Translations under genes and position numbers: made by a program
Shown: piece after piece, positions 1 to 64,000 of the stretch
Numbering within the stretch: the first letter of the stretch is position 1
Layout of the letters: the number at the start of each line of letters is the position of its first letter
The notes under the pieces: model-generated
The model's input: only the letters and a program-made list of their open reading frames with translations
What the model was told of the DNA's origin: nothing
Database searches by the model: none
Assembly (NCBI GenBank): GCA_964467735.1
Contig: CAYXSR010000003.1
Coordinates: 1,078-65,077, forward strand
DNA length: 64,000 nucleotides
Source of the DNA: an uncultured Pseudomonadales bacterium
GTDB lineage: Bacteria; Patescibacteriota; Microgenomatia; UBA1400; CAYXSR01
Direction: 5' to 3'

Positions 1-1
1 T

Positions 2-484
2 GTTATAGGAGATGGTATAAATACGATTAAAAAACTTATTGATCGATTAAATAATAAGAAAAACGTCAGAAATGAACAAATCGGAATTGCTACTTTTAGC
101 CCAGTAATTATTGATGATAGTTTAAGACAAACTCTTGAAAAACAAAACCTAAGGTTAAATTCTGTTCCTTCAAGAGATCAAAAAGTTAATTTGTTAGAAA
201 CTGCCAATCGAGCCTCCGGAGGTTTTACTTATGTTATAAATAATTGGAATGAGGTTGTTCATCCTGAGATTTTAGAAACTATGATCGATGCGACCAAAGC
301 GCTGGCTTTAAAGTTCGCCGCCATTGATGTTGTTTTGAAAAGTTTAGAAATGCCGCTTGGAAAAAAGAACGGTAAGATAATTGAAATCAATTCATCTCCG
401 GGAATTAATATGTTTCACTATCCGGATTCTGGCAAACCACAATTTGTTGCCAAAAAAATAATCAGTTACATCGTCAAAAATTAA
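2..484 (+). CDS. ATP-grasp family ligase, C-terminal portion (5' end lies upstream of the window)
   Basis: Open frame runs from window position 2 (VIGDGINTIKKLIDRLNN...) to the stop at 484. The GDG...TIK motif and the C-terminal '...IEINSSPG' resemble the ATP-binding/C-terminal subdomains of RimK/cyanophycin-synthetase-type ATP-grasp enzymes. Convergent with the next ATP-grasp gene. Confidence 0.45.
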   Translation, partial: VIGDGINTIKKLIDRLNNKKNVRNEQIGIATFSPVIIDDSLRQTLEKQNLRLNSVPSRDQKVNLLETANRASGGFTYVINNWNEVVHPEILETMIDATKALALKFAAIDVVLKSLEMPLGKKNGKIIEINSSPGINMFHYPDSGKPQFVAKKIISYIVKN

Positions 485-511
485 AATTCTTAGATTTCTA
501 CGAATGAAGGA

Positions 512-1966
512 TTAAATTCTTCTCTTTTTGATCTTTCTTAATCCAAACTCTTTATAAACTAGTTTAATAATTTTTTTAACAGATGGTGCCAGTTTTGTAC
601 TATCCTTCTTATCTAATACTCGTTTTTTGAAAACTAACTTACCAATTCTTAAAATTGGCTTTACTACTTGACCTTTTTGTGGCAAACCATCAGTTACTAG
701 AAGTTCATTTTCCAAATCATGAATATCAAAAGTGGTAAAACCAGGACGAATAAAATTAATTTTATTTTTATCAAATCGATAGATGCCTGGTCTTACATCT
801 TTGGTAACTAACTGATAATCATGGGTTAAATTATTGAGAACCAAATGGCTTCCTTGCTTTGGTCTTTTATAAAGATTATCGATTGTTTTAAAATCCATCT
901 GATAGTTAAGTTTTAAAAGTTCTAATAGGTGAAAAACGTCAAAAGGTGGCTCTTCTTGTTCCATTTGCAACATTGAATAAATTGGAAAAGCGCCAGTATA
1001 ACGCGGATTACATTCACAAGGATAAACTTCTTCAGTTTTCTTATCAACCAATAAATCAATTCCAAAAATGCCTCGATAACTGTGTTTCCACATATATTCA
1101 CCCACTTTTTGAGCAATCAATTCTGCTTGTTTTTGAACTTTTTCAGAATAAACTTTAAAACTCCAATCATGACCACAAAACAAACCACTACCTTTGTCTA
1201 GATTTACAATTGTTGGTTGATCTAAAATTTGTGTTTGAACCGGTCCAGTTAGAATTCCAAAACGAGTAACACAACCAGTAATACTTGGCGAAAAAGCATC
1301 AATGTATTTGGTAACAATCACATGACGCAAATTAAATTGAGAAGACCAAGTAGCAACTTTTTCTTTAAATTTATTAAAATCAGTTATCTTTTTGACAAAC
1401 ACTAAAGAGTACCCTCCTCCTTTCGTAAGCTCTGGCAGAATCAACACTACTTTTTTCCATTTTTTTAAAAAGATTGCTAATTTTTGCTTTGTCAATTCAG
1501 ATATTTTTAATTTCTCTCCAGGAGCAACTTTCACTTTTACCTTCTTAAGTAAAGATCGAAAAAAATCTTTGTTTTCATATGGATCTCTTATTGATGCTCG
1601 ATTAGCAACAATATGCCAGCCAAACTTATCACAAACTTTCTCAATATTCTCTGTTGAGCGATATAAAACTAAATAGGGTTTTGTAGCTAAAGAATTTAGA
1701 TATTCCTGCACTCTAGGATTTTTGACAATTGTCAACGTATTATATTTACCTGCTTTCTCTCCTCTTTTAGTAAAGTTCCTTTCTACCGAAAGAGTTTTCA
1801 TTTTTTGAGCAATTAAATCATTTTCCGCGGCATCCTTCATTCCAATTAACTGATAATCTTTTTTTATTAACCCCGGAACAACTCGATGAAAAGCATTAAT
1901 ATCTAAACCAATTAAAGGCTTTTTAAACTTCAATAATGGAGAAAAGTAATCAGTTTTCATTTTCAA
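512..1966 (-). CDS. ATP-grasp domain carboxylate-amine ligase (484 aa)
   Basis: Full-length ORF. Central and C-terminal ATP-grasp signatures (…GGGYSLVFVKK…, …GIFGIDLLVD…EVYPCECNPR). 17-bp overlap with the upstream ATP-grasp/protease gene, so it sits in the same operon. Confidence 0.6.
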   Translation of the reverse strand: MKMKTDYFSPLLKFKKPLIGLDINAFHRVVPGLIKKDYQLIGMKDAAENDLIAQKMKTLSVERNFTKRGEKAGKYNTLTIVKNPRVQEYLNSLATKPYLVLYRSTENIEKVCDKFGWHIVANRASIRDPYENKDFFRSLLKKVKVKVAPGEKLKISELTKQKLAIFLKKWKKVVLILPELTKGGGYSLVFVKKITDFNKFKEKVATWSSQFNLRHVIVTKYIDAFSPSITGCVTRFGILTGPVQTQILDQPTIVNLDKGSGLFCGHDWSFKVYSEKVQKQAELIAQKVGEYMWKHSYRGIFGIDLLVDKKTEEVYPCECNPRYTGAFPIYSMLQMEQEEPPFDVFHLLELLKLNYQMDFKTIDNLYKRPKQGSHLVLNNLTHDYQLVTKDVRPGIYRFDKNKINFIRPGFTTFDIHDLENELLVTDGLPQKGQVVKPILRIGKLVFKKRVLDKKDSTKLAPSVKKIIKLVYKEFGLRKIKKRRI

Positions 1967-3260
1967 TATTGATCATAAAACCTTTTAGGTCTCGACGGCC
2001 AATAATCATTGGTCTTTTTAATTTTGAGCGGTCAGAAATGTTGGCTACTGTTTTAATTTTTCTGTCTTTTAACCAAAAAACTAATTCTACTAATGGCCTT
2101 CTTTCTCTTCCTAAAGCGCTTCGATAATATTTTTCCAGCAAGACATTTTCCGGATTTAAAAGTCCTAATTGTTCAGCTAACTTTTCATCGATTGATGTCC
2201 GGTAAGCACCAGTGTCAATTTTTGCCTTAACAGGGACTCTTTCTCCTAAAAATGTTCTTACTTCTATTGTTTCAAAAACATCAACGGTTCTCTTACCAGT
2301 TCCAATGTCTCTTAATTTCGGATTGGCAAATAATTCTTTAGAGATTTTTATTCCTTTTTCAGCTGATTCTACTTTTAATCCTTCTATTCTTAGTAAACGA
2401 CGTCTTAAGCCAGCTCGGTTAGCTAATTGAATTTTTAGACCTGGTTGAGCATTCAACTCTAAAACCTTAGGAAATGTTTTTCCGGGTTTTTTTAAAGATG
2501 GCTGAAGAGTAATATCAGCTCTCATAAACCCCAATTTCGGAATCGCAATTTGACAATTAACTGCCAGCTTTAAAACCTCGTCCCACTCGGGAATTTTAAT
2601 TCCTGATAATTTCCTTCTTGTTCCGGGGAAAAACTTTATTGGATCTGTCCATTTAATTGCATAAGTTGTAATTCCGGTTGCCATATCAATTCCACAAGCA
2701 ATTGCCCCTTGGAACATATTGGCTCGGCCGCCAGATTCTTTTGTTGGCAGTCTAAGGTAAGCCATCACTGGCACTCGATTAAAAACCAAAACCCCAATAT
2801 CTGGAGTTCCTCCCCAACAAACTTTTTTAAAAGCAGGGTGAATTCTTATTCTTTCTTCAACAAAAGCAATATCGGGTTTGTTTTCCATAGAAAACCGACC
2901 CTCTAAGATGTCTTGAATAAGCAGCTTAAAATCACCAATTGTTTTTGTTTCCCCTGTAGTTGTAACCCATTCTCCAGCATATTTACCATGTTTAGCAATT
3001 ACTAATATTCCTTCTCCCCCTAAAGAGTTATCTGGTTTTATAACAAAACTCTCTGGGAGTTTTTTTATAAAATCAAACTTATCAATTTCTTCAACTTTTC
3101 TAAAAACTCGATAAAGCTTTGGAATAGGCAATTTTGCTTTTCTTAAGGCTGATTTTGTCAATAATTTATGATTAGCAATTTTTTTTCCGGAGACTCTATT
3201 ATATCGAGAAAGGAAAAGAGTATTGCGGGCATTCATGCCCAAAATGTCTCGAATTTTCAT
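1950..3260 (-). CDS. alpha-L-glutamate-ligase-like (RimK-related) ATP-grasp enzyme fused to a C-terminal retropepsin-like 'ATP-dependent Zn protease' domain
   Basis: N-terminus 'ILGMNARNTLFLSRYN' and the body match the RimK-related alpha-L-glutamate ligase-like family. The C-terminal ~120 aa ('VPVKAKIDTGAYRTSID…') matches the retropepsin-like Zn_protease domain that is normally a separate neighbouring gene. 4-bp overlap with the upstream 7TM gene. Confidence 0.6.
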   Translation of the reverse strand: MKIRDILGMNARNTLFLSRYNRVSGKKIANHKLLTKSALRKAKLPIPKLYRVFRKVEEIDKFDFIKKLPESFVIKPDNSLGGEGILVIAKHGKYAGEWVTTTGETKTIGDFKLLIQDILEGRFSMENKPDIAFVEERIRIHPAFKKVCWGGTPDIGVLVFNRVPVMAYLRLPTKESGGRANMFQGAIACGIDMATGITTYAIKWTDPIKFFPGTRRKLSGIKIPEWDEVLKLAVNCQIAIPKLGFMRADITLQPSLKKPGKTFPKVLELNAQPGLKIQLANRAGLRRRLLRIEGLKVESAEKGIKISKELFANPKLRDIGTGKRTVDVFETIEVRTFLGERVPVKAKIDTGAYRTSIDEKLAEQLGLLNPENVLLEKYYRSALGRERRPLVELVFWLKDRKIKTVANISDRSKLKRPMIIGRRDLKGFMINIENEN

Positions 3261-4204
3261 TTTAGAAGACTCTTAAATTTCTTATATTCTAATAGTCTTA
3301 AACCAGCATACTTCCCCACAAAAATATCAAAAACAGCTATTCCAATAATACTTGCTTCTGGATAAAGCAGAACAAATTTCTGTAAAAATTCTAGCTGTAA
3401 AAATAAAGAACAAAATAAGGCAATTACTAAAGTTTCAAAAGTCATCTTCACCGCCTGTTTCATTGACATACCAATATGAATACTAATAAAGTTTTCTGCT
3501 AAAAGAATCAAAATTAAAATTGGAAAAATTGAAAGAGTCATAATTGTCGTAAAATTTAAAACCGGAGCGATAAACAAAACTGCTAAAACACCCAAAGACA
3601 CAAACCACAAAAGTAAGGCCATTCTTGGTAAATATTGAATCTTTATCTTTCGCAAAACTATTCTTGCCCCTGTTGCCACAATGATAATGGTTAAAAAAAG
3701 AAGCAGACCTTCAAAAACACCTGTGGAGACAAAGACAACAGAAAGAACTACGGGCAGAAAAATACCAAAACCTTCCATTCCTATTAAATGTCTCAAACCA
3801 GCAATAATCGCCGCCACTAAAGGAAATAAAAGAATTAAAACCACTGTGTTTGCAGGAACTCCTCTTTTAATAATAAAGCGGATTGCGTGCTGAAGAGGAT
3901 TAGTAAATGTTAATGGCTTTAAGGGATGTTCTGCCAAATGTCTTTCTAATTTATCTTTAATCTCTGGAGTTGGTTCAGTAATATCTGGTTTTTTTTCAAC
4001 TACTCTTTCGACTATTGGTTGAGCTGATTCGCTTGCCTGGGCAGTTGAAGTTGACTCTAAACTTTCATCTACATTTTCAGTGGTAATATTGGAAACCACT
4101 GTTTGTGCCTCTACAAGCTGAGGCTTAAAATTAAAGAAAAATAGAAATACAATTAGAAATAGAAAAATCTTCTTCATCTTCTCTATATTATAACAAAGAA
4201 GCAT
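3257..4204 (-). CDS. polytopic (about 7 TM) membrane protein with N-terminal signal/secreted region; 7TM partner of the ligase/protease system
   Basis: Signal-like N-terminus, a Ser/Thr/Glu-rich extracytoplasmic segment, then about 7 hydrophobic helices. The position corresponds to the 7TM component of the 7TM-transglutaminase / ATP-grasp / retropepsin triads, but no transglutaminase domain is recognisable here. Confidence 0.45.
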   Translation of the reverse strand: MLLCYNIEKMKKIFLFLIVFLFFFNFKPQLVEAQTVVSNITTENVDESLESTSTAQASESAQPIVERVVEKKPDITEPTPEIKDKLERHLAEHPLKPLTFTNPLQHAIRFIIKRGVPANTVVLILLFPLVAAIIAGLRHLIGMEGFGIFLPVVLSVVFVSTGVFEGLLLFLTIIIVATGARIVLRKIKIQYLPRMALLLWFVSLGVLAVLFIAPVLNFTTIMTLSIFPILILILLAENFISIHIGMSMKQAVKMTFETLVIALFCSLFLQLEFLQKFVLLYPEASIIGIAVFDIFVGKYAGLRLLEYKKFKSLLK

Positions 4205-4228
4205 TAGTCAACAATTAGTAAAGAAATT

Positions 4229-5203
4229 TTACTGACAACCGCCAGTATCTCCAGTTGCAGCTTGAGAAGATAAAGTTGTTTTGCATTCTTTTGGTGGATT
4301 ATCAAAAGAATTACAAATAGCGCTCTTCAAGGCCTCTGGTGTTCGCAGCTGAGTAGCATTAAAGTCTGTCTCATTAATCCTTAATCCTTTATTATAGGCT
4401 TCATTGGGTGGATACAAGACGCCATTAATAAAGATTGTTGGTGAGCCGCTAACTCCACCCATCTGCTCAGCAGCCGCTATATCAGTTCTTAACAAATCAG
4501 TTCCCTGGTTATTAGCACATTCCTCAATCTTGGCGACATCAAATCCTGCTTTTTCTGCCCATTGCTGCCAACACTCACCAATATTATCTAAAGTACAGTT
4601 AGTATTTAAATCATTTACAAATTGCCACCATTTAGTTTTATCCTCAGCCATGTTAAAAGCACAAATTTCGCGGACATCTTGTTTTAACTCCTCTTCTCCG
4701 TGAAGAGAATCGAATGTGCCGATTTCTAAAGGATCACATTCTCCAGTAATACATTCATCAACTGTGTTATAAGGAAAATATTGTTTACAAGTTTCCATGT
4801 CTGGCAATTGACCCTGCTTTATTGCATCTTCACAGCGTTTTTTATTCTCATCATTAAAAAGCCGCTGAGGACAACTTGTTTGGCAAGCATCTTTTGTTTC
4901 TTGAGTAATCTCAGAAACAATATAGCGTGGTTGCCATTCGACTTTATCGCCTAATAAATCAGCGACTGGCTTCAACCCTGTCTCAGCTTGATTACCATAA
5001 GGACAATAACTCATAACAAAAAACTCAATTTTAGGTTTTTTATTCTTAGAAGCTTCAAAAATAGCCGGATCTTCTAATTTTACTTGAGCTCCTTGGACAT
5101 TTTTATTGGTTTTTTCTGCCTGAATTTTATTAAATAAATTTCCCGCTCCAAAAGCTACTATCACTAATAATCCTATTAAAATAGTGTTTGTTTTTAGCTT
5201 CAT
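4229..5203 (-). CDS. secreted/anchored cysteine-rich thioredoxin-fold (DsbA-like) protein
   Basis: The likely start is the internal Met (MKLKTNTILIGLLVIVAF… signal/anchor); the 5245 start in the ORF track would overlap the ferredoxin. A thioredoxin-like 'FFVMSYCPYG' segment is followed by more than 14 further Cys residues and a 'GSPTIFINGV' DsbA-like C-terminus. Confidence 0.5.
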   Translation of the reverse strand: MKLKTNTILIGLLVIVAFGAGNLFNKIQAEKTNKNVQGAQVKLEDPAIFEASKNKKPKIEFFVMSYCPYGNQAETGLKPVADLLGDKVEWQPRYIVSEITQETKDACQTSCPQRLFNDENKKRCEDAIKQGQLPDMETCKQYFPYNTVDECITGECDPLEIGTFDSLHGEEELKQDVREICAFNMAEDKTKWWQFVNDLNTNCTLDNIGECWQQWAEKAGFDVAKIEECANNQGTDLLRTDIAAAEQMGGVSGSPTIFINGVLYPPNEAYNKGLRINETDFNATQLRTPEALKSAICNSFDNPPKECKTTLSSQAATGDTGGCQ

Positions 5204-5403
5204 TTTTGCTCCATTTCCTGCCAGGAAATTGCTTGAACCGGACAACCATCTATGGCTGATTGAATTGTTTGTTCATCATCTCCTGTTGGATTAACAACAA
5301 CACTTTTACCATTATCATTCAATTTAAAAGTCTTCCCGGCTATCCCCACACAAGCGCTACAACCAATACATTTATTCGCATCAACAATTGGGTTTTTTGC
5401 CAT
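5200..5403 (-). CDS. small ferredoxin (single 4Fe-4S/3Fe-4S cluster type)
   Basis: 67 aa with CIGCSACVGIAG…CP, the classic Cx2Cx2C…CP motif of small mono-cluster ferredoxins. Confidence 0.75.
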   Translation of the reverse strand: MAKNPIVDANKCIGCSACVGIAGKTFKLNDNGKSVVVNPTGDDEQTIQSAIDGCPVQAISWQEMEQK

Positions 5404-5476
5404 TTTTTTCTCCTTTTTAAATTTGGTTTTTAAATATAGAGGAAGTATACCAGAATCTTTTTCTGATTGCTATATT

Positions 5477-6454
5477 CTAAATTCCTCGCTGTTGAGGAGC
5501 CATTTCTTTTCTTAAATAAACATAAGCTGATCGGCTAGCCAACGCTCCCATTCCACAAGCAGTTATCATTTGAGCAAAACCATAAATAAAATCAGTACAA
5601 TCACCAGCTGCAAAAATTCCTGAGATGTTCGTATTCATCCACTTATCTACTTTAATAAACCCCTGTTCGTTCATTTCTATCCCCATTTCTTGCGCCAAAT
5701 TTGTTCCAGGAACGCCACCTATCTCAATAAATACTCCATCCACAATAAGTTCTTTCTGATTTTTGTAAGGCTTATCTAAAATTATTTGAGTAACCTTCTG
5801 GCCATCCCCTTTAATTTCAACAACATTAGTATCATAAATTGTTTCTCCTTTGCCTGATTTCTCGATATTTTTCCATTCATTTATCCAAGCTGGTTCAGCC
5901 CGTAATTGATCTTTACGATAAATAATGTAAACTTTTTTAGCATATTCTGAGGCATGAACTGCTCCAGAAACTGCTCCATCTGAACCGCCAACTAAGACAA
6001 CAATCTTGTCTTTATAGAAAGGAGCATCACAAGTAGTACAGTAGGAAACTCCTTTTCCTAAATATTCATCTTCGCCATTAATTCCTAAGGTTCGTCTTTC
6101 TGTCCCACTGCTAATAATTAGAGATTTCGCCTGATAAGTTTGTCCTGAAAGAGTATAAACAACGAAGTCTTGTTCATTATTTTTAGTAATTTTTTGAACC
6201 GGATCATAGACAACTGACGTTCCCAAACCCTTAGCATGTTCTTCAATTTTCGTCATTAAATCAAGTCCAGGAATACTCCTGAAACCGGGGTAATTTTCTA
6301 CTTTATGAGCTAAACCAATTGTTCCCCCAATTTTTTTACCTAAAACTAGGTTGGTCAAATTATAACGGCTGGCATATATTGAGGCAGTCAAGCCAGCCGG
6401 ACCGGAACCGATAATAATTAAATCATAAACCATTTTTCGAGTCCCAATAAGCAA
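5477..6454 (-). CDS. trxB: thioredoxin reductase (NADPH)
   Basis: FAD motif IIIGSGPAGLTA, redox-active CTTCD disulfide motif, second NAD(P)H Rossmann motif VVLVGGSDGA; about 325 aa. Confidence 0.9.
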   Translation of the reverse strand: MLIGTRKMVYDLIIIGSGPAGLTASIYASRYNLTNLVLGKKIGGTIGLAHKVENYPGFRSIPGLDLMTKIEEHAKGLGTSVVYDPVQKITKNNEQDFVVYTLSGQTYQAKSLIISSGTERRTLGINGEDEYLGKGVSYCTTCDAPFYKDKIVVLVGGSDGAVSGAVHASEYAKKVYIIYRKDQLRAEPAWINEWKNIEKSGKGETIYDTNVVEIKGDGQKVTQIILDKPYKNQKELIVDGVFIEIGGVPGTNLAQEMGIEMNEQGFIKVDKWMNTNISGIFAAGDCTDFIYGFAQMITACGMGALASRSAYVYLRKEMAPQQRGI

Positions 6455-6476
6455 TCAAGTACAAGCTTGAGATAAT

Positions 6477-6800
6477 TTATTTATTATACTTTTTTAAAGT
6501 CTCTATTATTTCTTCTTTTGGTCTTGCTCCCACTAATCTTTCCATTTCTTGACCATTTTTAAATACCACCATTGTGGGTACACTCATAATACCATACTTA
6601 CTGGCTGTTCCAGCAGCCTTATCGACATCGACTTTAGCAATTTTATATTTATTACCAACTTCTCCGGCAACTTCTTCGATTATTGGTCCTAGCATTCGAC
6701 AAGGAGGACACCAAGTCGCCCAAAAATCAACTAATACTACGCCTTTCTCGTCCAAGACTTCTTTTTGAAACTTATCATCAGTTAAATGTAAAACTGTCAT
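6477..6800 (-). CDS. trxA: thioredoxin (active site WCPPC)
   Basis: 107 aa with 'VLVDFWATWCPPCRMLGP…MSVPT…F.NG' thioredoxin fold; active site CPPC rather than the canonical CGPC. Confidence 0.9.
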   Translation of the reverse strand: MTVLHLTDDKFQKEVLDEKGVVLVDFWATWCPPCRMLGPIIEEVAGEVGNKYKIAKVDVDKAAGTASKYGIMSVPTMVVFKNGQEMERLVGARPKEEIIETLKKYNK

Positions 6801-6808
6801 TTTTCTCC

Positions 6809-7045
6809 TTAGAAATTAGAAATCTTTTTTAACATTTCTCTTACTTTTTCTTCTTTATTTTCTCTTAAACAAGAAACGGTTTCCTCAGTTAAAATTTCTC
6901 TAGCTAAACTAGCCAAAGCACTTCTTACCGCACTTATTTGCTGAACAACTTCTAAACATTTCCTTCTCTCTTTATACATTCTTTCTATACCATCAAGTTG
7001 TCCCTTTATTCTAGCTATTCTGGTTATTATTTTATCTTCTGGCAT
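6809..7045 (-). CDS. CsoR/RcnR-family metal/persulfide-sensing transcriptional repressor (Cys-x-Cys type, CstR-like)
   Basis: 78 aa all-helical protein with the CsoR/DUF156 pattern. The sensing positions are Cys30 and Cys59 with Glu, not His, at the 'Y' position, as in the persulfide sensor CstR rather than the Cu sensor CsoR. Confidence 0.75.
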   Translation of the reverse strand: MPEDKIITRIARIKGQLDGIERMYKERRKCLEVVQQISAVRSALASLAREILTEETVSCLRENKEEKVREMLKKISNF

Positions 7046-7068
7046 CTTTAAATTGCTTCTTCCTTATC

Positions 7069-7110
7069 TATACTCCCACCCAGTATATTCATCTGTTCGT
7101 CTTTTGTCAA
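7069..7110 (-). promoter_or_regulatory. sigma70-like promoter (TTGACA-17-TATACT) with an overlapping ATACT-GGGTGGG-AGTAT inverted-repeat operator, upstream of the csoR-like gene
   Basis: On the minus strand: TTGACAaaagacgaacagatgaaTATACTgggtgggAGTATA. The -35 is 7105-7110, the -10 is 7082-7087 and the palindrome is 7069-7087. CsoR-family operators are G/C-tract-centred inverted repeats of this type. Confidence 0.45.
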
Positions 7111-8216
7111 GTATTTAATAAAAATCTAACTTTTCTGGACCTAATAATTTTTGATTTTTCTTTTACTTTCTCCCAGTTTTTTTCTCCTTCTTTTTTGGCT
7201 GCCATTGTGCCTTGTCGCGGAGAATAGCGGAAAACATGTGTCTTTCTAAATCTCTTGCCAAGTAATTTTTTAAATTTTTTTAAAGTAATCATCGTTTCTT
7301 CAAATTCTTCTTGGGTTTCTCCTGGAAAACCAACAATGATATCGGTCGAAAAAGAAAAATTAGGAATAATTTTTTTCAAAATTTGAAGTTTTCTAAAAAA
7401 GTCTTCAACGCCATATTTTCTTCTCATTCTTGCTAAAACATTGTTACAGCCAGATTGAAGAGGAATATGAAAATGACTAGTCAGTCTAGGTTGGATTTTT
7501 TTATCTTCGTATAATTTTAAAAATTCCCTATTAAAAGCATTGATATTAATTGAACCAAAAGATATTTTGTCTATTTTTGTGAATTTTAAAATATCTTTAA
7601 CTAGTTTAGCTAAACTAGGCTGATAATCACTTACTTCTACTCCTGTTAAAATTATTTCTTTTATCCCCTCTTTTATTTGTATATTAACTTCTTTAATAAT
7701 TTCCTTAATAGGTCTTGAAATTGAACGACCCCGCAAAAAGGGCACGATACAATAAGTACAAAAATTATTGCAACCTTCTTGAATTTTAATTAATGCTTTT
7801 CCTGAACTGGCATATTTGTCTTTATAAAAATTAGCCAACAAGGGTTTTTTAAAACAGCCTAATTTCTTTTTCAAAATTTCTGGAAGCTTCATTTTATTCT
7901 TATTCTCTATCAATAAATCAATTGAGGAAGAAAATTTTCGAGGAGATTTTTTAAATAGCTTTTCTGCCCAACAGCCAGAAACAATTAAAAAACAATCAGG
8001 ATTCTCTCTTTTAATTTTCCTGATCATTTGCCGTACCTCTTTATCAGCCTTTTGAGTCACACTACAGCTGTTAATAATAACAATATCTGCTATTGATAAA
8101 CTATTAACAACCTTTAATCCGGGAAACCGAGAACATAAAGCTTCTCCCATCATTCGGCTCTCTGCTTGGTTTAAACGACAACCAAAAGTTATTAATTTCA
8201 AATTGAACCTAACCAT
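7107..8216 (-). CDS. radical-SAM methylthiotransferase (MiaB/MtaB/RimO family, no obvious TRAM domain)
   Basis: N-terminal MTTase Cys triad (FGCRLN…NSCSV…SGCWAE) plus radical-SAM CNNFCTYC motif. Confidence 0.8.
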   Translation of the reverse strand: MVRFNLKLITFGCRLNQAESRMMGEALCSRFPGLKVVNSLSIADIVIINSCSVTQKADKEVRQMIRKIKRENPDCFLIVSGCWAEKLFKKSPRKFSSSIDLLIENKNKMKLPEILKKKLGCFKKPLLANFYKDKYASSGKALIKIQEGCNNFCTYCIVPFLRGRSISRPIKEIIKEVNIQIKEGIKEIILTGVEVSDYQPSLAKLVKDILKFTKIDKISFGSININAFNREFLKLYEDKKIQPRLTSHFHIPLQSGCNNVLARMRRKYGVEDFFRKLQILKKIIPNFSFSTDIIVGFPGETQEEFEETMITLKKFKKLLGKRFRKTHVFRYSPRQGTMAAKKEGEKNWEKVKEKSKIIRSRKVRFLLNT

Positions 8217-8235
8217 ATTTGAAGATTAGAGGTTT

Positions 8236-8964
8236 TTATTTTTCAGCAACTAAAGTTCCAATCTGTGCTCCTCGAACAATTTCTGGAATCTTACCAATAT
8301 CTTTAACACTAAAAACAATAATTGGTTTTTTCTTTTTCCAACATAAAGCAAATGCCGTTGCATCCATTACTTCTAAATTTTTCTCAATTGCTTGTTTATA
8401 GGTTAATTTAGAAAAACGGGTAGCTTTTGGATTTTTCTGAGGATCTTCAGAATAAATACCATCTACATTTGTTGCTTTCAAAATAGCATCGCAATTAATT
8501 TCACAAGCCCTTAAAGCTGCTGCTGAATCAGTAGTGAAAAAAGGGCTTCCTGTTCCGCCAGCAAAAATAACAATTCTACCTTTTTCTAAATGACGAATGG
8601 CTTTCCTACGAATAAAAGGTTCAGCAATAGCTTTCATCTCTAAAGCAGTCATCATTCTGGTCGGCATTCCTAATCTCTCCAAGGCCTCCTGTAACGCCAG
8701 ACCATTAATTACTGTTCCTAACATCCCCATATAGTCAGCTACTGTTTCATCAACACTTCGTCCCTCTATTTCGCGACCGCGAAAAATGTTACCGGCGCCA
8801 ACCACAATCGCTAACTGAATAGAATTCTTCTCTTTTATTTTAATAATATTGTGGGCAATCTTTTCATAGGCAGAAAAGGAAATACCCCAACCGTCTTTCT
8901 TTCCAAAAAGTTCGCCGCCTAATTTTAAAATTACTCTTTTATATTTAAGTTTTGTATCAACCAT
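8236..8964 (-). CDS. pyrH: UMP kinase
   Basis: 'RVILKLGGELF' N-terminus and amino-acid-kinase fold signature throughout; 242 aa. Confidence 0.9.
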   Translation of the reverse strand: MVDTKLKYKRVILKLGGELFGKKDGWGISFSAYEKIAHNIIKIKEKNSIQLAIVVGAGNIFRGREIEGRSVDETVADYMGMLGTVINGLALQEALERLGMPTRMMTALEMKAIAEPFIRRKAIRHLEKGRIVIFAGGTGSPFFTTDSAAALRACEINCDAILKATNVDGIYSEDPQKNPKATRFSKLTYKQAIEKNLEVMDATAFALCWKKKKPIIVFSVKDIGKIPEIVRGAQIGTLVAEK

Positions 8965-9086
8965 ACTCCCCCTTCTTTATAAAAAGAACACCTAAAAGGT
9001 GCTCTTTTGAATTTCAAAATAATTTATAAAAATAGTCTTTGGGCTCAAAAAAAAATTCCTCATTTGTAAGATATTATACAAAAATA

Positions 9087-9818
9087 TTAATTTTTAGCAA
9101 ATTTTTTATTAATTAAAAAGAAAATGGAAAAAAATATCAGGACAAGACTTATCAATTGGTTAATCCTAAATTTGCCTACCAACCAGCTGTCAATCCGTAA
9201 AAATTCCAACCAAAAACGGCCTAAGCAATATAAAAAGAGATATAACAAAAATAGTTTTCCATTTTTAAGTTTATCCTTATTTTTTATTAAAATTAAAAAA
9301 ATAGCTAAATCCCAAAAACTCTCATATAAAAATAGAGGGTGAAATCTTGAGAAATTTTCATAGCCTGGAAGTCTGTTTTCAGGACTAATGAAAATACCCC
9401 AAGGAAGTTTAGTAGGTAAACCATATAATTCCTCGTTAAGGAAATTCCCCCAGCGACCAATTGCTTGAGCTAAAGGTAAGCTCAAACAGATAACGTCCAC
9501 CAATTTCAAAAAGTCTTTTCTTGTTAGTTTGGTAAACTTAGCAAATAAAAATAGACCTAATACTCCACCAACCAAGGCTCCAAAAATTCCAAGTCCTCCT
9601 TGCCAGATTAGAAATATCTCTCCAGGGTTTTGTTTGTAATATGGCCGGAAGCTAATCATATGGTATATTCGTGCTCCAATTATTCCGGGAATAACAATCC
9701 AGGGGAAAATATCAAAAACAGAGATTCCAATTTCAAAAGGCTTATTTTTTCTAAATTTTTCAACTACAAAAATTGCTATTAAAATTCCTAGAGCAATTAA
9801 AAAACCATAAAAATTCAC
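9087..9818 (-). CDS. lgt: prolipoprotein diacylglyceryl transferase
   Basis: Polytopic membrane protein with the Lgt signature region '…QAIGRWGNFLNEELYG…'. Confidence 0.85.
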   Translation of the reverse strand: MNFYGFLIALGILIAIFVVEKFRKNKPFEIGISVFDIFPWIVIPGIIGARIYHMISFRPYYKQNPGEIFLIWQGGLGIFGALVGGVLGLFLFAKFTKLTRKDFLKLVDVICLSLPLAQAIGRWGNFLNEELYGLPTKLPWGIFISPENRLPGYENFSRFHPLFLYESFWDLAIFLILIKNKDKLKNGKLFLLYLFLYCLGRFWLEFLRIDSWLVGKFRINQLISLVLIFFSIFFLINKKFAKN

Positions 9819-9828
9819 TTTTGTTTCC

Positions 9829-10389
9829 TTAAACCATTAATGAAAGAAGGACAAAAAAAGTTGTAACAATATATAAATAAAATTTTTGCTCTTCTAGGGT
9901 TACTTCTCTTTTAACTTGCCAAAAAAGCCAATCAAACCTTTTCCACTTTTTAAAGTCTTGCCATTCTTTCAAAAGAAGATGTAAACCAACACCCATAATT
10001 ACTCCCTTACCCAATAAGTTTGGTGTTGAAGTTAAAACAAAAATTGCTAGCACCAACCAACAAACTTGAAAAAGAACACTTTTAAAAGCTAAATGTCTCA
10101 TTTCATTTTCTTTCGCTTTCAAAATATTGATTCCTTGCTTCCATTTCTTCTGATTAAATAGAAATTTAACTTCTTCGGAAATTTTATTATCTGATTCAGT
10201 AAAATAAACCCAAATTAATTGATCTAGAAGTAAAAAATTCCAACCAATCAATCCACCACTAAACCATAAAAGTATTTTACTAAGATTTGTTAATAAAAAA
10301 GCTGTTGAAAAATAAAGTCCACTCCTAAAAAGAATTTTTAGAAAGATTAATAAAAAATATCCCAAAAACAGGGCAGAATTTCTTTTCAT
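9829..10389 (-). CDS. hypothetical membrane protein
   Basis: 186 aa ORF with several hydrophobic helices, tightly packed between lgt and the downstream genes; no recognisable motif. Confidence 0.4.
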   Translation of the reverse strand: MKRNSALFLGYFLLIFLKILFRSGLYFSTAFLLTNLSKILLWFSGGLIGWNFLLLDQLIWVYFTESDNKISEEVKFLFNQKKWKQGINILKAKENEMRHLAFKSVLFQVCWLVLAIFVLTSTPNLLGKGVIMGVGLHLLLKEWQDFKKWKRFDWLFWQVKREVTLEEQKFYLYIVTTFFVLLSLMV

Positions 10390-10432
10390 TAAATCTAGTA
10401 TAACAAAAAGAGAATTAAAAGAAAGATTTGCT

Positions 10433-10696
10433 TTATATATAAAAGGGAAATCCAGTCAAACGAAACATTACTAATTCTTGGAGTTGTGGATTTGGTAAAA
10501 TTGGTGTTACACCTTTTTCTACCATTGCTTGTCTCACCTGAAATGCTGCGTCTGACAATTCAGTCAAATCTTGAGCCTCTCGATAACCAACTCTTTCTCC
10601 TTTGCTATTTACCAAAGGAACTAATCCTTGTTCAGCTATAATTAAAGAAAGATCTTGTAGGCCAAATGGACTAAATTCAGATAAATTTAATGTCAT
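10433..10696 (-). CDS. hypothetical protein, or C-terminal extension of the PP-loop ATPase via frameshift
   Basis: 87 aa ORF overlapping the 3' end of the PP-loop gene by 20 nt in another frame. It could be a separate small protein or a frameshifted C-terminal domain. Confidence 0.3.
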   Translation of the reverse strand: MTLNLSEFSPFGLQDLSLIIAEQGLVPLVNSKGERVGYREAQDLTELSDAAFQVRQAMVEKGVTPILPNPQLQELVMFRLTGFPFYI

Positions 10697-11606
10697 AAAC
10701 AGGGATTATATCATATTTCCCGTATTTCTCTATTAAAGCCTTAGTTTTTTTAATATTTTGTTTTTGAACTAACTGATTATTATTCTTAATATTTTTCTTA
10801 ATTAAGGCCGTCGGACCTCCAAAGTTTTTAGGAATAATTAAAATATCGCCTTCTAATACTTTCTTTTCTAACTGCTGATTTTCTCGTTCATTTCTTCCTA
10901 AAATAATCTGTGTTTTTCCTCGCCAAAAATGACGACCAATCCTTAAAAGTTCTATATCTTTCGGCTGACAATCTGGATTTTTCTTAAATAAATCAAGTAG
11001 CTTTTTAGAAAATCCTTTCTCTGTCAAAATACAGCCACCAGCTGGCTGAGGAAAAATTAATTTATATTTCTTAGCTAATTTAAGTTGTTCATATCTTCCC
11101 CTACCTTTTACGAAAAGAAGAAATTCTGACTTTACCCAACCTTTTTCTTCTGGAATTGTCTTTGGTAATAATTTTGCTGAAAGGGGCCTTAATAAAAGTT
11201 CTTTTAAACCAGATTTTTGGGCAATTAAAATCAACGCCTTTTTATTTTGAGAAAAAGGTCTTTCACCTAAAACTTCGCCGGTAGCGACAAAATCAAATCC
11301 TTTTTCTTCCATTACCTTTCTCGCTTTTTTAAGCATTAAAAGATGACAATCAATACATGGATTAGCGGCTGATCCTCTGCTAAACTTTGGTTTCTTAACA
11401 ATTTGAAGGTGCTCTTCAGAAATATCAATTATTCGACAAGGAATTTTTAGCTGTTGACAGGCTTGCTTACCTTTTCTTTCATTAAAAAAACAACTTTTAA
11501 AAACCAAACCAGTAACATCAATATCGCTTTCTTTTAAAAGTTTTGCGGCTAACATTGAATCTAAACCTCCGGAGATTAAAACAAGCGCTTTTCTTTCCAT
11601 CTTCAT
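10677..11606 (-). CDS. PP-loop superfamily ATP pyrophosphatase, ThiI/TtuA/MnmA-like tRNA thiolation enzyme
   Basis: N-terminal PP-loop 'ALVLISGGLDSMLAAKLL' (SGGxDS) and a downstream 'ATGEVLGERPFSQN' segment resembling the ThiI 'TGESLGQVASQT' region. Confidence 0.6.
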   Translation of the reverse strand: MKMERKALVLISGGLDSMLAAKLLKESDIDVTGLVFKSCFFNERKGKQACQQLKIPCRIIDISEEHLQIVKKPKFSRGSAANPCIDCHLLMLKKARKVMEEKGFDFVATGEVLGERPFSQNKKALILIAQKSGLKELLLRPLSAKLLPKTIPEEKGWVKSEFLLFVKGRGRYEQLKLAKKYKLIFPQPAGGCILTEKGFSKKLLDLFKKNPDCQPKDIELLRIGRHFWRGKTQIILGRNERENQQLEKKVLEGDILIIPKNFGGPTALIKKNIKNNNQLVQKQNIKKTKALIEKYGKYDIIPVYDIKFI

Positions 11607-11872
11607 CTAATAACTTTAAAATCTTTAAATCCTTCTGGTTTTTCTTCTTCAATCTTTACATCAGAGACTTGAGCTAATGGTGGGCCTTGCCAACACCATT
11701 CAACCATTTGATTCACTTGTTCTTCATTGCCTTCAAATACAGCTTCCACTCCGCCATTGTGGGCATTTCTTACCCAACCATTAATTCCTAATTTCTCAGC
11801 CTTATGCCGACAAAAAGCCCTAAAACCTACTCCTTGAACCCGACCAATTATAAAAACTTTAACTTTTTTCAT
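11603..11872 (-). CDS. acyP: acylphosphatase
   Basis: 'VFIIGRVQGVGFRAF…GINGWVRNAHNGGVEAVFEGNEEQV' are the two acylphosphatase signatures. The start is taken at the internal MKKVKV rather than the over-extended 11953 start. Confidence 0.8.
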   Translation of the reverse strand: MKKVKVFIIGRVQGVGFRAFCRHKAEKLGINGWVRNAHNGGVEAVFEGNEEQVNQMVEWCWQGPPLAQVSDVKIEEEKPEGFKDFKVIR

Positions 11873-12203
11873 TCTTTTTCTCCTTTTTAAGCTGTTGAAC
11901 TTTCCACATAAACAACCTTCCTTTACTTTTAACATTAGTGGCGTCTTTAACAAAATTTTTTGCCCGTTCCAAAATATCCCTTGGTAGCTCTTTGGCCATT
12001 TTAATAAAAAGACTAGCTCGCTTTTCCTCGTCTAACTCACAAGCCAAACGATAACCATAATCCTGAAATTCTCGAGTAATATATTTTTTCTTTGAATAAT
12101 CCCAGGATTTCAATATCTTACCTAAAGATTGCATGCCAGTGATCGTTTTTCTTTTAACCACTCCTCCCTCCAATCTTAATATCTTTTTTAGTATATGATA
12201 CAA
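11859..12203 (-). CDS. hypothetical protein
   Basis: 114 aa, Lys-rich, no recognisable motif; directly upstream of acyP on the same strand. Confidence 0.35.
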   Translation of the reverse strand: MYHILKKILRLEGGVVKRKTITGMQSLGKILKSWDYSKKKYITREFQDYGYRLACELDEEKRASLFIKMAKELPRDILERAKNFVKDATNVKSKGRLFMWKVQQLKKEKKNEKS

Positions 12204-12214
12204 TACTCACTTGT

Positions 12215-12775
12215 ATGATCAAAGCAATTAACTTAAATCGAGGTTCATTTCTAAATTACAAAAATCGTCCTTACGTTGTTACTGAACGAGAATTTTATTC
12301 TCCCGGCAAAGGTTCAGCAATTGTCCGACTAAAACTTAAAGATGTCAAAACTGGCGTGGTAAACAAAGTTGTTTTTAAGACTACTGAAATGGTTGAAGAA
12401 ATTAGTGTTGAACAACAAGAATTTCAATATCTTTATCAAGGTAATGGTGCTTTTTGTTTTATGAGTCCCCAGACGTTTGAACAAATAGAGATTCCTGAAG
12501 AATTAGTTATTGATGATAAATACTTTCTAAAAGAAGGTGAGACTTATAAGATCCTTTTTTATGAAGATAAACCAATAAAAATAAAACTCCCTTTAAAAAT
12601 GGAAATGGAAGTTACTGAAGCCGAAAATGCTGTTAAAGGCGACACCGTCACTGGAGCTACTAAAGAGGTTAAATTAGAGACTGGACTTGTTATAAAAGTA
12701 CCTCTTTTCATCAAAAAAGGCGAAAAAATTTTGGTTAATACTGAAAATAAAGAATACGTTGGCCGTTCTAATTAG
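12215..12775 (+). CDS. efp: elongation factor P
   Basis: 186 aa with 'YSPGKGSAIVRLKLKDVKTG' loop (the modifiable Lys is conserved) and three-domain EF-P length. Confidence 0.9.
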   Translation: MIKAINLNRGSFLNYKNRPYVVTEREFYSPGKGSAIVRLKLKDVKTGVVNKVVFKTTEMVEEISVEQQEFQYLYQGNGAFCFMSPQTFEQIEIPEELVIDDKYFLKEGETYKILFYEDKPIKIKLPLKMEMEVTEAENAVKGDTVTGATKEVKLETGLVIKVPLFIKKGEKILVNTENKEYVGRSN

Positions 12776-13817
12776 AAGACCATAAATCTTCTCCGGAGAA
12801 CAAAATTACTTCATCTAGTTTTTTCGAATTACAAAAAATCATTACTAATCGATCTACTCCTAAGGCTACCCCACTACAATCCGGCAAACCAGTTTTTAAA
12901 GCATCAATAAACTCCCAGTCAACTGGATAATCTAGTTTTCCTAATTTTTTGCGTTTCTCAACTTCCTTTTTAAATTGGTCTTTTTGTTCTTGCCAATCAT
13001 TAAGTTCATTGTAGGCATCAGCCAACTCAATCCCAAACATATACAATTCAAAACGCTCTTTTATGCGCGGGTCAGTTTTTTTTGTTTTACTCAACGGCGC
13101 GAATTGGGCTGGAAAATCATAAATAAAAGTAGGTTTTTCTATTCCTAATTTTGGCTCAATAAAAGAAACGTAAAGCCAATTGTAAATTTCTTCCCAGCTA
13201 TCATTATTTCCTGGTCTATAATCTTTTGTTTGAGCAAATTTTAACAGCTTATCTCTATTAAAAAAAATGCATTCATCAACTTTTAAATATTTTTTAAACG
13301 CCTTAACAACTGATAGTCGCTCGAAACTTTGGCTGATATCTAATCTTTTACCTTGATAAGTTATAAATTTTTTATGATTATTTATTAGTCTTATTAGATT
13401 TTCACAATCAGCCATTGTCTTTTCCAAACTATTGCCTAGTCGATACCATTCAAGAATCGTGAATTCTGGACTGTGTAAACTGCTACCGAGATCAGTGTTG
13501 CGAAAGCTTTTAGTTATTTCAAAACAATTACCAACTCCTGCCACCAAAAGTTTTTTTAACCACATTTCTGGAGAGGTGGTTAGAAACGATCGATAAATCT
13601 TACCCTGCTTATTTTTGAGCTGAGTTTCGAAAACTTCTAAATAAGACTCAGGAATTAAGTAAGGTGCCAGCAAAGGTGTCTGAACTTCTAAGAAATTTTC
13701 TTTCTCAAAAAATAAACGAATTTTTTTAAAAATCGCCAATCTTTTTTTGATATTTTCTAGTAAATTGGGATTATTTTGTAATTGTTTCCATGAAGTCATA
13801 AAGTTTTTATTCAACAT
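12768..13817 (-). CDS. epmA: EF-P-lysine lysyltransferase (truncated class II LysRS paralogue)
   Basis: Class II aaRS motifs plus a near-identical C-terminal block 'GLPDCSGVALGVDRLVM' and 'FRNTDLGSSLHSPEFTILEWY', as in E. coli EpmA/PoxA. No anticodon-binding domain. Convergent with efp, overlapping by 8 bp. Confidence 0.85.
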   Translation of the reverse strand: MLNKNFMTSWKQLQNNPNLLENIKKRLAIFKKIRLFFEKENFLEVQTPLLAPYLIPESYLEVFETQLKNKQGKIYRSFLTTSPEMWLKKLLVAGVGNCFEITKSFRNTDLGSSLHSPEFTILEWYRLGNSLEKTMADCENLIRLINNHKKFITYQGKRLDISQSFERLSVVKAFKKYLKVDECIFFNRDKLLKFAQTKDYRPGNNDSWEEIYNWLYVSFIEPKLGIEKPTFIYDFPAQFAPLSKTKKTDPRIKERFELYMFGIELADAYNELNDWQEQKDQFKKEVEKRKKLGKLDYPVDWEFIDALKTGLPDCSGVALGVDRLVMIFCNSKKLDEVILFSGEDLWSSN

Positions 13818-14223
13818 CCGATAAACTTAATTCCCAACCTAAAGGATTATCCCTTCCGCCAAAGCATTCTCTTAGGAAGGATAATTCCCAACCTTGTAAA
13901 AGACCAATATCAACCCTATCTGCATTGGTTGATTCTAGAATATTAGCTCCTTGCATAGCCAAAACCTCCTCTATGGGAGTTCCAGCACTAACACCTGAAG
14001 GAAATGCAACTGCCCAACGATCTCCATCTAAATCAAAGGGGCCTCTAGAATAAATTAAGGAAAAATCTACATCTAAAATTGAAGGTTTACCATGAAGAAT
14101 AGATCCGGGTAAAACACACATTATATAATATGGAGAAATTATAAATTCAGGAGTTAAATGCGGACAACCTGCCTGATCAAGAGCTTCTAAAATGCCAACA
14201 TTTTCTGGTTTTACTTTAGCCAT
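13807..14223 (-). CDS. conserved hypothetical protein co-transcribed with epmA
   Basis: 138 aa ORF whose stop overlaps the epmA start by 11 bp; no recognisable motif. Confidence 0.4.
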   Translation of the reverse strand: MAKVKPENVGILEALDQAGCPHLTPEFIISPYYIMCVLPGSILHGKPSILDVDFSLIYSRGPFDLDGDRWAVAFPSGVSAGTPIEEVLAMQGANILESTNADRVDIGLLQGWELSFLRECFGGRDNPLGWELSLSDVE

Positions 14224-14235
14224 GCCAGTATTATA

Positions 14236-14874
14236 TCACTGGAGTTTCTTTTGAAGTAAATCAATCACTTCTTTATCGTCTACCTGAGGAAAATTCTCAT
14301 AAAATTGACCAACCGCAAAAAAATCGCTCGGTGTTTCTAAAACAACTACTTCATCAGCTTCTTTCTCCAATTTATGAAGGGTATCAATAGGAGCCACTGG
14401 TAAAGCAATCACTACTTTTTTCGGCTCATTATTCCAAACTTCTCTTATGGCGGCAATTGCCGTTGCACCTGTAGCTGTCCCATCATCAACAATAATAACA
14501 ACCTTTTCTTTTAAATTTAGGGGAGGTTTTGTTTGACGATACAAAGTCTCTCTTCTTTTAATCTCTTCCTTTAACTTCTCGCTTTGTTCTTTAAGATACT
14601 GCTGACTTACTCTTAGCTCACTAATTAATTTTTCATCTAGGTAACTACTTCCTTTTGTTTCTCCAATTGCGCCAATTGCCAACTCTTGTTCATTAGGAGC
14701 TCCAATTTTTTTAACTACAATAATATCCAAAGGACAATTTAATTCCTGAGCAATTCTTTTGGCAGTTACCACCCCTCCTCTTGGGATACCCAAAACCACC
14801 ACATTTTCTTTTGCTTTGTAGTGGTTTAGTTTTTCTGCCAATTGTTGACTAGCTTCTTGTCTATTTTTAAACAT
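14236..14874 (-). CDS. predicted phosphoribosyltransferase (COG1926-like)
   Basis: PRTase PRPP-binding motif 'VVIIVDDGTATGAT' in a 212-aa protein. Confidence 0.7.
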   Translation of the reverse strand: MFKNRQEASQQLAEKLNHYKAKENVVVLGIPRGGVVTAKRIAQELNCPLDIIVVKKIGAPNEQELAIGAIGETKGSSYLDEKLISELRVSQQYLKEQSEKLKEEIKRRETLYRQTKPPLNLKEKVVIIVDDGTATGATAIAAIREVWNNEPKKVVIALPVAPIDTLHKLEKEADEVVVLETPSDFFAVGQFYENFPQVDDKEVIDLLQKKLQ

Positions 14875-14877
14875 TTT

Positions 14878-16197
14878 TTAACTGAAAAGAGCCATTTGCT
14901 CTTTTTGTTCATTTAGGTCTTGGTTTTCTGATTCAGTTTGCCAAATTTTAACTATCCCAAAAACACCATCAAAACCAGGTTTGATAACAATATTTCCTTG
15001 TCTAACCTTATCAATTCCTTCAGCAATTTTAGGATTACTTACCAAGATAATTTCTTCGGTATTTATTTGGGTTAGAATTTCGAATTCAGATTTAAAACTT
15101 TTTATTAACTTTTCGTACTCGTTTTTAACTCTTTGACTTGATACAGTAGAACTTAATGCCTCTGCAATTATTTCTAATAAAGGAACTAACATTACATATG
15201 GTGGTCTTGATTTATCGTTTTTATTATAGATTCCTAACAATCCTGAATTATTACTTTGCTTTGCTAATTCCACTTTGTTATCCTCTGCTAATTGATCAAC
15301 TCGATACATTACTCCCAAAGTTAATGGTCGACCACAAACAGGACAACTCATACCTTTCTTCTCTACGTCTTCTGAACCATAGGTTACTCCACAATTACGA
15401 TGGCCTGAATAATGATATTTTCCTTCTTCTGGATAAAACTCTATTGTATAAAGAATCCTATTATTGCTTTTTTCTTTCAAATCTAAAGCCTTGCTCAAAG
15501 AAGAAAAACTAAGCTTTTCTAAATCGAAAATTGTCAATTCTCTGCCCATTTTGGCTGGACTATGAGCATCAGAAAAGGAAACAATTGATCGATCTTCTAA
15601 ATCTTTTATTCGCCAGTTCATTGCTGGATCACTAGAAAGACCAGTTTCTATGGCCAAAATTTGACCAGTAAAGTTACCAAAACACTCTTCTATTGAATCA
15701 AAACCGGATTTAGATCCATATAAAGAAAACCACGGTGTCCAGACATGAGCTGGAATTATTAATGCCTTTTTATCAATTGACCAAACCAATTCTGCTAAAG
15801 CCATACTAGATAACCCTATAATCGGTCGACCGTCACTCATAAGATTACAGCCGCGTTTTATAAGTTCACTATTTATCTTACGCACTGTATCAAAAGAAGG
15901 CGCTAGAACTAAATTATGGATTCGGCGAACCTGTCCTCCTTGAGAATAGATTGAAGAAATTTCTGTAGAAAGAATAAATTTAACTTCTTTATTGTCTTTT
16001 AATTGAAAAATCCCCTCTTCTACTTCCTCCAACTGACTTTCTATTTCCTTTAACCATAAAGGATGGGTCCAATCAGCTGTTGCCAAAAGATTTATTCCTT
16101 TTTTCTGGGCCCATTCTGCCATAATAGGTAGTTCCATTTGTTTAGACACTGCCCTTGAGTATTTAGAATGTAAGTGGAGATCAGCGATTATTTTCAT
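14878..16197 (-). CDS. PHP-domain nuclease of the archaeal endonuclease Q (EndoQ) type
   Basis: 'MKIIADLHLHSKYSRAVSKQM', 'PAHVWTPWFSLYG', 'SDAHSP…GRE', a Zn-ribbon 'CPVCGRP' and 'RPPYVMLVPLLEIIA' match the remembered architecture of Pyrococcus EndoQ. The start is taken at internal Met to avoid overlap with the divergent gene at 16251. Confidence 0.6.
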   Translation of the reverse strand: MKIIADLHLHSKYSRAVSKQMELPIMAEWAQKKGINLLATADWTHPLWLKEIESQLEEVEEGIFQLKDNKEVKFILSTEISSIYSQGGQVRRIHNLVLAPSFDTVRKINSELIKRGCNLMSDGRPIIGLSSMALAELVWSIDKKALIIPAHVWTPWFSLYGSKSGFDSIEECFGNFTGQILAIETGLSSDPAMNWRIKDLEDRSIVSFSDAHSPAKMGRELTIFDLEKLSFSSLSKALDLKEKSNNRILYTIEFYPEEGKYHYSGHRNCGVTYGSEDVEKKGMSCPVCGRPLTLGVMYRVDQLAEDNKVELAKQSNNSGLLGIYNKNDKSRPPYVMLVPLLEIIAEALSSTVSSQRVKNEYEKLIKSFKSEFEILTQINTEEIILVSNPKIAEGIDKVRQGNIVIKPGFDGVFGIVKIWQTESENQDLNEQKEQMALFS

Positions 16198-16250
16198 TGG
16201 TCCCATTTTATCACAAAAGAAAAGCCAGAAATGATAAAATGATTTAATCA

Positions 16251-17423
16251 ATGAAAAAAAAAGCTTTAATTTTTACCAGTACGTGTGGACATTTAAGTCT
16301 TGCTAAAGCTATTGGAGATATTCTTAAACAAAACAATTGGCAACCAGAATTAGTTGATCTTATAAACAATCAAAGTGATTTTTCTCATAATACTGATGTC
16401 TTTTATAAATCTTTTTATTTATATTTTCCTTCTTTATTTAAAATTCCTTTCAAATTTAGCCAACAAAAATTTCTCCAAAAAGAGATTAAAAATTTTCTCA
16501 AAAGAAATTATCAAAAAACCATTGAAGAAAAACTTAATAAAATCCAACCTAACTTAATAATTACTACTTATTTTGCTTATAACTATCCCTTGGTAAATAT
16601 TATTAAACAAAAAGTTCCTTTTTTAAATATTCCCGCCGATCCCCTTACTTTTCATCCTTTGGAAATAGAACCCCAAGCAGATTTTAATTTTATTTATGAT
16701 AAACAAGCCAAAAAAATCTGCCAGAAGCTAGGAGTTTCTGATGAGAAAATAAAAGTCTCCGGCTGGTTTGTTCAAAAAAAATTCTATAACACTAAGCCAG
16801 ATAAAAAACTTTTGAAAATTTTAAATTTTAAATCAAACGTTTTAACCATTCTTATTTGTGGGGGATCTGAAGGAGCAAATTCTATTTTAAAAATTATACC
16901 CATTCTTTTAGTCACTAAAAAACCTCTCCAATTGATTGTCGTCTGTGGTAATAATGCTGTTCTTTTTAAAGCTTTAAATAGTTTCAAAAAAACGTTTATT
17001 AAGATTCCTTCTGGTTTGTCCAAAAATAGAATCAAGCTAAAAATAATTCAAAAAACTAACAAAATGGCTGATTTTATGGCGCTGGCTGATCTTGTAATTG
17101 GTAAGGCTGGCCCAAATCTTTTATTTGAATCAGTAGCTAGTGGTAAGCCTTTTTTTGCTATTTGTCATATTAGCGGCCAAGAAGATGGCAATTTAGAAAT
17201 TATTAGAAAGAAAAAACTTGGCTTTGTTGAAGAAAATCCTTTAAGAGCGATTACTCTTCTTAAAAAAATTATTGACAATCCAACAGTTCTCCATCGGTTT
17301 CAGAAAGAAGTTAAAAAAGAACGGCAACGGAATCAACAGGCAGAAAAAATCCTAATGGAAACAATTAATTCTCTTCAGCTACCATTAAGCCGCCAAAACT
17401 CAACAAATACGAAGATAAAATAA
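16251..17423 (+). CDS. MGDG-synthase/UgtP-like (GT28-type) diacylglycerol glycosyltransferase
   Basis: 390 aa. The N-terminal 'ALIFTSTCGHLSLAKAIGD' and C-terminal 'GKAGPNLLFESVASGKPF' patterns are typical of monogalactosyl-diacylglycerol synthase-type glycosyltransferases. Confidence 0.65.
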   Translation: MKKKALIFTSTCGHLSLAKAIGDILKQNNWQPELVDLINNQSDFSHNTDVFYKSFYLYFPSLFKIPFKFSQQKFLQKEIKNFLKRNYQKTIEEKLNKIQPNLIITTYFAYNYPLVNIIKQKVPFLNIPADPLTFHPLEIEPQADFNFIYDKQAKKICQKLGVSDEKIKVSGWFVQKKFYNTKPDKKLLKILNFKSNVLTILICGGSEGANSILKIIPILLVTKKPLQLIVVCGNNAVLFKALNSFKKTFIKIPSGLSKNRIKLKIIQKTNKMADFMALADLVIGKAGPNLLFESVASGKPFFAICHISGQEDGNLEIIRKKKLGFVEENPLRAITLLKKIIDNPTVLHRFQKEVKKERQRNQQAEKILMETINSLQLPLSRQNSTNTKIK

Positions 17424-18346
17424 AATAAAATAAGCAGTGCTCCTTCCCAACGTTCGAGCTTCTTTTTTGTCCGGACAAAAAACCAGAAAATAGCAAAAAT
17501 TAATACAAAAGCTACACTCGCTAGTAAATAAACTTTAAAGCCTCCATCTAAATATATTGGTCTAATTAAAGCTGTTAAACCTAAAATTAATGTAGAATTA
17601 GCCACAATACTTCCCAGTAAGTCTCCAAAAACCATACTCACTTGTTTTTTAGTTATTGCTCTTAATTCAAAAGATAACTCTGGCAAACTTGTCCCAACAG
17701 CAACTAAAAAAAGACCAATTAACATAACCGGAACTCCAAAGCTTCCGGCTAGTAATACCGCTATTTTTACAAGATTATCAGCACTAAAAATCAAAAGCGC
17801 CGCTCCAAAAAAAATCCAAGCTAGGTGACGCTCAACATGATTATATCCAATTCTGCGTAAAAACTTTCTAGGACTGGTCTTTCTTTTTAAAGCTCTTCTC
17901 TCGCTTCTTAAAAGAGTAAAATTATATACTCCATAAATTGTTATTAACAATAAACCTTCTACTTGGGTTAATTTATCATCCATTAATAAAAGCAAAGGTA
18001 GAATTCCTGCCAAAAAAGCATAAAAAATATCCTGTTTTAAAAAATCTCCCACTACCGCAACAGAGCCGCCAACTAAAGCTGCTCCGCCAATTACTAAAGA
18101 AACATTGGCAATATTTGAACCCAAAATATTTCCCAAAGCTAAATTCTGTTGTCTTTCCAAAGCGGCGGTAATGCCAACAAAAAGCTCAGGAAGAGATGTC
18201 GCTAAAGCCAGTAAAAAAGAAGTCAGGGCAAATTTATCAATTCCAGAGGCTCTTGATAAACGATTTAAAGCTCCTACTAAAATTTCGGTCGATTTTATAA
18301 GTAAAAAAGAAAAGAAAACCATTAAAAGCAAATAAACTAAAAGCAT
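17375..18346 (-). CDS. Ca2+/Na+ antiporter (CaCA family, YrbG-like)
   Basis: Two alpha-repeat signatures 'GNILGSNIANVSLVIG' and 'GDLLGSIVANSTLILG' in a 10-TM protein. Confidence 0.8.
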   Translation of the reverse strand: MLLVYLLLMVFFSFLLIKSTEILVGALNRLSRASGIDKFALTSFLLALATSLPELFVGITAALERQQNLALGNILGSNIANVSLVIGGAALVGGSVAVVGDFLKQDIFYAFLAGILPLLLLMDDKLTQVEGLLLITIYGVYNFTLLRSERRALKRKTSPRKFLRRIGYNHVERHLAWIFFGAALLIFSADNLVKIAVLLAGSFGVPVMLIGLFLVAVGTSLPELSFELRAITKKQVSMVFGDLLGSIVANSTLILGLTALIRPIYLDGGFKVYLLASVAFVLIFAIFWFFVRTKKKLERWEGALLILFYFIFVFVEFWRLNGS

Positions 18347-18532
18347 ATTCTTATAGTAGCAAATTTTTTAATCTTTAAAAACAGCCGTCTTTTTTGGACA
18401 AAAAAAAGACCCTCATTTCCCCAGCTAAGTAACTAACTTGTGTTCTTCTCGCTTTTCAGCAAGAAAAAAACAAATCAGCACTCGCCGATCAATGGGAAAT
18501 AAGGGCCATCAATAAAGATCTACGGGAAAACT

Positions 18533-20251
18533 CTAGTGGTTTCGCACCAGCATAGGCAGATAAAGCTTGTTCGGTAAGGCAAGGCCGCTCACTACACGGA
18601 ACCCATTGCTATAACCTTCTACGGTGATTGAACACCGTCCGAAGATGAACAACATTGGTTCTTGGTAGCCAACGGCTACCGTAGTCGCCGTGAACACTGC
18701 GCGAGATTCGGGTATTGGCCAAATATTCCTATAGGGTCTAAAACCCACAATCGAGCCGCCCAGCTCAACGATTTCCTCTCCGCACTCCATATCCCATGGA
18801 GTAAAGAAAGGTGGATTGCCCCAATCATCCTCGATTGCTGCAGTCCAGGTAAAAACCGTGTGAATTTGAACTTCGGAAGGAATCTCCGCCCGCAAGTGTG
18901 TTGCCCGGCCGCCCGGCCGAACCATCAAAAAATGCTTACTTCCAACCCCTTGCCAAGTGAAAGGAATGGTGTAGGTAACGACCTGTCCCGTGGAATTTGG
19001 CGAATCCCAGTAAATAACCGCCGTCTCACCTGACACTGGAGGACTGAACTCTCCCCATTCCATCTCATACCATTTTTCCGGAGAAGATAGAGTTATCTGA
19101 CCCCCATCGCTAAATGTCGCCGTCACTGGTAAGTTTACCAGGTTTTCAAGTTGTCCCCGATAAAACTGCTTGCTGGTACCCTCGATAGCCACCGGGTATG
19201 GCGGTTCTGGCGTCGAGGTTGGCGGCACTGGCGTGGTTGGTGTCGGGGTTGGCTCTTCCGTCCGAAATTCCACTTGTACCGGCAAGCTGCCGGTCACCCA
19301 ATGAGCTAGTTTCGGTGAGTACCACTCGTACTCGATATCCACCGAATAGTTCCCGGGTTGGGCCCCGACTACCTCAAGCATTCCTGTAATGATCTGGCCA
19401 CCGGCCAAAGTGGTCCAAGAAAAGCTTCCGGTGACCGTCACGCCCGCTGGCGCGTTGACGCTGATCCACCCATAGTAACCTGGTAACACCTCGCTGCACG
19501 GCTCCTCCACTGCTTGGGTGGAAGAGATATAGAAGCTATTCCAGTCAGTGAAGTGGACAAAAGTGCCGTTCCAGCTTCCATCCGTTCCCAAGGCGATATC
19601 TCCAAACAAATTGAGGTTATTTTGGCTAGGATCCTCTCCTACCAAAATAGTGTAGTGCTGGTTCCCCTCTCCGTGCGAAAGAATCGCCTGTTGACGCGCA
19701 GCAGTGTAAGGATCACTCGGGTGCGTCGGCTCCCCGTCGCCCACCAAGACCATCCTCCGCTGATCAATCCCCCCGCAGGTGGCCAGTTCACTCCGAGACA
19801 ACTGAATTGCCTCGGCAATGTTAGTCCATCCGCTGGGAGAAACTCCGGTGAGCGCCTGTGCTACTGCGCTAGGATCCGGCGCTCCCATTGGCAGAAGCAC
19901 GCTGGCGGCATCATTGAACACGATATACGCTGCTCTTGCTGATTGACTGATAATTCCTGTGTATTCGACTACTGCTTGCGTAGCCGTATACCAGGAGCCT
20001 GACATGGAGCCCGAGCGATCTAGAACTATGGTTTCGCAGCTTGGAGCCCTACACATCCCGCTCGTGGCCGAAAAGGCCTCAGCTCTAATAATGATCGTTG
20101 CTGTCAGCGGCCAGTTTACTGGATTCGAACTGGCACTCCAGGTCACTGTCCCTTCCTGCGCCGCAATCGGCGCCGAAAAGGCTAACAAAACCAATACCGA
20201 AAGCGTAATGCCACCCAAAAGACTTGCCAACAAACTCCAATACTTCTTCAC
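18533..20251 (-). CDS. secreted von Willebrand factor A (VWA) domain protein with Pro/Thr-rich linker, encoded in a high-GC island
   Basis: MIDAS motif 'IVLDRSGSMSG'. Likely GTG start at 20251, preceded by a GGAGG Shine-Dalgarno; signal peptide KKYWSLLASLLGGITLSVLVLLAFSAPIAAQ; PT-rich linker 'EEPTPTPTTPVPPTSTPEPP'. The local GC is far above the flanks. Confidence 0.7.
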   Translation of the reverse strand: MKKYWSLLASLLGGITLSVLVLLAFSAPIAAQEGTVTWSASSNPVNWPLTATIIIRAEAFSATSGMCRAPSCETIVLDRSGSMSGSWYTATQAVVEYTGIISQSARAAYIVFNDAASVLLPMGAPDPSAVAQALTGVSPSGWTNIAEAIQLSRSELATCGGIDQRRMVLVGDGEPTHPSDPYTAARQQAILSHGEGNQHYTILVGEDPSQNNLNLFGDIALGTDGSWNGTFVHFTDWNSFYISSTQAVEEPCSEVLPGYYGWISVNAPAGVTVTGSFSWTTLAGGQIITGMLEVVGAQPGNYSVDIEYEWYSPKLAHWVTGSLPVQVEFRTEEPTPTPTTPVPPTSTPEPPYPVAIEGTSKQFYRGQLENLVNLPVTATFSDGGQITLSSPEKWYEMEWGEFSPPVSGETAVIYWDSPNSTGQVVTYTIPFTWQGVGSKHFLMVRPGGRATHLRAEIPSEVQIHTVFTWTAAIEDDWGNPPFFTPWDMECGEEIVELGGSIVGFRPYRNIWPIPESRAVFTATTVAVGYQEPMLFIFGRCSITVEGYSNGFRVVSGLALPNKLYLPMLVRNH

Positions 20252-20629
20252 CGCTTGACCTCCTACATTTTGAGAGCCTTTTGGCTCGGCGGGTAAACAC
20301 TGTTTAACTGTCTTTTCCATTTTCTTTTTTCTCCTTATTGTGAAAGGTTACGAAAAAATTCAGCAATTTCTTGCCCCAATCATAATCACCAAAATCAGTT
20401 TGATAACTATAATTGGAGCAAGAAAAACCATAAAAAGGAGAAAAGTTTTCCCGTATGTTGTTTTGAAATCTGTTTTTAAAGCCGCTTTTAGCTTTTAAAC
20501 AAATTCCAAACCAATTTTTTCAAAGTACATATGTCTTATAGTTTTTTACTATAATACATATTAGGGGTGTATTTTACCACAAAAATGCAATAAAAACGAA
20601 TAAAACTATAGAATTAAAAAGGAGTTATT

Positions 20630-23152
20630 TTAGCCTGTTTTAGGGCGATGATTACGAAGAAAAGCCCATTTTACAGCTTCTATGCCTAAAACCGTCAAAA
20701 AAGCCTTAAAAATTATTAAAATCCAAAAGTAGGGATGTAAGGGTACTGTTTTTAAGATTAGGTTAAAAAAAGGCAGATACACTCCAACAAAAAGCATCAC
20801 AAATCCTATTCCTACACTAAATATTAAAAAAGTATTAGAAAAAATATTTTCATGCCAGATGTTTTTTCTAAGTGTCTTGCAAGAAAAAATATATAAAAGG
20901 GAGTCCATTGCTAAACCAGCAAAAATGATTGTCCTTATTACTTCTAAGGACAATTGTATCTTCAATAAAAATAAAAATATTAGTAACAGAAGAAAGTCTG
21001 CCATTAGACCAATGATAAAAATTATTATTTTTATTTCTCTATCTAAAATAGAAATATGTTTCGGCCGAGGTGGATCATCCATTAATCCCTCATCTTTTGG
21101 TTCGAAAGCTAAGGCCAAACCTGGCAATCCATCTTCAACTAAATTTACCCAAAGAATTTGGGCTGGTAATAAAGGGCTTGGTAACCCCAGTAAAAGACTT
21201 CCGCCAATTAAAACTACTTCGGTAAAACTATCAGATAAAAGATATAAAACAACTTTTTTAATATTTTCAAAAATCCCTCTTCCTTCCTCTACTGCCGCCA
21301 CAATTGTTTTAAAGTTTGAGTCCAATAAAACCATATCTGCCGTTTCTTTAGCTACTTCTGAAGCTTCTCCTACCACCACTCCAATATCCGATTTTTTTAA
21401 AGCCAATGCATCGTTTACCCCATCACCCATCATCGCCACAGAATGGCCTTTAGTTTGAAGTGCCTCAACAATTCTTATTTTTTGTTCTGGTGTTGTCCGA
21501 ACAAATAAAACGATTTCATCAATTCTATGAATCAACTCCTCTTCAGAAATCTTTTCTAATTCCCATCCTTCCATAATTTGTTCATCTCTAATATCCCCGT
21601 CATTTATTTCTAATCTATCTAGAATTGCCCGTGCAGTATTTAGGTAATCTCCGGTGATAACTTTTACTTCAATTCCAGCTTTCTTACATAATTGCAAAGA
21701 TTCCTTTACTTCTGTTCTTACTGGATCCTCAAACAATAATAAACCTAACCACTCTAATTTAAAATTCTTCCAAACAGATTTTGTTTTATTACCATAGCCT
21801 CCAAGTTTTTTTAATTTAGTAAAGATGCTCTTCATTTTTTTCAAATTTCCGCTGGTATAGCTAAAAGCGACTACTCGAAGCCCTTTTTTAGTGAAATGGT
21901 CGAGCTTAGTCAACCATTTCTCTTTGTCTTTTTTGCTCAGATCAGACATTTCCATAACCATTTCCGGGGCACCCGATAAAAAAATATCAGCTTTTGGTGG
22001 TGATTTCTGTCTGTTTAAAGTAGCAATAAATTTCTTTTCCGAAGAAAAAGGAATTTCATCAACTCTAGAATTTGCCAATAAAAGATTTTCTCCATCTGAT
22101 TTTAATTTTGCTTTAGCCCAATCCATCATCGCTATTTCTAATGGATTAATCATATTGTTACACAATATTGCCCCTTTTATTCCTTTAGTCTTGTTAACAA
22201 ATTCTGCCTCTACCACTCTCATTTTCCCTTCAGTCAAAGTACCTGTTTTATCGGTACAAATAACATCGACTGAACCTAATGTTTCGGCCGCCAAGAGCTT
22301 ACGTACCAAACTTTTTCTCTGTAAAATTCTTTGCATTCCTAAAGTTAAAATAACTGTTAAAGAAACTACTAAGCCTTCTGGAATAGCGGCTACAGCCACT
22401 GCCACTGATAAAGTAAAAATTTCAATAAAACTTCTCCCTCGCCAAAGGCCTTCAAAAAAAATAATGACACAAATCAAGCTAAAAATAATTGCTAAGACTT
22501 TTGAAAATTTAGCAATTTGTTTTTTAAGAGGTGTTTCTTCTTCGTCAGTCTTCTCAAGTTTACCAGCAATTTTTCCCATTTTTGTTAATAAACCCGTCTT
22601 TGTTACCTTCATTTTTCCTCTACCTGAAACTATTACTGTTCCCATAAATACTTCTTGCTTTATATTTTTTTTCACTGGCGCACTTTCTCCAGTTAAAATC
22701 GCCTCGTTTATATGAATATCTACTTCTTTTAGTAAAACACCATCAACCGGCACTTTATCTCCAGTTGACAAAATTACTACATCACCAGGCACTAATTTTG
22801 TGGCTTCAATTATGTCTTGTTTCCCATCTCTAATAACCTTTGCATGAGGAACTAATAGATCTTTTAAAGCAATTAAGGCTTTTTCTGCTTTAAATTCCTG
22901 AGCAAAACCTAAAATTGTATTTACTCCCACAGCCATAAAAATAACAACTGAATCTGTCCATTCTTTTAGAAATAAAGTAATTAAACCAGCAAAAAACAAA
23001 ATGTAGATTAATGGGGAAGAAAATTGATTAAATAAAAGTTTTAGCCAACGAACTCTCTTTTTAAGACTAATTTCATTAAGTCCATATTTTTCTAATCTTT
23101 TTTTTGCTTCTTGAGAAGTAAGACCAACGGAATCTATTTTTGACTCATTCAT
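20630..23152 (-). CDS. P-type cation-transporting ATPase (P2-type, Ca2+/Mg2+-like)
   Basis: 840 aa with the phosphorylation motif 'CTDKTGTLT', the hinge 'MMGDGVNDALALKKSDIGV', the TGES-like 'LTGES' and 10 TM helices. Confidence 0.9.
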   Translation of the reverse strand: MNESKIDSVGLTSQEAKKRLEKYGLNEISLKKRVRWLKLLFNQFSSPLIYILFFAGLITLFLKEWTDSVVIFMAVGVNTILGFAQEFKAEKALIALKDLLVPHAKVIRDGKQDIIEATKLVPGDVVILSTGDKVPVDGVLLKEVDIHINEAILTGESAPVKKNIKQEVFMGTVIVSGRGKMKVTKTGLLTKMGKIAGKLEKTDEEETPLKKQIAKFSKVLAIIFSLICVIIFFEGLWRGRSFIEIFTLSVAVAVAAIPEGLVVSLTVILTLGMQRILQRKSLVRKLLAAETLGSVDVICTDKTGTLTEGKMRVVEAEFVNKTKGIKGAILCNNMINPLEIAMMDWAKAKLKSDGENLLLANSRVDEIPFSSEKKFIATLNRQKSPPKADIFLSGAPEMVMEMSDLSKKDKEKWLTKLDHFTKKGLRVVAFSYTSGNLKKMKSIFTKLKKLGGYGNKTKSVWKNFKLEWLGLLLFEDPVRTEVKESLQLCKKAGIEVKVITGDYLNTARAILDRLEINDGDIRDEQIMEGWELEKISEEELIHRIDEIVLFVRTTPEQKIRIVEALQTKGHSVAMMGDGVNDALALKKSDIGVVVGEASEVAKETADMVLLDSNFKTIVAAVEEGRGIFENIKKVVLYLLSDSFTEVVLIGGSLLLGLPSPLLPAQILWVNLVEDGLPGLALAFEPKDEGLMDDPPRPKHISILDREIKIIIFIIGLMADFLLLLIFLFLLKIQLSLEVIRTIIFAGLAMDSLLYIFSCKTLRKNIWHENIFSNTFLIFSVGIGFVMLFVGVYLPFFNLILKTVPLHPYFWILIIFKAFLTVLGIEAVKWAFLRNHRPKTG

Positions 23153-23191
23153 ATTTTAATACTAACAGAAGGTTAAAGCTTTGGGCAATTA

Positions 23192-24958
23192 TTATTTGTT
23201 CGTGCTAGCTAATTTTTCAAGTTCTTTTAACGAAATTGACTCTTGTGATTTCTTATCATCTCTAAATCTTTTTAAACGAGGAAATCTTAAAGCTAATCCA
23301 GCTGTATGAATTGGTGATTTAGTAATGGTATCTGCCTCAATTTCTACAACTAATTCTGGTTTACACCAAATATCAGGTCTTAAATTTTTATCAATTTTGT
23401 ATTCTTTTGGTTGATCTTTTATTTTTATTTTTTCACAGCGTTCATACATTTCTCTCCATTGCTCATCAGTTAACCCAGTGCCAATTTTAGAAACGCTTAA
23501 AATTTGATTTTTCGAAATAATCCCAACTAAAAATGCTCCAATACCGAATGATGCTCTTTTTCCTTTTCCCCGATAATAACCCATTACTATACAATCGATT
23601 GTATCTGCGAGTTCTGATTTCATTCCTGCTTTATACTTTACCCAGTTATAATTCCGACTACCAGCCTGATAGACAGCATTAATTTTTTTTGCCATCAAAC
23701 CCTCTAAACCTTCGCCGACAACCTGTTTGAAAAAAACATCAAAATCTTTCGCTTTACTGACTATCTTTTGTTCAGTTAAAATAATCCCTTTTTCTTCACC
23801 TTTGCTCTTATTTAAAACTTCTTCTAATAGCTTCCGCCTGTTCTTAAAAGAGTCTAACAGTAAGGCTTGATTATTCAAAAAAAGTAAATCAAAAACAAAA
23901 ACTTTTAAGGGTAGTTCTTTAATTTTCTTTCCTATCCCGTGTTTTCTTTTTCGCTGAACTGTTTCTTGGAAAGGCAAAAAATCGCCAGTTTTAGGATTAT
24001 AAGCAATTGCTTCACCATCCAAAATTGCATTTTTAATTTTTAACTTATAGGCTGCTTCAACAATGTCTGGAAACATGTGAGTTGTATTTTCTAGATTTCT
24101 GGAAAAAATTCTAACAAAAAATTGTTTTTTACCTTGAAAAAGGTTTAAGTTAGTGTCTTTCTTCAAACTCATTTTTTTTGTTTTATCAATATGAATTTGA
24201 CAACGAAAACCATCATATTTTGGCTCTAAGGCACATTTACCATCCATTTTTTCTAAAATTTTGCTTGGCTCTGTTAGTCTTTCAGCTAAAGCAGCTCGAA
24301 TCGGTGTTCCAATTTCACTTTTTATTTTCTTTATTCCATTTATTCCCTTCCCTTTAAAAATTCTAGCTATTTTGCCAATATCAGCCAAAACATTAAAAGC
24401 TTTTTCCAAGTCTTTCCGTAATGATTTATCCCCTTTTTTCATCCAAGATAGGGCATCCAAAATTGTCATATCAGAAAATCCCAAACGAAGTTTATTTACT
24501 GGCATTCTTACTATATATTTACCGCTCAAAGAGTCTAAACTATCCAAAAGTTGGGTAGTTTCTTTTATCTTTCTTTCTACTGAACCCTCACCTGAATCTT
24601 GAGCAATTTCTAATAATTTTTGGTAAACAGCCGTCACTGTCAATTTAGATTTTTTTGTTTTCGGTTTTAAGTTATAGAATAGATCTCCTAAGTCTCCTGT
24701 TTTTTTGAATTCTTTGGTTACTTTTTTTTCATCTCCTTTTAAAGATCGAGCAATACTTCTAATTACCATTTTTTCTGCCATATTAAACTCAATTCCTTCA
24801 TATTTTGGCGCCAATTGACCTCGACAAAGATAACAGACTTTATCAATCTCTTCTGGAGGACAACTCTTAAACAATTTTGCCAAAATCTCAGTCATTTGGT
24901 TTCGAGAAGCAGTTTTTTCTAATTGGAAAAAAAATGAAGCCAGCTGTTGAAACAACAT
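23192..24958 (-). CDS. lig: ATP-dependent DNA ligase (archaeal/eukaryal type)
   Basis: Adenylation motif I 'EPKYDGFRCQIH' (KxDGxR) plus an OB-fold region; 588 aa. Confidence 0.85.
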   Translation of the reverse strand: MLFQQLASFFFQLEKTASRNQMTEILAKLFKSCPPEEIDKVCYLCRGQLAPKYEGIEFNMAEKMVIRSIARSLKGDEKKVTKEFKKTGDLGDLFYNLKPKTKKSKLTVTAVYQKLLEIAQDSGEGSVERKIKETTQLLDSLDSLSGKYIVRMPVNKLRLGFSDMTILDALSWMKKGDKSLRKDLEKAFNVLADIGKIARIFKGKGINGIKKIKSEIGTPIRAALAERLTEPSKILEKMDGKCALEPKYDGFRCQIHIDKTKKMSLKKDTNLNLFQGKKQFFVRIFSRNLENTTHMFPDIVEAAYKLKIKNAILDGEAIAYNPKTGDFLPFQETVQRKRKHGIGKKIKELPLKVFVFDLLFLNNQALLLDSFKNRRKLLEEVLNKSKGEEKGIILTEQKIVSKAKDFDVFFKQVVGEGLEGLMAKKINAVYQAGSRNYNWVKYKAGMKSELADTIDCIVMGYYRGKGKRASFGIGAFLVGIISKNQILSVSKIGTGLTDEQWREMYERCEKIKIKDQPKEYKIDKNLRPDIWCKPELVVEIEADTITKSPIHTAGLALRFPRLKRFRDDKKSQESISLKELEKLASTNK

Positions 24959-24965
24959 ATCTTTA

Positions 24966-26039
24966 TCAATGACTTAAAAAATAATGAGCCGCTTTAGTTT
25001 TGCCTTTCTTCTTCAATATACCTTTTTTCATTAGGTCTTTCAAATCTCGGAGAATGGTATCTTCAGAGACCATTGGTAAAATTTTTCTTGCCTCTCTCAT
25101 GAATAATTTTTCATTACTTTTAAGATATTCAACAATAGTTATTTGTCTTTCAGAAAGAGCAATCTGTCTGCCAAGCCGATCGCGAAATTTTTTATCCAAA
25201 GAAAGTTGTTTTACCTTCTCTTTTACACGAGTCAGTTCAATCGCCAAGGCTTCAGTAAAATATTCAAGCCAACCTGTTAAATCGCCTTTTAAGTGCTCAA
25301 CAGACTGTAAAGCATAATAATAAGCGGCGGCATCTTTATCAAAATGTTCCTCAATTGAAAAAAGCCGGCGGATATCATAGTCTTCTGCAAAAAGAATTAA
25401 GGTCGCAAATGCCCGGGCTACTCGACCATTACCATCAATAAAAGGATGAATTCTAGCCAATTCATAATGAGCAATTCCTGCTCTTAAAACCGGATGAATA
25501 TCTCTTGATGTTGATGAATTAAGCCATTTAAAAAAATCCTCCATTTGAAACGAAACTTCGATGGCTAGTGGTGGCCGGAAAGCTACCTCTCCAGTAATTC
25601 CATTTCTAATTACCACTTGCGTATTTCTATATTTTCCAGATCTATCCTCTGATAAAATTTTTTCAACTGTTTTTTTATGAATCTCTTTTAGTGTTTTTTG
25701 TTTATAAGTAATCTTTTCGTTCTTTTTTAATTTTTTAGCTTCTTTTTTTCCTAATTTACCGATTAATTGTAAAACGTTGCGATAATTAATAATTTCTTGA
25801 ATATCTCTTTCACGACCCGTTACCTCTTCTCCTTCAATCACTTTTTTTGCTTGAGTAAAAGAAAGTTCGTTACCTTCTATATGAGTTCCGTAATGAATTG
25901 TTCTTATTTGGGCTTCTTTTTGAAATTGAGCTTCCCAAGCAGGAATTAAAGGAGCCTCATTGATAATCTCCTTACAAGCTTCAATGACGCCAATACTTTT
26001 AAGAACTTTATTGGTAATCTTAAATTTTGGAGAAAACAT
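24966..26039 (-). CDS. Fic/Doc family protein (adenylyltransferase-type) with C-terminal wHTH-like region
   Basis: Canonical Fic motif 'HPFIDGNGRVARAF'; 357 aa. Confidence 0.85.
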   Translation of the reverse strand: MFSPKFKITNKVLKSIGVIEACKEIINEAPLIPAWEAQFQKEAQIRTIHYGTHIEGNELSFTQAKKVIEGEEVTGRERDIQEIINYRNVLQLIGKLGKKEAKKLKKNEKITYKQKTLKEIHKKTVEKILSEDRSGKYRNTQVVIRNGITGEVAFRPPLAIEVSFQMEDFFKWLNSSTSRDIHPVLRAGIAHYELARIHPFIDGNGRVARAFATLILFAEDYDIRRLFSIEEHFDKDAAAYYYALQSVEHLKGDLTGWLEYFTEALAIELTRVKEKVKQLSLDKKFRDRLGRQIALSERQITIVEYLKSNEKLFMREARKILPMVSEDTILRDLKDLMKKGILKKKGKTKAAHYFLSH

Positions 26040-26085
26040 AATTTGGTTTAATAATTATTGCACAAATTGCGGAAAAAGCCAATCA

Positions 26086-26655
26086 TCAGGAACTAAAGTT
26101 TATTTGTTCTATCGGAAAATACTGAGATCCTAAACGAGATAACTTACTTTCATAAATCTTTATATTATCGATTAATATTTTACTTTTAAAATTAAGTTCC
26201 CTTAAGGCCTTCATTTGTCGACCGATTTCTTTCCTTTGAGCTACTCTTACTCTCTTAATCCTACCTAAAGTAATATGGGGTGTAAAAAGTTTATCACTAA
26301 TCTTAAACCCTTTGTTTTTTAACTTTTTATTAATTGTTTTTTGTAAGAAAGCGAGTCTTTTTAAATCACCTTTTAAACCAATCCAAATAATTCTGGGCCA
26401 GTCAAAATCAGGAAAAACACCTAAACCTTTAAATAAAAGTATGAACGGTTGGGTTTCTCTGACTACTTGTCTACAAATTTTTTTTATTTCTAGCAATTTC
26501 TCTTTTTCAATATTTCCTAAAAAAACTAAAGTCTGATGAAGTTTATCGGGCTTTTCCCATCTAACATCCCAACCCTTTTTTGATAGTTTTTTTAAAAGCT
26601 GCTCTATTTCTTTTTTGGCTTGATCAGACAAGTCAACGCTAATAAAAACTCTCAT
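26086..26655 (-). CDS. thpR: RNA 2',3'-cyclic phosphodiesterase (2H phosphoesterase, LigT/ThpR)
   Basis: Two H-x-T/S-x motifs, 'HQTLVFLG' and 'HITLGR', at the expected spacing in a 189-aa protein. Confidence 0.75.
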   Translation of the reverse strand: MRVFISVDLSDQAKKEIEQLLKKLSKKGWDVRWEKPDKLHQTLVFLGNIEKEKLLEIKKICRQVVRETQPFILLFKGLGVFPDFDWPRIIWIGLKGDLKRLAFLQKTINKKLKNKGFKISDKLFTPHITLGRIKRVRVAQRKEIGRQMKALRELNFKSKILIDNIKIYESKLSRLGSQYFPIEQINFSS

Positions 26656-26664
26656 TTAGATAAA

Positions 26665-27885
26665 TTATGCTCCGTAAAGTTCTGACCTCCCCAAAAGATC
26701 AATAATAATTGGCATTATATTTACGCCTCTTAATTGACCTAAACCACCTTGAACACAGTCTCTCTCACCAAAGGAGCTGACTTTATCTGTCCTAACAGAT
26801 TTGTTCCAAATCAAAACTGGCACTGGATCAGCACTGTGAGCTTTCAACTCACAAGGCGTAGTATGATCAGCGGTTATTACTATTAGGGCATCTTTCAATT
26901 GTGTTAAGAGTTCTATCGCCTGATCAATTTTCTCAATAAACTCTTTTTTTGCTTGACAGTTACCATCCTCCCCTAAAGTATCTGCTCCTTTAAAATGAAC
27001 AAAAAAGAAATCAAATTTACTATATACTTTCTTTAACTCGTCAATTTTAACTTTAAGATTAGAGTCTGGTTTTCCAGTTGCTCCTTTTAAATCTGGGGTT
27101 ACCATTCCTAATATTTTCCCTATTCCCTTATAAAGACCAGCACCTGCTAGGCAAACAGCTTTCAAACCATATTTTTCCTCAAAAGAGGGCAGTTCGGGAA
27201 AAACACCAGCTCCGCGAACTAAAATGAAATTAGCTGGTAATTTTCCAGCTTTCTCTCTTTGTTTATTAGAAGGTAAATCTTTTAATTTCTCATGAGTTAA
27301 TTTTAAAAATTTATTTAAAACCGCGGCAGTAAAATCTGCTTCTTTACTACCATCAGTACCTTTTACTTTATGAACCTTTTCACCTACCTCATGAGGATCA
27401 GCATCAATTATTTTTGAGCTTAAACCTTTTCCTCTCATTATTAACCCTACTCGGTGACCAGTTCCTTTTTTAAGTAAAAAGACTACTCCATCAACTACCA
27501 TTCCGTTAAAAAGATTAGCAAATTCAGAAGTATCATCAATTCTTCCTGCTCGCCTATCAATTACTGTCATTTTCTCGTCTACTGTTCCCATATTCGCTCG
27601 GAAACAAATATCTCCTGGCTTCATTTCCATATTAATGCCCGCAGTTTCAAAAGGACCCCTGCCAGTATAGTAAATCTTGGGATCATAACCAAATAAACCC
27701 AAATGAGAAGTGTCACTTCCCGGCCGAATACCAATTCCTACAGTGTGGACTAAACCACAAATTCCTTCTTTAGCTAAACGATCTAGGTTGGGTGTATTGG
27801 CGGCCTCTAAAGGAGTTTTTCCTCCAAGGTCTTGAATCGGTCGATCGCCCAGCCCATCACAAACAATGAAAATTACTTTAGTCAT
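26665..27885 (-). CDS. apgM: 2,3-bisphosphoglycerate-independent phosphoglycerate mutase, archaeal type
   Basis: 'MTKVIFIVCDGLGDRP' is the ApgM N-terminal metal-binding motif; the start is taken at this internal Met (the 27969 start overlaps eno). Alkaline-phosphatase-superfamily body. Confidence 0.85.
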   Translation of the reverse strand: MTKVIFIVCDGLGDRPIQDLGGKTPLEAANTPNLDRLAKEGICGLVHTVGIGIRPGSDTSHLGLFGYDPKIYYTGRGPFETAGINMEMKPGDICFRANMGTVDEKMTVIDRRAGRIDDTSEFANLFNGMVVDGVVFLLKKGTGHRVGLIMRGKGLSSKIIDADPHEVGEKVHKVKGTDGSKEADFTAAVLNKFLKLTHEKLKDLPSNKQREKAGKLPANFILVRGAGVFPELPSFEEKYGLKAVCLAGAGLYKGIGKILGMVTPDLKGATGKPDSNLKVKIDELKKVYSKFDFFFVHFKGADTLGEDGNCQAKKEFIEKIDQAIELLTQLKDALIVITADHTTPCELKAHSADPVPVLIWNKSVRTDKVSSFGERDCVQGGLGQLRGVNIMPIIIDLLGRSELYGA

Positions 27886-27913
27886 CTTGCCTCCCTTTTT
27901 TAATAAATGCTTT

Positions 27914-30278
<2,365 letters not shown>

Positions 30279-30281
30279 AAT

Positions 30282-31133
30282 TTATCTTTGGCATCGTGGG
30301 CAGTAAAATGTTCCCCGATTACCTATCTTTATCTTTTTTATTAAGCTTCCGCATTTCCTACACTTCTGTTTCTGTCTTTGATAAACACGAAAATGATCTT
30401 GATAAGAACCTTTTTCACCAGTAGGCTGAATATAGGCCTCATCGGCTGCCGAAGACCCTTTATATTTAATTCCTTCTTTTAAAACTTTTATTATTGCTTT
30501 TCTTAATTTTTCAATCTCTTTTTCTGTTAAACTATTTGTTGGTCTTAAAGGTTTTATTCCCGCTTCAAATAAAGCTTCATTAGCATAAATATTGCCGATT
30601 CCGGCAATTTTGTTTTGATCTAGTAAAAATAATTTTATTGCTTTTCGAGAACGAGAAAAATTTTTTTTCAAATAGTCGGTGATAAATTTTTTTGAAAATG
30701 GTTCTGGGCCAAATTTTTTTATTTCTTTTTCAACGGCTTTTTGATCAACCACTTTAATCCAACCAAATTGCCTTAAATCATTATAAAATAACTTGCCACC
30801 ATCAATAGAAAAAATTATGTGGGTAGTTTTTCCCGGAAGATGATTATTGCTAAAAGGAATTGGGTGACCTAAAGATATTTGATCACCTGCCTTAGGAACC
30901 CAAACTAATTGGCCGCTCATTTTAAGATGAATCATTAAAAACTTTCCATTAGAAAGTTTAATGAAAATGACTTTAGCGTGCCGTTCAATGCCAGTAATTT
31001 TACTTCCGACAATCTCCTTAGGATTACCATGAAATAATTTCTGTTTTAAAATTTTTATCTCTTTGATTGTTTTGTTAATTATTTTTGAACTAAGAACTCT
31101 TTTGACTGTTTCTACTTCGGGTAATTCTGGCAT
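30282..31133 (-). CDS. mutM: formamidopyrimidine-DNA glycosylase
   Basis: N-terminal 'MPELPEVETV' catalytic Pro2/Glu3, a H2TH region and a C-terminal zinc finger 'CRKCG…CPRCQ'. Confidence 0.9.
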   Translation of the reverse strand: MPELPEVETVKRVLSSKIINKTIKEIKILKQKLFHGNPKEIVGSKITGIERHAKVIFIKLSNGKFLMIHLKMSGQLVWVPKAGDQISLGHPIPFSNNHLPGKTTHIIFSIDGGKLFYNDLRQFGWIKVVDQKAVEKEIKKFGPEPFSKKFITDYLKKNFSRSRKAIKLFLLDQNKIAGIGNIYANEALFEAGIKPLRPTNSLTEKEIEKLRKAIIKVLKEGIKYKGSSAADEAYIQPTGEKGSYQDHFRVYQRQKQKCRKCGSLIKKIKIGNRGTFYCPRCQR

Positions 31134-31189
31134 ACAAATCCTTTCTAAAAAATTACCAACTAATTTCTTCCTTATTATATAATAGATGT

Positions 31190-31948
31190 ATGCCTAATAT
31201 CGAACTAATTACTATCTTTTCGGTTATCATTTTCGCTTCGGCATTGGCTTACAAATCTTCTTTTTTACAAAATAAAAAAATTGGCTATATTTCTTTGCTT
31301 CAGGTTTTTTATTTAATACTTATTCCTGGCATCTTATATTCCATTATTTTCTCTTATTTACTAGAAATTTTAGATCGCCCATTAAATAATAATATTTTTT
31401 TGAAAGATCGGCTTCTAATTACTCTTTTATTATTATCAATTCTTTATACTTATGGTGGTATTGTTATCCATAGTATCGGCAAAACACTTAATTCTTACTT
31501 TAAAAAAAAACAATCACTGGCTTTTAAAGTTAATAGTTATTTTCATCGTGATTTCAGTCATAATCTAGTTTTTATTGGCGCGATCGCTAGTGGCACTTTT
31601 TTTTCTCTTCTGGAGTTAAACCACATTTCTCCTTATCCGGAACAAACTAAGTTTTTAATAATAGTCTTAAATGGTTTGTTTATTGGCTTAGCTTCAATTC
31701 TGAGTTTAAGTTTTTACAAAAGAAATTGGTTGGAGCTTAAGTTTTTCTTTTTATCTTTGTGGATAATGATTATTATTGTTAGTTATGCTAGTAAGCCTTA
31801 TTTAAAAATTTTAAAAAGTTATCCTTTTACTTTAACCATGTTAATTGTTTTCTCTTTTCTGGCTAGCTTAAACATTTTTCTTTTCGTCCGAAAGTTTAAA
31901 CACAAAATAAAAATCATCTGGCGCATTCCGAAAAAATTATTTGAATAA
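31190..31948 (+). CDS. hypothetical polytopic membrane protein
   Basis: 252 aa with about 6-7 hydrophobic helices; no motif recognised. Confidence 0.4.
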   Translation: MPNIELITIFSVIIFASALAYKSSFLQNKKIGYISLLQVFYLILIPGILYSIIFSYLLEILDRPLNNNIFLKDRLLITLLLLSILYTYGGIVIHSIGKTLNSYFKKKQSLAFKVNSYFHRDFSHNLVFIGAIASGTFFSLLELNHISPYPEQTKFLIIVLNGLFIGLASILSLSFYKRNWLELKFFFLSLWIMIIIVSYASKPYLKILKSYPFTLTMLIVFSFLASLNIFLFVRKFKHKIKIIWRIPKKLFE

Positions 31949-31954
31949 AAGAAG

Positions 31955-33067
31955 CTAAGTAATACTATTTACAAAATCTTTTATCTGTTTTTTAAACCTA
32001 TCTTTTGAAAATTTTCTTGCTTGATTCAGACAATCTTTTGGTTTTGTTTTTTTTGTTTCTAGTTTTTTAATTGCTTTTGTTAATTTGCTTATTTTCAACT
32101 CATCTATAAATAGTCCTGTTTTTTTATCAACAACAGACTCGACTACTCCGCCTGATTTTAAAGCAATTACTGGTTTTCCAAAAGCCATTGCCTCAACTGG
32201 TGTAATACCAAAATCTTCTTCTTCAGCTAAATATAAGACTGCTTTACAATTACTGTATAATTCTTTTAATTTTTTATCATTTACATATCCTAAAAATTCA
32301 ATAAAAGTGCTTCCAGCGGCTAATTTTTTAAGATTTTTTTCTTCTGGCCCGCTACCAGCAACTTTTAACTTAAGCTTTAATCTTTTACAAGTTTTGATTG
32401 CCAAAGCAACATTTTTATGCTGAACCAAACGATTAACCATTAAAAAGTAATCTCCTTTTTCCATTGAACCAATATCTTGCTTGTGAGCTGTTAAAATTGG
32501 TGGGTAAATTACTTTTGCGTCTCGGCGATAAAATTTAGCAATTCGTTTTTGAACCTCTTTACTATTACAAATAAAAAAATCAACCGTCTGACTACTTTTA
32601 AAATCATAATAACGCATAAATGGATTAACAATATTGGCGTATAACCTCCCCCACCAAAATTGTTTGAAATTTAAAGCGGTTGGATAACCATATAAATAGC
32701 GTGGCGGGGTGTGACAATAACAAATATAAATCGGTTTTTTAGCTTTTTTAGTCAGAGAAACACCTTTCGACATGTACCAAGCTGATGAAGAAATTACGAT
32801 ATCAAAATCAGAAAAATCAAAACTCTTCCAAATCTTTGGCGCTAAAAAACGTAAAGGTGAACATAAAAAATTTTTAAAGGGGATCTTGTCAAACCATGAA
32901 GGAATAATTTTCCAGTTTTTCCATTCTGGTTTTTCTTTCTTTAACCAATACCAATCAACCCAAGCAGTATAAATCGGCGCTTCCGGCCAAATTTCAGATA
33001 AAGCTTCCAAAACCCGCTCAGCTCCACCGTAGGTATATAAATAGTCATGAACTAAGGCAATTTTCAT
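31955..33067 (-). CDS. glycosyltransferase family 4 (GT-B, RfaB-like)
   Basis: C-terminal 'EEEDFGITPVEAMAFGKPVIA' (the EX7E region) and a GT4 N-terminal Rossmann domain. Confidence 0.8.
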   Translation of the reverse strand: MKIALVHDYLYTYGGAERVLEALSEIWPEAPIYTAWVDWYWLKKEKPEWKNWKIIPSWFDKIPFKNFLCSPLRFLAPKIWKSFDFSDFDIVISSSAWYMSKGVSLTKKAKKPIYICYCHTPPRYLYGYPTALNFKQFWWGRLYANIVNPFMRYYDFKSSQTVDFFICNSKEVQKRIAKFYRRDAKVIYPPILTAHKQDIGSMEKGDYFLMVNRLVQHKNVALAIKTCKRLKLKLKVAGSGPEEKNLKKLAAGSTFIEFLGYVNDKKLKELYSNCKAVLYLAEEEDFGITPVEAMAFGKPVIALKSGGVVESVVDKKTGLFIDELKISKLTKAIKKLETKKTKPKDCLNQARKFSKDRFKKQIKDFVNSIT

Positions 33068-33074
33068 AAAAACA

Positions 33075-34004
33075 TTAAAACAAACTTGTTTGTTGTCCTT
33101 TTTTCTTTGCTTTTTTATGAACTAATATTTCCTCTACTTCTTCTTCCCAGTTATCATTAGGTAATTTGTTGATTAAACTTTTAAACTCTAATTTTTTAAA
33201 AATAGCAACTGCTTTTTGTTTATCATAATCTGTTAGCCGACAGTCTTTCAATTTAAAATCTATCGGAACATCAGCTACAATCTCAGCCAATTTGTAAGAC
33301 AGAAGGGCTTGTTCTTCTTCATCTTTAAGTTTAGTGATAGTTTTTTTATCAATTTTATCTAAATTATCGTAAATTTCTTTCAAACCACCAAATTGGGTGA
33401 TAAGCTTGGTAGCGGTTTTTGGACCAATGCCTTTAACTCCAGGAATACCATCAGAAGCATCACCAGCCAAAGATTTAAAATCAACTAGGCGTCGTGGTTC
33501 AAAACTATATTTTTCCAAAAATGCTTTTCTATCAAACATTAGGGCGGGTTTCCTACCCCTTCCTGGAACAAAAACTTTAATTTTATTATCAATTAATTGA
33601 AAAGCATCTCGATCGCCAGTCACGATAATAACTTCGTCTACTTGAGCTCTTTTGGCTAGAGTTCCAATAACATCGTCTGCTTCATAACCTTCTACTTCAA
33701 AGATGGGAATATTTAGAATCTCTACTACCTGGTGGGTACGGGGAATCTGTTTGGTTAGCTCTTCATCAACTTTGGGCCGGTGAGCTTTATAAGCTTCAAA
33801 TTCTTTATGTCTGAAAGTAGGTTTAGGTAAGTCAAAAGCTACGACAACGTACTTTGGTTTTAATTGCTTCAAAACTGTTAGTAAAATACTAGTAAATCCA
33901 TAAACAGCACTAATAAGTTCTCCTTTTGAAGTCATCAGTGGTGGATAAGCGTGATAAGCCCGATGTAAAATTGCATGCCCATCAATTAGAACTAGTCTAC
34001 TCAT
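33075..34004 (-). CDS. 5'-3' exonuclease / flap endonuclease (Pol I N-terminal domain homologue)
   Basis: 'LVLIDGHAILHRAYHA', acidic metal-binding clusters and a helix-hairpin-helix 'GIPGVKGIGPKTATKLI'. Confidence 0.85.
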   Translation of the reverse strand: MSRLVLIDGHAILHRAYHAYPPLMTSKGELISAVYGFTSILLTVLKQLKPKYVVVAFDLPKPTFRHKEFEAYKAHRPKVDEELTKQIPRTHQVVEILNIPIFEVEGYEADDVIGTLAKRAQVDEVIIVTGDRDAFQLIDNKIKVFVPGRGRKPALMFDRKAFLEKYSFEPRRLVDFKSLAGDASDGIPGVKGIGPKTATKLITQFGGLKEIYDNLDKIDKKTITKLKDEEEQALLSYKLAEIVADVPIDFKLKDCRLTDYDKQKAVAIFKKLEFKSLINKLPNDNWEEEVEEILVHKKAKKKGQQTSLF

Positions 34005-34066
34005 AAACCTATTTTAACATGAAACTAAATCGAAATTTGGGAACCTGGAGGTTTTTTGGGTAATTA

Positions 34067-35938
34067 TTATTTCCCCATTAGTTTTTCGAAGTCTTCTTGT
34101 TCAAGTGTCTCTTTCTTTAAGAGACTGTCTGCAATCTTATCTAAGTTCTTTTTGTTTTTTTTCAAAATTTCTTTTGCTTTTCTATATCCCTCATCAACAA
34201 TTCTTTTAACTTCTTTGTCTACCTTAGCACTCATTTCATCAGAAATTCTTGAGGGTTCAACCCAGCTCCTACCCCACTCTGTTTCATCAATAATTGGTCC
34301 AAGATTAACTGGTCCTAAATCACTCATACCGTATTCAATAACCATTTTCCTGGCAATTTGAGTAGCCTTAATTATGTCTGACGAGGCACCACTAGTAAAT
34401 TCATTGAAAATCATTTCTTCGGCCGCTCGACCGCCTAAAAGCGAACTAATCATTTCTAAAAGATGAGAGCGAGTCTCATGAATTCTGTCTTTTTTAGGTG
34501 GAATTACTGTATACCCTAAAGCCATTCCTCTAGATACAATAGAAATTCTATGAACTGGGTCCATATGAGGTAAATTAAAAGTCACAACTGCATGACCAGC
34601 TTCATGATAAGCAGTCATTTTCCGGTCAAGCTTGGTTTGCAACCGTTTTTTTTCTGGACCTAATTTAACTTTCATAGCTGCTTCTTCAATATCAGCCATT
34701 GAAATTTCTTTACGATTGTTACGGGCTGCCCAAATTGCCGCTTCATTTAACATATTTTCCAAGTCAGCACCAGAAAAACCAACGGTTCTTTTGGCCACCT
34801 TCTCCCAATCAACCGCCTTAGTAAAGGGTTTGCCTTTCTTATGAATATTCAAAACTTTTTTTCTTCCTTCAATATCTGGCAAATCCAAAACTACTCGTCT
34901 ATCAAATCTACCTGGTCTCATTAAAGCTGGATCAAGTAGGTCTGCTCTGTTAGTAGCGGCAATTACAATTACATGATCATTAGGAGTAAATCCATCCATT
35001 TCTACCAAAATTTGATTTAAAGTTTGTTCTCTCTCATCATGACCGCCAGCCGCACCAAGACCCCGAATTCTCCCAATAGCATCAATCTCGTCAATAAAAA
35101 TAATTGAAGAGCCGGCTTTTTTGGCAGTGTTAAAAAGGTCACGAACTCTGCTAGCTCCAACTCCAACCAACATTTCCATAAATTCTGAACCGGCCATTGA
35201 GAAAAAAGGAACACCTGCCTCACCGGCAACCGCCTTTGCTAATAAGGTCTTGCCTGTTCCACTCGGACCAACTAATAAAACACCCTTAGGAGTTCTTGCC
35301 CCAAGCAAATGATATTTTCTTGGATGTTTTAAAAAATCAACAATTTCTTCCAACTCCTTCTTAGCCTCATCCACACCTCCAACGTCTTTAAAAGTGACAC
35401 TTTGTTTACCTTTGAAAAAAAGTTTTGCCCGAGATTTACCAAAAGAGAAAATAGAATCCTGACTGCCACGAGCTTGTTTAAAAATAAATAAGAAAATTGC
35501 CCCAGTTAAAATTACTGGCAATAAGATCTCTAAAATCCCAAACCAAACCTTAGCAGCTGATTGATCCTTAATTTTAAAGTTAACGTCAGCCGGATTGATT
35601 TGGGCATTATGTAAAATTTCGACAAATGATTCTTGGGGTTCTTTTCTAGAAACATACAAACCATCATCTTTGTAATTAATATAAAGACTTTCTCCTTCTA
35701 CCTCTATTTTCTCAATCTTATCTTCTTTAATATCTTTCAAAACCGTTGGCAGGTCCTTATCGCCTTCAGGAATTGGCCCTTTTAGAGCAAAAATGAAATT
35801 TAAGGCAATGAAAGCAATAAATAGCCACAAAATAATTTTTTTGAAACTTATTTTTATTTCAAATTTTTTCATCACTTTTTGCTTTTTAGGATCGAATTTT
35901 AAAATATGTTCTGGATTGGGTTTAGTAGTTTTTGCCAT
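34067..35938 (-). CDS. ftsH: ATP-dependent zinc metalloprotease FtsH
   Basis: N-terminal TM, AAA Walker A 'GPSGTGKT', SRH, and the Zn motif 'HEAGHA'. Confidence 0.95.
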
Positions 35939-36020
35939 GCTCCAATCTTAGCAAAAAAACCGCCTAAAAACAAACTTTTAGGCGGTAAAAAGTTGCTTGT
36001 TTATCCCACAATTATCAAAT

Positions 36021-37013
36021 TCACAATCCCCCCGTTAATCCCATTTTTTGCTTAACTTCTTTTAATGTTTCACAAGCTATTTTTCTGGCTTTTTCAGCTC
36101 CTTCACGAATTATTTTTTCTACATATTTAGGATTTTTTATCAATTTTTTTCTTTTTTCTTGAATTGGTCTCAATACTTTATAAATAGAGTCTGTCAAATC
36201 AACTTTCAATGCATAATATCTAATTCCATTACCCAAATATTTTTCTTCATAATCTTTTCTTTTTTTCTCTCCTTGAAACAACTCTACCAATTTTAATAAA
36301 CTTGCTAGATTACCTTTTTCGGGTATACTTTCTCCTTTACCAGAATCTGTAGGAATTTTTGCTAATTTTTGATGAATCATTTCTTTATTATCATCTAAAT
36401 TAATATAACTTCCTTCCACACTTTTACTCATTTTCCCCTCTCCTTTTAAACTTGGTACATATTCCCCTTTGGTAGCAAATCTTTTTGGCTCGGGGAAATT
36501 GGTTCCATATTCACTGTTCATCTTTCTGGCTATTTCTCGGGCAACTTCCAAATGCGGTTCTTGATCAATTCCCACCGGTACCAAACTGGCTTTATAAACC
36601 AAAATATCGGCTGCCATTAAAACTGGATAGTTAAGCAACGCCATTGTCACGTTTTTAGGATATTGTTTTACCTTATCTTTAAAAGTTGGCAAATGTTGCA
36701 TTCTGGCTACATTTACAACTGATGATAATAAAAAGCTTAATTGAGTATGTTCTGGCACTAAAGACTGAGCAGCAATGATAGCTTTTTTGGGATCTAATCC
36801 CGCTGCTAAATAGTCAATAATGACTTCTCGACTCAATTGGGACAAAATTTTCTTATCGTAGGGAGTTGTAATAGCATGCAAATCCATAACCATATATAAA
36901 CACTCATATTCTGGTTTGTTTTGTAATTCAATATAGCCTTTGATTGCCCCTAAATAATTTCCCAAATGTAGTCTCCCAGTTGCTCTGGTTCCAGAAAAAA
37001 CTATTTTTTTCAT
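36021..37013 (-). CDS. trpS: tryptophan--tRNA ligase
   Basis: HIGH-type 'TGRLHLGNYLG' and 'KMSKS' motifs; 330 aa. Confidence 0.9.
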   Translation of the reverse strand: MKKIVFSGTRATGRLHLGNYLGAIKGYIELQNKPEYECLYMVMDLHAITTPYDKKILSQLSREVIIDYLAAGLDPKKAIIAAQSLVPEHTQLSFLLSSVVNVARMQHLPTFKDKVKQYPKNVTMALLNYPVLMAADILVYKASLVPVGIDQEPHLEVAREIARKMNSEYGTNFPEPKRFATKGEYVPSLKGEGKMSKSVEGSYINLDDNKEMIHQKLAKIPTDSGKGESIPEKGNLASLLKLVELFQGEKKRKDYEEKYLGNGIRYYALKVDLTDSIYKVLRPIQEKRKKLIKNPKYVEKIIREGAEKARKIACETLKEVKQKMGLTGGL

Positions 37014-37060
37014 ATTTTTTTTCGCCGATAAAGGCGAACTCCTTTAATATTATTTTATAC

Positions 37061-37104
37061 TAAAAAACCCTTGTTAATGTCGAATAAATCGACGCTAACA
37101 AGGG
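37061..37104 (-). terminator. rho-independent terminator (minus-strand orientation) between the tRNA-Met/small-ORF unit and trpS
   Basis: On the minus strand: CCCTTGTTAgcGTCG-ATTTATT-CGACatTAACAAGGG followed by TTTTTT. Confidence 0.55.
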
Positions 37105-37249
37105 CTCTTTATCTATTTAATAAAGGGCGGTGCCACCTTTTATTATACTCATTTCTGCTATTACGGGCTTACCCGATCCGCTTTTAAACGGACAGCTCCC
37201 GAGTCCCAACCATACTCGGTCTTAACGCTTTTTATTATTTTCAATTATA

Positions 37250-37351
37250 TCACAAATTAGCTTTTTTCTGTTTCTTTTTGTCCTTCTTCTTTTTTATCCT
37301 TTGTTTTTGTCTAATTTTCATGCGGCGCCTTTTCTTGCGTTCTATTCCCAT
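37250..37351 (-). CDS. possible 33-aa highly basic micro-protein (MGIERKKRRRMKIRQKQRIKKKKDKKKQKKANL)
   Basis: Found by manual translation; it is too short for the ORF track. A strong GGAGGGGG Shine-Dalgarno sits 6-8 nt upstream of the ATG, and it lies inside a strongly strand-skewed polypyrimidine/polypurine tract. No family match is recognised. Confidence 0.25.
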   Translation of the reverse strand: MGIERKKRRRMKIRQKQRIKKKKDKKKQKKANL

Positions 37352-37437
37352 CTTCCCCCTCCCTTCTTAATCAAACTTCTTAATCTTATTAAGATTATCT
37401 CAACTCAGACAATCCAAATAACGAAGATTATTATAAG

Positions 37438-37510
37438 TGACAGGGGTGGGAGTTGAACCCACGACCGCCGGTTTATGAGTCCGGTGCTCTACCAACTGAG
37501 CTACCCTGCC
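37438..37510 (-). tRNA. tRNA-Met (anticodon CAT; elongator or Ile-lysidine type not distinguishable)
   Basis: Reverse complement GGCAGGGTAGCTCAGTTGGTAGAGCACCGGACTCATAAACCGGCGGTCGTGGGTTCAACTCCCACCCCTGTCA folds as a cloverleaf with a GGTTCAACTCC T-arm; CCA is not encoded. Confidence 0.85.
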
Positions 37511-37642
37511 TTAAAATTATTAAATGTATCAGTTAATAATCTAAATACTTAACAGCTTATTTTAACAAAACTAGCCTGGAAAATGAAGCTTTGAAAAACT
37601 TTCCTAATTGCCCTTGCTAAAAACTTTTTCTACAATTACATT

Positions 37643-38041
37643 ATGACACCAGTAACACCCGATTTATCTATCAATATTAGCCACACGATCTATGCTATGT
37701 TTATTCATAATTATATTTTGGCCGCCTATCTTTTAGGTCTGTTTATTTCGATAGTCTTGGCGATTAAAAAACCGACGCGATTTACTATCCTTCTTATTTT
37801 AGGCTTTGCTATTTTAGCTTTCTCTTTTGAATATGATAAACATATCGCCGAAGGATTAAGAGAACAAACTCTTCAATCACTAATCACTACTAAACCTCAT
37901 TATCAGGCACAGAAATGGATAAATATAATTATTGGCGAAGTTATGCCGATTTTTCTTTATATTATAGGTTGGCTCTTAATCTATCTTGCAATTATCATTG
38001 CTTGTCTGAAAAATAAAAAAAATGTAGCGGGTTCTAGGTAA
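37643..38041 (+). CDS. hypothetical small membrane protein
   Basis: 132 aa with 3-4 hydrophobic helices. Confidence 0.4.
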   Translation: MTPVTPDLSINISHTIYAMFIHNYILAAYLLGLFISIVLAIKKPTRFTILLILGFAILAFSFEYDKHIAEGLREQTLQSLITTKPHYQAQKWINIIIGEVMPIFLYIIGWLLIYLAIIIACLKNKKNVAGSR

Positions 38042-38100
38042 CGCTCCTAGATTAAGTGAGGTTATGAGCCTCACGGGATACTTACCCCCCACCCGCTATC

Positions 38101-38478
38101 TCACTCGCCTATCTTAGCAAAGTCTCCTCTTGAAAGCAAGTTCAACCACTGTTGCCAATTTGATAACTCTTGCCTATTTTTCTGTTCTTCTTTGTCTTTA
38201 GTAACTGTTAATTTCTCAGGAAGAATTACAACAATTTCATCAGGTTTCGCCATTCCTAATTTATCTCTTATCTGCTCTTCTAAAAACAATTCATCTTGAG
38301 CGGCTTTTTTTTCTTTAATTTCTTTATTTTTTTGCTTTTCTTCTTCTAGTTTTTGTCTGGCATCTTCAATTTTTTCGTCGGCATGCCAAAGCCTCCAAAT
38401 ATCTCTAGAAAGATTAACCAACAAAATTAAAATTAAACCCAAAATAACGTAATTAAACATTTTTTTTAGAATTGACAT
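38101..38478 (-). CDS. FtsB/DivIC-like septum formation initiator (coiled-coil bitopic protein)
   Basis: N-terminal TM, a Glu/Lys-rich coiled coil, and an '…EEQIRDKLGMAKPDEIVV' FtsB-like tail. Confidence 0.5.
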   Translation of the reverse strand: MSILKKMFNYVILGLILILLVNLSRDIWRLWHADEKIEDARQKLEEEKQKNKEIKEKKAAQDELFLEEQIRDKLGMAKPDEIVVILPEKLTVTKDKEEQKNRQELSNWQQWLNLLSRGDFAKIGE

Positions 38479-38542
38479 TTATCCCCTCTGATGTTATTAT
38501 AAGACATTATTTTCTTATAAATTCCTGCCCTGAAATAAAATT

Positions 38543-39412
38543 ATGACAAATGATATTAGTGGCCTTAATTCGGCCTATAAAATTTTTTTACAAGAACTCA
38601 AGACTGAAAGTCGTAGTCCTTCGACTATTTTAGCATATGGATGTGACCTCAAACAGTTAATAAAATTTTTAGCTGATAGAGGAAAAGTTAATCCCAACCA
38701 AATTTCTCTCCAGGATTTAAGAGACTTTAAAGAATCTTTAAAAAAAGATGGTTATACTTTAAAATCTGTTTCTAGAAAAATAAATTCTTTACGGACTTTT
38801 TTCCGTTTTTTATCCTCTAAAGGAATCATCAAAGAAAATTTATCTTTAAGAGTCCCTCATCCCAAGGTTCAAATTAAACCTCCTCGAATTTTAACTAAAA
38901 CTGAATATCGAGCTTTACGTGATGCTTGTCGTGGAGATCTAAGAATTTCGGCAATCGTAGAATTACTTCTACAAACAGGAATTCGCGTAAGTGAACTGGC
39001 TAATCTTAAAACTGATGATATGTCTGATACCCATCTCAATATTACGGGTTCCGGAAAAAATTCCCCTCGAGAAATACCATTAAATCGAGCCGCCAAAAGT
39101 GCTTTAGAAAAATATCTAAAAGTCAGACCAGAAACAAAAAATAAAACTCTTTTTGTTACTAAAAAAGGAACTTCTTTTTTAATCAGAAATATTCGTACTT
39201 CAGTTGATCGATATTTTAGAGAAGCAGGAATAAAAGATGCGAAACTTAATGATTTACGACATACTTTTATTGTTCAACAATTACGCTCTGGTATTCCCTT
39301 AACTACTGTCTCTGAACTTGTTGGTCACAAAAGAATTACGACTACAGAAAAATATCTTCAATTCACTAAACTTTTAAATAGTAATACTAAAATAAAATTA
39401 AAAGAACTTTAA
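38543..39412 (+). CDS. tyrosine site-specific recombinase (XerC/XerD-like)
   Basis: N-terminal SAM-like core-binding domain; catalytic 'RISAIVELLLQTGIRVSE', 'LRHTF', 'HKRITTTEKY' (R…HxxR…Y). Confidence 0.8.
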   Translation: MTNDISGLNSAYKIFLQELKTESRSPSTILAYGCDLKQLIKFLADRGKVNPNQISLQDLRDFKESLKKDGYTLKSVSRKINSLRTFFRFLSSKGIIKENLSLRVPHPKVQIKPPRILTKTEYRALRDACRGDLRISAIVELLLQTGIRVSELANLKTDDMSDTHLNITGSGKNSPREIPLNRAAKSALEKYLKVRPETKNKTLFVTKKGTSFLIRNIRTSVDRYFREAGIKDAKLNDLRHTFIVQQLRSGIPLTTVSELVGHKRITTTEKYLQFTKLLNSNTKIKLKEL

Positions 39413-41758
39413 TTATAATCTTGCCCGTTTATTTATTTCCGCTTCAATAATTTCTTTATCTTTACCGTATTTTAATCTAGAAAGTTGCTTAACCATTTGA
39501 GAAACTTTTGGGTTGCGAAGTTTTTCTATTGTCTCCATATTTTTTGTTAAATCCATGGAAAAAGGAGTCATTGGTTCGTTATTAACAATGGTTTTAATGA
39601 AAGTATGGTATTTTTCAACATTAATAAGGTCTGTTTCAGAAAAAGTCGGCTGAAATTCATGCTGAAGATAGTTTGCATCAGTAACTCCAACACGAAAAGC
39701 AACTAGAGTCCCCACATTTCCAAAAACCGCATTTTTAACTTCTTCCTCTATTTGACCGATAAATTGGTTAGCGACGCATAAATTTAGTCGGTATTTCCGA
39801 GCTTCTGATAGAATTTGAGCAAAGTCAGGTGTTGCAAAATTTTGAAACTCATCAACATATAAATAAAAATCTTTCCTTTCTTTTTCGGAAATATCTTGTC
39901 GACTCATAGCAGCAATTAAAATTCTGGGGACTAAAATTAAACCAAGAAAATTACTATTCTCTTCTCCAATTTTTCCTTTCGCCAAACTAATTAACAATAT
40001 TTTTCCCTCATCCATCACTTTTCGAAAATCAAAAGAAGATTTGCTCTGACCAATAATATTACGCATCATTTTATTGGTAACAAAGCGACCGAATTTAGAA
40101 ACAATATAGTCTAAAACTTCTGATTTATGAAAATCTGAAGTTTGAGCAATCTGATCAGTCCAGTAGCGTCTAACCATCGGATCTTTTACTTTTGGTAAAA
40201 GCTCTTGAACAAATTTAGGATCAGTTAAACAGCGAACTACCTCAATAAAAGTATTTCCTGGTTCACTCATGACTGTTAACATGGCATTACGAATCGCGTG
40301 TTCAAATCGAGGACCAATAATTCCAGTCTTATGAGGATCATAAAGTTTATACATCAAACCAATAATGGAGGTTACTACATAATGTTGCTGTTGTTCTGTT
40401 TCTGCCTCTAACATATTTAGCCCCATTGGTCTTTCGGTATCCGAAGGATCAAAGAAAATAACATCCTCTGCTCTTTCTGGAGGAATAAGTTCCATTATTT
40501 GCTCAACCGTATCATGAGGATCAATGAAGCACACTCCTTTTCCTGCTCGAATGTCTTGTAAAATCATATCTTTCATTAATTCTGATTTACCAACACCTGT
40601 TTTTCCAATAATATAAATATGTCGACGTCTGTCTTCGTCAGTAATACAAACTGGTCTAGTTATTCCTCGATAAACACTTTTTCCTAAAAAAAGCCCTGTT
40701 TTAGGTATCTGGGCGGGGGCGGGGGCCGTTTTTGCTGATAACCAATAAATATGAGGAGTTTCTACCGATTTATTAGGAAAGTGGTAGAGGGTAGCCAACT
40801 CATCAACTGACAAAATACTTCTTTGGTCAAAAATAGGTAAATAACGATAAATAAAATCAATCATAAAGAATTTTTTAAACCAAATCTTAGCTTTAGTAAA
40901 ACGATTTAAAGAAGAAGTAAATTGACTAAAGCTAGCAATTATATTATCTAGATGGTTTTTTGCTTGTTCTTTTGTTCCGGCTGAAACAACAATTCTAATT
41001 GTTGTTTCAAAGCCAACTCGGCTACATTTGTTTTCAATCATTTCTAACTGTTTTGGATCAACATTATATTTCGCCTGTTCTGGATTAGACTCGGATTTTT
41101 TAGTTTTAGAAATATAAGATCTGCCAGCGCTTTGCCAACCAGAGGCAGCCGGTGAAACAATAATTTGAATCCCTGCTCCCTCTCCCTCTTGCATCTTTGC
41201 TAAAGCTGAAGTTATTCCTGATAAAGCGTCTGTTGGTAAGTCTTTATATTGTTTTATCGGATAATAAGAACTACTTTTAAGAACTAAACTAGTGAAAACA
41301 ACCTTTCCTTCTTTTGAGAAGATATTATATTCATCCACTTCTTTCACTTCTGCCCCAGGATAAGCACCGTGAATTTGTTTTTCAACTAAATCACGAAGAC
41401 TATTAGGAACAGAAGCATAAAACCGAATATCTTCTTTTTCGGCTACTATTTCAAAAGAAAGATGGCTTTGAGCTTTAAAACGGGACCAAAAGCCACCCTT
41501 TTTTATTGAATACAAAGAAGCAAACATTTGTTCGGCCGCATCAATCTTTGTTTCATTATCTCTTGGAAGAGCAATTTGAAGTAGAACAGAATCCAAAGAT
41601 TCTTCCTCACGATCCCGGAATTTCAACCATAAAATTAGAATGTAAACAACACCAATTATTCCTAAAACTATTAATCCAGCAATTAAAAATAAAATTATAA
41701 AATAACCCAAGAAACCGATCGCCTGATCTATAATATCCATTCTACTTATCTCCTTCAC
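39413..41758 (-). CDS. TrwB/VirD4/TraD-like (type IV coupling protein family) membrane-anchored P-loop ATPase, copy 1
   Basis: N-terminal TM helix, Walker A 'IIGKTGVGKSE', 'CFIDPHDT' (compare TrwB 'VDPNGD'), Walker B 'LYVDEFQNF'; 781 aa. Confidence 0.6.
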   Translation of the reverse strand: MKEISRMDIIDQAIGFLGYFIILFLIAGLIVLGIIGVVYILILWLKFRDREEESLDSVLLQIALPRDNETKIDAAEQMFASLYSIKKGGFWSRFKAQSHLSFEIVAEKEDIRFYASVPNSLRDLVEKQIHGAYPGAEVKEVDEYNIFSKEGKVVFTSLVLKSSSYYPIKQYKDLPTDALSGITSALAKMQEGEGAGIQIIVSPAASGWQSAGRSYISKTKKSESNPEQAKYNVDPKQLEMIENKCSRVGFETTIRIVVSAGTKEQAKNHLDNIIASFSQFTSSLNRFTKAKIWFKKFFMIDFIYRYLPIFDQRSILSVDELATLYHFPNKSVETPHIYWLSAKTAPAPAQIPKTGLFLGKSVYRGITRPVCITDEDRRRHIYIIGKTGVGKSELMKDMILQDIRAGKGVCFIDPHDTVEQIMELIPPERAEDVIFFDPSDTERPMGLNMLEAETEQQQHYVVTSIIGLMYKLYDPHKTGIIGPRFEHAIRNAMLTVMSEPGNTFIEVVRCLTDPKFVQELLPKVKDPMVRRYWTDQIAQTSDFHKSEVLDYIVSKFGRFVTNKMMRNIIGQSKSSFDFRKVMDEGKILLISLAKGKIGEENSNFLGLILVPRILIAAMSRQDISEKERKDFYLYVDEFQNFATPDFAQILSEARKYRLNLCVANQFIGQIEEEVKNAVFGNVGTLVAFRVGVTDANYLQHEFQPTFSETDLINVEKYHTFIKTIVNNEPMTPFSMDLTKNMETIEKLRNPKVSQMVKQLSRLKYGKDKEIIEAEINKRARL

Positions 41759-42308
41759 TTATAGTTGGTGATTGACTATAAACAAGTCTATCAGGAATCA
41801 TTTTTATTAATCGTAGGCACCACTCCGCCATCCAACGAATTGAATCAGCTATTTTATGTTGTAATCCTATTTTCACTCCCTTATCATCTAATGGTAAATT
41901 AAATTGTGGTTTTGTAATTTTGGCTGCTTCCATTAAAATTTGACCAAAATCATCTTTGATTGGTCCAGGAAAAGAGATTTCTTCTCCCTCTTCAATTTGT
42001 TGCATCCAATCTTTTGCCTCAGGTGGAATTTCAAATTCCTTCTTTCCTGAAACTTCTGGCTGTACTTCTTGGAAAGCCGGTCCTCCAAAAGCTTCTTTTT
42101 GTTCCTTTCCAATTCCAGAAGATACTTCCTCTCCAACCTTTGATAACTGTCTGTTGATGTTAGTTGGCGACTCTGGTTGAGTTACTACACCTACTGGAGT
42201 TTGTTTACCAACAAAATTAGGATCTTGTATATTACTATTTGGAGAACCACTCATTAAATTGTCATTAGACAATAGACTAGCGTCACTCATATTTTTATGA
42301 TAACACAA
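41742..42308 (-). CDS. hypothetical protein, upstream partner of ATPase copy 1
   Basis: 188 aa, Ser/Pro/Glu-rich, overlaps the ATPase start by 17 bp. Confidence 0.35.
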   Translation of the reverse strand: MCYHKNMSDASLLSNDNLMSGSPNSNIQDPNFVGKQTPVGVVTQPESPTNINRQLSKVGEEVSSGIGKEQKEAFGGPAFQEVQPEVSGKKEFEIPPEAKDWMQQIEEGEEISFPGPIKDDFGQILMEAAKITKPQFNLPLDDKGVKIGLQHKIADSIRWMAEWCLRLIKMIPDRLVYSQSPTISEGDK

Positions 42309-42344
42309 GCTATCTAAATTATTAAGAAGAATTAAGTCTTAAAA

Positions 42345-43757
42345 TCAAACTTCTAAGACACGCAACATATTTGTTCTTCCCGGAGTTCCCCAATCAGTTC
42401 CACAAATCAAAATTAACTTTTCTCCCTTTTTAACTAGCCCTTTTTTATCTAAAAAAGTTATCATTTTCTTTATTTGCTGTTCACTTAATTTCTTATAATC
42501 AAAAAGGTATGGTCTAATTCCCCAAACCAAATGTAGTTTATCTCTTGTTGATTGTTTATGGGTAAAAACGTAGATTGGCATTTTAGGACGAAAGCGAGAT
42601 AACATTTTGGCTGTATAACCACTTTCTGTAAGAACTACAAAACCCTTTATTCCGTTAAGGTTCTTCTCTAATTCACAAGCTGCCTCAGCAATGGCGGCAG
42701 TTTGATCTGGAAAAGTAAATTCATTATCACAACCACAACTACAAAGAGTTCTATTGTCTTCCAAGAAAAAAGCTGAACGGGTCATCCATTTAACTGCCTC
42801 AATAGGATGCTTACCATTAGCTGTTTCTCCAGACAACATTAATACGTCAGTCTTATCTAAAATTGCATTACCAACATCAGAGATTTCTGCCCTTGTCGGC
42901 ATAGGATTTTTTATCATACTCTCCAGCATATGGGTAGCAGTTATTACTGGCTTTCCAACACTTAAACACTTTTTAATTATTGTTTTTTGCCAAAAAGGAA
43001 TTTGTTCCATCGGTGTTTCTATTCCTAAATCTCCCCTTGCTACCATTATTCCTTCAGAAGTATCAATAATTTCATCAATATTTTCTAAGGATTGCTGTGT
43101 TTCAATTTTAGCAATCACGTCAGCATTCATTTTTCTCTTTTTAAGTTCAGCTTTAAGATCTAAAATATCTTTTTTATCGCGAACAAAAGATAAAGCAACA
43201 TAATCAATATCTAGCTTATTTCCTAAACTTAAACAATCAAAGTCTCTTTCTGCCAATGATTTTATTCCTAAGTTCACTCCTGGAAGGTTGACACTTTTCC
43301 TTCCCCCTAATGAACCCCCATCAATAACTCGAAGCTTAACTTTTTTATCAGATTTATTTAAAACTTTAAACTTTAACCGACCATCATCAATAAACAAATC
43401 ATCTCCTTCTTTTACATCTCTTATCACCTCCGCTTTATCAATTAATATATCTGTCTTGCCTTGAGCTTTTTTTTGAACGCCCATTGTTACTGTCTCACCA
43501 GTTCTAAATAAATCTTTTGTGCCTACTGCTCTAATTTCTGGACCCTGTAAATCCATCAAAATACAAATACTCATACCTTCCTGTTCAGCAATTTTTCTTA
43601 ACAGCTTCATTTTCTCTTCATGCCAAACCGTATCACTATGTTTCATATTAAATCGGAAAGCTCTGACGCCTAATTGAAGTAATTTTTTTATTTTAACAGG
43701 AGAATCGCATGAGGGTCCAAAAGTAACTAAAATGTTGGTCTTTGGTCTAGTAATCAT
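42345..43757 (-). CDS. pyk: pyruvate kinase
   Basis: '…DLQGPEIR…', 'IMVARGDLGIE' and the K+/Mg2+ site pattern; 470 aa. Confidence 0.85.
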   Translation of the reverse strand: MITRPKTNILVTFGPSCDSPVKIKKLLQLGVRAFRFNMKHSDTVWHEEKMKLLRKIAEQEGMSICILMDLQGPEIRAVGTKDLFRTGETVTMGVQKKAQGKTDILIDKAEVIRDVKEGDDLFIDDGRLKFKVLNKSDKKVKLRVIDGGSLGGRKSVNLPGVNLGIKSLAERDFDCLSLGNKLDIDYVALSFVRDKKDILDLKAELKKRKMNADVIAKIETQQSLENIDEIIDTSEGIMVARGDLGIETPMEQIPFWQKTIIKKCLSVGKPVITATHMLESMIKNPMPTRAEISDVGNAILDKTDVLMLSGETANGKHPIEAVKWMTRSAFFLEDNRTLCSCGCDNEFTFPDQTAAIAEAACELEKNLNGIKGFVVLTESGYTAKMLSRFRPKMPIYVFTHKQSTRDKLHLVWGIRPYLFDYKKLSEQQIKKMITFLDKKGLVKKGEKLILICGTDWGTPGRTNMLRVLEV

Positions 43758-43839
43758 TTTTTTATATATTTATTATATAAATCTTACTTCTTCATTATAG
43801 CTCAAAAATAAATGAAGTCAATTCATAATCCATATGAAT

Positions 43840-44454
43840 TTATTCGAGTAATTTTGGTTTATTTTTAATCTTTATCCCCATTTTTTTTAAACTCTTTGCG
43901 ATCCTAATTAATGGTAATCCTAAGATATTTGAATAATCTCCTTCAAATTTTTCAACAAAAACACATCTTTCATCTTGAATTCCATAAGCTCCTGCTCTAT
44001 CAAGATAGGTACCAGTATCTAAGTAATCATTCATTTGTTTGTTAGTAAAGTTTTTAAAAAAAACTCTACTTTCTTCAAAAAAGTTTTCTTGAATTCCTTT
44101 TTGGTTAATCAGAACTATTCCGGTTAAAATTTTGTGCATTCTATTTTTTAATGAAGAAAGCATTCTTTCTGATTCCTTCCTATTCTCTGGTTTGCCTAAA
44201 ATTTGGAGACTTCTTTTGTTTTTAAAAACAACAATTGTATCCGCACTAATAATTAAAAACTTTTTTTCTTTAATTTTTTTCCTAATTTTCAATCCTTTTG
44301 CTAAAGCTATCTTTTGGGCGATTTCTTCTGGTCTTTTTGACAATCTAAAAAATTTACTTTCATCGATTTCACTCGGTAATATATCAAAAGAAATTCCCAA
44401 AGAGCTTAAAAGCTCTTTCCTTCGTTGAGAAGCTGAAGCAAGAATAATCTTCAC
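43840..44454 (-). CDS. maf: Maf-like nucleoside-triphosphate pyrophosphatase
   Basis: 'MKIILASASQRRKELL…' Maf N-terminus and a 'GAYGIQ' C-terminal motif. Confidence 0.85.
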   Translation of the reverse strand: MKIILASASQRRKELLSSLGISFDILPSEIDESKFFRLSKRPEEIAQKIALAKGLKIRKKIKEKKFLIISADTIVVFKNKRSLQILGKPENRKESERMLSSLKNRMHKILTGIVLINQKGIQENFFEESRVFFKNFTNKQMNDYLDTGTYLDRAGAYGIQDERCVFVEKFEGDYSNILGLPLIRIAKSLKKMGIKIKNKPKLLE

Positions 44455-44477
44455 TAACCAACTCCAACTCTTTAAAC

Positions 44478-44885
44478 TTATTTTGCTTGAATAACCACTG
44501 TCTTTGCTATCTTATCATGCCAGCCTTGCTTCCTCTCATCCCAAATGATCCATAAAAATCCCAAACCCAAAACCGCACTAGAAATCATATAGCCAATATA
44601 TCTTAAAAATGCCTCTGGGTAACCTACTGGCTTCTGATTTTCTTTGACTACTTTTATCCCTACTAACCTTTTACCTATTGTTTGACCATTCCAATTTACC
44701 AAAAGTAAAATTGAATATAAGGCTCCTATTAGAATATTAAAGGTCCTATTAAAAAATAAAGGCCTTGTTCTGCCAAATATCCTACTAATAAAAATTATCA
44801 CTAAACCATCAACAATAGTAGCCAACAATCTAATACCAAAACCAGCATATTCTATTTTCTTTTTAGTTTTTTTCATTAGTATCAC
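44478..44885 (-). CDS. RDD family membrane protein
   Basis: The R…D…D pattern ('RLLATIVDGL…', '…WHDKIAKTVV') with 2-3 TM helices. Confidence 0.65.
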   Translation of the reverse strand: MILMKKTKKKIEYAGFGIRLLATIVDGLVIIFISRIFGRTRPLFFNRTFNILIGALYSILLLVNWNGQTIGKRLVGIKVVKENQKPVGYPEAFLRYIGYMISSAVLGLGFLWIIWDERKQGWHDKIAKTVVIQAK

Positions 44886-44920
44886 CCCCTTTATTTCTAT
44901 TGAACACTATTTTATCTAGA

Positions 44921-45661
44921 TTAATCAATACCTCTAATTTTTGTTCTCGGTAAAAAAATTTTCACTGCCTTTAATATTTCTTTAATCTGAATTTCAGAAA
45001 AAGGCTCCAGCTTTAAAAATTTTTTATTTAAACAGTTTTGGGGTTGAAATTGCTGAAGAAAATAATTAATCTTCTCAATTGGATAATTAGATTCGAGGCT
45101 AAGATCAGCTAATTGTTTGGCTAATTTCATTAAAATTTTTTTATTATGGATACCTGGAACAACGGTTGTTCTTAGCTCATATGGTAAACCAGATTGCCAA
45201 ATGATTTTTAAAGTTTTTTTAATCTTATTGATCGAAAAATTAGTTCCTGTTGCTTGTTGGTAATTATCAAAAGGTCTCTTAATATCCATCGCTATAAAAT
45301 CAATTAGTTTTTTATCGATTAATTTGCTGACTATTTCTGGGTTGGTTCCATTTGTATCTAATTTAACTTCCAAATCTAACAATTTAATTTTTTGACAAAA
45401 ATTAATTAAATCTTTCTGAAGGGTTGGTTCGCCGCCAGTAATACAAACACCGTCTAAAATCTTTTTTCTTTTTTTTAAAAATAAAAAAAATTCACTTTCT
45501 TTTAAGAATGAAAGTTTGCTTTTTTCAAAAAGTTCTTTACTAACAAGATCTTTATTATGACAAAATGGACAACGTAAATTACAGCCGACTGTAAAAACTG
45601 TACAAGCTAATCGACCAGGAAAATCAATAACCGTCGTTTTCTGTAAACCCCCAATAAGCAT
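44921..45661 (-). CDS. nrdG: anaerobic ribonucleoside-triphosphate reductase activating protein (radical SAM)
   Basis: 'CNLRCPFCHN' cluster, 'GGEPTLQ', about 246 aa; immediately downstream of nrdD. Confidence 0.85.
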   Translation of the reverse strand: MLIGGLQKTTVIDFPGRLACTVFTVGCNLRCPFCHNKDLVSKELFEKSKLSFLKESEFFLFLKKRKKILDGVCITGGEPTLQKDLINFCQKIKLLDLEVKLDTNGTNPEIVSKLIDKKLIDFIAMDIKRPFDNYQQATGTNFSINKIKKTLKIIWQSGLPYELRTTVVPGIHNKKILMKLAKQLADLSLESNYPIEKINYFLQQFQPQNCLNKKFLKLEPFSEIQIKEILKAVKIFLPRTKIRGID

Positions 45662-45837
45662 TAATCTTAAAACCTATCAATTGGATAAATTTATCCTATA
45701 AAGTTTACGTTTATAAAATTCCGCTTCTTTTCCTGGATTCCATTGAGAGACTGGTCTTAAATAACCAACAATCCGCGAATAAACTTCGCATCTTGTTCTT
45801 TTTTCAGAATTGTTACTGTTCATCTTCCCTCCTTTTT

Positions 45838-47883
45838 TTAACTTTTTTTATAGCCTATTTCTTGATCACATTTAGGACAATATTTCCATTTGCCTTTTAA
45901 ATATCCATGAATTGGACAAATTGAGAATGTTGGGGTTAAAGAAAAATATGGCAAATGATAGTTTTCCGCAATCTTTTTTACCAATTTTTTGACAACTTTT
46001 ATATTAGGAGGACTTTCACCAATAAACCCATGGAGAACAGTTCCTCCTGTATATTTACATTGCAAGTCATCTTGATGATCAAAGGCTTCAAAAATATCAT
46101 CCGTATAATCAACCGGTAAATGAGTTGAATTAGTATAAAACGGGGCTATGTTTTTGTTTTGTACATCCTTGTTATTGGCACAAATAATCTTACCATTAAA
46201 TTGTTCTTTATCGAGTTTGGCAAAACGATAAGAAGTCCCTTCTGCTGGTGTAGCTTCTAAATTAAACATTTCTCCGCTTTCCTTTTGGTATTCTAAAAGT
46301 TTTTTTCTCATAAAATTCATTATTTCTAAAGCAAAGGCTTTTGCTTTTGGATCAGAAATTGACCTACCCATGAAGTTGATTAAACATTCATTCATTCCGT
46401 TTATTCCGATTGTATTAAAATGATTCCGCCAATATTCGCCGGTTCGTTTTTTAATATCAGATAAATAATAGCGACAATATGGATAGAGACCTTTTTCAGT
46501 AAATTCTTCTACCATTTTTCTTTTAATCATTAATGATTCTTTTGCTAACTTCATTAATTTTTGCAATCTAGAAAAAAAATCTTTTTTTGTCTTAGATAAA
46601 AACCCAATCCTTGGAAGATTAATTGTAACTACCCCAATGGAACCGGTTAAGGGATTAGCAGCAAACAACCCTCCCCTTTTGCGCAAAACTCTATTATCTA
46701 ATCGCAAACGACAACACATGCTTCGGGCATCCTCTGGTTTCATGTCAGAATTTATAAAGTTTGAAAAATAAGGAATTCCATATTTCCTGGTCATTTCCCA
46801 AACTGGCTCCAAAACTGGATTATCCCAATTAAAATCTTTTGTAATGGAGTAAGTGGGAATGGGGAAAGTAAATACTCTACCTTGAGCATCACCCTCCATC
46901 ATTACTTCGGCAAAAACCTGATTAAAAAGATCAACTTCTTTTTGAAAATCTCCATATTTTTCTTTTTTTAGCTTTCCGCCGATAATTACATTCTCTTTGG
47001 CAACAATGTCTGGAATAACTAAATCTAAAGAAACATTGGTAAAAGGAGTCTGAAAACCAACTCTGGTCGGCACATTCATATTAAAAATAAATTCCTGCAT
47101 TGCTTGCTTCACTTCTTTACGAGAAAGTTTGTCAAAGGCAATAAAAGGAGCCAGATAACTATCAAAATTGGCCACAGCAATTGCTCCGGCTACTTCGCCT
47201 TGGAGGGTATAAAAGAAATTAACTAATTGACCTAAGGCTGTCCGAAAATGTTTAGGTGGCTTTGAATGAACTTTCCCTGAAACACCGCCAAAACCTCGCA
47301 TTAATAAATCTTTTAAATCCCAACCAGTACAATAAGCAGAAATTAAAGCTAAATCATGAATATGTAACGCTCCACTAGTGTGAGCTTTACGAATATTTCG
47401 AAGATAAATTTTATTAAGCCAAAAACTGGAGGAAATAATTGAAGCGACATGATTATTTAATCCTTGAAGAGAATAAGTCATGTTAGCATTTTCTTTAACT
47501 AGCCAGTCCGCTTTTTTGAGGTATTGATCTATCAACTCATTAGAATCAACCAAACTAGAAATATCACGTAGTTTACTATGGAGGTCACGATAAAGAGTAA
47601 ACGCTTTATAAGTTCGGCCATGACCTCTTTTTAATAAAGTTTTCTCAACAATATCCTGAACTTGTTCCACTTCTGGAACTAAAGTAGCATTAAATCTTTT
47701 TTCTAATTCTTTTATAACAAGAGTTGCCAAAAAATGCGCTCTTGCTCTATCTTCTCCTCCAGCAGCCTTAGCGGCTTGCCAAATTGTTCTTTCAATTTTT
47801 GCCGGTCGAAAAGCAACAATTCTACCACTTCGTTTTTTAATTTTTTTAATAATAGAATAAATTTTATTTTTTTTTATTTCCAT
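45838..47883 (-). CDS. nrdD: class III (anaerobic) ribonucleotide reductase catalytic subunit
   Basis: N-terminal ATP-cone, a large NrdD body, and a C-terminal Cys4 Zn ribbon flanking the glycyl-radical loop '…CPIHGYL…CPKC'. Confidence 0.9.
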   Translation of the reverse strand: MEIKKNKIYSIIKKIKKRSGRIVAFRPAKIERTIWQAAKAAGGEDRARAHFLATLVIKELEKRFNATLVPEVEQVQDIVEKTLLKRGHGRTYKAFTLYRDLHSKLRDISSLVDSNELIDQYLKKADWLVKENANMTYSLQGLNNHVASIISSSFWLNKIYLRNIRKAHTSGALHIHDLALISAYCTGWDLKDLLMRGFGGVSGKVHSKPPKHFRTALGQLVNFFYTLQGEVAGAIAVANFDSYLAPFIAFDKLSRKEVKQAMQEFIFNMNVPTRVGFQTPFTNVSLDLVIPDIVAKENVIIGGKLKKEKYGDFQKEVDLFNQVFAEVMMEGDAQGRVFTFPIPTYSITKDFNWDNPVLEPVWEMTRKYGIPYFSNFINSDMKPEDARSMCCRLRLDNRVLRKRGGLFAANPLTGSIGVVTINLPRIGFLSKTKKDFFSRLQKLMKLAKESLMIKRKMVEEFTEKGLYPYCRYYLSDIKKRTGEYWRNHFNTIGINGMNECLINFMGRSISDPKAKAFALEIMNFMRKKLLEYQKESGEMFNLEATPAEGTSYRFAKLDKEQFNGKIICANNKDVQNKNIAPFYTNSTHLPVDYTDDIFEAFDHQDDLQCKYTGGTVLHGFIGESPPNIKVVKKLVKKIAENYHLPYFSLTPTFSICPIHGYLKGKWKYCPKCDQEIGYKKS

Positions 47884-47886
47884 TTT

Positions 47887-48333
47887 TTAACAAAGCTCTC
47901 TTATTTGTTCCTTAAATTCATCAATGTTTTTAAAATCTAAAAAAACGGAAGCAAATCTTAAATAAGCAATCTTATCAACTTTTTTTAATCTGGTTAAAAC
48001 CATTCTGCCAATGTCACTTGAGGATACTTCTGTTGATTTTCTATTTAAAAGTCTTAACTCTATATCATCGATAATTCTTTCTATTTCTTCCCCGTCAATA
48101 TTTCTTTTCTCACATGCCTTTTGAATTCCTTGTTTAATTTTTTCTCGATCAAAATCTTCTTTTTCGCCGTCTTTTTTCACTACTTTTAAATCAATTATTT
48201 CCACTCTTTCATAAGTAGTAAATCTTTTCCCACAACTTTGACATTCTCGTCGGCGGCGAGTAACTTCACCATCTTCGCTTTCGCGTGATTCTAAAACTGA
48301 AGTATCATTACCTTTACAATAAGGACAAAGCAT
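47887..48333 (-). CDS. nrdR: transcriptional repressor NrdR
   Basis: 'MLCPYCKG…SVLESRE…RRRRECQSCGKRFTTYE' Zn ribbon plus ATP-cone; the start is taken at the internal Met. Confidence 0.9.
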   Translation of the reverse strand: MLCPYCKGNDTSVLESRESEDGEVTRRRRECQSCGKRFTTYERVEIIDLKVVKKDGEKEDFDREKIKQGIQKACEKRNIDGEEIERIIDDIELRLLNRKSTEVSSSDIGRMVLTRLKKVDKIAYLRFASVFLDFKNIDEFKEQIRELC

Positions 48334-48370
48334 TAAACGACCTTTTTTAAAAATTTTATTTTTCTTCTTT

Positions 48371-48386
48371 ACACTATTCCTAGTGT
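48371..48386 (-). promoter_or_regulatory. NrdR box (16-bp palindrome ACACTATTCCTAGTGT) upstream of nrdR-nrdD-nrdG
   Basis: The perfect ACACTA/TAGTGT arms match the NrdR-box consensus acaCwAtATaTwGtgt; it sits about 38-53 nt upstream of the nrdR start. Confidence 0.6.
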
Positions 48387-48649
48387 ACAAAAAGAATGTA
48401 ATCCCCTAATCCTAGCTTGTCAACTAGAAATTAATACATCAAAAAATATCAATCAAAATTTACTGGCGAAAAATTTTTTTGGCGTTTAGTTTATTTAAAA
48501 AAGTGGCTTTAAAATATAAAATTAAATTGAAATTAAAATGTTGAAAAATTTAAATAATAAGCTCTTGGATATAATTTACTCTTAACGTATATTTTCAGTT
48601 GAATAATCAATCTTATTTTAATTATTAATTCTAATAAAAGACTTCTTTA

Positions 48650-48684
48650 AAACAGCAAAGTTAGAGTGTTCATACTCTAACTTT
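48650..48684 (-). terminator. rho-independent terminator downstream of the 48710-49315 gene
   Basis: 11-bp perfect stem AAAGTTAGAGT / ACTCTAACTTT with a 6-nt loop, followed by a U-rich stretch on the minus strand. Confidence 0.5.
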
Positions 48685-48709
48685 GTTTTACAGAAACTTA
48701 AACTAATTT

Positions 48710-49315
48710 TTATTTCAACAAATTCCTTAAATCCATAAGTTTGCTAATCATTTGATTAAATACCTCTTCTGATCCTTCTGCCTTCGTTACTATCTCCTTT
48801 AAAACCTCTTCATGTTTATCAATTGCTTTAGACAAACGATTTTTAAACTCATCATCTTTTGTTTTCTCCCATTCTAAAACTGCTTTCTCAAGATATTTTT
48901 CTCCTTTTGTTACTGTAGTCACCCCAAGCTGAACTTTATTTTTTTCAATTAAGCTTTTCCCAGCGCCTAATCTCTTATCAGCATACAAAAGTAATTTCTC
49001 TGTTTTCTGAGAAGAGGTAGACAAGGTCAATAATAATCTGTCCCTTATCATCTTAAGCCAATAAAAAGGATTATCAGGTAAAATACCAGGATAAGCTAAA
49101 AAATAGTCATTTTTCTCTTCTTTAACAGTCTCTCCCACCTCCCCTTCGTCACTTACTAAATCTTCTTGGGGATTGAGTATTGGTTCTAATGATGGTTCAC
49201 TCACCTCTGCTCTCACGGGTCGAGAACAGGTTTTTAAAACAGAAATTATCATAACTGCTATTCCCAAAGCTAAAGCAGTTACCGATAAAAGAAAAAATTT
49301 CAATTTAACTTTCAT
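48710..49315 (-). CDS. hypothetical secreted/anchored protein, downstream partner of ATPase copy 2
   Basis: N-terminal signal/TM 'KFFLLSVTALALGIAVMIISVL', then a charged helical body; overlaps the ATPase stop by 11 bp. Confidence 0.4.
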   Translation of the reverse strand: MKVKLKFFLLSVTALALGIAVMIISVLKTCSRPVRAEVSEPSLEPILNPQEDLVSDEGEVGETVKEEKNDYFLAYPGILPDNPFYWLKMIRDRLLLTLSTSSQKTEKLLLYADKRLGAGKSLIEKNKVQLGVTTVTKGEKYLEKAVLEWEKTKDDEFKNRLSKAIDKHEEVLKEIVTKAEGSEEVFNQMISKLMDLRNLLK

Positions 49316-51485
49316 TTTCTTCCTCCTTTTGTTGTTTTGGTGTTTTTGTATATCTTTCTCTAGATAATTTTAAAACTTTCATTCTATTTTTATTAGTACA
49401 GCTAGGCAAAGACAATGTCTTAGCTGAAAAAGGCTCTGACGTACGATTATCAATTGATAGCTTAATAATTGTTTGAAAATTGTCCAAAGCTACTAAGTCC
49501 TCTTCACTATAAGTTTTACCAAATTCTCTTGATAAATATTGAGCATCCTGAGCCCCAACTAGAAAAGAAATTAAAGTCCCTGCATTTCCAAAAATTGCTT
49601 TCTGAATTTCCTCTGGAAGCTGACCCATATATTGATTGGCAACAGTAATATTAAGCCGATATTTTCGAGCTTCTGATAAAATTTTAGCAAAAGAGTCGGT
49701 AGCAAAATTTTGAAACTCATCAACATATAAATAAAAATCTTTTCTTTGAGATTCAGAAATTTTAACTCTGTTCATCGCGGCCAACTGCATTTTAGTGATA
49801 AACATTGCTCCTAATAAAGTGGCATTATCTTCTCCTAAACGACCTTGAGAAAAATTACAAATTAGAATTTTCCCCTTATCCATAAATTCCTGAAGATTTA
49901 TTGTTGAATGGGGATAACCAATAATTTCTCTAATCATTGGTGAAGTTACAAATTGACCAACTTTATTTAAAATCGGCGAAATTGACTCTGATCTTAATTT
50001 AGCAGGCATTTTGTTATACTCATTCAACCAAAAGTTTTTTAAAACATTGTCGCAATATTTTTCAATTATTTTTTGGCGAAAATTATCATCTCCTAAAATT
50101 CTTGGAACATCAACTAAGGTACTTCCTGGTCGTTGAACTAAAGTCATAATTGTGTTACGTAAAATATATTCCAACCTTGGTCCCCAAGAATAAGAATAAA
50201 GTTTATAAAAAATTGAAACTATTCCTGAAGCAACTAACTCTGCGTGTTCTTTTTCTTTAACCTCTAAAGGATTTAAATGAAAAGGGTGCTTTATGTCAGC
50301 AGGATCTAAAAAACAAACATCATTTAATCGATAAGAAGGAACATAATCCAGTAAAACATCACATAAATCACCATGAGGGTCAATCACTGCTAAACCTTCA
50401 TTGTGACGGATATCATTTATCGCCATATTAGCAATTAAAGTTGTCTTACCAACACCAGTCTTACCAATAATATAAACGTGTTTTCTTCTATCCTCTCTTT
50501 TAATTCCAAAGTTAGTTTGTTTATTTTTAAATTCTGTTTGAGCAAAAAAATTAATTTCTTTTTTTTCTTCTTCAGAAAGATCGTCTACTACTGGTAAATT
50601 CTCCGGTGGCTCTCCAATTAATTTACCTCCCCAAGAAATATTTTTAATACGAGAAAGTTTATCATTTGGTAAATGAAAAATTGTCGCCAGCTCATTGATA
50701 TTTAAGAATTGGTGTTTGGGAACTAGTTTAAATTCTCTTTCTAGAATTGCTGTTAGTAACTTCTTTTTAAAAACTTTTTCTTTTTTCAAAGCTAAATCAT
50801 TCCCTTCTCCTAAGGTAAAACCACCAAAACTACCAACTAAATGGTTTAAAAAAGCACTACTTGACTTTTTGTTTATAGAAATCGCTAAAATTCTTAAGCC
50901 TGCTCGAAAAGCTTTTTGAGTTAGTTTTTGAGTAATAAGAGCTGACTGTGGATGGCTTTTAGTTGATTGCCCATCTGGAGTTGGTACCCCTTTTTCCAAA
51001 ATCTTTCTTGCGGCTAATTGGTAAGAAGAACCAGCCGGAACAATCACTAGCTGAATTAAAGCTTTATCATCTGGACCGGCTTTTGCTAAGGTTCCTAAAA
51101 CAGAAGCTAAAGGATCTGTGTCTTGGAAATCTTTATAGGTTTTTAAAGGCAACCAATAGGGTTTACTTAATACTAACTGGCCAAAATCAGCCTTATCTAA
51201 ATCCCAATTAATTAAAAAATTTTCACTTTCAAAAATAGAACTTTTTGGATACTGAGCAGTTAATTGAGAAAGAAGATAAGGTTCAAACTCTTTTTCTATT
51301 ACCGTGTAAAAATGGATCGTTTGATTAAAAAGACCAATTTCAAAAACTAAACATTTTTCTTTATTAACTAGTTTTTGCCAACCTGAAGATTGATAAGTAG
51401 AAAGAGAGGCAAAAACACCAGCTGCTAATTCTAAAGAATCTTCACTGTCCTTAGGAATTTTGATTTCCAAAACCTTTTTATCCAT
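49305..51485 (-). CDS. TrwB/VirD4/TraD-like (type IV coupling protein family) P-loop ATPase, copy 2
   Basis: Walker A 'IIGKTGVGKTT', 'VIDPHGDL', Walker B 'LYVDEFQNF'; the C-terminal about 230 aa is nearly collinear with copy 1. Confidence 0.6.
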   Translation of the reverse strand: MDKKVLEIKIPKDSEDSLELAAGVFASLSTYQSSGWQKLVNKEKCLVFEIGLFNQTIHFYTVIEKEFEPYLLSQLTAQYPKSSIFESENFLINWDLDKADFGQLVLSKPYWLPLKTYKDFQDTDPLASVLGTLAKAGPDDKALIQLVIVPAGSSYQLAARKILEKGVPTPDGQSTKSHPQSALITQKLTQKAFRAGLRILAISINKKSSSAFLNHLVGSFGGFTLGEGNDLALKKEKVFKKKLLTAILEREFKLVPKHQFLNINELATIFHLPNDKLSRIKNISWGGKLIGEPPENLPVVDDLSEEEKKEINFFAQTEFKNKQTNFGIKREDRRKHVYIIGKTGVGKTTLIANMAINDIRHNEGLAVIDPHGDLCDVLLDYVPSYRLNDVCFLDPADIKHPFHLNPLEVKEKEHAELVASGIVSIFYKLYSYSWGPRLEYILRNTIMTLVQRPGSTLVDVPRILGDDNFRQKIIEKYCDNVLKNFWLNEYNKMPAKLRSESISPILNKVGQFVTSPMIREIIGYPHSTINLQEFMDKGKILICNFSQGRLGEDNATLLGAMFITKMQLAAMNRVKISESQRKDFYLYVDEFQNFATDSFAKILSEARKYRLNITVANQYMGQLPEEIQKAIFGNAGTLISFLVGAQDAQYLSREFGKTYSEEDLVALDNFQTIIKLSIDNRTSEPFSAKTLSLPSCTNKNRMKVLKLSRERYTKTPKQQKEEENES

Positions 51486-51518
51486 CTGTTTTATTGTAAC
51501 ACAATCAGTTTTTGAATT

Positions 51519-51767
51519 TTAATGAGAAAGACGTCGAGCGCTAATTTGAGCAAGTAATAATAATTCCTCTTTAGCAGCTTTCTCTGGAGAAAAAGGTGGT
51601 AATTCTAGAACTCCTCCTATACTATAAGCCGCCCAACCTTCCACTTGTATTCCTGTTTCTGTTGAATAAACTTCAAAAGGCAAAACTAGCGGTCTAACTA
51701 AATCTGCTCCTTCTGATCCTTTACCAATTGCATAAGAAATACTTTGGCTATCTTCTTCAATAGGCAT
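51519..51767 (-). CDS. hypothetical protein
   Basis: 82 aa ORF, no motif. Confidence 0.3.
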   Translation of the reverse strand: MPIEEDSQSISYAIGKGSEGADLVRPLVLPFEVYSTETGIQVEGWAAYSIGGVLELPPFSPEKAAKEELLLLAQISARRLSH

Positions 51768-51780
51768 TATTAAAATAATA

Positions 51781-52308
51781 TTAGTTTCTGACTAAAACAT
51801 CAACTAATTGTCTGCCAAATTCTTGAGCTGCCTGAGGACCTTGAGCAGTAACTATTTTTCCATCAACAACAACTGGTTGCTCAAGATAATTAACTCCTTT
51901 TGTTTTTAAATTTTCTGCTTTTGAAGGAAAAGTGGTGGCCTTCTTACCTACCAAAACACCGGCATTTGCTAAAATTATTGACCCAAAACAAATACCTCCA
52001 ATAATTTTATTTTTATCTGCGGCTTTTTTTACTAAAGTTAATACTTGTCCATCATTAAAATAAATAGCTGAACCGGGACCACCAATAAAAACTAGCGCAT
52101 CAGAATCTTCTACTCTAAGATCTTGCAATCTAACATCAACTTTAACTACAGAACCCAAAATGCCTTTTGCTTCTCCTACGCCTTTTGAGACAGTAATAAC
52201 TTTAGCTCCATTTTCTTCTAGAATTTTTTTGGGCTCCATATATTCTTCGTCACGAAAGTTATCAGGAGCAATAACTAATAACACTTTTTTATCTTTTAAA
52301 AGCTCCAT
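51781..52308 (-). CDS. DJ-1/PfpI family protein (class I glutamine-amidotransferase-like)
   Basis: Nucleophile elbow 'IGGICFGSIILANAG' at the expected position; 175 aa. Confidence 0.8.
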   Translation of the reverse strand: MELLKDKKVLLVIAPDNFRDEEYMEPKKILEENGAKVITVSKGVGEAKGILGSVVKVDVRLQDLRVEDSDALVFIGGPGSAIYFNDGQVLTLVKKAADKNKIIGGICFGSIILANAGVLVGKKATTFPSKAENLKTKGVNYLEQPVVVDGKIVTAQGPQAAQEFGRQLVDVLVRN

Positions 52309-52344
52309 TGTGCCTCCTTTTAAATAATTAAATCTAAATTGTTT

Positions 52345-53208
52345 CTAACCGATGTTTTGGCTAATTTTATTTTTATATTTCTCCAGAATCAAATCTGTTT
52401 GGTTTTGGGGATGAAAAAAAGCAAAATGAGGAGAAACTTCCTCAATAGTTTTTTTTGACTCCATGTATTTAATTTGCAGTTTATAAAAAATATCTTCAAG
52501 GAAGTCAAAAAATCCTAATTTTTTTAATCTTTTTTTCGGTTTCTTTGCAAAGGATATTAAAACTTTATCTAAAGCGTTTGGTAAAAATTTTGCCACCCAT
52601 TGATTTGAGGCCAAAAATTTCTCATAAGTCTGTTGACGGTTTAAAATTGGTCTTATTTGATAAAGTTCATGGGCAATAAAAAGATTACGTTTATTTTTGG
52701 GCAACTTTAAAGCCTTCTCATCTAAAAAAAGGTTCAAACAAATTTTATCTTTAGTTTCTTTTGTTCTTGGGCCTCTTCTCTTTCTTAATATTTCTAAGAT
52801 TAATGTTACTAAAATTCTTGTTAGCCACAGTCTCTTTGTTTTAGTAATGATTAACAAATCAATATCATCTTTTAGTCTGGCATTTTTCATTGCTAATGTT
52901 CCAGTTATAGCAATCATTTCTACCCAAGGAATAAAACTAAGATAAAACGCTATATTTTTAGCAATTATTATCTTATTTTTACTATATCGCTCTCTTCTCT
53001 CTCTTAATAAAACTATTTCCTCTCTTTTTGGTAAAAAGTAAAAACCATTCTTCTGAAGAATTTTCTTCTTCTTTCTTAAAATATCTAAATGTTTTTGAAT
53101 ATTTAATTTTGTCCTTAGGGGTATAAATTGGTGGATTTCTTCCTTTTTCAGCGGATAATCAAAAATATCATAGTATACAAGCGTGGCCAAAATAGCTTTG
53201 CTCAACAT
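52345..53208 (-). CDS. hypothetical protein
   Basis: 287 aa, Lys-rich, no recognisable catalytic motif. Confidence 0.35.
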   Translation of the reverse strand: MLSKAILATLVYYDIFDYPLKKEEIHQFIPLRTKLNIQKHLDILRKKKKILQKNGFYFLPKREEIVLLRERRERYSKNKIIIAKNIAFYLSFIPWVEMIAITGTLAMKNARLKDDIDLLIITKTKRLWLTRILVTLILEILRKRRGPRTKETKDKICLNLFLDEKALKLPKNKRNLFIAHELYQIRPILNRQQTYEKFLASNQWVAKFLPNALDKVLISFAKKPKKRLKKLGFFDFLEDIFYKLQIKYMESKKTIEEVSPHFAFFHPQNQTDLILEKYKNKISQNIG

Positions 53209-54830
53209 TATTGTGTTGCTTGGGCAGTTCCTACTCCATATTGAGAAAGAACTTGAGAAATACCCGAAGTAGCAATGTTTAAAACATCGGCGGCGGTTTC
53301 TCCTTGGAGAAAACTGTTAATTGCGTCTTCAAAGTATTTGATGATTTTATCATCAATTCCATTATCCCAAGTCCGGCCACATAAATACCAAGATTTTGCA
53401 TAGGAACCTTGTTTCACAACCGCGCCAACAATTGGATCTTGTTCTATTTGAGAAACTAAATCTATCCTAGGATAAGGTTCTCCAAATTGACGTATTTGGG
53501 AAGCCGCATTATAAAAATTAATGAGTGTTTGTTTTTGTGTTAAAAATTGAAGAAATTTCCAAGCTTCTTCTTGATTATTACTTTTATTCCATACTCCTTC
53601 TGCCCAATAAGTGGCCCAGCCAATTTTCTGTCCTGGCAGTTGAGGAACTGGTAGTGTTTTAAAATTAAGGTTAGGATCGATCTTTCTAATTTCATGTGCC
53701 TGCCATGAAGGAGCAAAAATCATGGCCACTTTTTCCGTAGCAAAAGCATAAACCGAAGGTGGTAAAGTTTCATCCCAAACTTTATCGGTAGTTTTGAAAA
53801 TAGTATAAAATTTTAAGGCATCCTGAGCCGCTTCACTATTTGGCTGGCTTAAGTTAACACCATTCTGCATCATCATCAAACCTAAAATATCACTCCAGTG
53901 ATCAACATTGTTGGTTGTTCCTAAAGCTACTCCGGCAGTTTGAATTCGACCATCGACATCTTTAACTGTCAGGTCAATTGCTGTTGTTCGTAATTCTTCC
54001 CAAGTAGTGGGGGGTGTTTTTCCTGCCTGATTAAATATTTTTGTATTATAAAATAAAACTAAAGTATCAAAGCCAATTGGAATACCTAGAGCCTGATTAT
54101 TTAAAGTTAAGTCTGTGGATATTACTTGAAAAAAATTTGCCGATAGATTAATGGTTGAATTTACATTGGTCGGTGCGGGGGCTAGTTCTTTTTTTAACAT
54201 TGGTACCCAAGAATTATGAAATCGAAAAATATCCGGACCTTCACCTCTAGCAAGAGCTGATTGAAGTCTCTCTCGATAATCTTTTGGTGACTGCTGAGAA
54301 TATTCAATGCTTACTTCGGGATTTTCTTTTTTATACTCAGCAATAAGTTGGGTCATAACACTTTCTGGTTCCCATAATCCCCAATATTTTAAAGATACTG
54401 GTTTTTTTGTTGTTTTTGTCGATGTCGGACTCGCTCCTGAAGTTTCTTCTTTAGTTGACTTTTGAGTTAATTTTGGGAAAATTTTAATCCCTAAAAAGAA
54501 AAGTAAACCAATAACTAAAATTGCTCCAGCAATTGGTATAATCCTTTTAAATGGTGATTCTTTCACAAAATTTGCCTCATTTGGTGAAGAAGGAGAATTT
54601 AATTCTTCTTTAGGAACACTAGGAGAAATCGAAGGAATAGAACTAGGGGTTTCAGGAGGGTTTTTTTTTGTAGAAGCTGGAGCTTGTTTATTCCCGCTTT
54701 CTACTGGTACTGATTTTTCTTGTTGCTGGGGAGGCGGATTTGGATTCTGCTTTGAATCTCCAGAATTGCTTATCCACGGTGGGAAAACTTGAGTATTATT
54801 TTTATCAGTGGGAGAATTGCTGTCAGCCAT
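53208..54830 (-). CDS. extracellular solute-binding protein (ABC transporter SBP family 1, sugar-type) with N-terminal low-complexity Pro/Ser-rich region and membrane anchor
   Basis: 'LKYWGLWEPESVMTQLIAEYKKENPEVSIEY…' is a typical SBP_bac_1 N-lobe; an about 100-aa PS-rich leader and a TM anchor precede it. Confidence 0.7.
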   Translation of the reverse strand: MADSNSPTDKNNTQVFPPWISNSGDSKQNPNPPPQQQEKSVPVESGNKQAPASTKKNPPETPSSIPSISPSVPKEELNSPSSPNEANFVKESPFKRIIPIAGAILVIGLLFFLGIKIFPKLTQKSTKEETSGASPTSTKTTKKPVSLKYWGLWEPESVMTQLIAEYKKENPEVSIEYSQQSPKDYRERLQSALARGEGPDIFRFHNSWVPMLKKELAPAPTNVNSTINLSANFFQVISTDLTLNNQALGIPIGFDTLVLFYNTKIFNQAGKTPPTTWEELRTTAIDLTVKDVDGRIQTAGVALGTTNNVDHWSDILGLMMMQNGVNLSQPNSEAAQDALKFYTIFKTTDKVWDETLPPSVYAFATEKVAMIFAPSWQAHEIRKIDPNLNFKTLPVPQLPGQKIGWATYWAEGVWNKSNNQEEAWKFLQFLTQKQTLINFYNAASQIRQFGEPYPRIDLVSQIEQDPIVGAVVKQGSYAKSWYLCGRTWDNGIDDKIIKYFEDAINSFLQGETAADVLNIATSGISQVLSQYGVGTAQATQ

Positions 54831-54870
54831 TGTTCAATCTTTCCTTATTAGTTAAAATATTCTTATTCTT

Positions 54871-56664
54871 ATGATAAACAAGCTAAAAGCTATTTTGCAA
54901 GTAGAAAAGAGAAAAATTATATCCCTTGTCCTTTACTTTAGTATGGGAATTTTGTTGATGGTTTTTTTATCCACTGTTTTTTTTGTTATCTTCCAAGTTA
55001 ACTTTTATAGAAAAATTTATCCGGGAGTTAAAATAAACGATTTATCTTTAGAAGGAAAAACTCATAAACAGGCAGAAATAATTTTAAAAGATTATCTTCA
55101 AAGTCAACAGTTTGAAAAAATAACCTTCAGGTATGAAGAGAAAATTTTTACAATCTCTTCCAAAGAAATACAATTAACTTATTCTCCAGAAAAAACTGCT
55201 GAAAAAGCTTATCTTTGGGGAAGAAGCTCTAATTTATTAGATAATTCTAAAAAACAGCTACTGTCTTTAAAAAGAGAGGTCCAACTTGGTTTTAGCTACG
55301 AATTAGACAATTCTTTGTTAGAAGAAAAGATTAATATTATTACTGCCCAGATTGAGACTCCTGCTATTCCTCCAGTTATTACTGTTGACAAAACGAAGGA
55401 GGAGAAAATTAGAATTGAAAAGGGAAAATCCGGTATTGCTGTTGATAAACAACAATTAAATCAAATAATTGAAAATCAATTAGCTTTTTTCAAACAAGAA
55501 ACAATTGATGTTCCGATAAAAATTATTTTTCCTCCTATTAGTGATGAAAAAATTCAGCAAACCCAAAAAAGGGCAGAAAAACTTCTAGGAAAAACCATTA
55601 TTATTCTTTCTGATGAAAATGAATGGCGTTTAACTGATGAAGAGATTATTAATTTTCTCAGCTTTAATAATGATGTTGATGAAGATAAAGTCGCTGTTTG
55701 GGTATCTCAATTAGCAAAAACTATAAACCAACCAGCCCAAAATGCTTTATTTAATTTCCAAAATGAGAAAGTAGTCGAATTCAAAGCTGCCAAAAGAGGC
55801 GAAGAACTTGATCAAGAAAAAACTATTGATTTAATTAAAAAATCTATTGTCGGTCTAGAAAAAGAAGAAAATAAGGAGGCCCAAGTTCATCTTCCAATTG
55901 TTTTTACTGAACCTAAAATTAAAACTGAAGAGGTTAATAATTTAGGGATAAAAGAACTTATTGGTGAAGGCTCTTCTTATTTCCGTGGTTCAATTTCTTC
56001 ACGTATTTTTAATATCGAATTGGCTTCCAGTCGTTTCAACGGTATCCTTATTCCTCCTGGTGAAACTTTCTCTTTTAATAATATTTTAGGTGAAGTGTCT
56101 CAAGTTACTGGTTTTAAACAAGCCTATATTATTAAAGATGGGAAAACTGTTTTAGGGGATGGAGGAGGTGTATGTCAAGTTTCTACTACTCTTTTCCGGG
56201 CGGCTCTAAATGCTGGTTTACCAATAGAGGAACGACAAGCTCATGCCTATCGAGTTTCTTATTATGAACAAAATTCTGCTGTTGGTCTAGATGCAACTGT
56301 TTTTGAACCAACTGTTGACTTAAAATTTAAAAATAACACTTCTGGTTATGTTTTAATCCAGAACATTTTTAATCGTTCACAAATGAAATTAACCTTTCAA
56401 CTCTATGGAACTAGTGATGGCCGCCAAGTTACTATCTCTCCTTCAAAAATCTGGGACCAAACTCCTCCCCCACCTGATCTTTATCAAGATGATCCTTCAC
56501 TGCCAGTAGGAGTTATTAAACAAATCGACTGGAAAGCTTGGGGAGCTAAAGCTTCTTTTGGGTATAAAGTAGTCAGAAATGAAGAAGTTTTAGAAGACAC
56601 AACTTTTTATTCTTTTTATAAACCTTGGCAGGCAATCTTTCTGAAAGGAACTGGTGGTCAGTAA
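54871..56664 (+). CDS. VanW-domain protein
   Basis: N-terminal TM, then the VanW core '…GETFSFNNILGEVS…GFKQAYIIKDGKTVLGDGGGVCQVSTTLFRAALNAGLPIEERQAH'. Confidence 0.75.
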   Translation: MINKLKAILQVEKRKIISLVLYFSMGILLMVFLSTVFFVIFQVNFYRKIYPGVKINDLSLEGKTHKQAEIILKDYLQSQQFEKITFRYEEKIFTISSKEIQLTYSPEKTAEKAYLWGRSSNLLDNSKKQLLSLKREVQLGFSYELDNSLLEEKINIITAQIETPAIPPVITVDKTKEEKIRIEKGKSGIAVDKQQLNQIIENQLAFFKQETIDVPIKIIFPPISDEKIQQTQKRAEKLLGKTIIILSDENEWRLTDEEIINFLSFNNDVDEDKVAVWVSQLAKTINQPAQNALFNFQNEKVVEFKAAKRGEELDQEKTIDLIKKSIVGLEKEENKEAQVHLPIVFTEPKIKTEEVNNLGIKELIGEGSSYFRGSISSRIFNIELASSRFNGILIPPGETFSFNNILGEVSQVTGFKQAYIIKDGKTVLGDGGGVCQVSTTLFRAALNAGLPIEERQAHAYRVSYYEQNSAVGLDATVFEPTVDLKFKNNTSGYVLIQNIFNRSQMKLTFQLYGTSDGRQVTISPSKIWDQTPPPPDLYQDDPSLPVGVIKQIDWKAWGAKASFGYKVVRNEEVLEDTTFYSFYKPWQAIFLKGTGGQ

Positions 56665-58120
56665 AACATCTTCTTATCAAAAACAAAAAACAGTTCTTCA
56701 AAATATAAGTCTTATTTTTCTTTTAGTCTTCGGTTTTATCTTATTTTTTCATAGAATTAAAAGCATCAATCAGGATCTTGGTCGACATCTAAAAATTGGG
56801 GAAATAATTGTTTTAGAAAAACAGTTCCCTAAAACTAATCTTTTTTCCTATACTAATTCCAATTTCCCTTTTATTAATCATCATTGGCTTCCAGAAGTTA
56901 TCTTCTATCTTCTAGTTGATAATTTTGGTTTCAATAGTTTAATTATCTTAAAAACAATTGTTAATTTGTTGGCTTTTCTTCTGCTTTTTATTGTTTGTTG
57001 GAAACGATTTAACAAAACTATTACTCTTCTTGTTGGATTTTTAACTCTGCTTGTTTTTAGTCAAAGAACTGAAGTACGGCCAGAAATCTTCAGTTATTTA
57101 TTTACCAGTATTTATCTTTTTTTTCTTTTCTTCAAAAAAAACTATCGTTTCTTCTGGTTTTTAATTTTAATTCAAGTTTTATGGGTCAATTCCCATATTT
57201 ATTTCTTTGTTGGTCCAGCTTTGCTATTTTTCTATTTTTTGGCTGGAATTTTTGAAAAAAAAGAAATTATTAAACGAAGTTTTTATTTTATTCTCAGTTG
57301 TCTTGCTTGTCTTGTGAATCCCAATTTTTTTAAGGGTGCAATTTATCCTTTTTTTGTCCTTAAAAACTATGGCTATCAAATTGTTGAAAACCAGTCGCCT
57401 TTTTTTATGAGCCGCTATACCGGACAATTATATTTACCTTTCTTTTGGTTAAGTCTTGTCGTTGCAACTGTCAGCATTCTCTTCACTATTAAAAAACAAG
57501 AATTTTTTCCTATTATTACTTTTCTTTTTTTTACTGCTTTAAGTTTTAAAGCTATTCGTAGTACTCCTTTTTTTGGTTTAGTTTTTTTACCGATTAGTAG
57601 TTTAAATTTACAGGTTATAAAGCAAAAGTTTTTTAAAAAAACTTCTTTAGAAATAAAAACTAATTTGGTTCTTTTAATTTTTACAATCTTAATACCTCTT
57701 CTTATTTTCTCTAGCTACCAAATGGCTAAAGAAAAAAAATTTGGATTAGGAATAGAGATTGGCGCTAGTAAGGCCGTTGATTTTTTGTTGGAAAAAAACA
57801 TCCCTGGTCCAATTTTTAATAATTTTGATATTGGTGGCTATCTTATCTATCGACTACATCCTAAATATCGAGTATTTGTAGATAATCGTCCAGAAGCTTA
57901 TCCGGCTGAGTTTTTTCAAAATATTTATATTCCTGCTCAACAAAATGAACAAAAATGGAAAAACTTAGACCAACAATATAATTTTAATATTATAATTCTT
58001 AGCCATACTGATATTACTCCTTGGGCTCAAATTTTTTTGAAAAGAATCTCTCAAAATAAAAATTGGGAACAAATATATCTTGATGAAAAGGCAGTAATTT
58101 TTGAAAAAAGATCTTTTTAA
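56654..58120 (+). CDS. large polytopic membrane protein (GT-C/ArnT-like architecture, function unknown)
   Basis: 488 aa with more than 10 hydrophobic helices in the N-terminal two-thirds and a soluble C-terminal domain; 11-bp overlap with VanW. Confidence 0.4.
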   Translation: MVSKTSSYQKQKTVLQNISLIFLLVFGFILFFHRIKSINQDLGRHLKIGEIIVLEKQFPKTNLFSYTNSNFPFINHHWLPEVIFYLLVDNFGFNSLIILKTIVNLLAFLLLFIVCWKRFNKTITLLVGFLTLLVFSQRTEVRPEIFSYLFTSIYLFFLFFKKNYRFFWFLILIQVLWVNSHIYFFVGPALLFFYFLAGIFEKKEIIKRSFYFILSCLACLVNPNFFKGAIYPFFVLKNYGYQIVENQSPFFMSRYTGQLYLPFFWLSLVVATVSILFTIKKQEFFPIITFLFFTALSFKAIRSTPFFGLVFLPISSLNLQVIKQKFFKKTSLEIKTNLVLLIFTILIPLLIFSSYQMAKEKKFGLGIEIGASKAVDFLLEKNIPGPIFNNFDIGGYLIYRLHPKYRVFVDNRPEAYPAEFFQNIYIPAQQNEQKWKNLDQQYNFNIIILSHTDITPWAQIFLKRISQNKNWEQIYLDEKAVIFEKRSF

Positions 58121-58234
58121 ACCTCTCCTTCAGTTAAAAAGCTCAATTTTTTAAAGTTTTTTATTTATTCTACAGAACTTCATTTTTTGCTCTGTTTTTG
58201 TTAAAATTAGGCCAGTTGACAATCTAAATAACAA

Positions 58235-58308
58235 GCCAATGTAGCTCAGTTGGTTAGAGCAGCTGTTTTGTAAACAGCAGGTCGTCGGTTCGAATCCGAC
58301 CGTTGGCT
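58235..58308 (+). tRNA. tRNA-Thr (anticodon TGT)
   Basis: GCCAATGTAGCTCAGTTGGTTAGAGCAGCTGTTTTGTAAACAGCAGGTCGTCGGTTCGAATCCGACCGTTGGCT folds as a cloverleaf with the 7-nt loop TTTGTAA and a GGTTCGAATCC T-arm. Confidence 0.85.
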
Positions 58309-58318
58309 CTTATAAAAT

Positions 58319-58402
58319 GCGTAGGTGGCGGAGCAGCAATCGCACCAGTCTGTAAAACTGGCGGTCTAACGGCCTTCGGGGGTGCAAGTCCCTCCCTACG
58401 CA
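58319..58402 (+). tRNA. tRNA-Tyr (anticodon GTA), class II with long variable arm; atypical T-loop
   Basis: Perfect 7-bp acceptor GCGTAGG/CCTACGC; 3-bp D-stem; anticodon arm CCAGT-CTGTAAA-ACTGG; variable hairpin GGTC-TAAC-GGCC. The T-arm is GGGGG-TGCAAGT-CCCTC (G at position 55). Confidence 0.6.
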
Positions 58403-58434
58403 CAAATATGAGAGAAATACTAAATCGTCGTACT

Positions 58435-58860
58435 ATGGCTTATATAAAGGCCCTTATTCCTTTAGCACTACTAATGGTTACTGCTCCTCTTAGCGCTGAA
58501 GGAGAATGTCCTCAAAATGGAGTAGTTTTTTACGGCGAACCCGATTTTGTTTGTAGCCAAACAGATCCTGGTTTTATTCAAATGATTGAAACAAGAGAAA
58601 TTACTAATATACCTCCAGATCTTGGAATTTCTTCTTTTAAAATACCCTCTGGTTCTGTTCTAGTTTCTGATCATCCTGATCTTGGAGGTATGCATATATG
58701 CGTAGAAGGAGATGATCCTGATCTTTCTGATAATTTTGTAACTGATCCTAAAGGAGGAGTCATTATATTAAACGACAATATTAGGTCTGCTGAAGCCTTT
58801 ATCGAACCAGGATGTCCACAAATAAAGATCTTTCTACCAATAGTGATAAGAGAAAATTAA
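58435..58860 (+). CDS. small secreted hypothetical protein
   Basis: Signal peptide MAYIKALIPLALLMVTAPLSAEG after the tRNAs. The ORF-track start at 58303 runs through the tRNAs and is rejected. Confidence 0.4.
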   Translation: MAYIKALIPLALLMVTAPLSAEGECPQNGVVFYGEPDFVCSQTDPGFIQMIETREITNIPPDLGISSFKIPSGSVLVSDHPDLGGMHICVEGDDPDLSDNFVTDPKGGVIILNDNIRSAEAFIEPGCPQIKIFLPIVIREN

Positions 58861-58887
58861 GTTTAGTTTATATAAGACAACTCTTCT

Positions 58888-59934
58888 TTGTTTATGAAAA
58901 AATTTCTTTTTAACAATATAATTTTAGGCGGTACTTTTGACCATTTTCATAAAGGCCATGAAAAATTTTTAAAACAGGCTTTTAATTTATCTAAATTTGT
59001 TTACTGCGGAATTGTCAAAAAACAATTCCAAAATAAAAAATTCCCCCATTCAATCCAAACATACAAACAACGTCTAAAAGAAGTTAAAAACTTTATCAAT
59101 AAAAATAAACTCCAATCAAGAATTAAGATTTTTTCTATTAATAATCAATTTAGTGATGAAATTAATAATCCATCTTTAGAGGCAATTATCATCACTAAAG
59201 ATACTTTAAAAGGAGCGAAACTTTTTAATCAAAAACGAGAGTCTCTAGGATTGCCTGTTTTAAAAATTATCAATATTACTCTTTTAAAAGATAAAAAGGG
59301 CCTAGCAATTTCCTCTACTCGCATTAGAAAAGGAGAAATCGATCGGCTTGGTCATTCATATTTATCGCATTTTACCAGAACTCTTAATTTACCTAAAAAA
59401 CAAAGACAACTTTGTAAAAGACCAATTAGTAAATTAATTAAGGATTCTCATCCTAATCTTGGTTCAGCCAGTTTAAAAATAAAAAAAACTATATTCCGAA
59501 AAAAACATCCTCTTATTATTAGTGTTGGCGATATTGTTACTTATTCCTTAAAGCTCCAAAAAATTCCTCTTGATCTTGCTATAGTAGACTTTAAAAGTCA
59601 TCGAAAACCAATAGATATAAAAATTTATCGCTCATTGTTTAAAATAAAAACTAAATTTATAACTATAAATAATCCTGGGAGTATTGATAAAAAACTCGTA
59701 CATACTCTTTATAAAGCTATTAGCAAGGCATTAATATCGACAGAACCACAAAAAATTTTTGTTCATGGTGAAGAAGATTTGGCTGTTTTACCATTAATTC
59801 TTCTTTCTCCTTTAAATAGTCTTGTCTTTTATGGCCAACCAGAAAAAGGAATTGTCAAAGTCCAAGTAACTGAGCAAACTAAATTAAAAGCGATAAGGCT
59901 ATTAAAAAAATTCCATTCTACCTTATCGAGCTAA
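58888..59934 (+). CDS. putative bifunctional archaeal-type phosphopantetheine adenylyltransferase (N-term) fused to DUF359-type GTP-dependent dephospho-CoA kinase (C-term)
   Basis: N-terminal cytidylyltransferase-fold motif 'GGTFDHFHKGH'; C-terminal half with 'VGDIVT…', 'VHGEEDLAVLPLIL', 'FYGQPEKGIV', which resemble the archaeal DPCK (DUF359) pattern. Confidence 0.5.
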   Translation: MFMKKFLFNNIILGGTFDHFHKGHEKFLKQAFNLSKFVYCGIVKKQFQNKKFPHSIQTYKQRLKEVKNFINKNKLQSRIKIFSINNQFSDEINNPSLEAIIITKDTLKGAKLFNQKRESLGLPVLKIINITLLKDKKGLAISSTRIRKGEIDRLGHSYLSHFTRTLNLPKKQRQLCKRPISKLIKDSHPNLGSASLKIKKTIFRKKHPLIISVGDIVTYSLKLQKIPLDLAIVDFKSHRKPIDIKIYRSLFKIKTKFITINNPGSIDKKLVHTLYKAISKALISTEPQKIFVHGEEDLAVLPLILLSPLNSLVFYGQPEKGIVKVQVTEQTKLKAIRLLKKFHSTLSS

Positions 59935-60663
59935 ACTTAAAGCCCAAATTTTCTTAATTCCATTTCTTTTTAAAACTTTCGTACATTCTTTTAAAGTAGA
60001 GCCCGTTGTCCAAACATCATCTACTAGTAAAATTTTTTTTAATTTTCTTTTGCTAATCACCGGCAAAAAAAGTTTGTTTATTTGAAAAGCATTCTCAATA
60101 TTTTTTCTTCTTGCCTTACCCTTCAATTCTACTTGAGGAGTTGTATTTTTTACCCGTAAAAGTAAGTCCTCAATGCAGGCTAAATTTAAATTTTTGGCTA
60201 AAAATTTTCCTATTAATATTGACTGATTAAAACCACGCCATGCTTGTCGTTTCCGATGAAGAGGCACTGGAACTATTATTGGCTTCTCTTTTAAAAAACT
60301 CTCAAAAGTAAGATATTTTTGTTTTGCTAAAAATTTAAACATTAAATATCCTACCTCATTTATTAAGTCAGAAACAAATTGATATTTAATTTTCTCAATT
60401 AATTTTTTAGCAAGTGGTTGATGGTATTCTAGAATAGAAATTAATCCATCCAAATGATGTTTATGATCACAAACAGGGTGTGTTTGACCATCTATCGCTG
60501 GTTTGTCACAAATAGGACAAAATTGATTTTCCAGAAAAACAATTTTTTTAAAACAAGAGGGACAAATATATCTTCCAAATTTATTACAGTTAATGCATGT
60601 CCTTGGAAAAAGAAAATCTTTTATTATTTCCACTCTTAAAAAGATAATAACACTTAAAAACAA
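59923..60663 (-). CDS. comFC: ComF-family protein (ComFC-like phosphoribosyltransferase with N-terminal zinc finger)
   Basis: N-terminal 'CINCNKFGRYICPSCF…CPICDKP' double Zn-finger and C-terminal PRTase motif 'LLVDDVWTTGSTL'. Confidence 0.8.
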   Translation of the reverse strand: MFLSVIIFLRVEIIKDFLFPRTCINCNKFGRYICPSCFKKIVFLENQFCPICDKPAIDGQTHPVCDHKHHLDGLISILEYHQPLAKKLIEKIKYQFVSDLINEVGYLMFKFLAKQKYLTFESFLKEKPIIVPVPLHRKRQAWRGFNQSILIGKFLAKNLNLACIEDLLLRVKNTTPQVELKGKARRKNIENAFQINKLFLPVISKRKLKKILLVDDVWTTGSTLKECTKVLKRNGIKKIWALSLAR

Positions 60664-60692
60664 AAATCCCCATTTATTAATGGGGATTTTTT
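60664..60692 (-). terminator. rho-independent terminator immediately 3' of tmRNA (bidirectional hairpin)
   Basis: AAAAATCCCCA-TTTATTAA-TGGGGATTTTTT is a perfect 10-bp stem flanked by A/T runs on both strands. Confidence 0.6.
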
Positions 60693-60696
60693 ATTG

Positions 60697-61091
60697 TGGA
60701 GATGGGGAGAAATGAACTCCCGTCCGAAAAGGTTCTTTTTAAACTTCTACAAGCTTAGTCCGTTTTTTATCCTAAAGAGAGAAACGAACAACCCTTTAAC
60801 CTTCAGGAAATGGTCTTATGCTCCTTCTAAAGCCGACCAACTTTAGAATGATGCCCTGAGTGGGTTTTCACTCTAACTAATCCCCCAGGGAAGACGAGCT
60901 AGAATGCCAGCTTAGGCTGTAAAAGCTAAAGCCGGTTGGCCAAAAAGGGCTAGCTTAACGCTTTCCCAGACTTCGGCCAATTTGTCAGAAATTTTGCTGA
61001 CAGTTATGTTTTGATTCTGTTTAACTCCGATGAATCAACGGAGGCTTGCTGTTTTCAAAGAACAATCTTCCCGTCGAATCTATTCATCCCC
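60697..61091 (-). ncRNA. ssrA: tmRNA (ssrA)
   Basis: The minus-strand RNA starts GGGGAUGAAUAGAUUCGACGGG (consensus GGGGxUGxxxxxAUUCGACGGG) and ends …GGACGGGAGUUCAUUUCUCCCCAUCUCCA (T-arm plus 7-bp acceptor pairing with the 5' end). About 395 nt, GC-richer than the surroundings, lying 3 nt downstream of smpB. Confidence 0.8.
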
Positions 61092-61093
61092 TA

Positions 61094-61537
61094 TTAACTT
61101 ACTGATTTTAATTCCCTGGCTTGTTCTCTTGCCAAATCTCTTTTTCTAATTTTTTCTCTTTTATCCCACTTTTTCTTACCTCTGGCTAATGCCAGTTCTA
61201 ATTTAATTTTGTGACGCGAAGTATAGCAAGAAACAGGCACAATTGTCAAATTTTTACCTTCCATTTTTTTATCTAAGGCCAAAATTTCTTGTTTGTGTAA
61301 TAGAAGTTTCCGCCGTCTAGTTGGATTATAATCTTGATTGTTAGCAAATTTATAGGGAGAAATGTGACAATTAACTAACCAAGCTCCTTGGTTATCTAAT
61401 TGAACAAAACTTTCGTCAAGCTTAATCTGCCCTAACCTGATGCTTTTTACTTCTCTTCCCTCTAAAATAATTCCTGCTTCAAATTTTTCTAAAAATTCAT
61501 AATTAAACTTGGCTTTTTTATTAATAATTTTCATCAC
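61094..61537 (-). CDS. smpB: SsrA-binding protein
   Basis: '…FNYEFLEKFEAGIILEGREVKSIR…GAWLVNCHISPY…RRRKLLLHKQEI' is the SmpB signature; 147 aa. Confidence 0.9.
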   Translation of the reverse strand: MMKIINKKAKFNYEFLEKFEAGIILEGREVKSIRLGQIKLDESFVQLDNQGAWLVNCHISPYKFANNQDYNPTRRRKLLLHKQEILALDKKMEGKNLTIVPVSCYTSRHKIKLELALARGKKKWDKREKIRKRDLAREQARELKSVS

Positions 61538-61589
61538 CCACCCATTATTTTAGTTTATCAGAATACGTCAAGCATAAACTTTCAATAGT

Positions 61590-63581
61590 TTATTCTGCCA
61601 ACTCAATTTCATAAATTCTTTGGCCGGTAAGCAATAAGATTCTACTTTCTTGTTTATCAACAACTATATTAGTAGCGCCAGCAATTCCACTCCAAACATA
61701 TTGTTCTTTATATTCACCAGTTTCTTTATTAATAACCACGATTCTTGTATTTTTAATGTCTAGAATATAAAGATTGTCTAAACCCTCATCAGTATAAATT
61801 TTTATTGGTTCATTGAATTGTTTATCTAAACCAGTTAATACGAAAGTATCTTTCTTTCCCCTGGTAAACTTCATAATCCCCCCATCTTTAAGTAAAACCC
61901 AAACATTGCCATCAATTGCCAAAGAAACCGCGTCTTTGAGTTGAGAATCAGATTTTACTAAATATTCTTTAGCATCAGCTAAACCATCATCAATTCCAAT
62001 ATACTTCCAAATTGTTTCCTTCCCAGTATCAAGTAAATAAATGTTTCCACTAAAACCGACAATTTGTTGAATTTGTCCCCAATTTTCATCGTCTTTTTTG
62101 GCAATTATTTTTTGATTATTAACATCAACAACTTGAATGTTGTCCTCCGCCATTAAAAAAATTCTATTAGAAGAGCTTGCTAATCCGATTGTTCCTTTAA
62201 ATTCATCTCCCCCGGCAACCACTTGAGAAGATTTTGTCTCTAGATCAATTTGTAAAACACTCAACTTATCAGAATCTAAAACAAACAAATTATTATCTTC
62301 TGCTTTTCCCCAATCGTTTCCTCTAAAACCATCTTTAACCAATTGGAAGTCAATAAATATTTTTGGATTTTCTACTAAATATTCTTTTAATACTCCCATT
62401 AACTCTTTTTCTACTCTTTTTAATAATTCTTCTAATCTTTCTTTTTCATCTTTTTTAGTAACCGTCTCTAACGATTGTTGGATTAAATCTTTACTTTCTT
62501 GTAAAAGACTTCGTGACCTTAAAGGATTAAGTTCTTTTAAAGACTCTGCCTGATCATATTTACTAGAAACTTCTTCGATAATCATATCGGCTTTCTTTTT
62601 TTGAGTTAGCCGAGTCTTCTCTTTTGTGCCAAAAAAAATACTTATTACTAAAAGTCCAATTAAAATAATTGCGATTGTTAAATTAACTTTCTTACTTTTC
62701 TCGGTCCGAATATTATTCTTTAAAAAAAGTTCCCTATCTCGCTTAAAACTCCTAATAAATTGATTAGTTAAGGAAGGAACTTTAGAAAAGGCTTTGGTCA
62801 ATTGAGCGATTATCTCTCTAATGTTTAATTTTTGTTTACTTTCTTTGTTGGGAACCTCTACTTCTCCATCGTCAGCCGTCTTGCTTAAATCAGAAAAAAT
62901 TGTTTTGGTAATTATTACTGCCGTTTTACTATTCTCTTCCCCTCCATGAATCGTTGGTGCCCAAGATTCAACGATTTCTTCTGGCTCTTCCGATTTAAGG
63001 CCTAATTTAATTTGTTCTAAAGGAATTGTTTCAAAAAATTGATCGGTGGCTAAAAGAATAAAATCATTATTCTGAAGAAATCCAGAAGTTCCTTCTGTTT
63101 GATCACCTGAAGATGAAAGGATTTTAAAAAGTTTTTCTTTACGATAAATATAAACCTCTCCCTTACCCAGCCGGTAAAAATAAACGACTGGAGACTTATC
63201 TTTTCTATCCAGAATAACACTTACTATCACGGATAACTCAACTTTATCTTTAAACTCTTCATTAAGTTGAGTTAAACTCATCCCTAAAAGATGGAAAATT
63301 TTTAACTCTTCAGAAGAATAATAAATCTCGTGAAAACGAGAAATTATTTCTTTTCCAAAAGAAGTCACATCAATTCGCTCATCTTTTGCCTCAACCGAAA
63401 AAGCGGCCATTAAGTTGCCTGAAGAATGAATTTTTTCTCCTTCTGGAAGAAAAATATGTGTCTGTGCCCAAGATCGTCCGTTAGCCGCCCCGACGATCGT
63501 CGCTGATTTCAAAAAAATCTTCTTCATAAAATTATCCATGCTAGAAGAAAAACAAATAAAGCAATTGCTAGATGAAGCCAA
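61590..63581 (-). CDS. large membrane-anchored hypothetical protein with C-terminal beta-propeller-like (NHL/YVTN-type) repeats
   Basis: 663 aa with a central TM helix (VNLTIAIILIGLLVISIFFG). The C-terminal third has repeated '…NLYILD…RIVVIN…' strands. The N-terminal domain is of unknown fold. Confidence 0.35.
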   Translation of the reverse strand: MASSSNCFICFSSSMDNFMKKIFLKSATIVGAANGRSWAQTHIFLPEGEKIHSSGNLMAAFSVEAKDERIDVTSFGKEIISRFHEIYYSSEELKIFHLLGMSLTQLNEEFKDKVELSVIVSVILDRKDKSPVVYFYRLGKGEVYIYRKEKLFKILSSSGDQTEGTSGFLQNNDFILLATDQFFETIPLEQIKLGLKSEEPEEIVESWAPTIHGGEENSKTAVIITKTIFSDLSKTADDGEVEVPNKESKQKLNIREIIAQLTKAFSKVPSLTNQFIRSFKRDRELFLKNNIRTEKSKKVNLTIAIILIGLLVISIFFGTKEKTRLTQKKKADMIIEEVSSKYDQAESLKELNPLRSRSLLQESKDLIQQSLETVTKKDEKERLEELLKRVEKELMGVLKEYLVENPKIFIDFQLVKDGFRGNDWGKAEDNNLFVLDSDKLSVLQIDLETKSSQVVAGGDEFKGTIGLASSSNRIFLMAEDNIQVVDVNNQKIIAKKDDENWGQIQQIVGFSGNIYLLDTGKETIWKYIGIDDGLADAKEYLVKSDSQLKDAVSLAIDGNVWVLLKDGGIMKFTRGKKDTFVLTGLDKQFNEPIKIYTDEGLDNLYILDIKNTRIVVINKETGEYKEQYVWSGIAGATNIVVDKQESRILLLTGQRIYEIELAE

Positions 63582-63754
63582 GCGATTAGTGATAATAAAT
63601 AATTATTCTTGTCACTAATTGTCTGTCCCATTAATTTTACCTGCCGGACAATTACTACAGCAAAAATTATGTATAAAACTAACGCCAGAATAAAAAACAA
63701 CTTTACGATTCCCCAAATAGAAAAACCTAGCGTTTCTTCCAAAAAATTAATCAT
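63524..63754 (-). CDS. small hypothetical membrane protein
   Basis: 76 aa with two hydrophobic helices; overlaps the start region of the previous ORF, so one of the two starts may be mis-assigned. Confidence 0.25.
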   Translation of the reverse strand: MINFLEETLGFSIWGIVKLFFILALVLYIIFAVVIVRQVKLMGQTISDKNNYLLSLIAWLHLAIALFVFLLAWIIL

Positions 63755-63755
63755 C

Positions 63756-63995
63756 CTATCTTACCCTTCCTTCTATTTTTTCTTTTTCTTCTTGTAAAAT
63801 AAGCTGGTTTAAGATCCTTGCTACTTTGTCTGGCTTGGCAACATCCTCAAATTCTACTCGAGGAACTTTGCCAGCTGTCTGTACTAACACATCTCCATAA
63901 TTAAATAAAGATCTTATTGCTCCACCCATGGTAAAGGTTATGTCCTGAATTTTATCAATCTTTGTTTCAGTAATTTCTTTATAAGCTAAGCTCAC
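63756..63995 (-). CDS. small hypothetical protein (possibly bacterial PH-like domain)
   Basis: 79 aa ORF near the window edge; weak resemblance to bPH-type small proteins. Confidence 0.25.
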   Translation of the reverse strand: MSLAYKEITETKIDKIQDITFTMGGAIRSLFNYGDVLVQTAGKVPRVEFEDVAKPDKVARILNQLILQEEKEKIEGRVR

Positions 63996-64000
63996 AAAAT

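Follow-up and report, generated by a model that had tools for sequence, protein, structure and literature searches.

The gene cluster at the very start of the window, by which we mean the whole 64,000-nucleotide stretch of DNA analyzed here, appears to be the form that a ligase-peptidase system of the Rlo/Rim type takes in Patescibacteria (CPR), a reading that we put at somewhat above even odds (about 0.55). The genes from about position 4177 down to 512, together with a convergent gene that ends at 484, make up a real CPR operon or gene cluster that is conserved (Table 1). A system of ligase, peptidase and seven-helix membrane (7TM) protein is very common in Patescibacteria.

Table 1. Features of the cluster, in window coordinates.
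Feature	Position	Strand	Basis or remark
7TM membrane protein, RloB-type C-terminal module only	3257..4177	-	alternative in-frame ATG 4204
Signal-peptide-like N-terminus of 7TM protein, MKKIFLFLIVFLFFFNFKPQLVEA followed by Q	4106..4177	-	hydropathy
Predicted extracytoplasmic N-terminal region of 7TM protein	3854..4105	-	AF2, alignment, positive-inside rule
Seven-helix membrane core of 7TM protein	3308..3853	-	hydropathy, loop charges, AF2, alignment
RloC-type ATP-grasp ligase domain of fusion, aa 1 to ~300	2361..3260	-	profiles, identity
Retropepsin-like (RimB/RloA-type) aspartic endopeptidase domain, aa ~325-436 and stop codon	1950..2288	-	profiles, alignment
Catalytic motif codons D349-T350-G351-A352	2205..2216	-	alignment of 16 fusion proteins
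Second ATP-grasp ligase, unnamed Patescibacteria family	512..1966	-	484 aa (TTG 1966) or 482 aa (ATG 1960)
Standalone ligase resembling the cyanophycin synthetase G domain, C-terminal 160 codons	2..484	+	profiles
Possible extended -10 promoter element TGtTATAAT	4187..4195	-	sequence reading only; weak evidence

A preliminary description of positions 1-4204 had listed four open reading frames, all of which are present at the coordinates it gave. The overlap of 4 bp that it reported between the 7TM gene and the fusion gene can be read directly in the sequence (ATGA at 3257-3260), as can the overlap of the second ligase gene with the fusion gene at 1950-1966, although the latter shrinks to 11 bp if translation starts at ATG 1960. 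The frame proposed for the 7TM gene, 3257-4204, is real, but the database start is ATG 4177 (306 aa, P0241) and not 4204. The frame at 2-484 is open across the start of the window, and that gene is therefore partial. The possible promoter element sits in the 51-bp gap between an upstream DsbA-like gene and ATG 4177, with a terminator-like hairpin (4247-4230) ahead of it; the promoter scan overall was at chance (25 sites found vs 23.8 expected) and did not list this site.

The preliminary description matched the locus to a predicted triad of 7TM protein, ATP-grasp ligase and aspartyl protease. This match is correct, and the triad corresponds to the rlo operon of Pseudomonas aeruginosa, which encodes the retropepsin-like protease RloA, the 7TM protein RloB with an inactive transglutaminase domain, and the ATP-grasp protein RloC (Lormand et al., mBio 2025, PMC12239564). 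The accompanying statement that no member had been characterized is outdated, since the rlo operon has been studied (PMC12239564) and a RimB-RimK hybrid has been found proteolytically active (Little et al., JBC 2025, PMC11957791). RloA, for which crystal structures exist, cuts stretches of at least eight Glu (PMC12239564), and RimB likewise cleaves runs of at least eight Glu. RimB also stimulates the synthesis of poly-alpha-Glu by RimK (PMC11957791), and the two proteins act on RpsF (ribosomal protein S6). In P. aeruginosa, deletion of rloB or rloC suppresses a triple protease mutant (PMC12239564); because loss of either gene suppresses loss of the protease, the ligase and the 7TM protein would make what the protease removes.

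The fusion protein in the window has 436 aa and consists of a ligase with a C-terminal retropepsin-like domain. Over aa 3-300 the ligase domain matches PF14397 ATPgrasp_ST (E-value 2e-55; 188.3 bits vs a cut-off of 31.4) and TIGR02291 (9e-73; 245 bits, which is under the curated cut-off of 314.2), and aa 1-313 are 36-40% identical to ligases encoded beside RloB-type genes in Pseudomonas, Stutzerimonas and Legionella. In an alignment of 16 fusion proteins, K75, D249, E268 and N270 do not vary. Assignment of this domain to the RimK family was rejected (TIGR00768: E-value 0.011, 15 bits vs 143.4; PF08443: 0.074, 13 vs 21). The protease domain, aa 342-433 and including VKAKIDTGAYRTSID, matches PF05618 (1.9e-6, barely above its own cut-off at 28.3 vs 27 bits), Asp_protease_2 (4e-4) and the NCBIfam model RloA3 (2.7e-8). 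The same 16 fusion proteins, which are 57-78% identical, all have D349, G351 and A352, and nearly all have T350. K347, D349, R388 and R411 align with K46, D48, R114 and R137 of proteobacterial RloA, whose roles have been described, K46, R114 and R137 being the residues that bind poly-Glu (PMC12239564); their counterparts K347, R388 and R411 are invariant in the fusion proteins. The flap is approximately 25-30 aa shorter than in proteobacterial RloA. We found no signal peptide, Cys or hydrophobic segment in the fused protease (highest 19-residue hydropathy 1.11), and because it lacks all three and lies behind a soluble ATP-dependent ligase, its sequence indicates that it must be cytoplasmic, like RimB.

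Profile searches thus bear out the earlier calls of a RimK-related ligase, a retropepsin-like C-terminus and a 7TM_transglut partner. The fusion itself, which had been taken for an addition made by this locus, is the usual arrangement in Patescibacteria: the best 120 of 4235 homologue matches are all approximately 425-462 aa long, and most of these carry PF14397 together with PF05618.

The 7TM protein is matched by PF14402 7TM_transglut (E-value 3e-24; 86.3 bits vs a cut-off of 25). Its homologues have approximately 300 aa in CPR vs approximately 520 aa in proteobacteria, and the RloB profile is matched at positions 312-507 of 508 only. The inactive transglutaminase domain is absent, with no Pfam match ahead of aa 113. 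Instead, a signal-peptide-like N-terminus (hydropathy peak 2.09 at aa 4-22, then VEA-Q, a putative cleavage site read from the sequence) is followed by an acidic, Ser/Thr-rich region and then by seven hydrophobic helices. The acidic part is disordered according to AF2 (pLDDT <50 at aa 29-65 and 68-73), with two short helices predicted after it (aa 76-83 and 94-104), and an RGVPANT motif is conserved in the N-terminal region (columns R100 and G106-T111). The signal peptide and the positive-inside rule suggest that this region lies outside the cytoplasm. AF2 helices of the membrane core span aa 109-289, where the invariant columns of a 52-sequence alignment (A2) are R129-H130..G133..G136-x-G138-x-F140-x-P142 and Y182-x-P184-R185. 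Hydropathy and loop charges predict that these motifs face the cytoplasm, and docking of the ligase there would fit.

Conservation of the gene neighborhood, which had been proposed earlier as a check, is found across related loci. The 7TM gene lies immediately upstream of the ligase gene in all 86 loci (86/86). Of 35 fusion loci, 23 (24 with L024) have at least one further ATP-grasp gene just downstream, as do 18 of 29 fusion loci in an unbiased genome scan, whereas the 5 kb downstream of 45 non-fusion proteobacterial loci yielded no such gene and no MATCAP peptidase gene either. The extra ligases are not obligatory, as about one third of the fusion loci have none nearby. Even where identity has dropped to 33-35% and the surroundings differ, the family of the 482-aa ligase is still linked to the cluster. 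Several single polypeptides also join these activities: P0406 (926 aa) combines the RloC-type ligase, the retropepsin and the 482-aa-type ligase, and on contigs of two different sources its gene comes after a 7TM gene. In P0437 and P0399 the 482-aa type is united with a RimK-type ligase, in P0361 with MATCAP, and in P0366 with a GNAT acetyltransferase. A GNAT acetyltransferase gene also adjoins the cluster in L001. The graspetide arrangement, in which a precursor peptide gene stands beside an MdnC/MvdD-type ligase, was not found for the cluster.

One could suppose that the three ligase genes are neighbors by chance or by local synteny and that the functional unit is the 7TM-fusion pair alone. 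The loci without extra ligases, the variation of extra-ligase type by clade and the convergent orientation of the G-domain-like gene would all be in keeping with this, and in close relatives gene order is conserved over many kilobases in any case, as seen for the upstream redox genes. We nevertheless regard this explanation as scarcely credible, given linkage that persists at low identity in different surroundings, the difference between non-fusion and fusion loci (0/45 vs 23/35), coding regions that overlap in the window, and a polypeptide, from assemblies of two sources, that joins both ligases and the protease. The earlier suggestion that the three ligases act together is upheld by the conserved gene order and by the joined polypeptides, and they appear to cooperate.

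The second ligase is a member of an unnamed ATP-grasp family found in Patescibacteria. It has a three-domain ATP-grasp fold with a conserved Lys and Asp/Glu/Asn metal ligands, as in the group of biotin carboxylase, PurK and L-amino-acid ligase. As an orthologue of any named enzyme of this group it was rejected, with 10-14% identity to all structural matches; PRK06524 scores 139 bits vs a cut-off of 684, and a sequence search of the PDB gave no match.

Only the C-terminal half of the third ligase is encoded by the partial convergent gene, which by its orientation cannot share the operon transcript. The 160-aa product matches positions 320-472 of the 871 in the cyanophycin synthetase profile (E-value 6e-34), and a 76% identical orthologue in L005, complete at 328 aa, matches positions 177-473 (1e-68). 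The closest sequence relatives in the PDB are CphA1 G domains, and the Ngg model TIGR03103 also matches the full-length orthologue (3e-31). The orthologue ends where the G domain ends, so that the N domain and the Mur-ligase-like M domain are absent. The convergent position recurs in L004, L005, L009, L010 and L016, and tandem co-directional copies are present in L036 and L040. From this similarity one might expect a cyanophycin-like storage polymer in the cytoplasm, and CphA1 is likewise a polymerase with a built-in hydrolytic site that generates primers (PMC9262961). Such a polymer is very unlikely, however, as the orthologue has neither of the domains (N and M) that add arginine, scores against cyanophycin synthetase reach 117-232 bits where the cut-offs are 850-877 (232 vs 877 for the orthologue), no cyanophycinase-like gene was seen, and a storage granule has no use for the invariable membrane partner.

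In eukaryotes, members of the MATCAP family remove a C-terminal protein residue that was added by an ATP-grasp ligase. A gene for a MATCAP metallocarboxypeptidase is adjacent to the ligase in L022, L036, L040 and L087, while in L037, L038 and L041 a MATCAP domain is part of the ligase itself, whose retropepsin motif is degenerate (DTT, NTA or NTT). Judging by these motifs, the coupling of a peptidase to the ligase is under selection.

Taken as a whole, the most likely mechanism is that an acidic peptide is built step by step at the membrane, at the cost of ATP, and trimmed in cis. Without the ribosome, the cytoplasmic RloC-type ligase would extend a peptide from its C-terminal carboxylate, with glutamate the most likely amino acid to be added and either a free peptide or a protein as the acceptor. 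Glutamate is extrapolated from the specificities of RimK and of RloA/RimB. The fused retropepsin-like domain would then cut acidic stretches and so set chain length or yield new primers, as RimB does for RimK, and the 482-aa-type and G-domain-like ligases may supply additional or other residues of that chain, or may synthesize the primer. The 7TM protein would anchor the ligase at the membrane and probably pass the product outward. Since the protease is secreted in Pseudomonas and that of the window is cytoplasmic, the two systems may handle the product differently.

Alternatively, the system could add and trim a C-terminal tail on one specific protein, as RimK/RimB do on S6 and as tubulin tyrosine ligase and MATCAP do, in which case its role would be regulatory and not biosynthetic; the 7TM protein would then serve as a sensor, an anchor or a target. 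The action of RimK and RimB on RpsF, the RimB-like location of the Cys-free fused protease, and the repeated adjacency or fusion of MATCAP-family carboxypeptidases to the ligase are all consistent with this. We consider it doubtful, if deserving of attention, as the ligase is of the RloC and not the RimK type (RimK models give E-values of 0.011-0.07), RimK systems have no strict pairing with a membrane protein, and clusters of three or four different ligases, together with the GNAT fusion, resemble the assembly of a small peptide more closely. Moreover, among the ORFs of 60 aa or more in the 64-kb window, none encodes a run of five or more acidic residues, so that the window holds no acidic-tailed candidate substrate.

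A further possibility is that amino acids are attached to glycan or peptidoglycan precursors of the cell envelope, with the 7TM protein as flippase or anchor for a lipid-linked substrate. The name ("sugar-transfer associated ATP-grasp") and family origin of PF14397 would agree with this, as would the cell-shape, beta-lactam and hypo-osmotic phenotypes of Pseudomonas rlo mutants, which point to the envelope (PMC12239564). In two related contigs only, L087 and L089, a class A penicillin-binding-protein gene is nearby, separated from the cluster by approximately 1.2 kb and a convergent tRNA-synthetase gene. Since the conserved cluster contains no glycosyltransferase, Mur-ligase or polyprenyl-related gene in any locus examined, and the recurring partners, retropepsin and MATCAP, are peptidases specific for peptide chains, this explanation seems unlikely.

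Returning to the building and trimming of an acidic peptide, the CPR variants can be viewed as natural experiments in which a peptidase has been welded to the ligase, extra ligases and acetyltransferases have been attached, and the retropepsin has sometimes been swapped for a C-terminal carboxypeptidase while its motif decayed. Together they point to a peptide chain whose C-terminus is the site of both growth and trimming. Three or four clustered ligases, retained in small genomes that keep few biosynthetic pathways, likely matter for the envelope or lifestyle. More tentatively, it is possible that Patescibacteria possess a membrane-coupled, ribosome-independent assembly line, in which several different ligases (RloC-type, 482-aa type, RimK-type and cyanophycin-G-type) each contribute defined residues, a retropepsin or MATCAP acting in cis edits the chain, and the 7TM protein exports it as a defined acidic heteropeptide or polyanionic surface polymer. 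If so, the product would be part of the envelope or host-contact surface of ultrasmall episymbionts, and would also reveal that of the Rlo system in Pseudomonas. The compact fused enzymes should lend themselves to biochemistry.

Among known systems, Ngg makes N-acetylglutaminylglutamine amide and mammalian RIMKLA/B make N-acetyl-Asp-Glu, both small acidic peptides with a blocked N-terminus. The CPR clusters resemble such enzymes in the TIGR03103 match and in the adjacent (L001) or fused (P0366) GNAT acetyltransferases, but scores are far under the equivalog cut-offs, the part of the cluster within the window has no GNAT gene, and no amidotransferase partner was seen. The pairing of an ATP-grasp ligase with a MATCAP-family metallocarboxypeptidase recalls tubulin tyrosine ligase/MATCAP and the bacterial 'QEGLA' proteins (TIGR02421); the eukaryotic cycle, however, concerns one residue of one protein, and the window itself contains no MATCAP gene. 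With CphA1 the convergent gene product shares the ATP-grasp (G) domain, responsible for lengthening a peptide backbone from the C-terminus, and the primer-making hydrolytic site of CphA1 (PMC9262961) is a mechanistic parallel to the ligase-protease fusion, although the window-type protein stands alone without N or M domain.

The RimK/RimB/RimBK systems (Pseudomonas fluorescens; Desulfotalea psychrophila DP2392) likewise couple a cytoplasmic retropepsin-like endopeptidase physically to an ATP-grasp enzyme of the alpha-L-glutamate ligase type. RimBK is also a natural ligase-protease fusion, and one such protein is proteolytically active, but its protease is N-terminal (PMC11957791) and that of the window C-terminal. 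The window protease is cytoplasmic like RimB, with neither signal peptide nor disulfide pair; the ligase is of a different type, and RimK systems have no 7TM partner and a known target in ribosomal protein S6.

RloA, unlike RimB, is secreted and has a signal peptide and a conserved disulfide pair (PMC12239564). In the window the protease is instead attached to the C-terminus of a cytoplasmic ligase, has neither feature and has a shorter flap, the CPR 7TM protein has a short acidic disordered region in place of the transglutaminase-like domain, and CPR clusters add one to three ATP-grasp ligases and sometimes a MATCAP peptidase. All three families (PF05618, PF14402 and PF14397/TIGR02291) are nevertheless common to both systems, the 7TM gene is directly upstream of a ligase whose domain is 36-40% identical, and DTGA and the poly-Glu-binding Lys/Arg residues are kept in the fusion. 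We conclude that the system in the window is a variant of the Rlo system of Pseudomonas.

The feature comprises four reading frames, as the preliminary description had it, with small corrections to two start codons. The three minus-strand genes overlap at their ends: an ATGA is common to the 7TM gene and the gene for the fusion protein (a RloC-type ATP-grasp ligase with a C-terminal retropepsin-like domain), and the stop codon of the fusion gene falls within the start of the second ligase gene, a pattern, read directly from the sequence, that is typical for co-translated genes. The stop of the plus-strand partial gene lies 27 bp from the stop codon of this operon. On the other side, a 51-bp gap separates the operon from a DsbA-like gene, which has a terminator-like hairpin at its end. 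The gap contains TGtTATAAT nine bases before the ATG at 4177, which is also the start of the database form of the 7TM protein (P0241). Since a promoter scan gave an overall result at chance level, this sequence element is only a hint that the three genes may be transcribed as a unit of their own, with the 7TM gene starting at 4177. The DsbA-like gene is part of a series of redox genes that immediately precedes the operon (4229-7045, minus strand) and is arranged in the same order in L001 and L005, both close relatives; in another locus, L010, a DsbA-like gene lies immediately next to the 7TM gene. Across the 64 kb of the window, Rfam matched only a tmRNA gene and three tRNA genes, and a search of the window for an encoded poly-acidic substrate found none.

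Genes of the operon and of its surroundings in the window
Feature	Coordinates	Strand	Remarks
7TM protein gene	4204 or 4177 to 3257	-	first gene of the operon, 5' to 3'
436-aa fusion protein gene	3260-1950	-	second gene
484/482-aa second ligase gene	1966 or 1960 to 512	-	third gene
Partial ligase gene	window edge to stop at 484	+	open frame entering from the edge
DsbA/VSR_TRX-like protein	4229-5245	-	Cys-rich (14 Cys), hydrophobic N-terminus
Small ferredoxin	5200-5403	-	
Thioredoxin reductase	5477-6454	-	
Thioredoxin	6477-6800	-	
CsoR-type metal-sensing repressor	6809-7045	-	
tmRNA gene	60694-61091	-	Rfam, 127 bits
tRNA gene	37438-37510	-	Rfam
tRNA gene	58235-58308	+	Rfam
tRNA gene	58319-58402	+	Rfam

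Profile searches bear out the proposed 7TM protein and RimK-related ligase with a retropepsin-like C-terminus. Residues 3-300 of the fusion protein match PF14397 (E 2e-55) and also TIGR02291, the NCBIfam "alpha-L-glutamate ligase-like protein" (E 9e-73), at 245 bits, below the strict cut-off of 314. Residues 342-433 match the aspartic protease models PF05618 (now RimB-like), Asp_protease_2 and NCBIfam RloA3. Alignment with RloA proteins indicates that the fused domain has kept the K-x-D-T-G-A motif as well as two arginines essential for poly-Glu cleavage, and K347, D349, R388 and R411 are invariant among 16 fusion proteins. Its flap is ~25-30 residues shorter than that of RloA. The domain carries neither a signal peptide nor the cysteine pair, and the fusion protein contains no hydrophobic segment, which points to a protease located in the cytoplasm together with the ligase.

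In a species scan with one genome per species, the ligase was found in two forms. Full-length matches of ~430-460 aa come from Microgenomates, Beckwithbacteria, Woesebacteria, Levybacteria and other Patescibacteria, and matches to the ligase only (aa 1-313, 36-40% identity) come from Pseudomonas, Stutzerimonas, Legionella, Methylococcales and other proteobacteria. The latter are rloC genes; in at least 35 of the 45 ligase-only loci the protease has its own gene, located before that of the 7TM protein. The best 120 of 4235 homologues are all ~425-462 aa long, and most are recorded with both domains. The ligase-protease fusion is the normal form in Patescibacteria. The same CPR-type architecture was observed in L010, L013-L016, L018, L019, L021, L022, L024, L025, L027-L030, L039 and L040, among many loci from TPA_asm MAGs titled 'uncultured Pseudomonadales' or 'Gammaproteobacteria'. 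Proteins of the TPA_asm loci match the window fusion protein from end to end, at 37-59% identity (best segment), whereas the matches in named Pseudomonas genomes cover the ligase part only, at 36-40% identity; the organism labels of the MAG loci are probably unreliable.

The linkage proposed in the preliminary description is conserved across relatives, with the 7TM gene directly upstream of the ligase gene in all 86 of 86 loci. The 7TM protein matches PF14402 and, of the NCBIfam RloB model, the last 200 positions only. Its signal-peptide-like start is followed by ~50 acidic, Ser/Thr-rich residues that are disordered in the AlphaFold prediction, then by two short helices, seven membrane helices and a basic C-terminal tail; the charge distribution fits a topology with the N-terminus outside and the C-terminus inside. 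The protein is ~300 aa long in the fusion group, compared with ~520 aa in the ligase-only group. In a Peregrinibacteria locus (L037, 3264-4802) a PKD domain is found at its N-terminus, in the place of the proteobacterial inactive transglutaminase. This outer module seems to be freely exchangeable among 7TM proteins.

The second ligase is barely recognised by Pfam, and comparison of its sequence with the PDB gave chance hits only. Its predicted fold is that of a complete ATP-grasp enzyme (pLDDT 95), and across 62 relatives the Lys and Asp/Glu/Asn positions usual for ATP-grasp do not vary. When 1.84 billion representative proteins were searched with a profile of this 482-aa family, 714 clusters were recovered at E 1e-30 or better. 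Its gene lies behind the fusion gene in L001 and L005 and in five species-scan loci, as well as in contigs with 33-35% identity and other surroundings. Unrelated genes lie between the two in some loci, encoding a Fic-domain protein identified by Pfam (L016, 2040-3074), two small proteins (L009, 2034-2743) or a 353-aa protein (L011, 4744-5802).

The partial gene encodes the C-terminal half of a standalone ligase. Because an exact look-up of the window fusion protein sequence matched no record, the half of the gene at 2-484 that the window lacks was supplied by an orthologue of 76% identity and not by the contig itself. This 328-aa orthologue corresponds to the cyanophycin synthetase G domain alone; a cyanophycin-like store as the product of the system is among the less likely readings. 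Five loci from two clades have the G-domain-like ligase gene placed convergently as in the window, and two or three tandem co-directional copies are present in two further loci. Other clades have one or two RimK-family ligases in its place. In L001, from Beckwithbacteria, it is replaced by genes for a 390-aa protein (10808-11977) and a 165-aa GNAT acetyltransferase (12006-12503) following the second ligase gene. The 390-aa protein was considered as a counterpart of the partial gene and rejected, as it is unrelated and has no family match.

Of the fusion loci, 35 were non-redundant and had sufficient sequence downstream, and 23 of these contain at least one extra ATP-grasp gene (24 with L024, where it was identified by Pfam). 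The corresponding count is 18 of 29 in the unbiased species scan and 0 of 45 in non-fusion loci. We conclude that the extra ligases belong to the system as variable accessories; that they adjoin it by chance is less likely.

Several database proteins combine these domains within a single polypeptide. P0406 (926 aa) joins a RloC-type ligase, a retropepsin and the 482-aa type; its gene comes immediately after a 7TM gene on contigs of two origins (L090/L091, 5001-7781), and on each it is followed by two further RimK-like genes and one for DUF3541. L090 has four ATP-grasp domains and a DUF3541 gene behind one 7TM gene. The 482-aa type is likewise joined to a RimK-type ligase in P0437 and P0399, to a metallocarboxypeptidase of the MATCAP family in P0361 and to a GNAT acetyltransferase in P0366. 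P0408, a retropepsin joined to the 482-aa type, begins at the edge of a contig; it is probably a P0406-like protein that has been truncated, and it was therefore not counted as independent evidence. DUF3541 (PF12060) is recurrent, being fused to a RimK-like domain in L024 (9284-10852) and encoded separately in L090 (8672-9607).

The peptidase component also varies. MATCAP-family proteins (PF08014, NCBIfam "QEGLA") adjoin the fusion gene in L022, L036, L040 and L087, and a MATCAP domain is fused behind the ligase in ~800-aa proteins of L037 (4811-7219), L038 (5944-8316) and L041 (7977-10355). A retropepsin-like segment is still recognisable in these three proteins, with DTT, NTA or NTT instead of the DTG motif. 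Apparently one peptidase has been replaced by another, which argues that the selected feature is a peptidase acting together with the ligase. The link to MATCAP favours the main rival explanation, that the system adds a tail to a specific protein, but the multi-ligase and GNAT associations count against it, and we regard it as unlikely. A third arrangement of the same parts was observed in a Rubrobacteraceae MAG (L046), where one retropepsin is joined to the 7TM protein at its N-terminus, the end predicted to lie outside (6775-7956), and a second, separate one follows the ligase gene (8847-9380). The hydrophobic N-terminal segment of the latter suggests that it is secreted or membrane-anchored. 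The side of the membrane on which trimming takes place would thus differ between lineages.

From the domain identities, conserved residues, linkage and fusions observed, we infer the substrate, acceptor, order of steps and export as follows. The RloC-type ligase, docked at conserved cytoplasmic loops of the 7TM protein, would lengthen a peptide at its C-terminal carboxylate, the added residue likely being glutamate. The fused endopeptidase, active as a domain pair within the ligase oligomer, would cut acidic stretches and thereby limit chain length or create new primers, as RimB does for RimK; a parallel is the hidden hydrolytic site of cyanophycin synthetase, which makes primers (PMC9262961). 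The other ligases might add different residues or make the primer, and the 7TM protein would probably pass the product outward. We give this mechanism as a whole, a membrane-held ligase with in-cis trimming, extra ligases and outward passage, a probability of roughly 0.55. Decoration of an envelope glycan is less likely. A graspetide (RiPP) reading was rejected, as the locus leaves no space for a precursor gene and the ranking of folds does not agree with it, and a paper on the Klebsiella ATP-grasp protein CfmP was set aside because it concerns a different, TupA-like family.

The triad of 7TM, ATP-grasp and aspartyl protease proteins was reportedly first predicted by Iyer et al. in 2009. The earlier statement that no member had been characterised is outdated, given two papers from 2025 (PMC12239564, PMC11957791). 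Lormand et al. named the Pseudomonas aeruginosa triad rloA/rloB/rloC, which encode a secreted retropepsin-like protease, a 7TM protein with an inactive transglutaminase and a cytoplasmic ATP-grasp enzyme, respectively (PMC12239564). RloA proteins form dimers; their active site is DTGA, their substrate channel is basic, and they cut stretches of eight or more glutamates (PMC12239564). A triple protease mutant dies in low-salt medium and has biofilm, antibiotic and shape defects, and is rescued by deletion of rloB or rloC (PMC12239564), which implies that the proteases are needed to remove a product of RloB and RloC. Little et al. found that RimB, a cytoplasmic relative, cleaves tails of poly-Glu and that RimK makes poly-alpha-glutamate more actively when stimulated by it; a natural RimB-RimK hybrid, in which the protease is N-terminal, has proteolytic activity (PMC11957791). 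Literature searches on the Pfam names and on ATP-grasp enzymes in CPR bacteria turned up no description of the CPR form, the domain architecture of which is already in databases. This widespread and compact form, retained in genomes that keep little else, could help to find the Rlo product. The window system is of the Rlo/Rim kind and not a new category: it resembles RimK/RimB in the predicted placing of its protease in the cytoplasm with the ligase, and Rlo in the type of its ligase and membrane partner. Three defining respects set this form apart, namely where the protease is located, the absence of the transglutaminase domain and the ligases that have been added.

Follow-up and report, generated by a model that had tools for sequence, protein, structure and literature searches.

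Eight open reading frames at the start of the 64 kb stretch of DNA analysed here (the window) follow one another on the minus strand between positions 512 and 7045. They run from a csoR-like gene through trxA, trxB, a ferredoxin gene (fdx), a gene for a cysteine-rich protein, a 7TM gene and a ligase-peptidase fusion to a further ATP-grasp gene. The ORF positions confirm the order and strand given in the initial annotation, and its family assignments hold. The features of the locus are as follows.

7082-7110, minus strand: sigma-70-like promoter (-35 TTGACA at 7110-7105, 17-nt spacer, -10 TATACT at 7087-7082)
7069-7087, no strand assigned: candidate CsoR/RcnR-type operator TATACT-GGGTGGG-AGTATA, a TAC/GTA inverted repeat around a G tract
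6809-7045, minus strand: CsoR-family repressor, 78 aa (PF02583, 1.5e-21)
6477-6800, minus strand: TrxA with WCPPC active site, 107 aa (TIGR01068, PF00085)
5477-6454, minus strand: thioredoxin-disulfide reductase-like flavoprotein (TrxB-like), 325 aa, redox motif CTTC
5200-5403, minus strand: small ferredoxin, 67 aa (Fer4_13, 4.4e-15)
4229-5203, minus strand: membrane-anchored protein of GILT/VSR-TRX/DsbA fold, 324 aa, 14 Cys
4230-4247, minus strand: weak terminator-like hairpin (z = -2.2) across the stop of the Cys-rich gene
3257-4204, minus strand: 7TM membrane protein (7TM_transglut PF14402, 2.9e-24)
1950-3260, minus strand: ATP-grasp amino-acid ligase fused to a retropepsin-like aspartic peptidase (ATPgrasp_ST, 2.2e-55)
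512-1966, minus strand: second, divergent ATP-grasp, 484 aa (NCBIfam PRK06524-like, 9e-41, far under the cut-off)
1-484, plus strand: C-terminal part of a third, RimK-like ATP-grasp (weak RimK match), the ORF running off the window start

The minus-strand run had been described as reaching from the promoter to position 512. This is correct for the genes, but the run does not end at 7110 and goes on via mtaB, pyrH, lgt and more genes to 11953. As 46 of the 56 ORFs of at least 90 aa in the whole window lie on the minus strand, co-orientation carries little information. The gaps, given as 4-30 bp or negative, include real overlaps at 5200-5203, 3257-3260 and 1950-1966, but fdx, which has a good AAGGAG ribosome-binding site, starts 73 bp downstream of trxB. 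The Cys-rich gene and the 7TM gene are 24 bp apart, or 51 bp if the latter starts at the ATG at 4177, which is likely its true start.

Promoter, operator and transcript structure

The promoter placed at about 7069-7110 by the initial annotation is real and lies upstream of the csoR-like gene. It is the best of 29 sigma-70 matches in 10 kb (11 of 12 positions), and its -35 element shares bases with the stop codon of the mtaB-like gene upstream. The operator covers the -10 element; its motif, of a type described previously (PMC10318464), occurs once in the window and was matched in 0 of 100 shuffles. A looser pattern showed no enrichment elsewhere in the window, and neither fdx nor the 7TM gene is preceded by a second operator. 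In the related loci L002, L075, L081 and L082 the csoR homologues have the operator motif upstream, while a TACCCCC..GGGGTA variant precedes those in L009 and L012. The csoR-like product itself carries Cys30 and Cys59 and lacks a His at the position of the copper ligand (x-C-x-C, a CstR-like pattern). In an alignment with nine homologues the first Cys is invariant, the second is present or shifted and the His is missing, in line with the earlier designation as a CstR-like regulator. Its NCBIfam matches to RicR, FrmR and RcnR all fall far under the cut-offs.

No strong terminator was found between 7082 and 512. Downstream of the hairpin at the end of the Cys-rich gene comes a TTGACT/TATAAT-like pair, poorly spaced at 13-15 nt. 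Both elements are weak, and neither is conserved in L086, a relative of 85-91% identity. With short junctions and no convincing terminator, the genes may be transcribed together and so share control by the CsoR-like repressor, a point against separate cassettes.

Properties of the encoded proteins

TrxA matches TIGR01068 (6.3e-36, 122.6 bits, above the 96.8 cut-off) and PF00085 (5.4e-33). The TrxB-like product, possibly of 318 aa if translated from the ATG at 6433, matches Pyr_redox_2 (3.7e-46) and TIGR01292 (1e-96), the latter with 323.3 bits, slightly below the 343.45 cut-off; the window holds no other TrxB-like ORF. The ferredoxin has four Cys (CxxCxxC...CP), a pattern that predicts one [4Fe-4S]-type cluster, and its stop codon shares bases with the start of the Cys-rich gene (ATGA).

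The Cys-rich protein has a thioredoxin-superfamily fold, as had been proposed (VSR_TRX 9e-11, DSBA 1e-5; Pfam GILT and DSBA scores at or under their cut-offs). It contains exactly 14 cysteines rather than more than 14, and 12 of these are invariant in the family, as are a VMSxCP[YF]GNQ motif, in which CxxG replaces CxxC, and a C-terminal GGC tail. The signal peptide assigned to it corresponds to a hydrophobic helix at the N-terminus (residues ~3-27; helix 4-35 in AF2), which perhaps stays uncleaved as an anchor. The Cys-rich domain probably lies outside the membrane.

The 7TM protein comprises a signal-like N-terminus, an acidic, Ser/Thr-rich linker that faces outside and holds no cysteines, and the 7TM_transglut domain; it has no transglutaminase domain, and its match to NCBIfam RloB is confined to model positions 312-507 of 508. 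Among 74 homologues, 45 have no Cys at all and no alignment column is Cys-conserved. Known thiol conduits such as DsbD/CcdA, DsbB and VKOR rely on conserved Cys pairs. The 7TM family therefore cannot relay thiol electrons, and the proposal that the 7TM protein serves as an electron conduit is refuted for any thiol relay.

The ligase fusion, with more than 4235 homologues, consists of an RloC/TIGR02291-like ATP-grasp (residues 1-300; TIGR02291 8.8e-73, under its cut-off) and a peptidase (residues ~340-436; Zn_protease/RloA3 matches) with a DTG at 349-351, of which D349 and G351 are invariant. It has no TM segment or signal sequence and is read as cytoplasmic. The second ATP-grasp gene overlaps the ligase stop by 17 nt; its product has no Pfam match and no PDB relative by sequence, whereas its L081 homologue has ATP-grasp_3. 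The third ATP-grasp gene is convergent with the ligase module, a position shared by its homologues in L082, L005, L020 and L004, while those in L074 and L075 are in line.

Gene neighbourhoods in relatives

A survey anchored on the ligase covered 80 species-level loci, of which the 47 with at least 7 kb upstream were used for counting TrxB. The ligase is immediately preceded by the 7TM gene in 77 of the 80; RimK-like ATP-grasp genes lie downstream in 43 and the second ATP-grasp in about 15. TrxB is found within 10 kb of the ligase in 13/47 loci, all in one ligase clade of an NJ tree, with zero in four other large clades; the Trx-ligase neighbourhood is also seen in L081, L082, L086 and L099. 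The redox-ligase adjacency is not an accident of one genome, as it recurs in this clade of relatives. A 20 kb neighbourhood drawn at random from a genome of ~1 Mb would show it in only ~2% of cases, far less often than observed, which counts against a reading as separate cassettes.

Within the Trx-positive clade the modules are parted by GDH, SHMT, malic-enzyme-like and TP_methylase genes, a toxin-antitoxin pair and opposite-strand genes. L081 is interrupted by GDH and SHMT, and L082 by GDH, two opposite-strand genes, SHMT, flavodoxin and TP_methylase; a GDH-DsbA remnant persists in L166 but is cut off from the ligase module by three genes on the other strand. The Trx-ligase association is absent from L001, L167 and L168, three close relatives with ligase identities of 59-66%, and the genes immediately before their 7TM gene are unrelated or oppositely oriented. 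Overall, 22 of 65 loci have an opposite-strand gene ahead of the 7TM gene, and the ligase module can therefore start its own transcription unit. Where relatives have a CcdA/DsbD-like membrane protein, it adjoins csoR/trxA and not the ligase.

A second survey, anchored on the Cys-rich protein, covered 80 metagenome loci. Ferredoxin is directly upstream in 51/70 (median gap 15 bp; at most 20 bp in 41/53), while a ligase or 7TM gene is nearby in 1/33 and TrxB upstream in 2/34. In L083-L085 the Fdx and GILT-like genes are followed by a SpoU methylase, with no ligase. From both sides, these counts fail to support the initial annotation of the redox genes as a module dedicated to the ligase: TrxB proximity is limited to one clade, interrupted there and lost in close relatives, and the Cys-rich gene keeps company with ferredoxin.

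In 19 of ~65 loci the 7TM gene is immediately preceded by a DsbA-family gene, of CPFC or GILT-like CxxG type. Such a gene occupies this position in two separate ligase clades, which again counts against separate cassettes; one is the clade of the window, and the second (L023, L027, L031) has no Trx or Fdx nearby. Other clades show neighbours that are equally stable yet plainly non-functional, e.g. ribosomal L10/L12, RuvC and MnmA.

Functional interpretation

Could the CsoR-like, TrxA, TrxB, Fdx and Cys-rich proteins nevertheless serve the ligase, with reducing equivalents passing via the 7TM protein to the Cys-rich protein as substrate, carrier or partner? The co-directional genes with short gaps behind one strong promoter, and the recurrence of the Trx-ligase neighbourhood in the 13 species-level loci and in L081, L082, L086 and L099, would fit such a supply. 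We consider it very improbable, as the 7TM family offers no conserved cysteine and the Cys-rich domain probably sits outside, while the ligase fusion lacks any TM segment or signal sequence. The gene counts point the same way: the ligase occurs without Trx in 34/47 loci and in four whole clades, the Cys-rich family occurs without a ligase in 32/33, the CcdA/DsbD-like protein sides with csoR/trxA, and housekeeping and opposite-strand genes break the presumed operon in close relatives. A looser link, in which the DsbA/GILT-like oxidoreductase and the 7TM-ligase pair share a cell-surface process and the cytoplasmic Trx is uninvolved, also appears unlikely. Folding or processing of an exported target is one example of such a process. 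The DsbA-family gene keeps its place before the 7TM gene even where the oxidoreductase type differs (L081 versus L082 and the window), and P. aeruginosa Rlo mutants show envelope phenotypes (PMC12239564). Against this, the Woese-, Shapiro-, Levy-, Moran- and Kerfeld-type clades lack a DsbA-like gene within 10 kb, insertions separate the two genes in L002, L006, L008 and L082, and the GILT-like family almost never adjoins the ligase. In addition, the outside-facing linker of the 7TM protein offers no cysteines to act on, and the stable but non-functional L10/L12, RuvC and MnmA neighbours of other clades weigh against it as well.

Co-regulation without biochemical coupling, in which gene loss would have exposed the ligase module to read-through from the csoR promoter and so tied its expression to the thiol-stress response, is possible, though we hold it to be rather unlikely. 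The sole operator at this promoter, the lack of strong terminators from 7082 to 512 and four junctions that overlap or measure at most 24 bp are consistent with it, but the 73-bp trxB-fdx and 24-51 bp pre-7TM spacers hold -10-like elements and a weak hairpin, and the 7TM gene in relatives often starts its own unit.

The reading that we favour, and regard as probable, is that the 6.6 kb stretch consists of three functionally separate cassettes, arranged head to tail, whose adjacency was inherited in one clade. The relatives show separate units, and therefore the redox genes were not built as a supply for the ligase. The host genome appears small, gene-dense, strongly strand-biased and Microgenomates/Beckwithbacteria-like. 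Its csoR-like/trxA/trxB genes would form the cell's thioredoxin system, a thiol-stress-regulated operon driven by the sigma-70-like promoter with the putative CsoR-family operator over its -10 element. Since the copper-ligand histidine is missing from the repressor and two cysteines are present, we infer that it leaves the DNA when thiols are oxidised or persulfidated, which would raise Trx/TrxR under thiol stress. The genes for ferredoxin and the membrane-anchored GILT-like protein constitute a tightly coupled, Patescibacteria-wide pair, the latter protein, judged by its predicted topology, being most likely an extracytoplasmic, disulfide-stabilised monothiol oxidoreductase or isomerase. The third cassette, i.e. 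the 7TM protein (like the RloB C-terminus), the ATP-grasp-retropepsin fusion, the second ATP-grasp and the convergent third one, would be a Patescibacteria-wide counterpart of the Rlo/Rim systems. If it works like RimK/RimB and RloABC, its ligases would extend the C-terminus of a protein with amino acids, probably glutamate, or make a peptide or poly-amino-acid. Trimming of this product would fall to the fused aspartic peptidase, and the 7TM partner would tie ligase activity to the membrane. Housekeeping genes once located between the cassettes would have been lost in this genome, and read-through from the csoR promoter into the ligase cassette may occur.

Comparison with known systems further characterizes these cassettes. 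The ligase cassette resembles P. aeruginosa RloABC in its TIGR02291-type ATP-grasp (RloC-like), PF14402 7TM protein (RloB-like) and retropepsin-like peptidase (RloA-like), encoded by adjacent, co-directional genes (PMC12239564). RloB has a periplasmic inactive-transglutaminase domain that the 7TM protein lacks, the match being limited to the C-terminal 7TM part; the peptidase, unlike secreted RloA, has no signal peptide and is fused to the C-terminus of a cytoplasmic ligase. Extra ATP-grasp genes go with the module, and the host phylum is Patescibacteria, while 96% of RloB matches are in Proteobacteria (PMC12239564). In P. aeruginosa, deletion of rloB or rloC suppresses the loss of RloA peptidases, and in RimK/RimB a cytoplasmic retropepsin-like peptidase is described that can trim the product of an ATP-grasp ligase (PMC12239564). 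The cassette shares with RimK/RimB, which glutamylates ribosomal protein S6, the combination of an alpha-L-glutamate-ligase-like ATP-grasp with a cytoplasmic retropepsin-like peptidase, and RimK-like paralogues adjoin it in the 43 loci mentioned. Its main ligase differs from RimK in belonging to the ATPgrasp_ST/TIGR02291 family, in its fusion to the peptidase and in its pairing with a 7TM membrane protein. The repressor is like CstR and other non-metal CsoR-family repressors (S. aureus CstR, T. thermophilus TTHA1953; PMC10318464) in its CsoR fold, two cysteines, missing copper-ligand histidine and candidate TAC/GTA inverted-repeat operator overlapping the promoter. Unlike CstR, it precedes trxA-trxB and not sulfide-oxidation (cst/sox) genes, and its operator has the G-tract typical of CsoR/RcnR sites. 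Finally, the GILT-like protein differs from the group of GILT (gamma-interferon-inducible lysosomal thiol reductase), the plant VSR thioredoxin-like domain and DsbA/BdbD in that the active-site CxxC is an invariant CP[YF]G, in being bacterial and membrane-anchored, in its invariant GGC tail and in the pairing of its gene with a ferredoxin gene.

Gene order, promoter and repressor of the cluster

Eight open reading frames lie between 7045 and 512, all on the minus strand and in the order of the initial annotation.

Genes of the cluster (coordinates in the window, strand, product)
6809-7045, -, CsoR-family repressor (profile search)
6477-6800, -, TrxA with WCPPC motif, above the TIGR01068 cut-off
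5477-6454, -, TrxB-like flavoprotein with CTTC motif (TIGR01292, 1e-96, just below its cut-off)
5200-5403, -, single-cluster ferredoxin (Fdx), 67 aa (profile search)
4229-5203, -, Cys-rich protein (VSR_TRX, DSBA and GILT matches)
3257-4204, -, 7TM protein (PF14402)
1950-3260, -, ligase fused to a retropepsin-like peptidase (ATPgrasp_ST/TIGR02291)
512-1966, -, second, divergent ATP-grasp, 484 aa (profile search)
1-484 (window start), +, third ATP-grasp, RimK-like, C-terminal part only, converging on the 484-aa ATP-grasp

With the convergent RimK-like gene, which is also found in the related loci L082, L005, L020 and L004 (L numbers denote loci from genome or metagenome collections), the neighbourhood has three ATP-grasp enzymes. 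The overlaps at 5200-5203, 3257-3260 and 1950-1966 were confirmed, and the trxB-fdx spacer of 73 bp is outside the gap range that had been claimed for the run. The spacer before the 7TM gene measures 24 bp, or 51 bp if a better-placed ATG at 4177 is used. The minus-strand run extends upstream as far as 11953, taking in mtaB, pyrH, lgt and other genes, and the minus strand holds 46 of the 56 open reading frames of at least 90 aa in the whole window; co-orientation is thus a background property of this genome. Between the three cassettes, i.e. csoR-trxA-trxB, the fdx/Cys-rich pair and the 7TM, ligase and ATP-grasp genes, no convincing terminator was found in the window, so that co-transcription across them is possible. 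An internal terminator/promoter was considered at the junction of the Cys-rich and 7TM genes, where a hairpin of 7 pairs (fold z = -2.2) is accompanied by a TTGACT/TATAAT pair spaced 13-15 nt apart; these elements are weak and not conserved in L086, a relative of 85-91% identity, and were left unused as evidence for separate transcripts.

The promoter that had been placed upstream of the csoR-like gene (7110..7082, TTGACA-17-TATACT) indeed outranks every other sigma-70-like site in 10 kb. Its -10 element is overlapped by TATACT-GGGTGGG-AGTATA at 7069-7087, which is unique in the window and was matched in none of 100 shuffles. A TACT-N7-AGTA element lies just upstream of the csoR homologues in L002, L075, L081 and L082, and the variant TACCCCC...GGGGTA in L009 and L012. 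In CsoR/RcnR operators of this type, the arms of a TAC/GTA inverted repeat flank a G/C tract (PMC10318464). A search for a second CsoR operator before the fdx or 7TM gene found none. Because the conserved operator sits at the csoR promoter and none precedes fdx or the 7TM gene, the sequence evidence makes csoR-trxA-trxB a well supported candidate for an autoregulated unit.

The repressor (PF02583, 1.5e-21) has the CstR-type arrangement that had been proposed, with cysteines at X and Z (Cys30 and Cys59, a glutamate sitting four residues before the latter) and no histidine at Y. The first cysteine is invariant in ten homologues, none of which has histidine at Y. The X/Y/Z positions form the established fingerprint of the CsoR family, in which the Cys...Cys pattern without histidine agrees with thiol- or persulfide-sensing members, CstR among them, and not with Cu(I)-sensing CsoR. 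A copper-sensing repressor was rejected: the C-H-C ligand set is incomplete, with no such histidine in the window protein or nine homologues. The NCBIfam RicR match reaches 47.6 bits, the cut-off being 175. Unlike CstR, which controls sulfide/persulfide detoxification genes, the repressor precedes trxA and trxB and not cst genes. A cysteine-only CsoR-family repressor with a conserved operator before trxA-trxB suggests how these minimal genomes regulate thiol homeostasis; a literature search for a link between CsoR and trx in Patescibacteria was without result.

TrxA, with its WCPPC motif, and TrxB, with CTTC and a full-length TIGR01292 match, have the features of an NADPH-thioredoxin system. 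The TrxB score of 323 bits is 20 bits short of the cut-off, and its NADPH motif, as read from the sequence, is only partly canonical (GGSDGA; YRKDQLR). The window carries no dehydrogenase gene between trxB and fdx. In relatives trxB is directly followed by a GDH, G6PD or malic-enzyme-type dehydrogenase gene, the malic enzyme being identified by eye (L081 5389-6663; L082 2885-4201; L083 4600-5931; L085 5045-6361; a gene of about 398 aa in L007, L009, L012 and L013). It is possible that these dehydrogenases supply NADPH for TrxR.

Neighbourhoods of the ligase in related loci

The initial annotation had viewed the thioredoxin and ferredoxin genes as a redox module dedicated to the ligase. A ligase-anchored scan with one genome per species gave 80 loci of 38-66% identity, against which the window proteins were searched. 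In 77 of the 80 loci the ligase gene is immediately preceded by the 7TM gene, RimK-like ATP-grasp genes follow downstream in 43, and the 484-aa ATP-grasp type does so in about 15. TrxB occurs in the flank of 13 of the 47 loci having at least 7 kb upstream, and in a neighbour-joining tree of the ligase all Trx-positive loci, including the window, fall into one clade, with L075 adjacent on a long branch. Four other large ligase clades, with Woese-, Shapiro-, Levy-, Moran- and Kerfeldbacteria as their named members, are Trx-free. Other clades have stable neighbours of their own (ribosomal L10/L12, RuvC/YebC, MnmA), which is the pattern expected of lineage-specific synteny.

Even close relatives interrupt the arrangement. 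L081 (73% ligase identity) reads csoR-trxA-trxB-GDH-SHMT-fdx-DsbA-7TM-ligase-ATP-grasp. In L082 (80%) csoR-trxA-Zn-ribbon-trxB-GDH is followed by two opposite-strand genes and then by SHMT-flavodoxin-fdx-GILT-like-TP_methylase-7TM-ligase. In other relatives, what separates trxB from the DsbA-like gene is a malic-enzyme-like gene, a toxin-antitoxin pair or a stretch of long opposite-strand genes. Of the 80 genome-collection loci, L001 (66%) is the one that the ligase tree places closest to the window, and its 7TM gene is preceded by five opposite-strand genes; L167 and L168 (59-63%) are without redox genes there, and L166 keeps GDH-DsbA 6.5 kb off, beyond three opposite-strand genes. The compact layout of the window looks like the same syntenic block minus the intervening genes. 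Over all loci, the neighbour preceding the 7TM gene is encoded on the opposite strand in 22 of 65 cases. The ligase module is thus an autonomous unit, and the claim of a dedicated redox module is not supported.

The upstream block at 7107-11953 (-), comprising mtaB-pyrH-lgt and a 186-aa membrane protein, is partly common to relatives: csoR is preceded by pyrH-mtaB in L081, and by lgt and a similar-sized membrane protein in L007-L017 and L075. This partly shared synteny supports vertical inheritance of the whole block. Public titles on L005, L007-L011, L013, L015, L016 and others read 'uncultured Pseudomonadales/Gammaproteobacteria/Bdellovibrionales'; given typical Patescibacteria gene content, these labels look wrong.

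The ferredoxin/Cys-rich pair and the proposed route of electrons

The thioredoxin-like fold assigned to the Cys-rich protein is borne out. Its family has 253 members, every named one from Patescibacteria, with 12 invariant cysteines, an invariant VMSxCP[YF]GNQ motif and a C-terminal GGC tail. DsbA and GILT have CxxC at the corresponding site, whereas this family has one cysteine there; the CQHGxxECxxNxxxxC signature found with a CxxC active site on the GILT fold is likewise absent. A literature search found nothing on bacterial GILT homologues. A profile search with the CPFC DsbA-like neighbours was dominated by tandem-DsbA proteins of other phyla and yielded no usable contexts.

We then surveyed 80 metagenome loci anchored on the Cys-rich protein. 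The fdx gene is directly upstream in 51 of 70 loci, with a median gap of 15 bp (at most 20 bp in 41 of 53). Just one of the 33 loci having at least 3 kb downstream contains a 7TM or ligase gene, and TrxB is upstream in 2 of 34. In the annotated contexts of L083-L085 fdx and the GILT-like gene are followed by a SpoU methylase, without a ligase; two of these loci carry trxA-trxB-(GDH or G6PD) a few kb upstream. These counts show that fdx and the GILT-like gene are the tight unit, that the Trx link is loose and that the ligase link is confined to relatives of the window. A role of the Cys-rich protein as ligase substrate, which had been suggested, is unsupported, as the family almost never neighbours the ligase. 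The pair (window 4229-5403 (-); loci L083-L148) is tightly spaced across Patescibacteria and couples a cytoplasmic ferredoxin genetically to a probably extracytoplasmic, membrane-anchored monothiol Trx-fold protein (CP[YF]G). The Cys-rich protein represents an uncharacterised bacterial GILT-fold family with a CxxG site and a ferredoxin partner gene.

The 7TM protein had been proposed to pass electrons across the membrane. Cysteine is missing from 45 of its 74 homologues and occurs once in 21 and twice in 8, and every alignment column has at most 20% Cys, so that the conserved membrane-embedded cysteine pair of DsbD/CcdA-type conduits is absent. With 45 of 74 homologues free of cysteine and no Cys-enriched column, a DsbD/CcdA/DsbB-like thiol relay is ruled out. 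Six relatives encode a CcdA/DsbD-like membrane protein with GINPCA and TPCSLP motifs (weak PF11139 match, 1.7e-12), located between lgt and csoR/trxA beside the thioredoxin genes; no copy occurs in the 64 kb window.

CcdA/DsbD-like genes in relatives
L007, 4806-5537
L009, 4336-5064
L011, 5849-6574
L013, 3577-4452
L016, 6098-6826
L017, 5952-6677

In these relatives this protein is a plausible candidate for the real Trx-to-outside electron conduit.

Three probable cassettes and their relation to Rlo and Rim systems

The best reading divides the stretch into three cassettes that descent has held adjacent within one clade, each being a variant of something known or an uncharacterised family. The original proposal thus stands in part: promoter, regulator type and Trx-like fold agree with it, and the dedicated module, the 7TM conduit and the substrate role do not. 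As a whole, a redox-powered peptide-ligase machine would have represented a novel type of system; we consider it very improbable, and as the evidence does not support it, it should be dropped. The data give no indication of a thiol requirement for the ligase module. In a further reading, which is quite unlikely as a whole, read-through in the Beckwithbacteria-like clade would extend the control of the CsoR-type repressor beyond thioredoxin to the Fdx/GILT-like pair and the Rlo-like membrane ligase/peptidase, thiol stress would turn on envelope peptide-tailing, and the GILT-like oxidoreductase would act on the exported product. In a narrower version of this reading, the Fdx/GILT-like pair alone could be a new ferredoxin-linked bacterial thiol-redox system. 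In 19 loci the 7TM gene is immediately preceded by a DsbA-family gene; among these loci is a second ligase clade (L023, L027, L031) in which Trx and Fdx are not nearby. As this adjacency exceeds chance, a loose envelope-level link between the DsbA-family gene and the 7TM-ligase module is kept in play, unlikely as it is.

Within the three-cassette reading, the ligase module resembles known ligase-peptidase systems. The ligase matches TIGR02291 over residues 3-300 (8.8e-73, 245 bits; the curated cut-off of 314.2 is not reached) and Pfam ATPgrasp_ST with 188 bits, exceeding its cut-off. A retropepsin domain with matches to RloA3/RloA2/Zn_protease is joined to its C-terminus; the DTG at 349-351 is intact, with D349 and G351 invariant, and the fusion contains no hydrophobic segment. 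It has more than 4235 homologues, the best 120 of which share its length and architecture, the named ones being Patescibacteria; PDB sequence searches with both ligases gave zero matches. The ligase would add amino acids ATP-dependently to a carboxylate (a protein C-terminus or growing peptide). This product would be cut back by the fused peptidase, with the 7TM partner organising the activity at the membrane. In L075 a MATCAP/DUF1704-like metallo-carboxypeptidase gene (PF08014, 1.9e-23; 11279-12259) directly follows the ligase::peptidase gene, which fits a system adding and removing C-terminal tails.

RloABC of P. aeruginosa comprises the ATP-grasp RloC, RloB (7TM plus an inactive transglutaminase) and the secreted retropepsin RloA, and mutants lacking the peptidases have hypo-osmotic and envelope defects that are suppressed when rloB or rloC is lost; RimK adds glutamates to ribosomal protein S6, which the RimB peptidase trims (PMC12239564). 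As in RloABC, the three activities are encoded together, the 7TM gene lying directly upstream of the ligase::peptidase gene. RloB combines a periplasmic inactive transglutaminase with seven TM helices, whereas the 7TM protein matches the 7TM part only: PF14402 covers positions 57-247, the NCBIfam RloB match spans 312-507 of 508 with 65 bits (cut-off 900), its N-terminal 115 residues form a signal-like helix and a low-complexity linker, and a profile search detected no transglutaminase domain. RloA is separate and secreted with a signal peptide, whereas here the peptidase is fused to a cytoplasmic ligase, and, in contrast to both Rlo and Rim, the module comes with one to three additional ATP-grasp genes. 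The RimK/RimB system uses a PF08443 ligase and no membrane partner, whereas the best family here is ATPgrasp_ST, with no significant RimK match, and the main ligase has the 7TM partner, RimK-like paralogues being neighbours only. The concept of an Rlo/Rim-type ligase and peptidase can be extended to Patescibacteria, where it takes a compact form with a 7TM-only partner, a fused cytoplasmic retropepsin and thousands of homologues; this broadens a system hitherto studied only in Proteobacteria.

Follow-up and report, generated by a model that had tools for sequence, protein, structure and literature searches.

What does a small CsoR-family repressor sense, and which genes does it control, when the genes that directly follow it encode a thioredoxin and a thioredoxin reductase? 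The question is raised by a locus in the window, by which we mean the whole 64-kb stretch of DNA that was analysed. The ultra-small Patescibacteria (the candidate phyla radiation), to which nearly all named relatives of this regulator belong, represent a large share of bacterial diversity. To our knowledge almost none of them has been cultured, their gene regulation is essentially unknown, they carry few transcription factors, and no genetics in culture exists for them. The first-pass annotation of the locus had proposed a persulfide sensor resembling CstR that would govern thioredoxin, thioredoxin reductase, ferredoxin and a downstream ligase system. Here we consider the protein, its promoter and predicted operator, and the gene neighborhood, each in comparison with relatives (features of the window are listed in Table 1).

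Table 1. Positions of the features discussed, numbered from the first letter of the window.
Feature	Position	Strand	Remarks
CsoR-family repressor, 78 aa	6809..7045	-	C30-E55-C59, no His, three predicted helices
-35 hexamer TTGACA, regulator/trx operon promoter	7105..7110	-	overlaps the TGA stop (7109-7107) of the upstream MiaB-like radical-SAM gene
-10 hexamer TATACT (operator left arm)	7082..7087	-	17 nt past the -35
Predicted operator TATACT-GGGTGGG-AGTATA	7069..7087	.	core ATAC-N9-GTAT at 7070-7086; arms 7082-7087 and 7069-7074, separated by the 7 nt GGGTGGG
Thioredoxin trxA, 107 aa	6477..6800	-	Pfam PF00085 E=5e-33; TIGR01068 122.6 vs cutoff 96.8
trxB, thioredoxin-reductase family flavoprotein, 325 aa	5477..6454	-	CTTC active site
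Extended -10-like element TGgTATACT, trxB-fdx spacer	5444..5452	-	conserved
4Fe-4S ferredoxin fdx, 67 aa	5200..5403	-	Pfam Fer4_13

Results

Family, fold and sensing site of the regulator

Membership of the CsoR family, as first annotated, was borne out by the family profile, by alignment to solved structures and by the predicted fold. The regulator matched Pfam PF02583 (Trns_repr_metal; CsoR/RcnR, DUF156) with an E-value of 1.5e-21 and 77 bits against a cutoff of 22.8, and the match covered residues 4-75 on positions 3-76 of the 78 in the profile. Its AF2 model (pLDDT 91) consists of helices at residues 2-25, 30-61 and 65-76, and the best 19 PDB matches returned by Foldseek were all chains of InrS, CsoR, CstR or FrmR (TM 0.62-0.84). 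Within the family the protein is equidistant from CstR, CsoR, InrS and FrmR at 30-37% identity; the values for SpCstR (about 35-37% identity, E=2e-9) are similar to those for InrS and CsoR. The NCBIfam models for RicR, RcnR and FrmR gave scores of 47.6, 41.1 and 44.6 against cutoffs of 175, 138 and 133, respectively.

Cys30 and Cys59 are the only cysteines that can be read in the 78 residues, which include Glu55 and contain no histidine at all. Cys30 marks the start of helix 2, Cys59 lies near the end of the same helix, and Glu55 precedes Cys59 by one helical turn. In HMMER alignments both cysteines register without gaps on the two cysteines of S. pneumoniae CstR (7mq1), InrS and Geobacillus CsoR, and Glu55 falls opposite the histidine of InrS, Geobacillus CsoR and 6ahx, and opposite Asn55 of S. 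pneumoniae CstR. The alignments to InrS, Geobacillus CsoR and 6ahx, being gapless, uphold the earlier description of a Cys pair with Glu55 at the His position of Cu-sensing CsoR; with the register settled, no His appeared at position Y.

Among the 148 nearest cluster representatives, the cysteine at position X (Cys30) was conserved in 140 and the complete C-E-C fingerprint in 59, and the fingerprint was present in 114 of 115 relatives found by profile search. Members of this group that carry names are nearly all Patescibacteria. Judged from these alignments, the regulator belongs to a distinct and uniform C-E-C clade of the CsoR family. The reach of the searches differed considerably: a word-indexed homologue search with the single protein returned 4 close relatives only, and an exhaustive search of representatives together with the profile search reached further. 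Likewise, scanning contigs with the single regulator protein gave no match, and scanning from a tighter alignment (A3) yielded the species loci used below; these 41 species-representative loci sample the main clade, not the window lineage. No protein identical to the window regulator was found in the contig index, and it has no named record. In the limited literature collection searched, we found no description of the C-E-C clade or of a CsoR-family regulator of trxAB; clusters 6-9 of the published CsoR sequence similarity network (SSN) are uncharacterised (PMC8643695).

Promoter and predicted operator

The promoter and the palindrome were found as first described, with the -10 of a TTGACA-17-TATACT promoter embedded in the inverted repeat. 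This promoter was the best match between positions 1500 and 8500 (11/12) and the only strong one before regulator-trxA-trxB. The predicted operator, with the core ATAC-TGGGTGGGA-GTAT, overlaps both its -10 and the predicted transcription start, and would span about -12 to +7.

Taken alone, the operator in the window is statistically not compelling. In 400 nt there were 10 pairs of 6-nt inverted repeats, such a repeat by itself being unremarkable, and a single ATAC-N9-GTAT match per 64 kb was seen in 31% of shuffles. Its significance derives from conservation in relatives, not from statistics within the window. Relatives at 51-90% protein identity retain the site together with the -35 and a spacing of 17 nt, and differ in the sequence of the spacer; TTGACA is invariant in loci L001, L004-L008 and L056. 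The centre base of the operator is T, C or A among relatives of the window lineage, and in L056 the left G-tract is degenerate with the arms and the right GGG retained. The first-pass annotation had treated recurrence of the palindrome as a mark of a genuine operator. No further copies were found in the 64-kb window, either with up to 3 mismatches or with looser patterns, but the palindrome does recur at the orthologous position in other genomes.

In the main clade, ATAC-N9-GTAT was present within 200 nt upstream of the orthologous regulator gene in 40 of the 41 species loci, and with one mismatch in the 41st; elsewhere in the 204.6 kb covered it occurred once, the part outside the upstream regions amounting to about 196 kb. 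The clade consensus is ATACCCCCTGGGGGTAT (40/41 loci), and the main-clade site reads ATACCCCCTAGGGGTAT. Published operators of the CsoR/RcnR family are AT-rich inverted repeats, with a TAC/GTA dyad, around G/C tracts (PMC3902906). They include the S. lividans CsoR operator ATATACCCCTNAGGGGTATAT, with a TAC-X9-GTA dyad, and the RcnR operator TACT-G6-N-AGTA (both PMC3902906), as well as the S. mitis cst operator ATATACCCTTATGGGGTATAT (PMC8643695). The sites of the window and of the clade match the TAC-N9-GTA geometry of these CsoR, CstR and RcnR operators, and the one in the window equals the RcnR layout (PMC3902906), in agreement with the earlier view of a G-tract palindrome of the type bound by CsoR-family tetramers.

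The two lineages place the site differently. When main-clade sites are aligned, the operator lies between TTGACA and the -10, the latter being formed by the right arm of the operator, whereas in the window lineage the left arm serves as the -10, so that the site is shifted relative to the main clade. The spacing is that of the main clade; however, only the outer 5-6 nt of the window operator are palindromic, and the G-tracts inside it share one strand, which sets them apart from those of the main clade and makes them resemble those of the RcnR type 1 site. Going by these sequences, the orthologous regulon could have exchanged a type 2 palindrome for a type 1-like site with a one-strand G-tract, and the operator could also have moved within the promoter. 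Because a family-type site overlaps the -10, and with the comparative data added, the prediction that the regulator controls both itself and trxA-trxB has good support.

The regulator-trxA-trxB unit

The start of trxA lies 9 nt past the stop codon of the regulator, and the ribosome-binding site of trxA (AGGAG) overlaps that stop. The NADPH motifs of trxB are non-canonical (GGSDGA and YRKDQLR). Directly after the regulator came trxA and then trxB in 40 of 40 informative loci from the 41 species-representative genomes, and the three genes share one strand in the window, in 8 loci of the window lineage and in 4 of 4 distant relatives. Outside this unit the genes vary: upstream lies a MiaB-like gene, DnaG or a hypothetical gene, whereas the downstream side has fdx, GDH or other genes. 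Taken together with the operator, this linkage agrees with the proposed control of thioredoxin and thioredoxin reductase.

For ferredoxin and the downstream ligase (ATP-grasp) genes, the proposed control fared less well, with only trxA-trxB being linked to the regulator clade-wide. An fdx gene behind trxB is confined to the window lineage (L001, L004 and L056), the main clade having none at this position. The trxB-fdx spacer includes a block, TTCTGGTATACTTC, that is invariant in the window, L001 and L007, and its element TGgTATACT probably provides fdx and the genes after it with a promoter of their own. No hairpin or terminator was found in this spacer, whose fold is no better than that of shuffled sequence (z=-0.29). 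Since fdx has its own conserved promoter-like element, repressor control of the ferredoxin and ATP-grasp genes is doubtful, and a confident assignment to the regulon is possible for trxA and trxB only. It is possible that the ferredoxin acts as electron donor to the atypical TrxB.

According to Pfam, the neighbors of the regulator in the window are trxA, trxB, fdx, a DsbA-like gene and a radical-SAM gene. A weak terminator-like hairpin (4247-4230) overlaps the end of the DsbA-like gene. In the roughly 50 loci examined, no gene for a sulfurtransferase/rhodanese, SQR, persulfide dioxygenase, TauE or CoA-persulfide reductase was found beside the regulator; the Pfam check for such detoxification genes covered the window, L001-L014 and L056. 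Neither were genes for CopA, CopZ, RcnA or other metal-efflux functions found beside it, in the window or in the loci of relatives that were examined.

Discussion

Our results favor the hypothesis that the regulator is a repressor with a CsoR scaffold that works as a thiol-based redox switch, controls its own expression and is dedicated to the thioredoxin system, and we regard this reading as reasonably probable. Members of the family form dimer-of-dimers tetramers that bind DNA in the unliganded or reduced state. By analogy with the tetramers of CsoR and CstR, the reduced repressor tetramer would sit on the operator and block RNA polymerase. Oxidation of C30 and C59' across the dimer interface, either to a disulfide or to a per-/polysulfide bridge, would lower the affinity for DNA, and the lowered affinity would lead to derepression of the regulator, TrxA and TrxB. 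The induced thioredoxin and thioredoxin reductase would then re-reduce the repressor, closing a homeostatic loop. In vitro, the dithiol sites of CstR are reactive towards persulfides and, with fast kinetics, also towards H2O2 (PMC11672702). Candidate inducers for the present regulator would be H2O2, disulfide stress or reactive sulfur species, and the invariant Glu55 probably tunes the reactivity or the spacing of the cysteines, replacing the "wedge" Asn of CstR.

Cysteine switches that induce trxA/trxB and are reset by the induced reductases are represented by RsrA/SigR in Streptomyces, Spx in Bacillus and OxyR in E. coli. The logic of RsrA-SigR-trxBA and of Spx-trxAB would be like that of the loop proposed here. 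Their folds and modes of action are unrelated to those of a CsoR-type repressor, RsrA being an anti-sigma factor, Spx an RNAP-binding ArsC-like activator and OxyR a LysR activator, and unlike them the window regulator is a CsoR-type repressor that is encoded inside its own predicted target operon.

The redox-switch hypothesis should be weighed with some reservation. A carboxylate beside the thiols could be a metal ligand, which counts against it, and autoregulated repressors situated beside housekeeping genes may answer signals unrelated to the chemistry of the gene products. Moreover, a persulfide-specific signal would account for the linkage to trxAB just as well, for in S. aureus protein persulfides are reduced by thioredoxin-like proteins (PMC6196236). 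We propose only tentatively, and incline somewhat against, the further-reaching view that the C-E-C clade is a CsoR-family sensor specific for oxidants, either peroxide or disulfide stress, that Glu55 sets this specificity, and that the clade is the principal self-resetting regulator of thioredoxin across Patescibacteria. As of a 2024 review, no H2O2-specific sensor of the CsoR family had been characterised (PMC11672702).

Among the alternatives, a persulfide-specific sensor of the CstR type survives best, and we consider it rather unlikely. Here the C30 thiolate would attack the sulfane sulfur of low-molecular-weight persulfides, the resulting di-, tri- or tetrasulfide bridges to C59' would release the repressor, and Trx/TrxR would act as a depersulfidase system, in line with the persulfide reduction mentioned above. 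Many Patescibacteria inhabit sulfidic, anoxic settings, and the operator of the main clade differs very little from cst operators, although the window lineage departs from them in having its G-tracts on one strand. CstR (S. aureus, E. faecalis, S. pneumoniae; SSN clusters 4 and 10) has the same PF02583 three-helix fold, C30 and C59 of SpCstR align with those of the regulator, neither protein has a His at position Y, and by analogy the chemistry likely held in common would be inter-protomer Cys-Cys' oxidation. An x-C-x-C pattern without the Y-position His is found in SSN clusters 3, 4 and 10 (PMC8643695), and the candidate CstRs of cluster 3 are likewise without the wedge Asn (PMC11672702). However, the wedge Asn at Y (x-C-N-C), Asn55 in CstR, marks clusters 4 and 10 (PMC11672702), and in the window clade it is replaced by an invariant Glu. 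Furthermore, the regulator is no nearer to CstR (about 37%, E=2e-9) than to InrS or CsoR, and no sulfide-detoxification gene adjoins it in any locus examined, whereas CstR clusters were assigned by precisely this neighborhood (PMC8643695). The targets of CstR are sulfurtransferases, SQR, persulfide dioxygenase and CoA-persulfide reductase, those of the window clade trxA-trxB, and CstR occurs in Firmicutes whereas the regulator described here occurs in Patescibacteria. From the original assignment to a CstR-like persulfide sensor, the x-C-x-C site without a Y-position His is retained; the equidistant identity, the Glu in place of Asn and the absence of detoxification neighbors in the loci examined speak against the remainder. 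Persulfide is a possible inducer, and we do not favor it over general thiol oxidation.

A metal sensor, in which a Cys2-Glu site would bind Cu(I), Zn(II) or Cd(II) and thereby release the repressor, and in which thioredoxin would be induced as metals attack thiols, appears very improbable. Glu and Cys are competent Zn/Cd ligands, most characterised PF02583 proteins sense metals, and relatives of the regulator are annotated as "metal-sensitive transcriptional regulator" in the data sources. CstR itself also binds Cu(I) (PMC8643695). Against this, the characterised metal-sensing branches use at least one His (C-H-C, C-H-H, H-C-H-H or H-C-H-C; PMC8643695, PMC11672702), of which the regulator has none, and in CstR the lost Y-position His has done away with Cu-driven allostery (PMC8643695). 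No CopA, CopZ, RcnA or other efflux gene is linked at any locus examined, and the NCBIfam scores for RicR and RcnR (47.6 vs 175 and 41 vs 138) fall far under the cutoffs.

Cu(I)-sensing CsoR (M. tuberculosis, B. subtilis, S. lividans, G. thermodenitrificans) has its fold and Cys positions in common with the regulator, as well as an operator with a TAC-N9-GTA dyad and G/C tracts, and it displays the autoregulation and promoter-occluding repression that are predicted for the window protein. It differs in its Y-position His, where the regulator has Glu and no His anywhere, in a second-shell Tyr before Cys X, where the regulator has Lys29, and in its linkage to copA/copZ, which the regulator does not have. 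The E. coli RcnR type 1 operator, TACT-G6-N-AGTA, is resembled by TACT-GGGTGGG-AGTA in the window, with arms 7 bp apart and a G-run on one strand. However, the RcnR ligands H-C-H-H are all missing from the regulator, RcnR sites form a tandem pair whereas the window has one site with its G-run broken by a variable base, and the operators of the remaining C-E-C clade look like type 2, unlike RcnR type 1.

Least probable of all is an electrophile or aldehyde sensor of the FrmR type, inactivated by covalent modification of C30, e.g. a methylene bridge to the Pro2 amine: the window protein begins with Met-Pro like FrmR, and FrmR is among its detectable relatives, but alignment offsets indicate an N-terminus about 5 residues shorter than that of FrmR, FrmR chemistry does not require the invariant second Cys and Glu, the NCBIfam FrmR score (44.6 vs 133) is below the cutoff, and no formaldehyde dehydrogenase gene is linked in the loci examined. 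The Pro2-Cys mechanism was rejected, as no relative shares the Pro2 of the window protein: even the closest ones start with MEED or MKED, and others with MS/MA.

In conclusion, the presented data suggest that the C-E-C clade is an undescribed branch of the CsoR family that may run the main redox-repair system of Patescibacteria. The sensor, predicted operator, promoter and target genes of one circuit can be read from sequence, and they are conserved in many species. At the "Y/wedge" position the clade is a natural variant with Glu in place of Asn or His, and the regulon tied to it concerns neither sulfur nor metals; as such it bears on how dithiol sites within a single scaffold tell Cu(I), persulfides and peroxide apart. 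In addition, two operator versions within one orthologous system constitute a natural experiment on the readout of G-tract shape. For tests of the circuit, a single protein of 78 residues and a duplex of 20 bp should suffice.

The regulator and its sensing site

The regulator matches the CsoR/RcnR family from end to end (Pfam PF02583, Trns_repr_metal, E=1.5e-21), and it contains exactly two cysteines (C30 and C59), a glutamate at position 55 and no histidine. The register of the sensing site was fixed by HMMER alignments without gaps to solved structures, in which C30 and C59 coincide with both sensing cysteines of CstR from S. pneumoniae, of InrS and of CsoR from Geobacillus, and E55 falls on the ligand histidine in InrS, CsoR and 6ahx but on Asn55 in CstR. 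These alignments bear out the first-pass annotation, which had described Cys30 and Cys59 with glutamate instead of histidine at the Y position. An AlphaFold model (31 relatives as input) reached a pLDDT of 91 with three helices (residues 2-25, 30-61 and 65-76), and its best 19 fold matches in the PDB were all CsoR-family chains, at 30-35% identity. Glu55 lies one helical turn away from C59, in the position of the copper-ligand His or the CstR "wedge" Asn, and this invariant residue is the obvious candidate for the specificity determinant of the site.

Searched exhaustively, a set of 1.8 billion cluster representatives yielded 2030 relatives, all at or below 51% identity. Among the nearest 148 of these the sensing positions were C-E-C in 59 and C-H-C in 20; a profile built from C-E-C sequences retrieved 365 proteins, and its 115 newly listed matches comprised 114 C-E-C and one C-Q-C. 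Profile matches for which the source named an organism came nearly all from Patescibacteria (Pacebacteria, Woesebacteria, Microgenomates). The UMP kinase encoded in the window has its nearest named counterparts in Beckwithbacteria, Woesebacteria, Daviesbacteria and Microgenomates, which places the window within the Microgenomates portion of this phylum. Many species-representative MAGs among loci L015-L055 bear titles that point elsewhere ("uncultured Pseudomonadales bacterium", "Pseudomonadales bacterium HK-STAS-PATE-15", "Vitreimonas sp."); these titles are probably a taxonomy-label artefact, since gene context and isolate names both resemble those of Patescibacteria.

Features of the regulator locus in the window
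Feature	Position	Strand	Remark
MiaB/RimO-like radical-SAM gene	7107-8216		upstream of the regulator
-35 TTGACA	7110-7105	-	17-nt spacer to the -10
-10 TATACT	7087-7082	-	left arm of the inverted repeat
GGGTGGG centre, then right arm AGTATA	7074-7069 (right arm)	-	inverted repeat with TATACT
Regulator ORF	6809-7045	-	78 residues, MPEDKIITRIARIKGQLDGIERMYKERRKCLEVVQQISAVRSALASLAREILTEETVSCLRENKEEKVREMLKKISNF
trxA	6477-6800	-	107 aa
trxB	5477-6454	-
Extended -10-like TGgTATACT	5444-5452	-	trxB-fdx spacer, inside block TTCTGGTATACTTC
fdx	5200-5403	-	small 4Fe-4S ferredoxin, after trxB
Genes past fdx	1950-5245	-	Cys-rich signal-anchored DsbA/VSR_TRX-like protein (338 aa); 7TM_transglut membrane protein; ATPgrasp_ST protein with C-terminal RimB/Zn-protease-like domain

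Promoter and operator

The regulator promoter was the top promoter match within 1500-8500 (11 of 12 positions), and every element of the promoter and inverted repeat annotated earlier is present at the position given for it (Table). The TGA stop of the MiaB/RimO-like gene shares bases with the -35, and the promoter thus starts inside the 3' end of that gene. By itself the predicted operator does not exceed chance, and sequence comparison is decisive. Inverted repeats of 6 nt are frequent in this AT-rich DNA (10 pairs per 400 nt), and a single match to the core ATAC-N9-GTAT per 64 kb arises in 31% of shuffles. Recurrence of the palindrome had been proposed as a check: no second copy occurs in the 64-kb window, with up to 3 mismatches allowed, but in other genomes the core does recur upstream of the regulator. 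It lies within 200 nt in 40 of 41 species loci, with GTAC in the remaining one, and occurs only once elsewhere in the other ~196 kb around these loci.

The clade consensus ATACCCCCTGGGGGTAT (40 of 41 species loci) sits 3-4 nt 3' of TTGACA, so that the right arm (GTATATT or GTATGCT) provides the -10. The main-clade operator is like published CsoR/CstR "type 2" sites, comparable examples being the S. lividans site ATATACCCCTNAGGGGTATAT with its essential TAC-X9-GTA dyad (PMC3902906) and the S. mitis cst site ATATACCCTTATGGGGTATAT (PMC8643695). In many loci of the main clade (L009, L010 and L013 among them) the ATG follows just 8-12 nt past the -10, and transcripts would therefore be nearly leaderless. 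The operator of the window lineage shares the TAC-N9-GTA spacing but, unlike that of the main clade, carries its G-runs all on one strand, as does the RcnR type 1 site TACT-G6-N-AGTA (PMC3902906). It is displaced ~13 bp downstream relative to the main-clade position, which here makes the left arm coincide with the -10; the site extends roughly from -12 to +7. The operator type appears to have changed within the C-E-C clade; in both layouts a tetramer on the operator would exclude RNA polymerase.

Conservation in loci L001-L008 of the window lineage (81-90% protein identity) covers the -35, the -10/left arm at its 17-nt distance, the GGG-N-GGG centre and the right arm; spacer sequence, leader and central base (T, C or A) differ between loci. 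The more distant L056 (regulator 51% identical, same gene order) keeps TTGACA-17-TATACT-AGTAGGG-AGTATA, in which the arms and the right GGG are retained and the left G-run has decayed. The leader from operator to start codon differs greatly in length, at ~110 nt in L008 (300-432) but 25-45 nt in L001, L007 and the window.

The linked thioredoxin genes

The regulator lies directly 5' of thioredoxin and thioredoxin-reductase genes in 4 of 4 distant relatives that were individually looked up (35-47% identity). In a scan that took a single genome for each species (41 loci), with trxA and trxB called by tblastn using the window TrxA and TrxB, regulator, trxA and trxB follow one another on one strand in 40 loci, and the 41st is uninformative because its contig stops just past the regulator. 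By sequence comparison this unit is strictly conserved. The genes flanking it vary (MiaB-like, DnaG or hypothetical upstream; ferredoxin, glutamate dehydrogenase or others downstream). The window gaps are 9 nt between regulator and trxA and 22 nt between trxA and trxB, and no terminator-like site was found between these three genes.

Control of the ferredoxin and a downstream "ligase system" by the repressor, as first annotated, is doubtful: ferredoxin, Cys-rich DsbA-like, 7TM and ATP-grasp genes follow trxB in the window lineage only, and a conserved -10-like element precedes fdx. In the 73-nt trxB-fdx spacer, block TTCTGGTATACTTC is identical in the window, L001 and L007 and the bases around it vary; its TGgTATACT hints that fdx and the genes downstream have a promoter of their own. 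The spacer has no hairpin beyond chance, and read-through from the regulated promoter into these genes is possible. The genes past fdx look like a membrane-associated peptide-ligase module, and the 7TM and ATP-grasp pair is retained 3' of fdx in L001 and L056.

The window-lineage TrxB has GGSDGA in place of GxGxxA and YRKDQLR in place of HRRxxxR (YRGDKLR in L056, 4068-5274), scores 323 against TIGR01292, slightly below the cutoff of 343, and is ~32% identical to the TrxB of the main clade, whose motifs are GGGDSA and HRRDSFK. GxGxxA and HRRxxxR are the strict NADPH motifs that serve to call NTRs (PMC10880999); by such criteria the window-lineage TrxB classes as "non-NTR", which makes it a candidate ferredoxin-dependent flavin thioredoxin reductase. 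Main-clade thioredoxins beside the regulator (L013, 3761-4186; L012, 3881-4255) have 124-141 aa versus 107 aa in the window, their Trx domain being preceded by some 30-45 extra N-terminal residues.

Discussion

By sequence and comparison, the regulator is a CsoR-fold protein with a two-cysteine site, and a predicted operator of the family type is placed within its own promoter. We consider it reasonably probable, by analogy with CsoR/CstR behaviour, that it is an autoregulated dithiol redox-switch repressor of trxA-trxB, reset by Trx/TrxR. The reduced tetramer would repress transcription and would leave the DNA once C30 of one protomer is oxidised together with C59' of its partner; the induced Trx/TrxR would then re-reduce the repressor, closing a self-resetting loop. 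Control of trx genes by RsrA-SigR and by Spx follows an analogous logic.

In vitro, CstR proteins react not only with persulfides but, rapidly, with H2O2 too, and so far no H2O2-specific sensor has been characterised in the CsoR family (PMC11672702). A persulfide-specific CstR, close to the "CstR-like persulfide sensor" of the first-pass annotation, would agree with the fingerprint and the operator type, but we regard it as unlikely: the neighbourhood that defines CstRs is missing (no rhodanese, SQR, persulfide-dioxygenase or CoA-persulfide reductase domains in neighbouring genes of the window and the individually examined relatives), as is the Asn wedge, and the regulator is equally distant from CstR, CsoR and InrS. 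That it senses a metal is very improbable given a protein wholly without His, NCBIfam scores far under the RicR and RcnR cutoffs and neighbourhoods free of efflux genes (no CopA/CopZ or RcnA domains in the window or the individually examined relatives). FrmR-like aldehyde sensing is scarcely credible, because even the nearest relatives do not share Pro2 and the FrmR model score is 44.6 against a cutoff of 133.

A full-text literature search returned no description of a CsoR-family regulator of trxAB or of a Patescibacterial C-E-C clade, and clusters 6-9 of a 2021 SSN study (9.5% of the CsoR family) were uncharacterised (PMC8643695). The CsoR scaffold and the likely chemistry of the dithiol switch are already known; new are the residue at the sensing site, the set of regulated genes and the taxonomic group that carries the system. 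The finding is useful to specialists more than very surprising. With it, oxidant specificity in the CsoR scaffold and regulation in uncultured Patescibacteria become directly testable.
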